In this document: one piece after another, positions 1 through 32,000 of the stretch
How positions within the stretch are numbered: the first letter of the stretch is position 1
Layout of the letters: every line of letters begins with the position of its first letter
From: Candidatus Iainarchaeum sp.
GTDB taxonomy: Archaea > Iainarchaeota > Iainarchaeia > Iainarchaeales > GCA-2688035
Reading direction: 5' to 3'
Assembly (NCBI GenBank): GCA_028713935.1
Contig: JAQTNI010000008.1
Location: 1 to 32,000, forward strand
Length of the DNA stretch: 32,000 nt
The notes under the pieces: model-generated
The model's input: only the letters and a program-made list of their open reading frames with translations
Databases searched by the model: none
Told to the model about the DNA's origin: nothing
Translations under genes and position numbers: made by a program

Positions 1-225
1 AAAATTCATTCGCAACACCTCCAATTTTAAAAAGAATTTTTTCGTGGACGTCTTGCGAATTTTGGAGGCATTAAACGCTTTGGCCTTCCACAGAAGGCAA
101 AGCTTTAAGCCGAGAAAATTCGAGTCCTAAGAAAAAATTCGAGTTATTGGAGGTGATGAAGGAATTAGCATGTGTAAGTTGTCGCCTCGAAATATGACGT
201 CTTAATGGCTCAATTATTTTTTCAA

Positions 226-597
226 TCAAGTTATATAGGCAAAAGATTGTGGGGGCATTAGGCCATATTTTTCCTTTAAACAAAGTGGTTGTTCATATTT
301 GAAAAATTTCCCGATTTTAATTGCGTAACCTCGTTCCTTGTTTAAAAAATATTTAAAAAAATTCTCTTCGGAAATTCCTGAATGGTATTTAGTTTTATTC
401 CAAAGTGATTCTATGTCATCAAAGAATATTTTTTTAATCTCAAATTCCCCTATTACTTTTTTTATTGGAGAAGAGGCGTATACAATAACTTGAGAAATAT
501 CCCGGTTTTTGAATATTAGTCGCCTATATTCGTACTGTTTTTCTCCTGAGAATATTTTTTCAGCGTATTCGGGCTTAATGGACAATAATACATTCAT
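226..597 (-). CDS. ASCH domain protein (stand-alone, PUA-like fold)
   Basis: In ORF 226..636, the N-terminus MNVLLSIKPEYAEKIFSGEKQYEYRR and the C-terminus ...LMPPQSFAYIT fit the pattern of stand-alone ASCH proteins. The preferred ATG is at 597 (cat at 595-597), with an alternative ATG at 636. The gene overlaps the stop of the upstream gene by 23 nt. Confidence 0.7.
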   Translation of the reverse strand: MNVLLSIKPEYAEKIFSGEKQYEYRRLIFKNRDISQVIVYASSPIKKVIGEFEIKKIFFDDIESLWNKTKYHSGISEENFFKYFLNKERGYAIKIGKFFKYEQPLCLKEKYGLMPPQSFAYIT

Positions 598-2086
598 TAG
601 TCTCTGTCTCCTTAAGAATTTTTTCAAAGGTTTCATCTGTGATTCTAGTGAATCCTCTAGGGGCAGAATGAACGTCTTTGATTATTCCTAAGGAAATCAA
701 TCTATTTAAATTTAGCCTTTTGGGGAAAGAATAAGCATACAGAAAATTTACAATGAAAGGTTTGTTGTACTGAGAATAGTTCCATTGTGCAGTAAGTTCC
801 TCATCCGTGAATACGCTTCTTTTTCTGCATGCTGAAATAAACACTTCACAGTCTTTGATGGACGTTTCAATATTTTCTACAATCCCAAGCGTACTAATGA
901 CCGCTTTATGATAACCACCGGTCCTATAAAAAATCAGAATGTCTCCCGATTTAAGGCCCCTCTCGATAGATCTTGAAATATACACTTTAGAAATCGCATT
1001 TCTAAATGGTGCATTTTCGGTAAAATCATCAGGCGACTCAGTTTTTAGAATAGAATCTGGAAATAAATTCGTGTGATAATCTCCATAAATAGGAACAATA
1101 AATTTATTCGCTTTCATTGACAGGAATGGATAAGTGGTTTTAGGCGAGTTTAATTCAGCATATTTTGCAAAACTGCGCACGTAAACGGCTTCTTCTCCAG
1201 ATGCAGATTTTTTAATTCCGTGGTATCTAAAACCAAAATCTTGAAGGAGATAGACTAACCTTTCTTGTTCTATCCTTTTGGGAAAGATTGTTACGTATAT
1301 CTCATTGACAGAAAATCTTTGGGCATTATCAAATATTATTTTCAAGAATCTTTCCCCCAATTTGTAGCCGTTTAGAGTGACTTTAAAAGAGCTAATTTTA
1401 AGTCTTTTTTTTCGCTGAAACACGGGCTCGATATCTTGATAGGGCTCATCTTCATTTTCAACTTTTAAATATAAAAACGCGACTATTTTGTCATCTGATT
1501 TACAAACATACGCAATTTCATTTGATTTTCCATTAAACCATTTTTCAAAACTCGCATAGTCTTCTTTAAAATTATCAAAAAAAGAGTCATTTACATCAAT
1601 GTTACCAAAATACTCTTTCTTTATGGGGAGTATCTTGTAATCAACTAATTGAGGATTTTCCGATAATATTTTTTCTAAAAAAGCATCAATTGTAAAAATT
1701 TTGGCTTCTAAACCAAGTTCCTTTCCTTTTTGATGTATTTTACGGTCTTCTGTAATTAATATATCAACTCGATTCGAAAAAAGTTCGTTAACAAGAACAG
1801 TATCATTAAGATCATTTTTACTAGAATCATATTTTTTACACAAGTTCTCCACTTTTGGATTCATTGGTGCTGAAGTTTTAAGCAAATTATAACTTTCTAG
1901 TTTAATTGCAAACGTCCGTAATTTTTTTTTGTCTTGTAACTTGCCTATTTCATCCAGAGTTATTTGATGGATGCACTTTACATAGTGCAGATTATCTATC
2001 CAATGGTATAGTTTCCCAATTTCTTCATGCAAAACAGTGTTTGATTCCCGATGGATGATAATATTAGTATCTAAAAGAACATTCAT
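575..2086 (-). CDS. PIN domain / GNAT-like / ASCH-like triple-domain fusion protein
   Basis: The ORF spans 575..2110. The N-terminus has PIN acidic motifs (MNVLLDTNIIIH, NDLNDTVLV, ILITEDRK). The middle has an acetyltransferase-like pattern (VAFLYLKVE...RLKISSFKVTLNGYKLGERFLKIIFDNA...IYVTIFP...LLQDFGF). The C-terminus resembles the neighbouring ASCH protein (IVPIYGDYHTNLFP; SGDILIFYRTGGYHKAVISTLGIVENI; ...SAPRGFTRIT). An ATG lies at 2086; an alternative GTG at 2110 overlaps the RFC stop. Confidence 0.6.
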   Translation of the reverse strand: MNVLLDTNIIIHRESNTVLHEEIGKLYHWIDNLHYVKCIHQITLDEIGKLQDKKKLRTFAIKLESYNLLKTSAPMNPKVENLCKKYDSSKNDLNDTVLVNELFSNRVDILITEDRKIHQKGKELGLEAKIFTIDAFLEKILSENPQLVDYKILPIKKEYFGNIDVNDSFFDNFKEDYASFEKWFNGKSNEIAYVCKSDDKIVAFLYLKVENEDEPYQDIEPVFQRKKRLKISSFKVTLNGYKLGERFLKIIFDNAQRFSVNEIYVTIFPKRIEQERLVYLLQDFGFRYHGIKKSASGEEAVYVRSFAKYAELNSPKTTYPFLSMKANKFIVPIYGDYHTNLFPDSILKTESPDDFTENAPFRNAISKVYISRSIERGLKSGDILIFYRTGGYHKAVISTLGIVENIETSIKDCEVFISACRKRSVFTDEELTAQWNYSQYNKPFIVNFLYAYSFPKRLNLNRLISLGIIKDVHSAPRGFTRITDETFEKILKETETNECIIVH

Positions 2087-2106
2087 TCGATTCAACCTAT
2101 TTTTTT

Positions 2107-4398
2107 TCACTTTTTTGCGTATTTCAAGAATTGCGCCAAAAGCGCTTCCAGTTGTATTCTTTCGTTTGCGCCTTCCACAATGCGAAAATCGTATTCGCCA
2201 ATTGTGTCAACAAGCGCTATCCTTGTTTTGCTCGGGATTTCCGTTTCAGGGGCATCGATTATTTCCCTGTAAAGCTGCAGCATTATGTCTTCTGCCGACA
2301 TTCCATGCTCAAACATCAGCTCGTCAAGCTTTTTCCTTGCATCCAGAAAGTTTCCGCCCAATGCAAGTTCAATCATCTGCTTTATTTCTTCAGGGCGGGC
2401 GCGGCTGCTGACGTCAAAAACAGTTTTTTCCAAAATGTTTTTTTCAAGGGAAGCGCATGCCTGCAGTATGTTCACTGCTTTTCTCATGTCTCCCATTGAA
2501 ACATAAATAATTGCGTCCAGTGCCTTTTGATCGATTTTCAGGGATTCTTTTTCCGCAATTTCTTTTAAGCGTTCCTGCATTTCTTTTGAGCTTAATGGTT
2601 TGTAACGGAAAACCACGCATCTGCTTTGTATGGGTTCAAGTATCCTGCTTGAATAATTGCAGCTTAAAATAAACCTGCATGTTCTTGTGAATTTTTCCAT
2701 TGTCCTGCGCAGAGCCTGCTGTGCGTCTGTGGTTAATGCGTCGCTTTCATCCAGAAAAATTATTTTAAAATTCGCGTTAAAGGCAAGTGTCCTTGCAAAA
2801 TCCTTTATTGTGCCCCTTACAACATCAATTCCCCTTGAATCGCTATTGTGTAAAAGCACTGGGGCAGTGCCTCCAAAAAACATTTCACTTTCTGGAACGG
2901 AAAAATCATAAACCCAGTCATTGAAAGGCTCTTTATTGATTGATTTTACTTCCACTCCAAACAAAGCTGTTTGAAGGGCTTTTTTGAGCTTTTCTAAGCG
3001 CACTTGTTTTTCAAATGGCAAGGTTTCTATGAAGCCTATTACTAATTTTTTTGACATTCTTTTGCTTTTTTTGGAGTAAAGAGCATGACGCATGAAATAG
3101 TTAAAATCGATTCCCTCGCGTTTGAATGCTTCTATAATTGGTTTTGTCGGAAAAAGGTCTGTTTTGAGGTTTGATGCGCTTGATTTTTTCCAGACAATTC
3201 TTAATTCTTTTTTGTACAATGAACAGTCAAGTCCGCATGTTCTTGCAAGCCAAGCAACATCAATCAAATTTTCTTTTGATACTGAACTGTACCGAACCAT
3301 TCGGCCCCATTCTCCGCTGGCATCGCCCATGTAGCCTTTTAAAAAATCTATTTTTAGCTGCAGGGGAAGAGAGAAAACAAAGCTGGGCACGCGTTTTGAG
3401 TGCGAAAATTTTCTTTCCTGCTCTGGCGAGTAAAAGTTTTCCCTAAAAAATTTTGCCAATTGAGTATTAAAGGCCTGCACCTGAATTGAGGATTTTTTGC
3501 TTCTGTCAAAGCCGGAGGCCCCTAATTTTGTTTTTGCTTGCACTCCAAATTTTTCTTGCAATATTTTCGCTGTTTTTTCAGCAATTTCTTTTTCTTGGGG
3601 GTAGCCCAAAGTAAAAATTACATAACCACTGGTTTTTCGCTTATTCATCAGGCCTGCACAGCCTTCTGCGAGATACAACCCAAATAGCCAGGCAATATCA
3701 GCATCTATTGTTATTTGTTTCAGGTTAACATAAACCCGAGGATTTTTTATGGTTCCACTTCTTAGTTCATTGGCGAGAATTGGCGCAAACTTTTCAAAAT
3801 CAATCTGTGTTTGTTTTTCCGATAGGCTGTCGCTGAAGGACAGCAAAATATCGCCTTTTTCAATTTTCCCGCATTCTTTTGCCGAAAAATTTCCAAAAGA
3901 ATCCAAAACTATTACTGAATGATTAAGGCTTGTTTCTACTTTTCCGCCATCAAATTTGATTTTTGCAATAGTTGAAATTTTGTGCCTTGAAATAAGTGAA
4001 ACTGGCATAAAGCAAATTTTTCCATCAAGGTTTACAGAAAGTGTTTCTAAACCAGTGGGAAGCGCATTTTTTTCTTGCTCATCTAAAAAATAATTTTGTG
4101 CAAGCTCCGAAAAATTTGTCCTGAAAATTTTTTCATTTCTCTTTACCAAGATCGGAGTTTCCGGAGTTACGCTTGCATTCAATTCCAAAAAATTCCTTTC
4201 AAAGTCTTTTCCAAAAAGCTCTTTTGCAAGCGCAACCGCTGCGCTTGTTTTTCCAACTCCGGCTGGCCCTGAAAAAAGCAGGTTTGGCACATTTGCCTGT
4301 TTTACATAGCTTTCCAGCCTTCGGATTATTTCTTTCTGGCCAATCACATCAGCCAGTTTTGCAGGCCTGTATTTTTCAATCCATGGCAATTCCGGCAT
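2107..4398 (-). CDS. rfcS: Replication factor C small subunit (clamp loader), intein-containing precursor
   Basis: Motifs seen are MPELPWIEKYRP, Walker A GPAGVGKT, LELNA...SDSRGIDVV, Walker B IIFLDESD, SRC (PIQSRC) and a C-terminal helical domain. The ATG is at 4398 (cat at 4396-4398). The ORF-track extension to 4539 has no RFC-like sequence. The exteins total 320 aa. Confidence 0.93.
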   Translation of the reverse strand: MPELPWIEKYRPAKLADVIGQKEIIRRLESYVKQANVPNLLFSGPAGVGKTSAAVALAKELFGKDFERNFLELNASVTPETPILVKRNEKIFRTNFSELAQNYFLDEQEKNALPTGLETLSVNLDGKICFMPVSLISRHKISTIAKIKFDGGKVETSLNHSVIVLDSFGNFSAKECGKIEKGDILLSFSDSLSEKQTQIDFEKFAPILANELRSGTIKNPRVYVNLKQITIDADIAWLFGLYLAEGCAGLMNKRKTSGYVIFTLGYPQEKEIAEKTAKILQEKFGVQAKTKLGASGFDRSKKSSIQVQAFNTQLAKFFRENFYSPEQERKFSHSKRVPSFVFSLPLQLKIDFLKGYMGDASGEWGRMVRYSSVSKENLIDVAWLARTCGLDCSLYKKELRIVWKKSSASNLKTDLFPTKPIIEAFKREGIDFNYFMRHALYSKKSKRMSKKLVIGFIETLPFEKQVRLEKLKKALQTALFGVEVKSINKEPFNDWVYDFSVPESEMFFGGTAPVLLHNSDSRGIDVVRGTIKDFARTLAFNANFKIIFLDESDALTTDAQQALRRTMEKFTRTCRFILSCNYSSRILEPIQSRCVVFRYKPLSSKEMQERLKEIAEKESLKIDQKALDAIIYVSMGDMRKAVNILQACASLEKNILEKTVFDVSSRARPEEIKQMIELALGGNFLDARKKLDELMFEHGMSAEDIMLQLYREIIDAPETEIPSKTRIALVDTIGEYDFRIVEGANERIQLEALLAQFLKYAKK
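2845..4173 (-). mobile_element. Intein (443 aa) with LAGLIDADG homing-endonuclease domain inside rfcS
   Basis: The insertion lies between LELNA and SDSRGIDVV. It begins SVTPETPILV (Ser1) and ends VYDFSVPESEMFFGGTAPVLLHN, followed by Ser+1. There is a block-B-like SLNH and two LAGLIDADG-type motifs (LFGLYLAEGCAG and DFLKGYMGDASG). Removing it restores the conserved LELNASDxRGIDVV. Confidence 0.88.
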
Positions 4399-4521
4399 AG
4401 CAAAAACCCTTTCAATACAAAAGTTTTCTTCAAAAACCAATAAAAACCGATGCAATAACAATTTTTTCCTGCCCCCAATTATTTTTAATTGATACGCTCC
4501 AATTGTTAATACGGTAAAAAT

Positions 4522-5061
4522 ATGGCAAACGAGCATCACCCCGAAAAAGGCTTTGACCCATTGAAAATGATTCTTGGAATCATATTTTTCATTATTGCCT
4601 ATGCAGTGCTTTTTTTTGTTGGCAGCGCAAATTCCCAGATTGGCACAGCAGTTGCAAATATTCCTGTCTTAAACCTTGTTTTGCCAATTCCGCCTGTCAT
4701 TGACCCGCCTGGAAATCTCTTTCCCCAGGTTTCAATGATGCACCTGTTATTGCCCGCAATTGGCTTTTTGATTATTTTTTTCGGCACAGATTGGATAGGC
4801 AGGTTCTTTGAAACAAAGCACAGCAAAACAATTGTTTTCCCAATAATTTTCATTATTTTCTGCCTTGGAGCTTTTTTTGTTTCGCTTTACTGGATGGCAA
4901 CAGAAACAGCAGTCCTGAATGGAGTCCCAATAAGCCAGATTGTGCCAGATTTCTGGTCTTATTTCTGGAGTGAACTCAGGGTATCCGCTTTTTATCTTTT
5001 CCTGCTTGGCGGCCTATTGGGCTGGATTTCAAAAATAGTGCTTGAAAAAATCAAGCTGTAA
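4522..5061 (+). CDS. Hypothetical integral membrane protein
   Basis: This 179-aa ORF starts with ATG and has several long hydrophobic segments (ILGIIFFIIAYAVLFFV, LLLPAIGFLIIFF, IVFPIIFIIFCLGAFFVSLYW, FYLFLLGGLLGWI). It is divergent from rfcS. Confidence 0.6.
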   Translation: MANEHHPEKGFDPLKMILGIIFFIIAYAVLFFVGSANSQIGTAVANIPVLNLVLPIPPVIDPPGNLFPQVSMMHLLLPAIGFLIIFFGTDWIGRFFETKHSKTIVFPIIFIIFCLGAFFVSLYWMATETAVLNGVPISQIVPDFWSYFWSELRVSAFYLFLLGGLLGWISKIVLEKIKL

Positions 5062-5085
5062 ATTCTTTTTTTTGCCTGGTTTTAT

Positions 5086-6342
5086 ATGCCTGAAAAGTTT
5101 TTTCTGGAGGGGTACGGTTGTTCCCTGAACAGGGCTGAAACAGAGCAGGCAGCAGGCCATCTTGAAGCCTCTGGGCTGAAACAGGTTTCAAGGCCTGAAG
5201 AAGCCGCAATTATCCTTGTCAATACCTGCGCAGTGAAAGAGCAGACAGAAACACGGATGATTTCCCGCATTAAAGCGCTTTTTGCAATTGCGGAAAAAAC
5301 AAATGCAAGGCTAATTGTTTTCGGATGCCTTCCAAAAATAAATTCCGAAAAAATTTCTGAAATTTCAAAAAAAATAATCCAGGCAGGCCCTGACCTTAAA
5401 GAATTGTCAAAAAAACTCGGGATAAAGGAAATTTCTTTTTCTCCTGAAGCCCCGCAGAAAAAATCAAGCAAATTCGTTTCAATTATCCCAATTGCGCGCG
5501 GCTGCCTTGGAAACTGCAGTTTTTGCGCCACAAAAAACGCGCGCGGAAAACTGGAAAGCCATTCCATTGAACAGATAAGGAAAAAATTTTTTGCCGAAAC
5601 AAAAAAGCCCTGTGAGGTCTGGCTTACTGCCCAGGACTGCGGCTGTTACGGCTTTGACATTGGCACAAGCCTTCCCTGCCTATTGAAGAAATTGCTGGAA
5701 AGCAAAAATGATTTCCGCATAAGGATCGGGATGATGAATCCCCAGAATGCCCTGCGCATTGCAGACAAGCTTTTGCCGCTTTTCAGGGACAAGCGCCTCT
5801 ACAGGTTTTTTCACATCCCTTTGCAATCCGGCTCCGATAAAATCCTGAAAAAAATGAACCGGCCTTATTCAAAAAAACAATTTTTTTTGCTGATAAAAAA
5901 AATCAGGAAAACAATTCCAGATGCCATGATTTCCACTGACATTATTGCCGGCTTTCCGGGAGAAACTGAAAAAAATTTTGCAGAAACAGTGAAAGCAGTG
6001 AAATTGCTCAAGGCGGACATAGTCAATGTTTCGCGTTTCGGTTCAAGGCCAGGCACTGCTGCGGAGAAAATGCCCTTGCAGCTTCACGGAAGGCACAAAA
6101 AAAATCGCAGCAGGATTCTTTCCGAATTGCAGAAAAAAATTTCACTGCAAAAAAATCTTTCCCTTTTGGGGACTGTCCAGGAAATTTTTGTTTCTGAAAA
6201 AGGGAAAAAAGGAAATTTTGTGGGAAGGCCTGTTTCTTACAGGCCTGTTGTGATTGAAAAAAATTTTCTTGGCAAAACCCTGAAAATAAGGGTTTCAAAT
6301 GTGTTTCCGCATTTTGTTTTTGGAAAAATCACAAAAGATTAG
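5086..6342 (+). CDS. MiaB-like radical SAM tRNA methylthiotransferase (archaeal MtaB/CDKAL1-type)
   Basis: The N-terminal UPF0004-like region reads FFLEGYGCSLNRAE...LVNTCAV. The radical SAM cluster motif is GCLGNCSFC. Also present are TDIIAGFPGETE and a C-terminal TRAM-like segment. Confidence 0.85.
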   Translation: MPEKFFLEGYGCSLNRAETEQAAGHLEASGLKQVSRPEEAAIILVNTCAVKEQTETRMISRIKALFAIAEKTNARLIVFGCLPKINSEKISEISKKIIQAGPDLKELSKKLGIKEISFSPEAPQKKSSKFVSIIPIARGCLGNCSFCATKNARGKLESHSIEQIRKKFFAETKKPCEVWLTAQDCGCYGFDIGTSLPCLLKKLLESKNDFRIRIGMMNPQNALRIADKLLPLFRDKRLYRFFHIPLQSGSDKILKKMNRPYSKKQFFLLIKKIRKTIPDAMISTDIIAGFPGETEKNFAETVKAVKLLKADIVNVSRFGSRPGTAAEKMPLQLHGRHKKNRSRILSELQKKISLQKNLSLLGTVQEIFVSEKGKKGNFVGRPVSYRPVVIEKNFLGKTLKIRVSNVFPHFVFGKITKD

Positions 6343-6393
6343 TTATTTATAGTTTTTCCCAATAAGAATATACACAATTAAAAGGGGTTTTTC

Positions 6394-7152
6394 ATGCTTT
6401 TAGCTCATGCGTTTTCAGAATATCTTGCCAATTTCAAGACAGCGCTTGTTTTTGTGCTTTTGCTGGTTTTTGCGCCAGTAGCCTTTCTTCTTGGAAATTT
6501 TTTTATCGGCTCGGGAACAATTTTCCTTGATTACAGTCTTTCCTATGCAAACCCCTCGCAATTGCTGCTTGCCCTTGCATTTGCAGTTGTTTATGTGCTT
6601 TTGTACTCTTTTTTTGTCTCAATAATAATTTTTTCAGTCAGGAAAGACCTCAGCACGCTGCATTTCAATTATTACCTTTCAGAAATGATAAGAAAATTCA
6701 CTTTCAAAATTTTCTGGTTTAACCTGGGCTTTTTCCTGATTTTGTTTTTTTTGGGTTCCGCCTTGTTCTACCTTCATGTTCCTGCGCTTGCAATTGCAAT
6801 AATTCTTTTCCTTGCCTCAATTTCAGTGCTTTTTGTTCCGCAGGCAATAGTGGTTGACGAAGAAAGCATTCCAAATGCATTGTACAATAATTTTGATTTT
6901 TTCAGGGCAAATTTTTCCTCTTTTGTCTATGTCCTTGTAACCGCAATAATTCTCCTCCTGATTGCACAATTAATAGAATTTGCAGTTGGCCTGCTTGTGC
7001 CAATAGGGGCCTACGTTTCCATTGTAATCTCGCTTATTTTCATAGTTCCTTACCTAGAAATAATGAAAACCTATCTGTACATGCTCAGATATGACCTGAT
7101 AAAAAACCCTGATTTGCTGCACAGAAAATCAAGGAAGAAAAAATTGCACTAA
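6394..7152 (+). CDS. Hypothetical multi-pass membrane protein
   Basis: This 252-aa ORF has at least 5 hydrophobic helices. A GGGG-type Shine-Dalgarno-like sequence lies 8 nt upstream of the ATG. Confidence 0.6.
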   Translation: MLLAHAFSEYLANFKTALVFVLLLVFAPVAFLLGNFFIGSGTIFLDYSLSYANPSQLLLALAFAVVYVLLYSFFVSIIIFSVRKDLSTLHFNYYLSEMIRKFTFKIFWFNLGFFLILFFLGSALFYLHVPALAIAIILFLASISVLFVPQAIVVDEESIPNALYNNFDFFRANFSSFVYVLVTAIILLLIAQLIEFAVGLLVPIGAYVSIVISLIFIVPYLEIMKTYLYMLRYDLIKNPDLLHRKSRKKKLH

Positions 7153-7164
7153 ACAGGCTTTAAC

Positions 7165-7941
7165 TTATTCCGCGCCGGCTTTTCTTGAATACAGGCGCCA
7201 AAGGGCCTGGTGAACATAAATTTGCCTTGCAAGCTCATCCAAAAAATGCTGCGGAGCTTTAGTGAATCTTTGGGTTACGCCATGGTAAAACCGTGCCATT
7301 TCAATTTCCTGTTCTTCCTGCATTACCTTTGCCTCTGCAACAGTTTTTTCCGCTTTTGCAAGAAATTTTAATTTTGCCTCAACTGAAGTTTGGGTTTCAG
7401 AAAAAAGCCTTTGTGCAAACTCGTCAAAATCTTTTTCTTTTTTAACTGCTTCCGCCCTGCGCTTTTCAAGTTCAACTTTTAGTTTTGCATAGTGCTGGTT
7501 TTTTTCGACTCTTTTTATTAATTTTGCGCTTTCCTTGGCCCAAATTGTTTTGTACTTTGCATGGGATTCAATAGTTCTTTGCAAATAGTCATTTATCCTA
7601 GTCATTTCTCTTGCAGCCAAGCCAATGCGTTCAATGATGTGCCCAGGCAATTTTAAAAATTCAGGGTATTTCCTGAAAAGCTCAATGTACTGCTTGCAGA
7701 ATTCATGCTCCTGCTCCAGAGCCCGTATTGCATAACGCATCATTTCCTGGCTGTGGGTTAATTGGCCCAATGCTGAAACCCATTGCTTTGTTTCCCTGTG
7801 CTCATGAAATTGTCTTATGCGGTAAAATCTGAGATAGGCTGATATTGCCTCTTTATAATGAACGCGCAGCCTTCCTGCAATCCCAATCCTGATTCTCCTT
7901 CTGCGTCCTTTTCCGTCGCCAGAAGCTCTTTCGCGGGGCAT
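7165..7941 (-). CDS. Hypothetical all-alpha / coiled-coil protein with basic N-terminus
   Basis: The ORF spans 7165..8229, but its 5' part overlaps the signal-peptide gene on the + strand. An ATG at 7941 (MPRERASGDGKGRRRR...) is preceded by AT-rich TATA-like sequence. I recognised no family. Confidence 0.5.
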   Translation of the reverse strand: MPRERASGDGKGRRRRIRIGIAGRLRVHYKEAISAYLRFYRIRQFHEHRETKQWVSALGQLTHSQEMMRYAIRALEQEHEFCKQYIELFRKYPEFLKLPGHIIERIGLAAREMTRINDYLQRTIESHAKYKTIWAKESAKLIKRVEKNQHYAKLKVELEKRRAEAVKKEKDFDEFAQRLFSETQTSVEAKLKFLAKAEKTVAEAKVMQEEQEIEMARFYHGVTQRFTKAPQHFLDELARQIYVHQALWRLYSRKAGAE

Positions 7942-8015
7942 ATAAAAATTATCAGTGAATAGTATTAAATATTTGTAAGGCATAATCCATAAGGAATTAT
8001 TTGAGGGGGGAATTA

Positions 8016-8552
8016 ATGAAAAAGCTTTTTCCAATAATTTTTTTGTCAATTGTTTTACTTGTTCTTCTGGCAGGCTGTGTTTCAAACAACCAGGCAGGCG
8101 GGCTGCCGGGCATTGGAGATTCTCTTGAATCGCAATTGTATTCCCAAAAATGTTCTCCTTCAAATTCAAGCGAAAAAATAGACCGCCTGGGTTATTTGGA
8201 GCAAAAAGACGATGTTGACAATGAAACATTCGGCTTTGTTGTCTGCAAAAGGCAGAATCTTAATACAGGCGAATGGGATGTAATAATCCAGTCCAATATT
8301 GCAGTCGGAGCAGGCCTGACAAACGCGCAGGCAACTGAAAAAACAAGTGAGGCGCAATCACAAGGCCAGGATTACCTCAAATTCGGGCTTCCATTCAATC
8401 CTCTCGGCCAAAATGATCTGAGAAACATTGAATACAGGCTTTACCAGCAGAATGGATTGCCAGCAAAAATAGAGCTTTTTGTAGTGCTGAGAAATTCCGA
8501 CAGGACAGCAAAACAGCCAAAAATCCTTTCAGTCAACTGGCCCTCCCAATAG
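8016..8552 (+). CDS. Secreted protein with lipobox-like signal peptide
   Basis: The N-terminus MKKLFPIIFLSIVLLVLLAGCVSNN is a signal peptide with an LAGC lipobox-like motif. A GAGGGGGG sequence lies upstream of the ATG at 8016. Confidence 0.6.
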   Translation: MKKLFPIIFLSIVLLVLLAGCVSNNQAGGLPGIGDSLESQLYSQKCSPSNSSEKIDRLGYLEQKDDVDNETFGFVVCKRQNLNTGEWDVIIQSNIAVGAGLTNAQATEKTSEAQSQGQDYLKFGLPFNPLGQNDLRNIEYRLYQQNGLPAKIELFVVLRNSDRTAKQPKILSVNWPSQ

Positions 8553-8579
8553 GAAAAAAGCAGAAAATAAAAGCCCAAT

Positions 8580-10190
8580 TTAGGGCTTGAAGCCTATCCA
8601 GGAAACATTTTCATCCATCAGCCTGTTGAAGCCGCTTTTGTTTTTTGCAAAAGCCCTGAAAAAAATGCTTTTCTGCAATCCAAGCTTCAAAAGCATTTTC
8701 TGCTCATCGCTTTTTGTTTCAAGCTTAAGCTTCCTGTTCTGCGCTTCAAACCTTTTTATTGCGGTTGGATTTTCAAGTTCCGCAATAATCCATTCTTCCC
8801 CAAGTGCTTTCCTGGTTTTTTCAATTGTTTTGCAGCACAAATCAATATTTTTCTTTCTGGAAGAGGATTGCAAGGAATGCCTGCATGCCTGCAGCAATGA
8901 ATGCAGACCAAGCACTGGCTGCATTTTTTCAATTTCAATCCCCGCATTTTTTAAATAGGCTCTTTTTGCAAGTTCGCTTTTTTTAAGTTCAGCCAATTGC
9001 TTTGCTTTTTCAGCCAAAAAAACTGTTTTTTCCAAAAATTCTTCAGGAGAATTCGGCACAGCCTGTTTCAGCAGGTTCAATGCAATAAAAGAAAGAATCC
9101 CGTTTTTTGCGGGAATCCCATTAAAAGCCTGGAAATAATTTTTTTTGCAGTTCAGGAAACCTGCTTTTTTGCAGAGCTTTTTGTTTACAAGGCCAATCTT
9201 GTATTTTGTGTCAACCAAAAAAACAGGCTTCATGCCAGAATTGCCCGCAACTGTTTTTTCAAGAAATTTGTTTGCAAGCACAACAAGCGTTTCATTGTCA
9301 AGCTCAAATTCAGTGTTTTCAGGCACAAAAAGATTCAGCCCAATATTCCCCAAAGGCTTTTTTGTTGAAGCGCATGCAAGAGCCCCTGCGAAAAAGTCTG
9401 CAGCCTCTTCCGCCTGGCTTTTTTCAATAAGAGAGGCAATTGCAATGTTTGCTTCCGCAATATTAATCCCCCAGGAAAAAAATTTTTGCAGCTTGTTTTT
9501 CTGCTTTACGCATTCAAAAATTGTTTTTTTCATGCCAGCGCGCTTTTCGGCTTTTACTGTAAAAGCAGAGGGCTTTGTGCTGAAATCCCCTATGTTTGCA
9601 ATGAAAATGTCAGAAGAAAAATGCAAATCGCTTAATTCTTTTGGAATTACTTTCAAAAGATTGTATTCAGTGAGAATAGCCCTGTTTGAATAGGGCTGCC
9701 TTGAAATTTTTTGTTCAACTTCAAAAACAGGCAATCCAACTCTTGCATACTCATTTCTTATTGTTTCATGGCCGTATTCAAGCAGCTTTACATTTACAAG
9801 CTCCCTTATGAGCGCAGTTGTAAGATAGGAAATTTGCAGGCCATTGATTTTTTCCTCGACTTCCTTCCCGATTTTTTCCGAGACCCCTCTTGTGATTTTT
9901 GTTTCTTTCAGGAGGGATTTTATGATATTGCCCCTGTCAAAGGCAGTTATTTCCAGATTAGAGTTTCTCACTGTCATTCTCTGGAAAGAAGCAAAAATAT
10001 TCGCGGCTTTAGGGTCAAGTTCCCTCAGCACTTCCAATGCCCTGAGGCGCATTTTTTCAGGCTCTTTTGTTTCCATTGAATTTAATTCTTTTATGATTCT
10101 CACAATGCACCATTTGCTAGCATTTGCTTCCTCGCATTCCTTTGCAATTTTTTCAATTGCCTCTTCAATCGGTTCCTGTTCCTGAGCCAT
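8580..10190 (-). CDS. ATP-cone protein, NrdD-like (anaerobic ribonucleotide reductase N-terminal homolog) lacking a glycyl-radical C-terminus
   Basis: An ATP-cone pattern is present (FDRGNIIKSLLKETKITRGVSEKIGKEVEEKI...LIRELVNVKLLEYGH...YARVG), preceded by a partial ATP-cone-like end (ALEVLRELDPKAANIFASFQRM). The segment LSDLHFSSDIFIANIGDF resembles the NrdD aH..G.ihiHDl region. No Zn-ribbon CxxC or glycyl-radical motif is visible at the C-terminus. Confidence 0.5.
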   Translation of the reverse strand: MAQEQEPIEEAIEKIAKECEEANASKWCIVRIIKELNSMETKEPEKMRLRALEVLRELDPKAANIFASFQRMTVRNSNLEITAFDRGNIIKSLLKETKITRGVSEKIGKEVEEKINGLQISYLTTALIRELVNVKLLEYGHETIRNEYARVGLPVFEVEQKISRQPYSNRAILTEYNLLKVIPKELSDLHFSSDIFIANIGDFSTKPSAFTVKAEKRAGMKKTIFECVKQKNKLQKFFSWGINIAEANIAIASLIEKSQAEEAADFFAGALACASTKKPLGNIGLNLFVPENTEFELDNETLVVLANKFLEKTVAGNSGMKPVFLVDTKYKIGLVNKKLCKKAGFLNCKKNYFQAFNGIPAKNGILSFIALNLLKQAVPNSPEEFLEKTVFLAEKAKQLAELKKSELAKRAYLKNAGIEIEKMQPVLGLHSLLQACRHSLQSSSRKKNIDLCCKTIEKTRKALGEEWIIAELENPTAIKRFEAQNRKLKLETKSDEQKMLLKLGLQKSIFFRAFAKNKSGFNRLMDENVSWIGFKP

Positions 10191-10296
10191 TTAACAAGAA
10201 TTGTTCAGAAACCAATAAAACAAAAGAGGGTTCTTTGAAAAGCAAACTTTTTAATATGTTTTTCTTAAGAATAATTACTGCGGGTTTGGGGCTATT

Positions 10297-10770
10297 ATGA
10301 GGGTTTCTCTTGACAAGATTGATTTGGTTGTAATCCAGAAGCTTATTGAAGACGGAAGGGCAAGCTTTTCCAGCATTGCAAAGGAAGCAAAGCTGACCGA
10401 TGTTGCGATTAAAAAGCGCGTTGAAAGCCTAAAGCGAAAAGGAGTTATTTCTTCCATAACAGCAAACCTGAGTTACAAAACCTTGGGATTTGAAAACCCT
10501 ATTTTTATCCAGATAAGAAGCGAGGTTGCAAAAAACAAGGACCTGATAAAAAAATTGTCTGCGCTTGATTATGTCTGCGAGCTTTACCAGGTGCTTGGGG
10601 AATACAATTTGCTTGCAAAAATAATTGTGCAGGATCTTGATGCTGCTGAAAAAACAATCAGCAGGCTTGGCACTATTGATGGCATACTTGACCTGAAAAC
10701 TCTTGTTGTGCTGACAGAAATAAAGCGCTCCGGCGCCCTTCCTTCAGAAGCACTGCAAAAAAAGCTTTAA
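10297..10770 (+). CDS. Lrp/AsnC family transcriptional regulator
   Basis: The wHTH region is LDKIDLVVIQKLIEDGRASFSSIAKEAKLTDVAIKKRVESLKRKGVI. It is followed by a RAM/AsnC_trans_reg-like half (ELYQVLGEYNLLAKIIV). Confidence 0.85.
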   Translation: MRVSLDKIDLVVIQKLIEDGRASFSSIAKEAKLTDVAIKKRVESLKRKGVISSITANLSYKTLGFENPIFIQIRSEVAKNKDLIKKLSALDYVCELYQVLGEYNLLAKIIVQDLDAAEKTISRLGTIDGILDLKTLVVLTEIKRSGALPSEALQKKL

Positions 10771-10818
10771 GCCTGCAAAATTTAAATTGTTACGCCTGTT
10801 TTTATAGTGTGGTAAAAA

Positions 10819-11406
10819 TTGCCTGAAACAGCAAAGCCAATTGTGATTACAAGGATTGAAGTATTAGTTCACCCGTTTTACACTGGGATTAGTGGCATGG
10901 TGCTAAGACGATATAAAATGCAGGGGCAGGCTAATGCAAAAAAGCTCGCACATTACTGGGGAGAGCAAATCCAGAGTGCTGCCAAAGACCCTTCTGCAGT
11001 TCTTATTGTGGTTCCTTCCCCAAAAGCCAATTGGATCCCAACGAAACAGCAAAGACGGTATTATGAAGAGAGGCAAAAAAAATTGTTGCTTTTTGCAAAA
11101 AAAGCACTTGGGCAAAGGTTTTTTTGCTTTCGCAATTTTTTACAATTCCAGAATTTTAATGAGCAATTTAATGCAAGAGGTTTTACCTTAGACAAAAGCA
11201 CTTTGCACGGAAAGGTTTTTGGAGAATATTTGCCCATGTGTGTTTCTGCGGCACAGATTAAATTATGCGAAATCTTGGGCATTAATTCCAACAATTTACA
11301 AAGAGAAATGCGGCTAAGTGTTGGAGACGCTTTTGAGTATGTTGGGGGAAAAAGAAGAAGGGCAAATCCAAGGAAAGCGATAAGAAGGCAAGTTAGAGGA
11401 AAATGA
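10819..11406 (+). CDS. Hypothetical protein, tandem paralog A (basic C-terminal tail)
   Basis: This 195-aa ORF has a TTG start at 10819. No in-frame ATG lies upstream of the conserved N-terminus. It is clearly homologous to the next ORF (ITRIEVLVHPFY / ISRIEVLVHPFF; KKLLLFAKKALGQRFF / KKLLVFAKKTLGNRLF; FGEYLPMCV / FGEYLDLCV). Confidence 0.65.
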   Translation: MPETAKPIVITRIEVLVHPFYTGISGMVLRRYKMQGQANAKKLAHYWGEQIQSAAKDPSAVLIVVPSPKANWIPTKQQRRYYEERQKKLLLFAKKALGQRFFCFRNFLQFQNFNEQFNARGFTLDKSTLHGKVFGEYLPMCVSAAQIKLCEILGINSNNLQREMRLSVGDAFEYVGGKRRRANPRKAIRRQVRGK

Positions 11407-12017
11407 TTTTTATGTCTGGAATAAAACAGCCAATTATGATTTCGCGTATAGAAGTTTTGGTGCACCCGTTTTTCACGCTAATTTGTAATAGAGACAGTTT
11501 TATTGGGGATAATAAAAAGCAGGTGAAAAAAAAAATTGAGGCTCTTGCGAAGCAATGGGGAAGGGAGATACAATTAGTTGCCTCAGATCCTTCAGCAATT
11601 TTGGTTGTAATGCCTACTTACAAGCAGGTGCCTGTTTCAAATAGCCCTAATAGCAAGCTGAGCAAATGGAGCGCCTTGCAATTGAAAAAATTATTGGTTT
11701 TTGCAAAAAAAACTCTTGGAAACAGGCTTTTTGCTTTCAGCACTTTTGGGCAACTCCAATCTTTGGAAAATGCCGCTAGAAAAAAAGGTTTTGTTTTTGA
11801 CAAAAAAGCTTTGCGCGGAAGGGCTTTTGGCGAATACCTGGATCTTTGTGTCCAGACAGCGCAGGAAGTATTATGCAAAGGCCTGGGAATTGGCGTGGAA
11901 AGAATTCCGGTTTCCCGAAGGTTAGGTGTTGAAGGCGTGCACGATTATTTTGAATTCAAAACAAAACCCCCTGCCAAAAAGAAAAGAGCATCAAGCTCAA
12001 GAAGGCGCCCTGTATGA
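11403..12017 (+). CDS. Hypothetical protein, tandem paralog B (basic C-terminal tail)
   Basis: This 204-aa ORF has ATGA start/stop overlaps with paralog A at 11403-11406 and with topA at 12014-12017. The C-terminus reads KPPAKKKRASSSRRRPV. Confidence 0.7.
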   Translation: MIFMSGIKQPIMISRIEVLVHPFFTLICNRDSFIGDNKKQVKKKIEALAKQWGREIQLVASDPSAILVVMPTYKQVPVSNSPNSKLSKWSALQLKKLLVFAKKTLGNRLFAFSTFGQLQSLENAARKKGFVFDKKALRGRAFGEYLDLCVQTAQEVLCKGLGIGVERIPVSRRLGVEGVHDYFEFKTKPPAKKKRASSSRRRPV

Positions 12018-14206
12018 TTCTTATCGTTTCTGAAAAGCCTATTGCGGGAGAAAGGATTACTGCCATTCTTTCCGATGGAAAATTCCAGACCCAGGGAAGC
12101 GGAAGGGCTGTTTTTTTTGTTTTTGAGAAATCAGGCCAGCAATTCACCACTGTTCCCTTGAAGGGGCATGTCAGGGATGTGGATTTTCCTGTCCAGTACC
12201 AGAGCTGGATTGGGACTGATTTGAAGCAGCTTGCCAATGCAAAAATAAATTATATTGACACTGAAAAGGAAATTGTTGAATTGCTCAAAAAGGTCGCTCC
12301 AAGCGCGGAAAAAATAATTATTGCAACAGATGCTGACAGGGAAGGCGAATCAATCGGCCTTGAGGCTTTGAATGCAGTGAAATCAGTCAATCCAAAAATA
12401 AAAGTTGAAAGGGCAATTTTTTCAGCCATAACCCCTAAAGACATAAATCCTGCTTTTGAAAAGCCAGTTGCCTTTGATTATAATCTGGCCGATTCTGCCG
12501 ATGCGCGCAGGGAAATTGACCTTGTCTGGGGAGCAGCGCTTACAAGATTTTTGTCAATTGTTTCAGGAAAGCTTGGAAAAGAATTTTTGAGCGCAGGAAG
12601 AGTCCAGATGCCAACCCTGAAACTTATTGTTGACAGGGAAAAAGAAAGAACTGCTTTTCTAATAAAGCCTTTCTGGGAATTACAGGCAATTTTTAGGAAA
12701 GGTACAGAACAATTCCCCGCAGAACATAAGAAAGGAAGGTTCTGGAACAAGGAAGAGGCAGAAAAGGCTTTTGACTGCCAAAAACCCCCAATCGGAATTG
12801 TTTTAAGCGTGGAAAAAAAGCACAGGATAATTTCAAAGCCAATTCCTTTCAACACAACAGGCTTTTTAAGAAGCGCAACCGCAATCGGGTTTTCAGCAAG
12901 CCAGGCAATGAGCATTGCTGAATCCTTGTACCAGGCAGGGTTTATTTCTTATCCCAGGACTGACAATTCCGTTTATCCCGCGAGCCTTGACATCAGGGCA
13001 ACTCTGGCAGAGCTTGGAAAAGTAAAGGAATTTTCAAAGGACACTGAAAAATTGCTTGCCATGAAACAGATTGTCCCGAGCAGGGGCAAGGAGGCAAAAG
13101 ACCATCCTCCTGTGCATCCTGTTGCTGCCGCAAAAAAAGATTTTTTGGCTTTGCAGCAATGGAAAATTTATGAGCTTGTCTGCAGGCATTTTTTTGCTAC
13201 TCTTGCAGAGGATGCTGAAACAGAAAACATGCTTGTTGAAATTGATTTGAATAAGCAGCCTTTTGTTGCGCATGGGCAGATTTTTACAAAGCTTGGCTGG
13301 AAAGAATTTTACCGTTATTCAAAGGCAACAGAAGTAGAACTTCCAAAGCTTGAAAAAGGCGACAAGCTTGATTTGGTGAAGCTTGATTTGCTTGAAAAGG
13401 CAACAGAGCCTCCTGCGCGTTACAGCCAGGGTGCACTGATAAAATTAATGTCTGACTTGAATCTCGGGACAAAGGCAACCCGCGCGGAAATAATCCAAAA
13501 GCTTTATGCAAGGCAGTATATTTCAGGGCAGAAGGCAATTGTCCCGAACAGGATTGCTTTTGCAGTGATTGATTCCCTTGAAAAATACGGTGAAAAAGTT
13601 GTCAAGCCAGAAATGACTTCTGACCTTGAAAAAGAAATGGATATTGTTGCTGCGGGTTCAAGGCAGAAAGAATCAGTTGTTGAAGAATCAAGGGGATTTT
13701 TGCTCGGCATTCTGGATGAATTGTTGAAGAACAGGGCAAATATTGGCTCTCTCATAAGGGATGCTGCGAGGTCTGATTCCATTGTTGGAAAATGCGGAAA
13801 AGGTGGCTGTGAAGGAAATTTGATAATAAGGCATGGCAGGACTGGCAAAAGGTTTTTGGGCTGCACAAAGTATCCCCAATGCACAAACACTTTCCCCCTT
13901 CCCCAAAAAGGAAAAATTATTCCTACTGAAAAAAAATGCCCTGACTGCGGCAATATTGTAATCCAGGTTGCTGGCGGAAGGCGCAGGTTTGAAATGTGCA
14001 TTGACATGAACTGCAAAAGCAAGGATGCCTGGAAAAAAGCCTCACTCGAAAAAGCTGCAAAAAAAGAAGCCGATGAAAAAGCAAAGGCAGCTGAAGTAAT
14101 TCCCGCAGAAAAAGCAATTGAAAAGCCAGTGAAAGAAAAAAAGAGGCAGTTGAAAAAACCAGCAAAAAAGCCAAAAAAAGAAAAGAACAAACCCCAAAAA
14201 ATTTAA
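12014..14206 (+). CDS. topA: DNA topoisomerase, type IA (archaeal TopA / Topo III-like)
   Basis: The Toprim region is ILIVSEKP...IIATDADREGESIG. The active-site tyrosine context is GFISYPRTDN. Two C-terminal Zn-ribbon-like Cys clusters are present (CGKGGCEG...CTKYPQC and CPDCG...CIDMNC), followed by a Lys-rich tail. Confidence 0.92.
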   Translation: MILIVSEKPIAGERITAILSDGKFQTQGSGRAVFFVFEKSGQQFTTVPLKGHVRDVDFPVQYQSWIGTDLKQLANAKINYIDTEKEIVELLKKVAPSAEKIIIATDADREGESIGLEALNAVKSVNPKIKVERAIFSAITPKDINPAFEKPVAFDYNLADSADARREIDLVWGAALTRFLSIVSGKLGKEFLSAGRVQMPTLKLIVDREKERTAFLIKPFWELQAIFRKGTEQFPAEHKKGRFWNKEEAEKAFDCQKPPIGIVLSVEKKHRIISKPIPFNTTGFLRSATAIGFSASQAMSIAESLYQAGFISYPRTDNSVYPASLDIRATLAELGKVKEFSKDTEKLLAMKQIVPSRGKEAKDHPPVHPVAAAKKDFLALQQWKIYELVCRHFFATLAEDAETENMLVEIDLNKQPFVAHGQIFTKLGWKEFYRYSKATEVELPKLEKGDKLDLVKLDLLEKATEPPARYSQGALIKLMSDLNLGTKATRAEIIQKLYARQYISGQKAIVPNRIAFAVIDSLEKYGEKVVKPEMTSDLEKEMDIVAAGSRQKESVVEESRGFLLGILDELLKNRANIGSLIRDAARSDSIVGKCGKGGCEGNLIIRHGRTGKRFLGCTKYPQCTNTFPLPQKGKIIPTEKKCPDCGNIVIQVAGGRRRFEMCIDMNCKSKDAWKKASLEKAAKKEADEKAKAAEVIPAEKAIEKPVKEKKRQLKKPAKKPKKEKNKPQKI

Positions 14207-14260
14207 CTATTCTTTTTATACTGTCATCTATTTATACACTCCGATCAGAAGGTATTTGTT

Positions 14261-14728
14261 ATGGCTGGAAGGATTCGTTCAGTTGGAAAAAGAGCGTGGG
14301 CCACTATTCGTGGTAGCATGGCAAGGAAACCTGTCTTCAGGGGCAGAAAAATAGGCGTTGATGCGCAAGAGGCTGTTTTTCATTTGAAGGATGCACGGTT
14401 GACACGAACCATTGGCACAGTGTTTGCAGCTCTTTCTGGGGTTGGGATTCAGCATCATGCAATTGCGAAGGGCGCGCAGGCAGTAGCCAATGCCATGATT
14501 TTTCAGATGGTTGCAGTGAACGGAATAAGGAGTGCAACAAAGTTTGTTGGAAAAGAATTGTCAAAAGAAGCTTTACAAAATCAAGACCTTAAAACTTTTC
14601 TGCAATCTTACAAATTTGTGATTATTGACAGGAAAGGCAGAATCAGGGGCACTGATCAAAAGCAAGTTTTGCAAGGGGTTGGCAGGATTCGCTTAGAAAC
14701 AAGTAGAATTTTGAACAACTGGTATTAA
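14261..14728 (+). CDS. Hypothetical protein (basic N-terminus MAGRIR...)
   Basis: This 155-aa ORF has a TTTATAC box about 26 nt upstream of the ATG, a leaderless-type layout. I recognised no family. Confidence 0.5.
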   Translation: MAGRIRSVGKRAWATIRGSMARKPVFRGRKIGVDAQEAVFHLKDARLTRTIGTVFAALSGVGIQHHAIAKGAQAVANAMIFQMVAVNGIRSATKFVGKELSKEALQNQDLKTFLQSYKFVIIDRKGRIRGTDQKQVLQGVGRIRLETSRILNNWY

Positions 14729-14802
14729 CATAATTTGTTCTTTTTGTTATTTCGGCTAATTGGCAATTTTTTTACAATAACAACTAATGCGGAAAATTTG
14801 AA

Positions 14803-14858
14803 AGAAGAGGGCCTTTAAAAAAGAAGAACTGAACTTAAGGTGAGCCTATCCCTCTTCT
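14803..14858. repeat. Perfect 9-bp inverted repeat (AGAAGAGGG ... CCCTCTTCT) with 38-nt spacer in the largest intergenic gap
   Basis: I read it directly: 14803-14811 is agaagaggg and 14850-14858 is ccctcttct. It lies 75 nt downstream of the preceding stop codon. Confidence 0.6.
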
Positions 14859-15006
14859 CCCAACTCAATTGGTTTTGTCCTCCTAAGTTATGGTATAGAT
14901 ATACGGCTGTTCCTAAATATATAAAACAACTGACTTTTGATGTAACAAAAAATACATTTTAAATATCTTTGATGTGATATTTTTAATATTGGAATTGGTT
15001 TTTTTT

Positions 15007-15546
15007 ATGGCTTCTGCACCGAAACTTGATGATTCTATCCGCCTTAAAATTCTTGAGGCTTTATTGAAAAATGGCACTGTCACTCCCCATATAAGGCAGA
15101 TTCAGAAAATAACAGGCTTCCACAAGGCCACAATCAAAAGTTCCCTTGATTTTTTGAAAAAAGAAGGCGTTGTTCAGGGCTTTGGCCCGAAAATTAACAT
15201 GAAAAAATTCGGCCAGTCACTTGAAGTTTTTTTCTTTCTGCAGGCAGACACTTCGCAAAAAAAAATTTTTGAAAAATTTTTGGAAACAGCAAAAGATGAT
15301 CCCCATCTTTTCAGGATTTCCGCAATAATCGGCTCGGGTAACTGGAACCTGCTTGCGCGCTTCCTTTACAGGGATGTTGAGTCTTTTCACCATGAACTGC
15401 AAAAAAAATATTATGATGCGATTCCGGGCTTTTATGATTTGGTGAAAAACAGGCAGGTTTTTTATGCAACAGAGCCGCAGTACAAAGGCTCTTCAATAAC
15501 AGATTCAATAATCCAGATATTAAAAAAAGAAAAGGGGCTTGACTGA
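15007..15546 (+). CDS. Winged-helix transcriptional regulator (Lrp/ArsR-like, with C-terminal ligand-type domain)
   Basis: The wHTH pattern is LDDSIRLKILEALLKNGTVTPHIRQIQKITGFHKATIKSSLDFLKKEGVV. The ATG is at 15007; the ORF-track GTG at 14974 adds only a hydrophobic extension. Confidence 0.6.
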   Translation: MASAPKLDDSIRLKILEALLKNGTVTPHIRQIQKITGFHKATIKSSLDFLKKEGVVQGFGPKINMKKFGQSLEVFFFLQADTSQKKIFEKFLETAKDDPHLFRISAIIGSGNWNLLARFLYRDVESFHHELQKKYYDAIPGFYDLVKNRQVFYATEPQYKGSSITDSIIQILKKEKGLD

Positions 15547-16345
15547 CTTGGAAATAGAGCTTGACATTAACAAGAGCCTTGAAGAGAATGCTGCGCATTT
15601 TTTTGAGGAAAGCAAGAAGGCAAAGAAAAAGCTCAAAGGCCTGCTTCCTGCAATAGGGGAAACAGAGAAAAAAACAGCGAATATTGAAAAAGGGCAGTCG
15701 AAAAAGGAAGATGCCCTGCCATTGAAGAAAAGAAACAGGGCCTGGTTTGAGGCTTTTCACTGGTTTTTTTCAAGCGATGGGCTTCTTGTTATTGCGGGAA
15801 GAAGCGCAAAGGAAAATGAGCAGTTAGTGAAAAGGCATCTTGAAGAAGGGGATTTGTTTTTGCATGCTGATATTCAGGGAGGCGCTGCCACAATTGTCAA
15901 GCCTGAAGGAAAAAAAATTCCTGAAATTACATTGCTTGAAGCTGCAAATTTTGCGGGTGTTTTTTCCAAGGCCTGGCAATCTGGAATTCCTTCTGTTGAA
16001 GTTTATGCTGTTTCAAAAGAACAGGTTTCAAAAAAAGCCCCAACTGGGGAAGCGCTTTCAACTGGCGGCTTTATGATTTATGGTAAAAGGCAGTGGTTCA
16101 AGGCGGAAATGAAACTTGCAATTGGCCTTAAGAGGGAAGGTGATTATTTCATTGTAATTTCCGGGCCAGTGAATGCAGTGAAAAAACAGGCAGTTGCCGT
16201 AGTTGAAATAAAGCAGGGGAATTTGAAGGCAAGTGAAGCCGCAAAAAAAATCCTGAAAAAATTTTCAGAACAATTGAAACAGGAACCCAAGATAAGCCTT
16301 GATGAAATAATAAGAATGCTGCCAAGCTCAGATATTGGTTTTTAA
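15539..16345 (+). CDS. NFACT-R (DUF814) domain protein, short form lacking NFACT-N
   Basis: A coiled-coil N-terminus is followed by WFEAFHWFFSSDGLLVIAGRSAKENEQLVKRHLEEGDLFLHADIQGGAATIV, typical of the NFACT-R/DUF814 module of NEMF/Tae2/FbpA proteins. The start must be TTG (15539 or 15548), because the first in-frame ATG lies far inside the domain. Confidence 0.7.
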   Translation: MTDLEIELDINKSLEENAAHFFEESKKAKKKLKGLLPAIGETEKKTANIEKGQSKKEDALPLKKRNRAWFEAFHWFFSSDGLLVIAGRSAKENEQLVKRHLEEGDLFLHADIQGGAATIVKPEGKKIPEITLLEAANFAGVFSKAWQSGIPSVEVYAVSKEQVSKKAPTGEALSTGGFMIYGKRQWFKAEMKLAIGLKREGDYFIVISGPVNAVKKQAVAVVEIKQGNLKASEAAKKILKKFSEQLKQEPKISLDEIIRMLPSSDIGF

Positions 16346-16425
16346 TTGCTTTCGGAGGGATTATTTTTTTTGGGAGCTTGTTTTTTTAGTTTTTGTTTTT
16401 TTAGTGTTAGTTGTAGTTGGTTTTT

Positions 16426-18603
16426 ATGAACAAGATGAACGAGGTTGTTTTGAAGGTTGAGGACCCTGACCCGAGCCATGTGGGCAGGAATATTGTAACA
16501 CTGGATATGCAGACAAAGCAATTGCTTGGCATTACTTCCGGGGATATTGTTGAATTGCAGGGCACAAAAAAAACAGCCGCGATTGTCTGGCCTGCAAGGC
16601 CTGAGGATGAAGGAAGGCAGATTGTCAGGATGGATTCTTACATAAGGCACAATGCGGGCGCTTCTTCAGGGGAAAAAGTCACTGTGCGCAGGGCAGATGT
16701 GAAAGAGGCAAAAAAAGTTGTTCTTGCCCCCACAGAAGAAATCCGGATTATTGCTTCCGGCTATGACAGGATTTTGAAAAAAAGCTTTTTGGGAAGGCCT
16801 CTTAATTCCGGAGACAGTGTTTGGGTCAGTGTTTTTGGCTCTGGAAGGGGATTTGTTTACAAGGTTGTTGAAACAAATCCAAGGGGCACAGTAAAAATTA
16901 CTGATTCAACTGATTTTATTTTAAAAGACAAGCCTGCCAAGGGAGAATTAGAGGGCTTGCCAAAGGTTGCTTATGAGGATATTGGCGGCCTTGAAGAGCA
17001 GGTCAGGAAAGTAAGGGAAATGATTGAATTGCCAATGAGGCATCCAGAGCTTTTCAGGAAACTTGGAATTGACCCTCCTAAAGGCGTGTTATTGTATGGG
17101 CCTCCAGGCACAGGCAAGACAATGCTTGCAAAGGCTGTTGCAAATGAAACAAATGCGCATTTTATTTCAATTAATGCGCCTGCAATTATGTCAAAATTTG
17201 TCGGAGAGGCAGAGGAAAGAGTCAGGCAATTGTTCAAGGAAGCAGAGGAAAATGCCCCGAGCATTATTTTTATTGATGAAATTGATGCCATTGCGCCCAA
17301 GCGCGAAGAAGTTTTTGGTGAAGTTGAAAGGCGCGTTGTGGCGCAAATCCTCGCATTGATGGATGGGCTTGAGGCAAGGGGAGGAGTAATTGTAATTGCA
17401 GCTACAAACAGGGTTAATTCAATTGATGAGGCTTTGAGAAGGCCTGGAAGGTTTGACAGGGAAATAGAATTTCCTGTTCCTGACAAAAAATCAAGGAAAC
17501 AGATTTTGCAGATTCACACAAGGGGAATGCCTCTTGCAAAGGACGTTGACCTGGATTATTTTGCAAACATTACCCATGGTTTTGTAGGGGCTGATTTGTC
17601 TGCCTTGTCAAAAGAAGCTGCCATGAAGGCTTTGCGCAGGTATTTGCCAAAAATCAATCTTGAAGAGGAAACAATCCCTCAAGAAGTTTTGGAAACCTTG
17701 GAGGTTAATCATAATGATTTTTTGCTTGGTCTGAAAGATGTGCAGCCAAGCGCTTTGAGGGAGGTTACTGTTGAAATTCCAAATGTCAAATGGAGTGACA
17801 TTGGCGGCCTTGAAAGTGTAAAGGATGAATTGAAGCAGGTTGTTGAATGGCCATTGAAGCACCCTGATTCTTTCAAAAAAATGGGAATCAAGCCTCCGAA
17901 AGGCGTGTTGTTGTACGGCCCTCCCGGAACTGGAAAAACTTTGCTTGCAAAGGCTGTTGCAAATGAAAGCGAAGCGAATTTTATTTCAATCAAGGGGCCT
18001 GAGCTTTTGAGCATGTGGGTTGGCCAGAGCGAGCTTGGCATAAGAAAAATTTTTAAAAAAGCAAGGCAGGTTGCTCCTGTAATTGTTTTTTTTGACGAAA
18101 TTGATTCCATTGCAAGCACAAGGGGTTTTGCTGCTGACAGCGGTGTTACCCAGAGAGTTGTCAACCAGCTTCTTACTGAGCTTGACGGAGTTGAGGATTT
18201 GGTAAATGTTGTTTTTTTGGCTGCAACCAACAGGCCTGATTTGATTGACCCTGCATTGTTAAGGCCAGGCAGGATTGACAAGATAATCAAGGTTGAGGCT
18301 CCTGATGAAAAAACAAGGCTGGCTATTTTGAAGGTGCATACTTCAGGAGTAAAGCTTGCCAAAAGCGTTGATCTGAATGAATTGGCAAAAAAGACAGAGA
18401 ATTTTACTGGTGCCGATATTGAAGGGTTGGTGAGAGAGGCTGCGCTTTCTGTCCTGAAGGAAAACAAAATGGAACCGAAGCCGATTGAAAAAAGGCATTT
18501 TGATGAAATAATTTCAAAAATAAGGGGCAGCATTACAAAGGAAAAAGAAAAGGTTTATGATGAATTTGAAGAGAATGTCGGAAGCATCAGTTATGTCGGC
18601 TGA
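16426..18603 (+). CDS. cdc48: Cdc48/VCP-like AAA+ ATPase (two AAA domains plus N domain)
   Basis: There are two Walker A motifs ([30 protein letters not shown]), two Walker B motifs ([17 protein letters not shown]) and a CDC48-type N domain ([16 protein letters not shown]). The ATG is at 16426. Confidence 0.93.
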
Positions 18604-18642
18604 CTGCTGATTTAAATTTGCAATTCAATGCTTTTTTTTTAA

Positions 18643-19230
18643 TCAGCCCAGCACTGGAAAAAATAAGATTGCGCCAAGCGGAAAAAAGCATGCCGCCCAA
18701 ATCAAGGGGTTCCAGACAAGGACTTTGCTTCCGTCAAGCGGCGGGATTGGCAGCAAATTGAAAAATCCAAGCCAGAGGTTTATCAGTATTCCGTATCTTG
18801 CAATTTCAATTGTCATTGGGTTTGCTGACAAAACCAGGATTAATGCGAAAACAATTCCAATTGCAATATTTGTAAGCGGCCCTGCAATTGAAATTATTCC
18901 GTTTTGCCGCCTGTCAATGTTTTCCCCTTCAATGTAAACAGCGCCCATTGCCGCAAAAATAAATCCAAAAAAAGAGGATATTAATGCAAATATTAACCCA
19001 AAATTCCAGACCCTGTATTCTGCATGTGCCCCGAAATGCTTTGCGACCTGCCTGTGGGCCAGTTCATGCAGTATGAAGCCGGCGCCTACTGCAATCATGC
19101 TTGTTGCAAGGGCGAATGAAAAATCATTGAAATTCCCGATATTCAGAAAATCCCTGCCGAGCAGTATTGCAAAGGCAACGCTGATTGTTATGTAGGAAAT
19201 GAATAAATCTCGGAATTCTGTTTTGTTCAT
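18643..19230 (-). CDS. M50 family site-2 protease-like membrane metalloprotease
   Basis: An HELAH zinc motif sits in a TM context, and the second conserved motif is FNLLPIPPLDGSKV. The protein is multi-pass. The ATG is at 19230; the ORF-track TTG is at 19266. Confidence 0.8.
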   Translation of the reverse strand: MNKTEFRDLFISYITISVAFAILLGRDFLNIGNFNDFSFALATSMIAVGAGFILHELAHRQVAKHFGAHAEYRVWNFGLIFALISSFFGFIFAAMGAVYIEGENIDRRQNGIISIAGPLTNIAIGIVFALILVLSANPMTIEIARYGILINLWLGFFNLLPIPPLDGSKVLVWNPLIWAACFFPLGAILFFPVLG

Positions 19231-19334
19231 AAAAAATTTTTTCTGGAAAACAATTAAAAAAGCCAATTGTTCAATGTTCGTTTTTTGCCGAATTGGGGCA
19301 ATGTTTTTTAAATTCTCTTTATGCGATTTGGTTT

Positions 19335-19514
19335 ATGAAGAGATTTTTTTTGCAGGAAAAAGCGCAGATTTCAATTGAAATGATAATTGTTTTGGCTGCT
19401 GTGGTTGCCCTTGTTTTGCTTTTTGTTTCCCAGTTGAGGCAGACAAGCGAGCAGGGAACAAAGGCAATTGATGACAAGACCAAAAAGATTTTTGACGAAA
19501 TAGGCAAGATTTGA
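19335..19514 (+). CDS. Class III signal peptide protein (archaeal type IV pilin-like, QISIE type)
   Basis: The N-terminus MKRFFLQEKAQISIEMIIVLAAVVALVLL has a short basic n-region, then A/Q, then a hydrophobic helix, as in methanogen-type pilins. The ATG is at 19335. Confidence 0.7.
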   Translation: MKRFFLQEKAQISIEMIIVLAAVVALVLLFVSQLRQTSEQGTKAIDDKTKKIFDEIGKI

Positions 19515-19939
19515 AGGTTTTGGTTTTGCACAGTGCACAGGTTTCCTTGGAGTTTCTGCTTGTCTTGCTTGGCTTTGCAGCTGTTTTTGCTGCCTTGCTT
19601 CCTTTTTATGTGGTGGCATACAATGCGGGTGTTTTTGCGCTTGATTCAATGAATGCAAAAAGGTTTGTGAATTCAGTTGAGGGCGCTGTTTTGGAACTGG
19701 ATTCGCTTGGAAATGGTTCCAGCATTGCAATCTCAGCCAGCCCTTCGCTTAAATGGAAAATTTTTTCTGAAAAAAACGAGCTGTTTGTTTCTGTGCAGCC
19801 AGATTTTCAGGGCAAGGAAAAAACATTCAAGGCAATTTTTCCAGACAGCATTGGTTTTTTGGAATTGGAATTTGATTCAAAGAAGAGTTTTGCCCTGGAA
19901 AAAATAAATGGAAAAATTTTATTCAAAAACCTTGATTGA
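19511..19939 (+). CDS. Class III signal peptide protein (pilin-like)
   Basis: The N-terminus is KVLVLHSAQVSLEFLLVLLGFAAVFAALL. The TTG start at 19511 overlaps the previous stop. Confidence 0.6.
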   Translation: MKVLVLHSAQVSLEFLLVLLGFAAVFAALLPFYVVAYNAGVFALDSMNAKRFVNSVEGAVLELDSLGNGSSIAISASPSLKWKIFSEKNELFVSVQPDFQGKEKTFKAIFPDSIGFLELEFDSKKSFALEKINGKILFKNLD

Positions 19940-20284
19940 AATTCTTGTTTCCCCGCCTTCTGAACTAAAAAAATAAATTTCCGAGGCAATTGCTTTTTGA
20001 GTTTTGTTCCCGATTTGCAGGATTTTTCCGTCCAGGAAAATTTCCCCTCCCGCTTTGGGAAATGCGAATTCAAAGTCTTTTTGCATTTCTTCAGGGGCAA
20101 ATTTTTGCTGTTTTGCCCAGATTTTTAGCAAATCATTTTCTTTCTGGAAAACAAGGAGTTCATGCAAATCCTTTTTCTCCTGCGGCATCTGCATTAACAG
20201 GAATCCAGAGAGCAGAATCAGGCTCAGTGCAGCTTCAAGCGAAAAAACAAACGCTTTTTGCGCAGCCTTTTTCCCACGCTGCAA
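19919..20284 (-). CDS. Class III signal peptide protein (pilin-like)
   Basis: The ORF runs 19919..20359 from a TTG. An internal TTG at 20284 gives the canonical N-terminus (M)QRGKKAAQKAFVFSLEAALSLILLSGFLL. The start choice is uncertain. Confidence 0.5.
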   Translation of the reverse strand: MQRGKKAAQKAFVFSLEAALSLILLSGFLLMQMPQEKKDLHELLVFQKENDLLKIWAKQQKFAPEEMQKDFEFAFPKAGGEIFLDGKILQIGNKTQKAIASEIYFFSSEGGETRISIKVFE

Positions 20285-20355
20285 AGCTCTGCTTTGCGGC
20301 GCGTCGCAAACCTTTTGGTTTGCAACGAGGCTTTTTGCGCAGCAAAAAGGCTTGT

Positions 20356-20817
20356 TCAATTGCAGCCCACCACAACGATTTTTGAAATTTTGCCTTCAAC
20401 CAGCGCAATTCTTTCAACAGCGAGGCAGTTCTTTTTTTCTGAATTTTTTGAAAAAACAATTTTTTCGTCCGAACCACTGCCAGTTATTTTTACAAGCTTT
20501 ATTTCGAATTCCCTGTTTTCAAAGCCGGAAATTTTTTGCATTTTTTCAGGGCTGATTTCATTGCTTTTCACCCTGTGTTTTTCTTCATCGAAAAAAGCGC
20601 TTCCAAAGAGGGGGGTTTCTTCGTTGCTGTTTTTTACAAGGCTGTCTGCTGCAAAAACAGTGTTTTTCCATAATTCAAAATTTTTTTCTGCAAAAACTTT
20701 TTCCCGCACGTTTTGCGCTATTGCAGAAGTGACCAGGAAAAGCATGCAGATTGCCAGGGCAAAAGCAATCCCCGCGTCAAGGGAAAACACAAATCCCTGT
20801 TTACCTGTAATGTTCAC
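20356..20817 (-). CDS. Class III signal peptide protein (pilin-like)
   Basis: The N-terminus is (M)NITGKQGFVFSLDAGIAFALAICMLFLV. The GTG start at 20817 overlaps the upstream gene by 17 nt. Confidence 0.6.
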   Translation of the reverse strand: MNITGKQGFVFSLDAGIAFALAICMLFLVTSAIAQNVREKVFAEKNFELWKNTVFAADSLVKNSNEETPLFGSAFFDEEKHRVKSNEISPEKMQKISGFENREFEIKLVKITGSGSDEKIVFSKNSEKKNCLAVERIALVEGKISKIVVVGCN

Positions 20818-21166
20818 TTGTTTTCACTTCCAGAAAGCTTCTTCCGCCTGCCTGTGTTGTCTTAACCTGTTTTGCAATGCAAAAAGCGCTTTTTTCCTCC
20901 CCCTTAAAGAGGCTTTTTATTTCAAATTCCCTGCCTGCAAAGCAATTCACGCTTGTTTTTTTCAATGAGGTTTCAGTGCTTGAAAAAAGCGCATTTGCCA
21001 GCAATGCGCATTCCTGTGCATTTGCTTCTGCAATGGAAATGTTTTCAGCCTGCAGAAAGCCCTGTTTTTGCTTTTCCACTCCCGCAAGTGCAATGCCTAA
21101 AAAGCCGATAAGGAAAAGAAAGGCAAGTATTGCTTCAAAATGAATCTGGGCTTTTTTTCCCGTCAT
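20801..21166 (-). CDS. Class III signal peptide protein (pilin-like)
   Basis: The N-terminus is MTGKKAQIHFEAILAFLFLIGFLGIAL. There is an ATGA overlap with the upstream gene at 21163-21166. Confidence 0.6.
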   Translation of the reverse strand: MTGKKAQIHFEAILAFLFLIGFLGIALAGVEKQKQGFLQAENISIAEANAQECALLANALFSSTETSLKKTSVNCFAGREFEIKSLFKGEEKSAFCIAKQVKTTQAGGRSFLEVKTSEHYR

Positions 21167-21702
21167 TGCAATCCCGCTGCAAAGGCTTTTTGTGAATAGC
21201 CAATCGGCAATTCAAATGTTTTTTCAGAATTTTTGGATTCGATTTTTGCTTTCAAAAAAGCATCCTTGAAAATTCCGCCAGTGAAATTGTATTCCGCAAG
21301 AGCAATGTTTTCATAATTGACAACAAGGACTTTTGAATTCAGGTTCAGGAATTCTTCGGAAACAGGCCCGTTTTTCTGGAAAAAAACAATTGCAATTCCC
21401 CTGTTTGCGGCTTCTTTTTCAGCCTGCATGAAAAAAGAAACTAATTTTTCACTGGCTTTTTCCTTTATTTGTTCGGGATTCCTGTTTCCTTTTTCAAGCT
21501 CTGATTCCATTGTTTCCCTTATCAGAAAATCAATGTTTTCTTCAAGAACAGCCCTTTCCAAATCAAGCTTTTCAATTTCAAAGGCAATGCCTTTTGTTTC
21601 ATTGAAAATGATTGATTCTCCTGTTGAGCTTGCTGCAATAGCCGCAATAATCCCGACAAAGCCCAGTGCAATCAGGAAACAAAACAACCCTTTCTTGTTC
21701 AT
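21163..21702 (-). CDS. N-terminally anchored pilus-cluster protein
   Basis: The ATG at 21702 gives MNKKGLFCFLIALGFVGIIAAIAASS, followed by a soluble domain. It is the first gene of the four-gene minus-strand pilin string. Confidence 0.55.
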   Translation of the reverse strand: MNKKGLFCFLIALGFVGIIAAIAASSTGESIIFNETKGIAFEIEKLDLERAVLEENIDFLIRETMESELEKGNRNPEQIKEKASEKLVSFFMQAEKEAANRGIAIVFFQKNGPVSEEFLNLNSKVLVVNYENIALAEYNFTGGIFKDAFLKAKIESKNSEKTFELPIGYSQKAFAAGLQ

Positions 21703-21776
21703 TGCAAAAAAATGCGCTTGGGAAAAATTTAAAAAACAGTTTTTTTGTTCGCTGAAAAGCGAACTCCGCAAAAGAG

Positions 21777-22319
21777 CTATTTTTCCCTTGTTTTTGCAAT
21801 TAAAAAACCAATAAGGATTGACAATCCAACAATAACCACTGCAAGAACAACTATTTTTTCAAAAAGCAGTGAAGTTTGCTGTGCACCAACAATTGTTTCA
21901 TTAACCCCGGTGCTTATTGTACCAAGAATCTTGTCTCCTTCGCTTTGCAATGGCATGGCAGGCGGAAAAATTTGTGCCTGCCAGAATAATCCCAAAAAAG
22001 AATAAAGAGTGGCTGCAAGCCCGAGAATTCCTGCTGCAAGCACAATAAGAATGCTTTTTGGCTCTTCTCCGCAGAGAATTTTTTTTCCTTTTTTTGTAAG
22101 GCTGTAATATTTCCATTTCCTGCCTTCATCTGCCTGTTCCACAAGTCCTGCTTTTTCAAGGATTTCAAGGTGCTGTTTTATTGTTGGCGCAGCAAGGCTT
22201 GTTTTTTGTGCCAATTCGCTTAAAGTGTGGTTTCTTTGCTGCAATAATTTTATGAGGCCTGTCCTTGTTTCCGATGCAAGCGCCTTGAATTCACTGCCTG
22301 AAAGAGTAATAGAATCCAT
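21777..22319 (-). CDS. ArsR-type winged-helix regulator with C-terminal transmembrane segments
   Basis: The wHTH region is FKALASETRTGLIKLLQQRNHTLSELAQKTSLAAPTIKQHLEILEKAGLVEQ...YYSLTKKG. Two hydrophobic helices follow (ILIVLAAGILGLAATLYSFLGLF and VVLAVVIVGLSILIGFLIA). Confidence 0.75.
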   Translation of the reverse strand: MDSITLSGSEFKALASETRTGLIKLLQQRNHTLSELAQKTSLAAPTIKQHLEILEKAGLVEQADEGRKWKYYSLTKKGKKILCGEEPKSILIVLAAGILGLAATLYSFLGLFWQAQIFPPAMPLQSEGDKILGTISTGVNETIVGAQQTSLLFEKIVVLAVVIVGLSILIGFLIAKTREK

Positions 22320-22334
22320 AACAACCAGCTTCTT

Positions 22335-22616
22335 TTAAATTATAAAAAATACTATGAATACTGCAAAAAGAATCACTGCAACTGTCCTGTTGTAATACGC
22401 AATCAGGCCAAGCACTGCAGGCGCAATTATGAAGTAAATCGCGATTTCAGGGAATTTTGTGTAAACAAATGCCCCGAAAAAAGCGCCCAATGCAAACAAC
22501 AAAAACAAAAAAGCCACAAAAGTGCTTATTTGTGCGCTTAAATAATCCGCCAGCCCTGAAAAGCGCCTTTCAACCCAGTTCAAAGCATCTTCTTTCGGTT
22601 CAGGCTTGTCTGCCAT
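22335..22616 (-). CDS. Small hypothetical membrane protein
   Basis: This 93-aa ORF starts with ATG and has three hydrophobic helices. Confidence 0.5.
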   Translation of the reverse strand: MADKPEPKEDALNWVERRFSGLADYLSAQISTFVAFLFLLFALGAFFGAFVYTKFPEIAIYFIIAPAVLGLIAYYNRTVAVILFAVFIVFFII

Positions 22617-22669
22617 AAAAATCCCTTAAATAACTCCCTGTACGCGAAATTTAAAAATAATGCGCTTTC

Positions 22670-22915
22670 TTAAGGCAGCCGCTTTTCTATGCCCCTGAGC
22701 TTTTTTTCCCATTGTTTTTTTTCCTTTTTCATCCTGCCTATCTCGGCCCAAATTCTTTCAGGGCCGCCTTCCAAAACCCTTGTGATTTGCTCGTGAATGT
22801 CGGCTTCCAGGCTGCCAATCCTATCCAGAATTCTTTTTCTTTGTTCAGCCAGTTCAAAAGGCATTTGTAGTTGCCTTCTGTCGCCAGGTTTTCTGCGGGT
22901 TATTTGCTTCTGCAT
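22670..22915 (-). CDS. Small hypothetical charged/helical protein
   Basis: This 81-aa ORF starts with ATG and is tightly packed, 9 nt after the nfo stop. I recognised no family. Confidence 0.4.
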   Translation of the reverse strand: MQKQITRRKPGDRRQLQMPFELAEQRKRILDRIGSLEADIHEQITRVLEGGPERIWAEIGRMKKEKKQWEKKLRGIEKRLP

Positions 22916-22924
22916 TTTTTTACT

Positions 22925-23752
22925 TTATATTTTTTCAAAATATTTTTTCATCAGCAGTGCGTCTTCTTCAAGATTCGGGCTTTCGGAAATAATGCAGCCG
23001 GAAACATTTTTTTCCTTCAATGCTTCAAGAAGCCATTTGTAATTGAAGGAATTCCCTTTTTCCTCCATGTTCAAATGGTTTCTTTCGCCTTTTTCAGAAA
23101 AATTAATGCCCGAAGCATGCATCTGCAAATCATTCAAAAATTTTTTCGGGATTTCCTCAATTGCAATTTCAAAATCCCTTTCAGCCTTAAACCTGCAGTT
23201 TTCCCTTGCATGCAGATGCGAAAAATCAACCATTGGCTGCAGTTCCTTTAAGGCAGAGCACATTGCAATTGTTTCTTCCAAAGAACCAACCTGTGTTGGC
23301 TTTCCAGTTGTTTCCGGCGCAAGCGCAATTGCACATTTTTGCTTTTTCATTTCATCAATAATGCTTCCAATTTCCGAAATCACTTTTTCCAAAACTGTTT
23401 TTTTGTTTCCTCCCTGAAAAAAACCAGGGTGGAAAGTAACTATTTTTGCGCCTGCAATAGAGCCGATTTTTGCAGAATCCAGAATCCTTTTTTTGCTTGC
23501 TTCAAGCTTTTTTTTGTCAGAAGAATTCAGGTTAATAAAATAAGGCGCATGAACCCTGAGCAAAACATTGTTTTTTTCAGCAGCAATTTTCACCTGCCTT
23601 GCTGTTTCCTCGCCCATATGGACTCCGCGCACAAACTCCAATTCCATTGCATCAAGGCCAAGTTTCCTCACTCTTTCAATCCCGCTTACAGAATCACTGC
23701 CCTTTGAAGAATGAGGAATTCCCGCAGTTCCAAAAATGATTTTTGAAGCCAT
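22925..23752 (-). CDS. nfo: Endonuclease IV (AP endonuclease family 2, TIM barrel)
   Basis: The full series of metal-ligand contexts is present: HAPYFINL, TFHPGF, APETTGK, DFSHLHA, MHASG, ERNHLNM and IISESP. The ATG is at 23752, with an alternative GTG at 23761. Confidence 0.8.
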   Translation of the reverse strand: MASKIIFGTAGIPHSSKGSDSVSGIERVRKLGLDAMELEFVRGVHMGEETARQVKIAAEKNNVLLRVHAPYFINLNSSDKKKLEASKKRILDSAKIGSIAGAKIVTFHPGFFQGGNKKTVLEKVISEIGSIIDEMKKQKCAIALAPETTGKPTQVGSLEETIAMCSALKELQPMVDFSHLHARENCRFKAERDFEIAIEEIPKKFLNDLQMHASGINFSEKGERNHLNMEEKGNSFNYKWLLEALKEKNVSGCIISESPNLEEDALLMKKYFEKI

Positions 23753-23762
23753 TTTTTTCACT

Positions 23763-24170
23763 TCAGAGGGCTACAAGTTCTTTTGTTGTGAAAATTTTTA
23801 TTGTTTTTTGCTGTTTGAAATGCTTGTCATCAGACCAAATAGGCTTGTTAAGCTCTATTGCAAGCGCAATAAAAGGCACATCGTTTTTGTCAATTTTTTC
23901 CATTATCTGCAGCGCCTTCTCAATGGATTCTTTTGAAATTTCGCTTTCCGATTTTACTGCAATTTTTGAAAGCAGCCTGTGCATCAGCAGATTGAATTCC
24001 TGTTCATTGATTCCAGCTTTCTTTTTAATCAGTGCCTTATATTTCTCGGTTTCCTTGATTCCGAATTCTATTGTGTAAAGGGGGAATCTTCCGCCTAGAA
24101 TTATTTTCCTGCTTTCGCCATTTTTTACAAGCGCTGCAATTATCCTGTTGGTGTTTACAATCAAGTCCAT
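23763..24170 (-). CDS. PIN-family toxin-like protein (TA system toxin component type)
   Basis: MDLIVNTNRIIAALVK...KNDVPFIALAIELNKPIWSDDKHF...TTKEL matches the PIN toxin-component pattern. However, the first motif reads VNTN rather than the usual vDTN. Confidence 0.6.
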   Translation of the reverse strand: MDLIVNTNRIIAALVKNGESRKIILGGRFPLYTIEFGIKETEKYKALIKKKAGINEQEFNLLMHRLLSKIAVKSESEISKESIEKALQIMEKIDKNDVPFIALAIELNKPIWSDDKHFKQQKTIKIFTTKELVAL

Positions 24171-24391
24171 TTTCCGAACCTTTTTTCAAAGCGCTTCCTG
24201 ATTTCAGCTTTTATTTTGTGCCCGATTTCTTCAGCGTCCTCTTCTGAAAGCCTGCTTTCTTTGAGGATTTTATCCATTATTTCAAGCTCTTTAACGCGCT
24301 CTTCAAAGGTTTCACGCGCAATGCTGCTCCAGCGAATTTCAGAATGCTTTGCCATTTTCTCCTGCAGTTCATCAGGAATGGCCAGAGTCAT
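24161..24391 (-). CDS. Putative antitoxin (small, RHH/CopG-like N-terminus)
   Basis: The ATG at 24391 gives MTLAIPDELQEKMAKHSEIRWSSIARETFEERV. The protein is 76 aa and overlaps the PIN gene by 10 nt, a classic TA layout. Confidence 0.55.
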   Translation of the reverse strand: MTLAIPDELQEKMAKHSEIRWSSIARETFEERVKELEIMDKILKESRLSEEDAEEIGHKIKAEIRKRFEKRFGKWT

Positions 24392-24418
24392 GTTGCCCAA
24401 AACAATCACCAAAATAAT

Positions 24419-24434
24419 TATGTGAAAACACATA
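24419..24434 (-). promoter_or_regulatory. Palindrome TATGTG-AAAA-CACATA overlapping a TTTAAATA box upstream of the antitoxin gene (candidate operator)
   Basis: I read it directly: 6-bp perfect arms lie 28 nt upstream of the ATG at 24391. An adjacent AT-rich TATA-like box is on the minus strand. Confidence 0.35.
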
Positions 24435-24547
24435 TTTAAACATATTGCTTTTTTTCTTTGCGCATGGCAAAACGCCTGAAGCCCTTTTTGCCCCTGTTAT
24501 TTGTTTCAGGAAAAAATTTTAACTGATTGCTTTATAGTATTTTTTGC

Positions 24548-25645
24548 ATGCCAAACAATGTTTTTGAAAAATCATCAAAACTCAATCCTGTTTTCAAGGA
24601 TGAGCGTTTTTTGTATCCGGAATTTGTGCCTGAAAGGCTGCCTCACAGGGATTCTGAGATTGACGCGCTTGTTTATGCGCTCAAGCCAGTAACAGAGGGA
24701 AAAAAGCCCCAGAATGTTTTTCTTGCAGGAAAGCCGGGAACGGGGAAAACAGTGACTGCAAAGTTTGTCCTGAAAGAGCTTGAAGAATATTCCGACAGGG
24801 CAAAATTCTTGTATGTGAATTGCTTCAGGCTGAACACTCGGCATTCTGTTTTGACTGAAATTTCAAATTTTTTGGGCCTGCCTATTTCAAGGAGAGGCAC
24901 TTCTTCCGATGAGGCTCTTGACTCTGTTTTGCAGGCATTCAAAAAAATTTCTTTTACGCCAATAATTATTTTTGACGAGCTTGACCAGCTTGTTTTTCAG
25001 GGAGAAGCATCAGCACTTTTTTACGATCTCCTGAGAATTTTTGAATTCAGCAAGGCGCGCTTTGGAATAGTGATAATAAGCAACAATCCTGAAATTTTGC
25101 AGCAGCTTGATTCAAGGGTAAGAAGCAGCCTGATGCCTGAAACAATTGCCTTTGAAACTTACAATCCGCAGCAATTGAAAGACATCCTAAAAGAAAGGGC
25201 GCAGTTTGCTTTTTTTCCCGAAGCAGTTGAAGCGGATGCAATTAGCGTGGCAGCTGCCCATGCAGCAAAGCTTGGCGGGGATGCAAGAGTTGCAATTGAA
25301 TGCCTGTTAAAGGCAGGCAGGCTTGCTGAAAAGCAGAATGCAAAAAAAGTTTCTGTTGCTCACCTAAAAGAGGTTTTTTCAGGCATTGAAAACAGGGCAA
25401 TGCAGAAGGCAGAGCCTTTTTTAAGCGAGCACGAAAAATTAATTCTTTCTCTTGTGCCTCCAAATGAAAAAATTTCTTCCGGTTCTTTGTACAAAAAATT
25501 TTCCTTAAAATCAGGCCAAAAAATTTCGCAAAGGAGATTCAGGGCTTTTGTTTCAGCGCTTGAAAAAAAAGGCCTTCTGGAATGCGCTTTCACTGAAAAA
25601 GGCGTGAGAGGAAGGACAAGAATGATTGCATTGAAGGCGAAATAA
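24548..25645 (+). CDS. cdc6: Orc1/Cdc6 replication initiator
   Basis: Motifs seen are LPHRDSEIDAL, Walker A GKPGTGKT, Walker B IIIFDELD, GDARVAIECL and a C-terminal winged helix. The ATG is at 24548; the ORF-track TTG is at 24527. Confidence 0.9.
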   Translation: MPNNVFEKSSKLNPVFKDERFLYPEFVPERLPHRDSEIDALVYALKPVTEGKKPQNVFLAGKPGTGKTVTAKFVLKELEEYSDRAKFLYVNCFRLNTRHSVLTEISNFLGLPISRRGTSSDEALDSVLQAFKKISFTPIIIFDELDQLVFQGEASALFYDLLRIFEFSKARFGIVIISNNPEILQQLDSRVRSSLMPETIAFETYNPQQLKDILKERAQFAFFPEAVEADAISVAAAHAAKLGGDARVAIECLLKAGRLAEKQNAKKVSVAHLKEVFSGIENRAMQKAEPFLSEHEKLILSLVPPNEKISSGSLYKKFSLKSGQKISQRRFRAFVSALEKKGLLECAFTEKGVRGRTRMIALKAK

Positions 25646-25646
25646 A

Positions 25647-26228
25647 ATGGTTATTCATCCAAACAAGCCGATTATTTTCAGCGTAGTGCACGAACCTCCA
25701 AACGTCGAAGCAGCATTGGAAGAATTCAAAAAAGCGATTCAAGGCAAAAAAGTTCTTTTTATTGAATTGATGCAAAAAAGCATAGACCAGATTCTTGTGC
25801 AAGGCAAGTATAATTTCGATTTGAAAATTAAATCTTATCAACGTTTGTGTTTGGAAGCGCATCAAGCAGGGCTGAGAGTGATCCCACTGGATATTGAAGC
25901 CGGCGATATGTTCGATGTTGACTTTCGTTCTCATGGCAGAAGCAGGATTTCTTACCAACTTTTTCACAAGCGCGAGAAACATTGGTCAGAGTTACTGCGT
26001 AATGCAGAAAGCAATTCTGTTGCAGTTATGCATCCTACACATGCATTGGAAATTGCAAGGCTGCTGAAGCTGCCTAAGGAAAATATTCTTGGAGATATTG
26101 CAATGCGGGGCCCTTCATTTTTGCTTCAAAGGGAAGTTTCAGAGCTTGAAAGAATCCGCATTGAGAAGGAAAGACTTGAAAGGAATAGGCGGCGTGCAAT
26201 CGCAAGGGCAAGAAAGCCATTGGCCTGA
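25647..26228 (+). CDS. Hypothetical protein coupled to orc1/cdc6 (basic C-terminal tail)
   Basis: This 193-aa ORF has its ATG 1 nt after the cdc6 stop. His-containing strand motifs are present (IIFSVVHEPP, VLFIEL, VAVMHPTHALEIARLL). The tail reads RNRRRAIARARKPLA. Confidence 0.55.
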   Translation: MVIHPNKPIIFSVVHEPPNVEAALEEFKKAIQGKKVLFIELMQKSIDQILVQGKYNFDLKIKSYQRLCLEAHQAGLRVIPLDIEAGDMFDVDFRSHGRSRISYQLFHKREKHWSELLRNAESNSVAVMHPTHALEIARLLKLPKENILGDIAMRGPSFLLQREVSELERIRIEKERLERNRRRAIARARKPLA

Positions 26229-26295
26229 ATTGGTTGGCAATCCGCAAGTATTAAAAAAGGAAATTATCATTACTTAATTATTCTGAGTGAATCTT

Positions 26296-27246
26296 ATGCC
26301 TGTGAAGAAGAAAAAAAAACTTTTGAGAAAAGCCAGTGCAAAATCCGTTAAGGCTCTTGCAAGCAAGACTGCGAAAGCCAGTGCTAAACTGAAAAAGACT
26401 GATTCAAAAATTAAATCTGATTTGGTAAAACTTAAGGCAGAGCTTGCAAAGCTGAAGAAAAACCCCAAGGCAAAAAAGCGCGAATTGAATGAATATAATC
26501 TTTTTATGCGCAAGCAGCTGCGCCTTGGAAAAACTTTCAAGCAGGCTGTTGCTGCCTGGAAAAGGTTCAAAAAGCTTTTGTCAAAAAGAAAGCCTTCTGC
26601 TTACAATTCTTTTATTGCTTCGCAGTTGAAGCAGGGCAGAAGTTTTCCGCAGGCAGTTGCATTTTGGAAGGCACAGAAAAAGGGCGCAAAGTTAAAGCAG
26701 AAAGTAAAAATCCGGCGCGTGGTTGTAAAAGCCAAGCCAAAGTTAAAATACAGGACTCGCATAAAAAGGGTTCTTGTAAAATCAAAGCCTAAAATAAAAT
26801 ACCGCATCAGGACAAGGATTATTGAGAAACCTGTCGAGCCAGCTGAAAAAACAGAAGTCATTTCCCTGCCTGTCCAGATTGAGGATATTGTTGAAAAGGT
26901 TTCAAAGAAGCTCAAATATCCTGAGCACGGCTTGCCTGTTGAGGAAATTGCTTACAGGATGCTGACTCTTTATTTTGAAGAGCTTGCAAGGCTTGGCTTG
27001 AAAAGGAATGTTTCTTTGAACGAGCTTGTTGACATTTACCAGTATTCCCTGAACAAGATTTCCCAGAAGCTTGGGAATTCCGAAAAAAGCCTTTTGCACG
27101 AGGAAGAAATTGCCCACAGGATAGTAAAACTCTATTTTTTGGAGCTTGCAAGGTTTGGCAGGAAAAGGACAACTTCTCTGGATGAGCTTATTGACGCATA
27201 CTTTTTGGTTTTATCAAAAATCGGCCCTGCGCCAAAAACAGCTTAA
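26296..27246 (+). CDS. Lysine-rich protein with three internal duplications (YABBY/HMG-like repeat pair)
   Basis: The ATG is at 26296. The repeat pairs are ELNEYNLFMRKQLRLGKTFKQAVAAWKRFKK / KPSAYNSFIASQLKQGRSFPQAVAFWKAQKK, then KAKPKLKYRTRIKRV / KSKPKIKYRIRTRII, then LPVEEIAYRMLTLYFEELARLGLKRNVSLNELVDIY / LHEEEIAHRIVKLYFLELARFGRKRTTSLDELIDAY. Confidence 0.65.
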   Translation: MPVKKKKKLLRKASAKSVKALASKTAKASAKLKKTDSKIKSDLVKLKAELAKLKKNPKAKKRELNEYNLFMRKQLRLGKTFKQAVAAWKRFKKLLSKRKPSAYNSFIASQLKQGRSFPQAVAFWKAQKKGAKLKQKVKIRRVVVKAKPKLKYRTRIKRVLVKSKPKIKYRIRTRIIEKPVEPAEKTEVISLPVQIEDIVEKVSKKLKYPEHGLPVEEIAYRMLTLYFEELARLGLKRNVSLNELVDIYQYSLNKISQKLGNSEKSLLHEEEIAHRIVKLYFLELARFGRKRTTSLDELIDAYFLVLSKIGPAPKTA

Positions 27247-27273
27247 AGCCTTTTCCTGCACAGCAGGTTCAGT

Positions 27274-27663
27274 TTATTTTCTATTCTTCAAATAATTCCC
27301 TTTTTTCGGAATGATATTTCTTACGCCGCCTCTGGGGTCTGAAGTGTCCCCGAAATAACGTGGCATTAGGTGGATGTGCAGATGCGTTATTGTTTGCCCG
27401 GCTGCCTTTCCGTTGTTGATTCCGATATTGTAGCCATCGGGGAAATATTTTTTGGAAAGCAGTTGTTTTGCTTTTTTCAGCAAGTCATAAAACAGTTCAA
27501 GTTCTCTGCTGTTGAAATCAAAAAAAGACTTTTTGTGCTCTTTTGGCACTATCAACATATGCCCTTTTGTTACTGGATTCAAGTCAAAAAGGCAGTAATA
27601 TTGTTCATTTTCAAGTACCCCTGCTTTCTTGCAGGCTTGACTGCAAAATACGCATTCTTTCAT
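27274..27663 (-). CDS. HIT (histidine triad) family nucleotide hydrolase/transferase
   Basis: The histidine triad is HLHIHLMPR, with an upstream CVFC and NPVTKGHMLIVPKEH. Confidence 0.85.
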   Translation of the reverse strand: MKECVFCSQACKKAGVLENEQYYCLFDLNPVTKGHMLIVPKEHKKSFFDFNSRELELFYDLLKKAKQLLSKKYFPDGYNIGINNGKAAGQTITHLHIHLMPRYFGDTSDPRGGVRNIIPKKGNYLKNRK

Positions 27664-27678
27664 TAAACCATCTGAATG

Positions 27679-27999
27679 TCATTTTTTCAATTCTGTTATT
27701 CTAGCTTGAACAGTTCTTATTCTGTTTTTTAAGTCTACACTTTGTGAAGCTTTATCTGCCTGCAGCCGGCCTGAAATTCTTCTTTCGTCATCCCAAATGC
27801 CTTGCTGGTTTCTGGCAGGGTCTGTTCTTTTGGTTTCCCTGAGTTCTTGTATGTCGTCCAAATAATATCGCCTGCTCTGTTCGGTTTCCGCCGATTTTTG
27901 CTGCAGGCGTGCAAGCTCTGCTTCAAGCCGTCGTATCTGCCAGTTTCGCACAAAACGCGGCTTTGCTCTGCCCAAAAATCTCCTGATTCTGCCTGCCAT
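27679..27999 (-). CDS. Hypothetical coiled-coil protein (N-terminus MAGRIR...)
   Basis: This 106-aa ORF starts 2 nt after the upstream GTPase stop. I recognised no family. Confidence 0.5.
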   Translation of the reverse strand: MAGRIRRFLGRAKPRFVRNWQIRRLEAELARLQQKSAETEQSRRYYLDDIQELRETKRTDPARNQQGIWDDERRISGRLQADKASQSVDLKNRIRTVQARITELKK

Positions 28000-28001
28000 T
28001 T

Positions 28002-29195
28002 TTATCCCTTGAAAATTATTTCTATTGCGTCCCTGTGTTTCAGCAGGTGTTCTTTGCCCACTGCTTGTTTTGTTTTTACATCAATTGCCCTGATGAAGCC
28101 TTCTCCCATTGTTGTGTGGAGCTTGAATGCAAAATCAAGAGCTGTTGAATTTGGCGGAAGCAAAAAAACATCAGGCAGAATCCTGCCTTCAGAATCCGCA
28201 AGCTTGTGGACTCCTGCGGGAAAAACAGCAAAATATTTTAACAGGTCAAAAACAGTTTTTTCAAGAACTTCCTGTATTCCTGTTGAATCGTATTTGTCAA
28301 GCACGATTTTCTGGATTGCTTCAAGAACCTGTGCCTGTTTTTCGTTTAAAGGGGAATTTTTTAAGAATTTTTCAGAGCCTGCATCATATTCTATCAGGCC
28401 TTGTTTTGTAGCCTTTTTCAATGCAAGTTCCGCAAAACCAGAACAAGGGATAATCATTGAATCAGGAAATTTTTCTTTTAACCTTTGAATATTTTTTTCC
28501 GCTGCAGGAATATCCGCCTTGTTTGCAGCAATCACAATCGGCTTTGAGGCTTCCCTCAGTCCAAAAGCAAATTCTTTCTGGTCTTGTTCTTGCCATTGCA
28601 CAAGCTTTTTTTCCAACAAGCCTGTTTTTTTCAGCGCTTCTTCAATCTGGCTTTCTTTCACTGACAAGCCGCTTAATGCCCTTGAAAAAGCCTCTAACAA
28701 TTTTTGTTTTGATTCAAAAGGCGCTTTTGAAATTTTTGGCCAGTTTTTCTGCACAATTCCAAAAAACCACAGGCCTATTTCCTGTTCAAGGAATTCAACA
28801 TCATTGCAGGGGTCATGGCTTCCTGCTGCAACTGGCTCTCCTTTTTCATTTGTGCTGCCAGAAGCGTCAATCACATGGATAAGCGCGTCTGCCCTGCTTA
28901 AATCAGACAAAAAAGCATTTCCCCTTCCTTTTCCTTCGGAAGCCCCCGGAACAAGGCCCGCAACATCAATCAATTCAATTGGAACAAATCTTACGTGGTT
29001 TTTGCAATAGCCAGTGCGCGGATTGCATTGCACGCCAAATTCCTTGTCAATGCATTCAACCCTTACAAATCCAATTCCCTTGTTTGGCTCTATTGTTGTG
29101 AAAGGGTAATTTGCAATTGCAACATCAATTAAGGTTGCGGCTGAAAAAAAAGTGCTTTTTCCAGAAGAAGGCTTTCCAACTACTCCAATCAGCAT
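28002..29195 (-). CDS. Obg-family P-loop GTPase, YchF/OLA1-like (archaeal type, TGS-like C-terminus)
   Basis: G1 is GKPSSGKST, G2 is YPFTTIEPN, G3 is DVAGLVPGASEGKGRGNAFL and G4 is NKAD. Confidence 0.8.
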   Translation of the reverse strand: MLIGVVGKPSSGKSTFFSAATLIDVAIANYPFTTIEPNKGIGFVRVECIDKEFGVQCNPRTGYCKNHVRFVPIELIDVAGLVPGASEGKGRGNAFLSDLSRADALIHVIDASGSTNEKGEPVAAGSHDPCNDVEFLEQEIGLWFFGIVQKNWPKISKAPFESKQKLLEAFSRALSGLSVKESQIEEALKKTGLLEKKLVQWQEQDQKEFAFGLREASKPIVIAANKADIPAAEKNIQRLKEKFPDSMIIPCSGFAELALKKATKQGLIEYDAGSEKFLKNSPLNEKQAQVLEAIQKIVLDKYDSTGIQEVLEKTVFDLLKYFAVFPAGVHKLADSEGRILPDVFLLPPNSTALDFAFKLHTTMGEGFIRAIDVKTKQAVGKEHLLKHRDAIEIIFKG

Positions 29196-29377
29196 TTTGA
29201 AACCCCAAAAATTGTATTATGTCAAATACTTAATATTATTGCATCCTGTTAACCTAACTTCTGTCAAATTCCTTTTTTGAGCATTTAAATAGGGTTATGT
29301 TATAGCATAATCTTGCTTGTGGCGCAGTAGCCCAAAATACACTGCATTTAAGAATTGTAGTCACCTAATTATATTGT

Positions 29378-30316
29378 ATGTTTGTTGAAGTCAGGGAAGC
29401 TGCGGGAAAGAAAAAATACTATTTGGTCTATTCTTTCAGGCATGGCAAGAAAGTCAAGAAAATCAGAAGATACCTTGGCACAAATCTAAGCAAAGAAAAA
29501 CTCTCTGAATTGCGAAAGATTGCAGAACAACAGATAGCCCAAAGAGTTAATGTTTTCAAGAAAATCAGCGACCCCTTGCTTGAAGTTCTTTCAGAGGGAG
29601 AAATACAAAAAATAAAAGAATTGCAGGAAAACAAGCAATTCAAAATATTCCACTTGTCAGAAGAAGAATGGAAAAGGTTCTCGGAAGTTTTTACCTATAA
29701 CACCAATGCAATTGAAGGCTCGGAATTAAACCAGAAAGAAGTAAAGGAAATACTTGAAAAAGACAAGTGGCCGAAAGACAAAAGCAAAGAAGACATTTCC
29801 GAAGCATACGGGGTAAAAGAAGCAATTCAATTCATTAGGGAAACCAAAGAGCACGTTTCAATAGAATTAATCAAAAAAATACACAAAATTATCTTTGAGA
29901 ACTCAAAATCCTATGCGGGCCAACTCAGGCAAAGAGGAATCGAGGTCGTCGTAAGGGATGGATTGGGCAACACAGTGCATGAAGGCGCACCATCAGAAAA
30001 AGTAACAGAACTGTTGAAAGAGCTTGTTGAATGGTACAACAAATGCAAAAAGAAGTATCCCCCGATATTGCTTGCGAGCGTTGTCCACAACCAGTTTGAA
30101 AACATCCATCCGTTCCAAGACGGGAACGGCAGGGTCGGCAGGATATTAATGAGCAACATACTCATAAAACACGGGCTTCCGCCGGTCAACATTGACCTCA
30201 AGAATAGAAAAAAATACTATCAAGCACTGCAAGAATACGAAAAAAACCATGACACGAGGCCAACAATAGAATTATTGTTAGAGGAATACAAGCAACTCAA
30301 AAAACAATTAAGGTGA
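29378..30316 (+). CDS. Fic domain protein (AMPylase-type) with N-terminal inhibitory-helix motif
   Basis: The Fic motif is HPFQDGNGRVGR. The upstream TNAIEG matches the (S/T)xxxE(G/N) autoinhibition motif. Confidence 0.85.
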   Translation: MFVEVREAAGKKKYYLVYSFRHGKKVKKIRRYLGTNLSKEKLSELRKIAEQQIAQRVNVFKKISDPLLEVLSEGEIQKIKELQENKQFKIFHLSEEEWKRFSEVFTYNTNAIEGSELNQKEVKEILEKDKWPKDKSKEDISEAYGVKEAIQFIRETKEHVSIELIKKIHKIIFENSKSYAGQLRQRGIEVVVRDGLGNTVHEGAPSEKVTELLKELVEWYNKCKKKYPPILLASVVHNQFENIHPFQDGNGRVGRILMSNILIKHGLPPVNIDLKNRKKYYQALQEYEKNHDTRPTIELLLEEYKQLKKQLR

Positions 30317-30342
30317 CCACAAAATAGCAAGGCGTGGCCACC
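30312..30342. terminator. Imperfect hairpin between convergent Fic and aldo/keto reductase genes
   Basis: ggtgaccac (30312-30320) and gtggccacc (30334-30342) pair at 8 of 9 positions around a 13-nt loop. Its role as a terminator is inferred only from position. Confidence 0.3.
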
Positions 30343-30368
30343 CAGTGATAACTAATTGCTGCTTGCGC

Positions 30369-31373
30369 TTAGAATGAGTAAAAATTTCTTTCCCAAACAT
30401 GTTTCCTGAGCTCTTTCAACAATGCGGGAGAAAGAATTTTTCCGTCTGAAATAGCAGTGTTTTGTTTTACATATTCTGTTTTCCGCATTCCGGGGATTGC
30501 AGTGGAAACTTCTTTGAAGGACAAAACATACCTCAATGCCAGTTCCGGAAGGCTCTTGGCTTCATTGCCAAGCAGTTTTTTCAGGGCATCAGTTCTTTTC
30601 ACAAGTTCTTTCAGCCTTTCATTTGCAAAATATTTTTTCCTGAAATCGCCTTCCTGAAAAACAGTGTTTTCAGTTACCTTCCCTGACAGCCCGCCTTCAT
30701 CAAGCGGCACTCTTGCGATTAAGCCAATTTTATTTTTTCTGGTATATGGAAACAATTCTTCAATTGGTTTTTGATGAAAAATATTGAATATGAACTGAAT
30801 AGTGGATATCAGGCCGGTATCCAGAGTTTGGATGCAACTGGATGGCTCGTAATCGTTTATTGATATCCCCCAATGCTTTACCTTTCCTTCCCTGCTAATT
30901 TTTTGCATGGTTTTTTTCCAGCCTTCTTCTTTTGCAAAGCTGTCCTGCCATACATGAAACTGAACCAGGTCAATGCTGTCAACTCCCAAACTGTTCAATG
31001 AATCGTCCACACATTTCTCAATATGGCCATCGGGAAATATTTGTGATATTGGGATTCCTTTCCTTGCAGGCCATTGGAAATTTTTTGGCGGTATTTTTGT
31101 TGCAATTATTATTTCCTCTCTTCTTCCTGATTCTTTCAAAAATTTTCCAATCAGTTCTTCAGAAGGATGCTTATTTGGTTCGGTTTTAGAGTATCCATAA
31201 ATCCAGGCAGTATCAATGAAATTTCCGCCCAATTCAACAAATTCATGCAGGGTATTCAAACTTTCTTTGAGGTCTGCCCCGACCCAGCAATTAGGGTCAT
31301 TGGCAAGTTGCCATGTTCCACAGCCAATCTCGGAAACCTTTAAACCAGTTTTCCCCAAAACCCTGTATTTCAT
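30369..31373 (-). CDS. Aldo/keto reductase family oxidoreductase
   Basis: The N-terminus MKYRVLGKTGLKVSEIGCGTWQL...GGNFIDTAWIYG is a typical AKR N-terminus and catalytic Tyr context. The ATG is at 31373; the ORF-track GTG is at 31382. Confidence 0.85.
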   Translation of the reverse strand: MKYRVLGKTGLKVSEIGCGTWQLANDPNCWVGADLKESLNTLHEFVELGGNFIDTAWIYGYSKTEPNKHPSEELIGKFLKESGRREEIIIATKIPPKNFQWPARKGIPISQIFPDGHIEKCVDDSLNSLGVDSIDLVQFHVWQDSFAKEEGWKKTMQKISREGKVKHWGISINDYEPSSCIQTLDTGLISTIQFIFNIFHQKPIEELFPYTRKNKIGLIARVPLDEGGLSGKVTENTVFQEGDFRKKYFANERLKELVKRTDALKKLLGNEAKSLPELALRYVLSFKEVSTAIPGMRKTEYVKQNTAISDGKILSPALLKELRKHVWERNFYSF

Positions 31374-31401
31374 TCCAATCACCCATATTGCAATAGTTAA
31401 T

Positions 31402-32000
31402 CTAACGTTTCTTATCAGAATATTCCCAGTGCTGCGGAAGAGTAAATTTCATTCCTTGGGTTCTTCTTTTGGCAACAATGCTGTTTTGCATTTTTCCAGA
31501 AAATATGTTTGCCCCAAGCTGGCCCACTGGAACATTTTTTGTTACATATGTGTAGGTCTTGGAGTCAACCAGCCCCTCCAAAGAATATGCTGCAACTGGC
31601 TCTAAAAGAAAAATTGGCCTTTCTGATTCCGGAACTTCAACCATTCTTATTAATTTGTATTCAATCCAAGACATCGCTTCCCTGATTATCGGCACATTTA
31701 ATTTTTGTGAGTCCTGCAAGGTAAATCCACTGTCCTTGATTTTTTTATTGCCGGAATTATAACTTCCGTCAGAAAGCACATACATCTTTTCAACATCTTT
31801 TTGTTTTGGCCAGAGAAAATTTGCAACTGCCTCTCCTGTCTCAAGCAACCCAGCGTAAGTTTTTCTTGTGCCAGTAACAGATACCAAATGGACTGGAGGC
31901 CCGGCACTCTCAAATGGCCCAGTATGCTTTGGGGGCCTTTTGCCCTGCAATGTCAAAGTCGACATGGGGGCAGCATCATAATCAAAATCAGGGTTGTATG
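31402..32000 (-). CDS. Flavin reductase-like (FMN-binding split-barrel) protein, probably 5'-truncated by the window edge
   Basis: TYAGLLETGEAVANFL...KIKDSGFTLQDSQKLNVPIIREAMSWIEYKLIRMVEV...IFLLEPVAAY resembles the flavin reductase domain pattern. The reading frame stays open upstream of the ATG at 31965 (…YNPDFDYDAAP) to position 32000. Confidence 0.4.
   Translation of the reverse strand, partial: YNPDFDYDAAPMSTLTLQGKRPPKHTGPFESAGPPVHLVSVTGTRKTYAGLLETGEAVANFLWPKQKDVEKMYVLSDGSYNSGNKKIKDSGFTLQDSQKLNVPIIREAMSWIEYKLIRMVEVPESERPIFLLEPVAAYSLEGLVDSKTYTYVTKNVPVGQLGANIFSGKMQNSIVAKRRTQGMKFTLPQHWEYSDKKR

Follow-up and report, generated by a model that had tools for sequence, protein, structure and literature searches.

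Gene arrangement at the locus

The window analysed here, a stretch of 32,000 nucleotides from Candidatus Iainarchaeum sp., was confirmed to carry two overlapping open reading frames on its minus strand at 226-2110. The larger gene (575-2086, minus strand) encodes a PIN-GNAT-EVE protein of 503 residues, recognised by its open reading frame, its match to the profile PDLC04422 and its homologues; it corresponds to PADLOC PDC-M11A and resembles the phage protein GevT, discussed below, with an extra PIN domain at the N-terminus. The smaller gene (226-597, minus strand), recognised by Pfam ASCH and PDLC04425, encodes a GevA-like ASCH protein of 123 residues that corresponds to PDC-M11B and is predicted to be an antitoxin or partner.

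Read from an alternative in-frame GTG at 2110, the large open reading frame would span 575-2110 and encode 511 residues. We consider the ATG at 2086, giving 503 residues, the likely start, since it lies 20 nt past the stop codon that ends the replication factor C gene, is preceded by AGGTTGA and gives a protein of the same length as its homologues, which also have 503 residues. The spacer between that stop codon and the start of the module (2087-2106, minus strand) thus holds a sequence resembling a ribosome-binding site, and it is here that the GC content shifts. At the other end of the large gene, 23 nt (575-597, minus strand; ATGAATGTATTATTGTCCATTAA) are common to both genes and are dual-coding, specifying the last residues and the stop codon of the large gene and, for the ASCH gene, the start and first beta-strand.

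The neighbours of the module in the window are housekeeping genes, with the replication factor C gene adjoining on the same strand, and no tRNA genes that might have been integration targets were found in the window. Short direct repeats at both ends of the module were considered as possible insertion scars; aligned with the 3' end of the gene for replication factor C, positions 1-230 showed no real similarity, and the repeats were treated as chance. The small protein is 100% identical to a database protein; its identical sequence is carried by two contigs of 0.9-1.3 kb, which add no wider context.

Domains of the large protein

Positions 1-500 of the 501 in the PDLC04422 profile align with residues 9-510 of the 511-residue GTG-start reading frame (E 2.7e-209), so that the match spans the whole 503-residue protein. 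More than 5,307 homologues were found, the best of them 60-67% identical. The AF2 model of the protein has a pLDDT of 82, and searches of PDB sequences with the whole protein and with a profile of its C-terminal domain returned spurious cyanovirin and EF-hand matches only.

The N-terminal segment (residues 1-147; 1646-2086, minus strand) is a VapC-like PIN nuclease domain. Taken alone, the window's domain scores 19.9 bits, below the Pfam cut-off of 27, and it is the family-level matches that carry the assignment: N-terminal domains from the family match PIN_3 in 16 of 16 cases (best E 1.8e-8), PIN_12 in 14 and PIN_4 in 12. TIGR00305 also matches (E 5e-4), while a search of PDB sequences with the PIN profile gave no matches. 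The domain contains the motifs LLDTN, NDLNDT and ITEDRK named in the earlier note, and the acidic tetrad D6, E46, D95 and D114 is invariant in 41 homologues. PIN domains are typically RNases, and because the tetrad is invariant we take this one to be possibly active.

The middle segment (residues about 152-318; 1133-1633, minus strand) has a GNAT fold in the predicted structure, its Foldseek matches being Naa60, Naa50, Ard1 and RimI with a probability of 1.0 and a TM of about 0.6. By sequence the resemblance is fainter; Pfam Acetyltransf_4 gives a weak match under the cut-off (E 0.002), and a search of PDB sequences with a GNAT profile gave weak matches only, with E above 0.1. The canonical acetyl-CoA pyrophosphate-binding motif A is R/Q-x-x-G-x-G/A, from which the beta4-alpha3 loop departs. 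The loop reads N239-G-Y-K-L-G244-E-R, with K rather than G at the fourth position of the motif. Within the loop G240, G244 and R246 are kept without exception; E245 is nearly invariant, with Q in its place in GevT. The loss of motif A had already been noticed by others, who judged the GNAT domain probably inactive (PMC5499597), and on its sequence the domain may be catalytically dead. The acetyltransferase-like middle part proposed in the earlier note therefore stands as a fold, while its activity as an acyl-transferring "writer" is uncertain because the canonical motif is missing.

The C-terminal segment (residues about 320-503; 578-1129, minus strand) belongs to the PUA superfamily and carries a GD..FYRTGG motif. 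Twelve of 12 C-terminal domains from the family match Pfam EVE (PF01878), all weakly (E 0.001-0.05, under the 23-bit cut-off), and none of the 12 matches ASCH; the sequences thus point weakly to an EVE-like rather than an ASCH domain, and EVE is also the name given to it in PMC7641849. Among PUA-like structures in the PDB, ZmASCH (5y6c, TM 0.72, Foldseek) matches the whole-protein model best. A similarity between this domain and the small ASCH protein at the sequence level, which had been seen by eye, was not above chance when the family profiles were compared with hhalign (E 0.2 over 15 columns). Judging from the models, the two are related at the level of the fold only, so that of the ASCH-like C-terminus once proposed the PUA-like fold is retained and the ASCH assignment is not.

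The ASCH protein

The small protein has the sequence of a canonical ASCH protein, with a score above the Pfam gathering cut-off for ASCH (PF04266; 22.8 bits against 21.2), a full-length match to PDLC04425 (E 1.4e-50) and 30% identity to the PDB sequence of ZmASCH (E 1.7e-11). ZmASCH is also the closest Foldseek match (TM 0.88) to the AF2 model of the small protein (pLDDT 95.7). The small protein is highly conserved, with a mean column identity of 64%, and has no helix-turn-helix. The octapeptide GxKxxExR occurs as G18-E-K20-Q-Y-E23-Y-R25, its G, K, E and R being invariant in the family, as are Y40, S118 and the segment PPQSF. Y40 and S118 correspond to Y47 and S128 of ZmASCH, and the invariance of the counterparts of the ZmASCH cleft residues Y47, Q127 and S128 suggests that the small protein has a ligand-binding site or is an enzyme, rather than being a simple plug.

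The protein differs from the YqfB type of ac4C amidohydrolase, YqfB being a distant structural match (E 2e-3, TM about 0.6), and its motif is of the GKER kind, with Glu where the YqfB-type GK[T/S]R has its water-activating Thr. According to a 2026 preprint, members of the GKER group, ZmASCH included, deacetylate ac4C in tRNA in vitro, although ZmASCH gave no significant ac4C removal in vivo in the same work; the in vitro results lend support to the eraser role suggested for ASCH in the earlier note. ZmASCH and other ASCH proteins of the GKER type also bind nucleic acid, and the ASCH of human TRIP4, found among the structural matches (PDB 8yfj, 9kyl), binds dsDNA.

Pairing, distribution and mobility

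To describe the context of the family, we surveyed 80 species-representative loci, considering two genes on each side. In 76 of the 80 the large gene is followed immediately, on the same strand, by an ASCH gene, and two of the four exceptions are at contig ends; together with the reading frames and the Foldseek and Pfam results, this bears out the three-part fusion with a downstream ASCH gene that had been described from the window. The 23-nt overlap, nearly identical in sequence, recurs in 47 of the 61 loci in which it could be resolved, where it is the modal overlap, and it is present in the GevT/GevA pair of phage PhiR47_2 from Escherichia as well, so the translational coupling proposed earlier is what the overlap still suggests. 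The large protein and the ASCH protein also co-diverge (Mantel r 0.54, against a permutation maximum of 0.19). One natural fusion, P0248, joins PIN, GNAT, EVE and ASCH in a single chain, proteins of about 620 residues are ASCH-PIN-GNAT-EVE fusions, and on alpha-proteobacterial plasmids the gene order is reversed and the pairing retained. The pairing of the large gene with ASCH is obligate, and the window pair belongs to this (PIN)-GNAT-EVE and ASCH family. Such single-chain fusions would fit a constitutive subunit as well as they fit an antitoxin.

An AAA_17 ATPase gene joins the pair in 14 of the 80 loci, the flanking genes being otherwise highly variable from locus to locus. Recognisable defence genes were found within two genes on either side in about 10-15 of the 80 loci. 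The defence neighbours seen in the family include type I restriction-modification (RM), MADS, PD-T4-6 and, beside a haloarchaeal plasmid copy, CRISPR-Cas. Many copies, the window's among them, sit among housekeeping genes. We considered a strong defence-island context for the family and rejected it, since RM or other defence genes are near a minority of the 80 loci only. Of the co-occurrence that the earlier note proposed to check, the ASCH partner is thus nearly constant and the link with defence islands is modest in these 80 loci.

The module is present in at least 585 species-representative genomes and its family comprises about 1,800 clusters at 50% identity, with homologues 55-65% identical in many archaeal and bacterial phyla and with copies on plasmids and phages; the GevT/GevA pair occurs in 275 of 5,426 complete E. 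coli genomes, or about 5%. The module has a GC content of 32%, compared with 40.2 +/- 1.3% elsewhere in the window (z = -6.5); its GC3 is 0.27, compared with 0.39-0.47. Given this low GC and GC3, the patchy spread over phyla, the variable flanks and the plasmid and phage copies, the window module is an intact, horizontally acquired copy. The family is of interest as a large one that spans both prokaryotic domains at unusually high identity, and as a candidate for defence.

Relation to previously described systems

The module had seemed at first to be a system not yet described, a view that the full-length matches to PDC-M11A and PDC-M11B and three earlier papers overturn. On sequence grounds the locus is a further copy, in a DPANN archaeon, of the widespread and already catalogued module PDC-M11, which is one of 145 phage defence candidates in PADLOC (Payne et al., bioRxiv 10.1101/2024.01.29.577857). 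Each of the two proteins fits its model, M11A or M11B, from end to end, the two-gene order is alike and there is no structural difference; the window copy lies outside any recognisable defence system.

The architecture is described in three computational papers (2013, 2017 and 2020). Matelska et al. 2017 (PMC5499597) treated the PIN_15 and PIN_17 "PIN-GNAT-PUA" systems, and Bell et al. 2020 (PMC7641849) described (PIN)-GNAT-EVE and ASCH operons, often associated with type I RM and including an ASCH-HsdS fusion. Both predicted a toxin-antitoxin or anti-virus function, and the original published proposal, in the form in which these two papers relay it, was acetylation of DNA bases or RNA. The window module agrees with these systems in the order of the PIN, GNAT-like and PUA-like (EVE) domains, in the second PUA-like protein (ASCH) alongside, in the degenerate GNAT motif A and in the sporadic occurrence across bacteria and archaea, but the window copy has no AAA_17 ATPase gene, no helix-turn-helix fused to ASCH and no adjacent type I RM.

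GevT and GevA of Escherichia phage PhiR47_2 (PV340567.1) are a homologous pair. GevT is 38% identical to residues 155-503 of the large protein (E 9e-64), GevA is 48% identical to the small protein (E 7e-42), and the gene order and 23-nt overlap are identical to those of the window pair, although GevT has no PIN domain and the phage pair is prophage-borne and comes immediately after cI in a lambdoid phage. In phage lambda this position is occupied by rexAB. The roles of GevT as toxin and GevA as antitoxin are known from the GenBank annotation of PV340567.1 alone, and a literature search on GevT/GevA found nothing relevant; for the family, our search of the accessible literature found no experiment on any PIN-containing member and no published mechanism.

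Of the solved structures, ZmASCH from Zymomonas mobilis (PDB 5GUQ, 5GUS; Kim et al. 2017, PMC5615036) comes closest to the small protein and shares with it the counterparts of Tyr47 and Ser128 and the GKER octapeptide. ZmASCH-like genes, some annotated as helix-turn-helix, adjoin PIN-GNAT-EVE genes on alpha-proteobacterial plasmids, lying upstream in the reverse order. ZmASCH itself has been studied in isolation, with reported Mg-dependent ssRNA cleavage and ac4C removal in vitro and no partner linked to it.

As in TacT/TacA, AtaT/AtaR, ItaT and VapBC, a GNAT or PIN toxin and a small neutralising protein would form a two-gene unit here, the roles in the window being predicted. The GNAT toxins TacT, AtaT and ItaT and the PIN toxins of VapBC act on tRNA. 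Unlike these, the window protein fuses both toxin-type domains with a PUA-like reader and has a degenerate motif A, and its partner, encoded downstream, has a conserved ASCH fold rather than being an RHH, AbrB or HTH antitoxin. A typical type II antitoxin is small, labile and DNA-binding, is encoded upstream and autoregulates its operon; the window pair departs from the classical type II pattern in having the small gene downstream, no helix-turn-helix and a strongly conserved small protein. That strong conservation, unlike the lability of type II antitoxins, speaks against a toxin-antitoxin reading.

Proposed function and alternatives

We favour, and regard as reasonably probable, the reading that the module is a toxin-antitoxin or anti-virus pair made up of a PIN-GNAT-EVE effector and an ASCH neutraliser, in accord with the suggestion in the earlier note, with PMC5499597 and PMC7641849, with PDC-M11 and with the GevT/GevA annotation. 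The roles of toxin and antitoxin are predicted, from one GenBank annotation and the published predictions, and we infer the substrate, the trigger and any acetylation chemistry. The large protein would be a toxic effector whose EVE-like PUA domain docks it on nucleic acid, probably RNA such as a tRNA with a particular base or modification; the PIN domain would cut the docked RNA, and the GNAT-like domain would bind or acylate it. The ASCH protein, made by coupled translation through the overlap, would hold the effector in check in cells free of infection, either by attaching to it or to its substrate or, alternatively, by enzymatic removal of an N-acetyl mark, in the way that related ASCH proteins act on ac4C in tRNA. 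Toxicity would then follow when a virus infects the cell or the module is lost, whether as abortive infection or as addiction. The candidate status of PDC-M11 in PADLOC, the small number of loci with nearby defence genes, the degenerate motif A and the lack of significant ac4C removal by ZmASCH in vivo are further observations that count against the toxin-antitoxin reading.

A conserved housekeeping operon for RNA processing or modification, co-transcribed with replication factor C, might be suggested by the start of the module 20 nt past that gene on the same strand, by the housekeeping neighbours and by the frequency of PUA-like domains in RNA-modification enzymes, but we think this very unlikely indeed, as GC and GC3 differ strongly from those of the host, the spread over both domains of life is patchy at 55-65% identity, and the family is found on phages and plasmids. 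The flanks, moreover, differ from locus to locus across the 80 surveyed. An accessory role also seems improbable to us: as a specificity or reader module for RM or other DNA-targeting defences, with no autonomous toxin-antitoxin function, the pair would detect modified bases of invading DNA through EVE and ASCH and would recruit or control restriction enzymes encoded nearby. The dsDNA binding of the TRIP4 ASCH, the type I genes (methyltransferase, specificity or restriction) close to some loci, the CRISPR-Cas beside the haloarchaeal plasmid copy, and the frequent type I RM association and ASCH-HsdS fusion reported in PMC7641849 would all suit such a reader. It fits less well that RM genes are absent from the two nearest genes on each side in most of the 80 loci and in the window itself, that the pair moves as a self-contained unit and that it stands alone in a lambdoid prophage immunity region. 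The presence of a PIN domain, typically an RNase, also fits poorly with a DNA-targeting role.

A further reading is reversible acetylation of nucleic acid with a logic like that of DarT/DarG, which we hold possible, if only tentatively: the GNAT domain would acetylate an exocyclic amine of a base (cytosine N4, for example) in tRNA or DNA, the EVE domain would target it, ASCH would deacetylate, and the PIN domain would destroy marked or unmarked RNA. In its favour, a GNAT fold is present, and in the ASCH protein the catalytic octapeptide is of the GKER type, with Lys and Glu invariant, as are the counterparts of the ZmASCH cleft residues. Removal of ac4C from tRNA in vitro is reported for ASCH proteins of that type, YqfB acts as an ac4C amidohydrolase, and acetylation of DNA bases or RNA was, as relayed in PMC5499597 and PMC7641849, the first proposal to be published. 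The loop sequence N-G-Y-K-L-G and the conclusion of PMC5499597 that the domain is probably inactive argue the other way, as do the distance of the structural match to YqfB, the lack of significant activity in vivo of ZmASCH, the closest characterised relative, and the fact that no acetylated substrate is known. The idea of writing and erasing acetyl groups is plausible for the module; as a full switch, in which the GNAT domain writes an N-acetyl mark such as N4-acetylcytidine on tRNA or invading nucleic acid, EVE selects, ASCH erases and PIN cuts, we find it doubtful. If true, this switch would be the first toxin-antitoxin or immune system based on writing and erasing base acetylation, and it would give the ASCH "ac4C erasers" a natural cognate writer. 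Owing to the obligate pairing with ASCH, the fused forms and the report on ASCH and ac4C, the hypothesis of a writer and eraser combined with an RNase is now testable.

A further copy of a described module

The earlier note reported two overlapping reading frames here, and both are present, on the minus strand. Judged by its sequence, the locus is a further copy of a known, computationally well-described module type whose function is predicted, and the note's opinion that the system was undescribed is incorrect, as there are three earlier descriptions. PADLOC models cover both proteins end to end, PDC-M11A the large one (E 2.7e-209) and PDC-M11B the small one (E 1.4e-50); PADLOC lists 145 such candidates, all predicted only, located inside known defence systems. 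In PMC5499597 this architecture appears under the names PIN_15/PIN_17, among expanded toxin-antitoxin operons of the "PIN-GNAT-PUA" kind, and in PMC7641849 as "(PIN)-GNAT-EVE" operons in which an ASCH protein is almost always, and an AAA_17 ATPase often, co-encoded. Each of the two papers refers to an older proposal of nucleic-acid acetylation. The instance in the window is ordinary, while the family is still a good target for experiments.

The large gene was called as an open reading frame with a GTG start (575..2110, minus strand), but we prefer the ATG at 2086, because it lies 20 nt past the upstream stop codon, follows an AGGTTGA, and yields a protein of 503 aa, the usual length among its homologues. 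The small ASCH gene (226..597, minus strand, 123 aa) overlaps the large gene by 23 nt, ATGAATGTATTATTGTCCATTAA, and its product is 100% identical to a database entry, "ASCH domain-containing protein [Candidatus ainarchaeum sp.]", which places the window in a DPANN archaeal MAG. Both proteins open with MNVLL (2086-2072 and 597-583, minus strand; family consensus MKVLL), which forms the first beta-strand in each, a common start that is probably a coincidence.

The GC content of the module is 32.0%, against 40.2 +/- 1.3% in equal-sized windows elsewhere (z = -6.5), and its GC3 is 0.27, against 0.39-0.47 for neighbouring genes, which indicates a recent horizontal acquisition. Directly upstream is a replication factor C small subunit gene (2107..4539, minus strand) that is split by an intein; the intein contains a LAGLIDADG homing-endonuclease domain (Pfam Intein_splicing, LAGLIDADG_3). 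Farther away in the window lie genes with housekeeping roles, for a MiaB-like radical-SAM enzyme, an Lrp/AsnC regulator and a topoisomerase. Beyond the ASCH gene is a 216-nt spacer with a tandem 14-nt repeat, GAGAAAATTCGAGT / GAAAAAATTCGAGT, at 112-144, and an apparent gene starts at position 9 (minus strand), its ATG following GGAGGTG, and leaves the window at the edge.

Domains of the two proteins

An AlphaFold2 model of the large protein, with 41 homologues as input (pLDDT 82), has three domains, and the earlier calls of a PIN domain, a GNAT fold and a small ASCH protein stand. The PIN domain (residues 1-147) is supported by family-level Pfam matches and invariant acidic residues: the window sequence by itself scores under the Pfam cut-off, but all 16 of the family N-terminal domains tested match PIN_3 (best E 1.8e-8), 14 match PIN_12 and 12 match PIN_4, and D6, E46, D95 and D114 are invariant in the homologue alignment. 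The GNAT fold (residues about 152-318) was recognized by Foldseek, with probability 1.0 to Naa60, Naa50, Ard1 and RimI, and has a weak match to Pfam Acetyltransf_4 (E 0.002). This domain departs from the canonical acetyl-CoA motif A (R/Q-x-x-G-x-G/A), its loop having the sequence N239-G-Y-K-L-G244-E-R. Here G240, G244 and R246 do not vary, even in GevT, the annotated toxin of a phage pair, and E245 is almost invariant (Q in GevT). Matelska et al. had noted the departure earlier, concluding that the domain may be inactive (PMC5499597).

The C-terminal domain (residues about 320-503) is a PUA-superfamily barrel by a weak Pfam EVE match and by structure; the best PUA-like PDB match to the whole model is ZmASCH, the crystallised ASCH protein of Zymomonas mobilis (TM 0.72). 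The earlier assignment of this domain to ASCH was not borne out by sequence: EVE was weakly matched in 12 of the 12 members tested (E 0.001-0.05, under the cut-off), and ASCH in none of them. A by-eye alignment of this domain with the small protein had also been offered, but when the profiles of this domain and of the small protein's family are compared, the match falls short of significance (E 0.2 across 15 columns), thus the similarity amounts to a common fold and a Tyr-containing strand, with no demonstrable sequence homology.

The small protein scores above the Pfam ASCH cut-off, and its structure model (pLDDT 95.7) superimposes on ZmASCH with a TM of 0.88 at 30% identity, while the structural resemblance to YqfB, the E. 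coli ac4C amidohydrolase, is distant. Across 33 homologues the GxKxxExR octapeptide (G18, K20, E23 and R25) is invariant, as are Y40 and P115-P-Q-S118-F, with Y40 and S118 being the counterparts of ZmASCH Y47 and S128. Mutation of either ZmASCH residue weakens nucleic-acid binding, and Y47F also reduces RNA cleavage. According to a 2026 preprint, 19 ASCH proteins, including the "GKER" group and ZmASCH, act on tRNA in vitro to remove its N4-acetylcytidine; this removal requires the Lys and Glu of the octapeptide, and ZmASCH has no significant effect in vivo.

Distribution and pairing

Homologues of the large protein number more than 5,307 in a 90%-clustered database, and at 50% identity there are 1,796 clusters (E <= 1e-3). 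Relatives are encoded at a minimum of 585 loci in species-representative genomes, of which the best 80 (54-65% identical) span many groups, including Bathyarchaeia, Methanoperedens, Thermoplasmata, Altiarchaeota, Nanoarchaeota, Planctomycetota, Chloroflexota, Bacteroidota, Bacillota and Acidobacteriota. In 76 of these best 80 an ASCH gene comes immediately after the large gene in the same orientation; of the remaining four, two are contig ends. Among the 61 loci where the overlap could be resolved, 47 have one of exactly 23 nt whose sequence is nearly the same throughout. These bases are dual-coding, specifying both the conserved strand at the C-terminus of the large protein and the strand with which ASCH begins. 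The two proteins also have correlated distance matrices (Mantel r 0.54, permutation maximum 0.19). The two are also fused: P0248 (632 aa) is a single-chain PIN-GNAT-EVE-ASCH protein whose ASCH part shares 43% identity with the small protein of the window, while P0264, P0270 and about ten others (612-635 aa) are ASCH-PIN-GNAT-EVE fusions whose N-terminal ASCH resembles Pyrococcus PH0355 (PDB 2Z0T). On alpha-proteobacterial plasmids the order is reversed, a ZmASCH-like gene, often annotated HTH, lying upstream of the large gene. Together with flanks that, apart from one recurrent neighbour, are unrelated between the best 80 loci, these observations show that the two genes are a self-contained, mobile and functionally obligate pair.

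That neighbour, found at 14 of the 80 loci, encodes a P-loop protein of about 178 aa (Pfam AAA_17/AAA_18) with no PADLOC model. It is directly upstream at L022, L038, L042, L047-L049, L052, L058, L059, L066, L067 and L077, directly downstream at L053 and L062, and absent from the window; at L047 and L049 it is present and an ASCH gene is not detectable. At one archaeal locus, in a Methanobacteriota MAG (L005), the ASCH gene is followed after about 1.8 kb by a second one (9760-10221). A gene for a 361-aa protein of no assigned family recurs with an HNH_5 endonuclease gene beside the module at L026, L035, L038, L048, L054, L057 and two Hymenobacter loci (L040 and L045), in the last two of which the 361-aa gene sits between the large and ASCH genes and leaves them separated by a 958-nt gap; this pair may be another embedded defence candidate.

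Proposed function

Family membership, intact catalytic-type PIN and ASCH residues, obligate pairing and mobility are matters of observation. From these we suggest that the large protein would be a toxic effector whose EVE-like domain steers it to nucleic acid. The likeliest target would be tRNA or another RNA, given that PIN domains have RNase activity and that aminoacyl-tRNA is the substrate of GNAT toxins. Neutralisation would come from the ASCH protein, translated together with the effector, and infection or loss of the module would release the toxicity.

In a variant of this scheme the ASCH partner would be an enzymatic eraser, as might be expected from the strong conservation of the small protein, the identity of its invariant residues with ZmASCH cleft residues, and the deacetylase activity reported for ASCH proteins, although the degenerate motif A of the GNAT domain argues against it. 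Scattered among the neighbours of the 80 loci are type I RM, type II methyltransferase, HNH, MADS, PbeA, PD-T4-6 and integrase genes, the remainder being housekeeping genes, and a haloarchaeal plasmid copy adjoins a type I-B CRISPR-Cas locus; that the module is an accessory to restriction systems, or has a housekeeping role, seems less likely than a toxic effector with its neutralising partner.

Phage relatives

Lambdoid phages of E. coli carry a homologous pair, which we found by tblastn against phage genomes. In Escherichia phage PhiR47_2 (PV340567.1; L083, 3980-5408) its members carry the annotations "GevT toxin" and "GevA antitoxin"; our literature search found no paper on GevTA. Like the module, the pair has a 23-nt overlap, and its proteins share 38% and 48% identity with those of the window (E 9e-64 and 7e-42), but it is PIN-less. 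It occurs at >= 99% identity in 275 of 5,426 complete E. coli genomes. The genes lie just downstream of cI, ahead of kil/gam/bet, in the position that rexAB occupies in phage lambda, which would fit an exclusion function expressed in the lysogen. A PIN-GNAT homologue (30% identity over residues 1-430) is also encoded by Methanothermobacter phage psiM100 (8233-9534), in "inserted fragment IFa, ORFD" of the archaeal provirus.

Follow-up and report, generated by a model that had tools for sequence, protein, structure and literature searches.

The question raised by this locus is whether two adjacent open reading frames directly upstream of an archaeal topA, chained to it by short overlaps, encode partners of the topoisomerase or proteins whose position beside topA has another explanation. 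A sequence-only reading of the window (the whole stretch of 32,000 nucleotides analysed, from a contig of Candidatus Iainarchaeum sp.) had described the two as paralogous orphan genes, almost certainly co-translated with topA, and had proposed them as topoisomerase accessory factors or a novel DNA-associated module. The locus is laid out as follows:

10297..10770, + strand: Lrp/AsnC-type regulator gene (Pfam AsnC_trans_reg, 4e-12, and an HTH_AsnC-type domain)
10771..10818, + strand: AT-rich intergenic region of 48 nt, with TTTAAA and TTTTATA boxes and GTGGTAAAAA directly 5' of the TTG start
10819..11406, + strand: ORF A, 195 aa, with a TTG start that is the same in both relatives (L001 and L002)
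11403..11411, + strand: ATGATTTTT element, an alternative in-frame start of B that overlaps the stop of A and matches the topA start at 8 of 9 positions
11412..12017, + strand: ORF B, with 201 aa if started at ATG 11412 and 204 aa if started at ATG 11403, its stop overlapping the topA start (ATGA)
12014..14206, + strand: topA, encoding an archaeal DNA topoisomerase I of type IA whose C-terminal tail is Lys-rich

The type IA assignment of the last gene is borne out: its product scores 815 bits against NCBIfam PRK07220, above the curated cutoff of 635, and carries a Topoisom_bac core (PF01131, 2e-117), a Toprim domain (PF01751) and a zinc ribbon (Zn_ribbon_Top1, PF01396) in Pfam. ORFs A and B are indeed paralogs, aligning by BLASTP at 41% identity across 180 residues (E 4e-43). 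The blocks proposed as shared between them (RIEVLVHPF, DPSA[VI]L[IV]V, KKLL[LV]FAKK.LG.R.F.F, GF..DK..L.G..FGEYL..CV and LC..LGI) are all found in both, as are the Arg/Lys-rich tails, with 10 Lys or Arg in the last 30 residues of A and 9 in those of B. From its sequence, the intergenic region upstream of A is probably an archaeal promoter and ribosome-binding region serving A, B and topA together; its sequence is conserved in L002, and L001 shares its last 8 nt.

Comparison with these two relatives indicates how the pair arose. L002 has the order AsnC-gene-topA with a single copy of the family, and its regulator shares 90% amino acid identity with the one upstream of A; in L001, the 5' flank of the one family copy next to topA matches the flank upstream of A. 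All other loci examined with a family profile likewise hold one copy each, and a search with this profile finds no further copies in the window or the related loci. Most likely, then, A and B arose recently, in this lineage only, by tandem duplication of a whole gene that is normally present once. The repeated unit would span about 593 nt and probably include the first 9 nt of topA, and the junction between A and B seems to copy the one that originally joined the gene to topA. The register of the DNA repeat (D7) aligns the TTG of A with ATG 11412 of B, and the preceding ATGATTTTT may be what remains of the first three codons of topA (ATGATTCTT), brought along by the duplication; this last point is suggestive only, the chance of such a match over the 5 nt beyond ATGA being roughly 0.03 by our own estimate.

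This history bears on the chained ATGA overlaps, at 11403-11406 between A and B and at 12014-12017 between B and topA, from which translational coupling of all three genes had been proposed. The overlap between B and topA is firm and is kept in both relatives, while that between A and B depends on the ATG chosen: a start at ATG 11412, as in the NCBI annotation (P0001, 201 aa), lies 5 nt past the stop of A. As evidence for coupling the overlaps are weak, because they are habitual in a genome as compact as this one (5 of about 22 same-strand gene pairs) and because the A-B junction looks like a duplicated gene-topA junction.

The description of A and B as orphans does not hold. An exhaustive profile search, which was needed to expose the family, recovers 211 cluster representatives at E<=1e-3 and 62 at E<=1e-10, compared with 4 close proteins from a word-indexed homology search and 13 when that search used a profile; A and B themselves match the family profile at 2e-56 and 3e-54 (hmmsearch). 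The clusters hold proteins of about 180-280 aa, and among the matches listed lengths range from 125 to 283 aa. Named members all belong to DPANN archaea (Diapherotrites/Iainarchaeum, Micrarchaeota, Woesearchaeota or simply 'archaeon'), mostly to Diapherotrites/Iainarchaeota. The family is uncharacterised and confined to DPANN archaea, almost only to those of the Iainarchaeota type. A related-locus search finds 2 loci in GTDB genomes with a narrower alignment, and none in JGI metagenomes or viral contigs; tblastn gives no match in phages and plasmids. The claim that A and B belong to no recognised family stands, with no match in Pfam, NCBIfam, PADLOC, PHROG or, by sequence, the PDB. Pfam scans of 62 and 10 relatives return nothing meaningful, and long members (270-283 aa) carry no additional Pfam domains. 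Against the PDB, a single-sequence query finds nothing and a 62-sequence profile gives only a noise match to kinesin; a literature search found nothing on the family or on archaeal topA neighbours.

In an alignment of 154 family sequences, Gly143 and Cys149 are invariant (153/153 each), and near-invariance (91-98%) extends to His21 and Pro22 (147/150 each), Arg108 (146/154), Trp52 and Glu144 (141/153 each) and Ser175 (130/143). The basic tail is a trait common to the whole family, with at least 30% Lys or Arg in the last 30 residues of 64% of members.

An AlphaFold model (pLDDT 89.1, pTM 0.83) shows alternating beta-alpha units, and the tail has a pLDDT of 67-72; on this model, the protein is predicted to fold into a compact alpha/beta domain of Rossmann-like type, followed by a Lys/Arg tail that is disordered. 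The alpha/beta enzyme-like fold anticipated from sequence is in this sense recovered by prediction, with the invariant Cys in the GEY...CV motif and the conserved His ending the VLVHPF strand. In the prediction, strand 1 has His21-Pro22 at its C-terminal end, the last core strand ends with Gly143-Glu144, and the helix that follows carries Cys149 at its N-terminus; Arg108 is placed on the N-terminal side of a short strand, not at the usual active-site edge. Foldseek searches of two models against the PDB, and of the better model against BFVD, return nothing at E<1e-3. Most of the weak list consists of generic Rossmann-like nucleotide-binding domains (USP family, G6PD N-domain, methylglyoxal synthase), which share the alternating beta-alpha topology but have no motifs in common with the family, none exceeding a TM of 0.35. 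Several other assignments were considered on the basis of their motifs and dropped: pyroglutamyl peptidase, whose Glu-Cys-His order and GxxxC spacing do not fit; the class I amidotransferase/DJ-1 nucleophile elbow, since there is no G-x-C-x-G; Toprim, since no DxD is present; and TIR and DsrE/TusD.

The best PDB match is 3kl2_I, a putative isochorismatase (prob 0.97, E 4e-3, TM 0.40/0.41). Other chains of 3kl2 reach a prob of 0.33-0.82, only this one of many isochorismatase entries scores, and RutB appears only with the first model, at a prob of about 0.2. Isochorismatase-like cysteine hydrolases (PF00857; E. coli PncA, RutB and YcaC; PDB 3kl2) are, like the family, alpha/beta proteins of about 200 aa. 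Both have a hydrophobic first strand ending in a conserved polar residue and a strand-Gly-x5-Cys-Val-helix arrangement, with a Gly-to-Cys spacing equal to that of G(L/I)ATxxCV. The only local alignment given by hhalign, against an alignment of five E. coli isochorismatase members (Prob 0.4-2%, P 0.15-0.024), places the family's RGF..G.FGEY...CV onto the catalytic-Cys motif LR..GI..G.AT..CV. It scores 20.0 (P 0.024) and is local only; the reversed profile reaches 13.6, and none of 40 column shuffles exceeds 14.6. The differences are substantial: PF00857 matches neither A, nor B, nor any of 62 relatives in Pfam; of the Asp-Lys-Cys triad only the Cys is kept, with His-Pro (147/150) in place of the Asp and, in place of the Lys, the nearby Arg108 (146/154), a few residues off where the Lys aligns; the last beta-alpha-beta unit seems to be missing; and isochorismatases lack the family's conserved Trp, its conserved Ser and its basic disordered tail. 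Overall, the family is not tied to any enzyme class by a significant match in sequence or structure (best TM 0.40, hhalign probability 2%), and it does not match a well-known metabolic enzyme family beyond this weak isochorismatase-like signal.

We nonetheless favor, with moderate confidence, a joint explanation in which A and B are duplicated copies of a DPANN-only, Rossmann-like, thiol-dependent enzyme with a nucleic-acid-tethering tail, and in which the link to topA reflects packing. The enzyme reading follows from the predicted position of the conserved residues, which sit where Rossmann-like folds build active sites. Cys149 would act as the nucleophile, with His21 and/or Glu144 activating it, and Arg108 would bind an anionic group; in architecture the protein may be an isochorismatase-like cysteine hydrolase that has diverged very far, and its basic tail would keep it on RNA or DNA. 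In the tiny genomes of DPANN archaea, a lineage-wide family with an invariant Cys and no detectable relatives is a reasonable target in the search for new chemistry or a lineage-specific nucleic-acid function.

An unlikely alternative is that the protein is non-catalytic, a small basic chromatin, RNA-chaperone or ribosome-associated factor specific to these archaea, whose conserved His, Glu and Cys make up a metal or redox site with a structural or regulatory role. The prevalence of basic tails and a median family pI of 10.1 are consistent with this, as are the lack of a detectable enzyme family and the frequency of information-processing genes among the neighbours (for example CCA-adding enzyme, aS21/EF1 and RNase Z-like genes). 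The high pI is not as distinctive as it seems, since the host proteome is basic overall (median pI about 9.4), and polar Cys, His, Glu, Arg, Ser and Trp residues at the strand ends of a Rossmann-like fold are more typical of a catalytic or ligand-binding pocket. A metal site is also hinted at by LmbE/PIG-L deacetylases, which carry AHPDD after strand 1 and an HxxH zinc-ligand motif. Structures of this type (Pyrococcus diacetylchitobiose deacetylase, 4xm1/8bgo) are recurrent weak Foldseek matches (TM about 0.32, prob <=0.41); they are Rossmann-like and, as in the family, have His-Pro directly after strand 1, although the family motif is (L/I)VHP(F/L/D)(Y/F), here VHPF, rather than AHPDD. The second His/Asp ligand motif of LmbE-type enzymes is not conserved: the 154 family sequences show no conserved Asp pair, no HxxH and no second conserved His, and the invariant residue is Cys.

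We judge it rather improbable that the family consists of small-molecule salvage amidohydrolases, that is, divergent isochorismatase/nicotinamidase-like cysteine hydrolases whose substrate would be a nucleobase, nicotinamide or a related amide and whose tail would be incidental. Such an activity would serve organisms reliant on salvage, the top Foldseek match is isochorismatase-like, and the alignment over the Cys motif scores above its controls; immediate neighbours, moreover, include genes for cytidylate-kinase-like proteins, nucleoside deoxyribosyltransferase, HAD phosphatases, SAH hydrolase and NTP transferase. This neighbour theme is heterogeneous, however, the statistics of the match are weak, the canonical triad is not kept, and the conserved basic tail is left unexplained.

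The wider synteny of the family does not bear out the proposed functional tie to the topoisomerase. The family gene adjoins topA only in the window, L001 and L002, whose TopA proteins share 90-94% amino acid identity; these near-identical genomes therefore amount to one evolutionary observation. In 10 more distant contexts (L003, L006, L007, L008, L009, L011, L012, L013, L019 and L020), topA is not next to the family gene. At the next level of divergence (29-31% identity: L008, L009 and L011) and beyond, the immediate neighbours are PP-loop ATPase, Csm6-like, CCA-adding enzyme, cytidylate-kinase-like, HAD, SAH hydrolase, NTP transferase and other genes, and no fusions to topA occur among the family profile matches. 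Within the Ainarchaeum clade, the order AsnC, gene, topA is tight, and the gene is probably co-transcribed and translationally coupled with topA. We consider the A-B-topA arrangement most likely to be compact-genome packing rather than a conserved functional partnership: the link to the topoisomerase is evolutionarily shallow, and the chain of overlaps stems mostly from duplication and compact packing.

It is improbable that A and B form a topoisomerase accessory module that binds TopA or its DNA through the basic tails and modulates relaxation, with the operon and its overlaps ensuring stoichiometric co-production. Retention of the gene-topA ATGA overlap across the three genomes of the clade speaks for such a module, along with the tails themselves and the position of other members near DNA-transaction genes. 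Set against this are the single evolutionary observation, the unrelated neighbours elsewhere, the commonness of overlaps in the genome, and the high conservation of TopA next to a proposed partner that evolves 6-13 times faster, where a tight interface would predict otherwise. Known partners of type IA topoisomerases include RMI1 or RecQ-family helicases with Topo III; A and B resemble these only in the notion of a small protein made together with an enzyme of type IA, and no sequence or fold relation to known partners is detected. A looser, chromosome-related role for the family is possible, given the DNA-metabolism genes that recur within a few genes of its members: besides topA, these are gyrB/gyrA (two genes away in L006), Hef (in L003 and L020), ScpA (L019), an SMC_N protein (L011) and a Metallophos protein that may be Mre11-like. 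We place little expectation on a more ambitious variant, in which Iainarchaeota-type DPANN archaea alone possess a new class of thiol enzyme, with a His/Glu/Cys/Arg pocket on a minimal Rossmann-like scaffold and a tail for tethering to nucleic acid, that acts on DNA or RNA (for example by adding or taking away a base or backbone modification), recruited in the Ainarchaeum clade and duplicated into a heteromeric A/B enzyme working with TopA.

The family gene also differs from its neighbours in evolutionary rate. Between the same genome pairs, its dN is 0.33-0.52, compared with 0.04-0.06 for topA and asnC, so that its amino acid sequence evolves 6-13 times faster than those of the flanking genes; scaled to the dS of the neighbours, its ω is near 0.5-1, which could reflect a weak constraint that would be unusual for a housekeeping enzyme. 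That this fast evolution and the local, lineage-specific duplication record an arms race with a virus or host, as expected of a conflict-related or host-interaction gene, is highly improbable, since the family has no PADLOC or PHROG match and no relatives in viral contig, phage or plasmid collections, is single-copy among housekeeping genes at all other loci, and shows no signal-peptide-like or membrane-like hydrophobic segment when its sequences are read by eye.

Both copies at this locus would have diverged fast after the duplication, and they differ at one of the family's conserved positions. A retains all of the conserved residues (His, Pro, Trp, Arg, Gly-Glu, Cys and Ser), whereas B has Gly at the position of Ser175, where 130 of 143 family members have Ser. 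Since B lacks this residue, the role of canonical enzyme may fall to A, and B may be diverging as a partner or, if the two form a heteromer, as a subunit. The locus offers a natural experiment: a fresh duplicate in which one copy, B, has lost a single conserved residue.

The two look-alike genes directly upstream of topA, ORF A and ORF B, belong to a real, uncharacterised and DPANN-restricted protein family, which we read as a Rossmann-like putative thiol enzyme. They lie in a compact stretch of archaeal chromosome, which NCBI attributes to 'MAG: Candidatus ainarchaeum sp.' (locus tags PHD95_02075/02080), in the following row:

10297-10770, + strand: Lrp/AsnC regulator gene, first in the row, upstream of ORF A
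between the AsnC gene and ORF A: AT-rich spacer, 48 nt
10819-11406, + strand: ORF A, TTG start, 195 aa
11403-12017, + strand: ORF B, 204 aa
12014-14206, + strand: topA, type IA topoisomerase I, 730 aa

The topA product is a genuine archaeal type IA topoisomerase I, scoring 815 bits against NCBIfam PRK07220 (cutoff 635) and carrying the Pfam Toprim, Topoisom_bac and Zn ribbon domains. A sequence-only reading had described A and B as paralogs with shared motif blocks and Arg/Lys-rich ends, and each point was confirmed: the proteins are 41% identical across 180 residues (E 4e-43), all the listed blocks occur in both, and K/R make up 10 (A) and 9 (B) of the final 30 residues. Overlaps of 4-10 nt join 5 of ~22 same-strand neighbour pairs in the window, and its proteins have a median predicted pI of ~9.4, so overlaps and basic proteins are habits of this genome. 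We infer that A, B and topA are co-transcribed. A 155-aa ORF 54 nt downstream of topA (14261-14728, +; predicted pI 11.6), without a match in Pfam and NCBIfam scans, may belong to the same transcription unit.

The two genes had also been called orphans, a description that the profile search overturns. A word-indexed search returned just the two window proteins plus two single-copy proteins, P0002 and P0004; searched exhaustively with a profile, 1.84 billion cluster representatives yielded 211 proteins at E<=1e-3, 62 of them at E<=1e-10. Family members among the matches listed are 125-283 aa long, and the named ones, all annotated 'hypothetical protein', come from Candidatus Diapherotrites/Iainarchaeum, one Micrarchaeota, one Woesearchaeota or an unclassified 'archaeon'. 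That A and B match no recognised family still holds: Pfam scans of 72 members gave no credible domain, PADLOC and PHROGs gave no matches, and a PDB search with the 62-sequence family profile found nothing. Because searches of four profile libraries, the PDB and the literature yielded no record of it, the family appears undescribed; even so, lineage-specific uncharacterised families are common in DPANN genomes.

Across 154 aligned members (ORF B numbering), Gly143 and Cys149 are each conserved in 153/153, His21 and Pro22 each in 147/150, Arg108 in 146/154, Trp52 and Glu144 each in 141/153 and Ser175 in 130/143, within the signature (L/I)(L)VHP(F/L)(Y/F) ... W(G/K)..I..A..(D/N)P ... (F/Y)A...LG.R ... 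(R)GF ... (F/Y)GE(Y/W)...CV ... LS ... K/R tail. ORF A retains every family-conserved residue; in ORF B the Ser175 position is occupied by Gly, as in only 3/143 members. The suggested alpha/beta fold with a conserved Cys agrees with a confident AlphaFold2 model (62-sequence alignment; pLDDT 89.1, pTM 0.83, core blocks 94-98), which is a Rossmann-like domain of alternating strands (11-13, 15-20, 65-70, 109-111, 130-132, 138-144) and helices (24-28, 38-61, 85-108, 115-127, 146-161). The model places His21-Pro22 after strand 1, Gly143-Glu144 at the end of the last core strand, and Cys149 at the N-terminus of the helix that follows. A and B are real paralogs, with a predicted Rossmann-like fold in which Cys is invariant and His, Glu, Arg, Trp and Ser are nearly so. 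These residues would form an active site where His and/or Glu activate a nucleophilic Cys and Arg binds an anion, and we consider a thiol-dependent enzyme the most likely function, at about an even chance.

The basic tail is conserved across the family (median pI 10.1; at least 30% K/R across the final 30 residues in 64% of members). The last ~25 residues of the model, with pLDDT 67-72, are probably disordered, and the tail may tether the protein to nucleic acid. An alternative, a non-catalytic basic protein associated with nucleic acid or the ribosome and bearing a metal or redox site, we regard as rather unlikely. One member, P0038 (L013, 2027-2863), carries RLQHAKTKELLKYS three times in perfect tandem within the long helix preceding the LG.R motif; this is either an artefact of assembly or a recent expansion in frame.

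The Gly-to-Cys spacing of the family's G-E-Y-x-x-x-C-V equals that of the catalytic-Cys motif of isochorismatase-like hydrolases, G-(L/I)-A-T-x-x-C-V. Against five aligned E. coli members (pncA, entB N-domain, rutB, ycaC, yecD), hhalign pairs family L...L..RGF...G.FGEY...CV with isochorismatase L...LR..GI...G.AT..CV, at Prob 0.4% and P 0.15 with 62 family sequences and at Prob 2%, P 0.024 and score 20.0 with 154, compared with control scores of 13.6 (reversed profile) and at most 14.6 (40 column-shuffled profiles). The full-length alignment is colinear but low-confidence: it sets LLVHP on ALLvD and Cys on Cys, with the family His one residue before the catalytic Asp and Arg108 a few residues before the catalytic Lys. 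Unlike these hydrolases, with their canonical Asp-Lys-Cys triad, the family lacks the full triad. Foldseek (PDB, BFVD) gave no neighbour at E<1e-3; the best match with the 62-sequence model was 3kl2, a putative isochorismatase (prob 0.97, TM 0.40), followed at TM ~0.3 by G6PD N-domains, universal stress proteins and LmbE-type deacetylases. The family may be distantly akin to the cysteine-hydrolase fold, but this is unproven and we do not assign the family to it; an isochorismatase-like origin of the putative thiol enzyme is a tentative suggestion. That the family is a small-molecule salvage amidohydrolase draws on the same likeness and meets the same incomplete triad, and we think it improbable.

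The topA linkage had made A and B candidate topoisomerase accessory factors, and it is confined to one shallow clade. In the closest relatives, the short contigs L001 (Logan SRR22388082) and L002 (JGI 3300038466; TopA 90-94% and AsnC 90% identical to the window's), a family gene immediately precedes topA and overlaps it by the same 4 nt. The family gene starts at TTG after GTGGTAAAAA in each of the three close genomes (window 10819; L001 8; L002 314), the L001 contig covering only GTAAAAA of GTGGTAAAAA; the conserved weak start may hold expression low relative to topA. Ten more distant contexts have unrelated immediate neighbours:

L003: cytidylate-kinase-like gene, family gene, FKBP
L006: family gene, AP-endonuclease-2-like gene; gyrB/gyrA convergent
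L007: HAD, family gene
L008: family gene, PP-loop ATPase
L009: family gene, Csm6-like
L011: CCA-adding enzyme, family gene
L012: NTP transferase, family gene
L013: Metallophos (divergent) and PadR (convergent) around family gene
L019: SAH hydrolase, family gene, ScpA
L020: family gene, cupin; Hef convergent

topA adjoins the family gene in 0/10 of these, and no topoisomerase fusion occurs among the profile-search matches. A raw tally of DNA-transaction genes within a few genes of family members counts Hef two times, along with gyrBA, ScpA, an SMC_N gene and a possibly Mre11-like Metallophos gene, in small genomes where genes of this kind are plentiful. The Hef-type helicase-nuclease genes (DEAD, Helicase_C, ERCC4, HHH), 1-4 genes from the family gene in one Diapherotrites and one Woesearchaeota MAG (L003 8224-10488, L020 5963-8176), may reflect residual synteny or chance.

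Evolution of the family is unusually fast.

Nei-Gojobori estimates (dN; dS; amino-acid identity)
topA and asnC, window vs L001/L002: 0.04-0.06; 0.44-0.78; 90-94%
single-copy orthologs, P0002 vs P0004: 0.33; 0.62; 57%
A or B vs either ortholog: 0.46-0.52; 0.99-1.65; 44-49%
A vs B: 0.61; 1.22; 40%

From the dN contrast, amino-acid change in the family gene is 6-13 times faster than in its flanks (ω ~0.4-1, scaled to the neighbours' dS), yet the family-wide motif residues stay fixed. This contrast with the conserved TopA speaks against a tight interface, and the linkage amounts to effectively a single evolutionary observation; a topoisomerase-accessory role is therefore quite improbable, and the module that made the pair attractive is unsupported. 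Rapid change could also mark a conflict-driven gene, a very slim prospect, as viral contigs, phage genomes and plasmids searched for the family gave no matches.

The duplication is specific to this genome. L002 shows AsnC, a 48-nt spacer, one family gene and topA, and the 8 nt preceding the L001 gene agree with the spacer that precedes ORF A and not with the A-B junction, so both relatives are single-copy. Repeats at 10820-10883 vs 11413-11476 (75%) and 11077-11150 vs 11685-11758 (76%) set A's TTG (10819) opposite ATG 11412, the NCBI-annotated start of B (P0001, 201 aa), giving a unit of 593 nt, 5 nt longer than gene A. Between A's last sense codon and ATG 11412 stand nine bases, ATGATTTTT, which match topA's first nine, ATGATTCTT, at 8/9. 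The simplest reading is that a tandem duplication took the whole gene and the first three topA codons; the A-B ATGA would then be a copied gene-topA junction and not a coupling signal that evolved independently. This reading is no more than suggestive: by our estimate, 4/5 bases beyond ATGA would match by chance with a probability of ~0.03. Of the proposed chain of ATGA overlaps, both are present (11403-11406, 12014-12017), but that between A and B depends on the start: of B's two in-frame candidates, 11403 overlaps A and 11412 leaves a 5-nt gap, and either is compatible with termination-reinitiation coupling. The single-copy orthologs are closer to A at the N-terminus and to B in the C-terminal tail, as expected if the outer ends of the pair stayed under ancestral constraints, and the longer branches of both window copies, relative to the single-copy genes, fit relaxation or divergence after duplication. 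The string (E)(x)KPI(x)(I), common to the N-termini of TopA (MILIVSEKPIAGERI, 12014-12040) and the family (MPETAKPIVITRIEV, 10819-10850), is probably coincidental, though it lies beside the proposed breakpoint.

Elsewhere in the window, an intein (Pfam Intein_splicing, residues 148-565) interrupts the replication factor C small-subunit gene (2107-4539, -; Rep_fac_C, AAA, RFC lid), and an overlapping upstream 511-aa ORF (575-2110, -), without a match in the Pfam scan, might encode the large subunit. Divergent from the AsnC gene is that of a 536-aa protein (8580-10190, -) whose sole match, to ATP-cone, is weak (6.9e-5, short of the Pfam cutoff) and in which Pfam detected no ribonucleotide-reductase catalytic domain. 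At 14974-16345 (+), a 190-aa HTH protein gene overlaps by 8 nt that of a short 268-aa NFACT-R_1 protein, which has only the tail of the NFACT_N domain and looks like a truncated or split NFACT/RqcH-like protein. A Cdc6/Orc1 gene lies at 24527-25645 (+), and the sign of the GC skew switches near 10 kb and 20 kb, mostly tracking gene strand; a replication origin could lie nearby.
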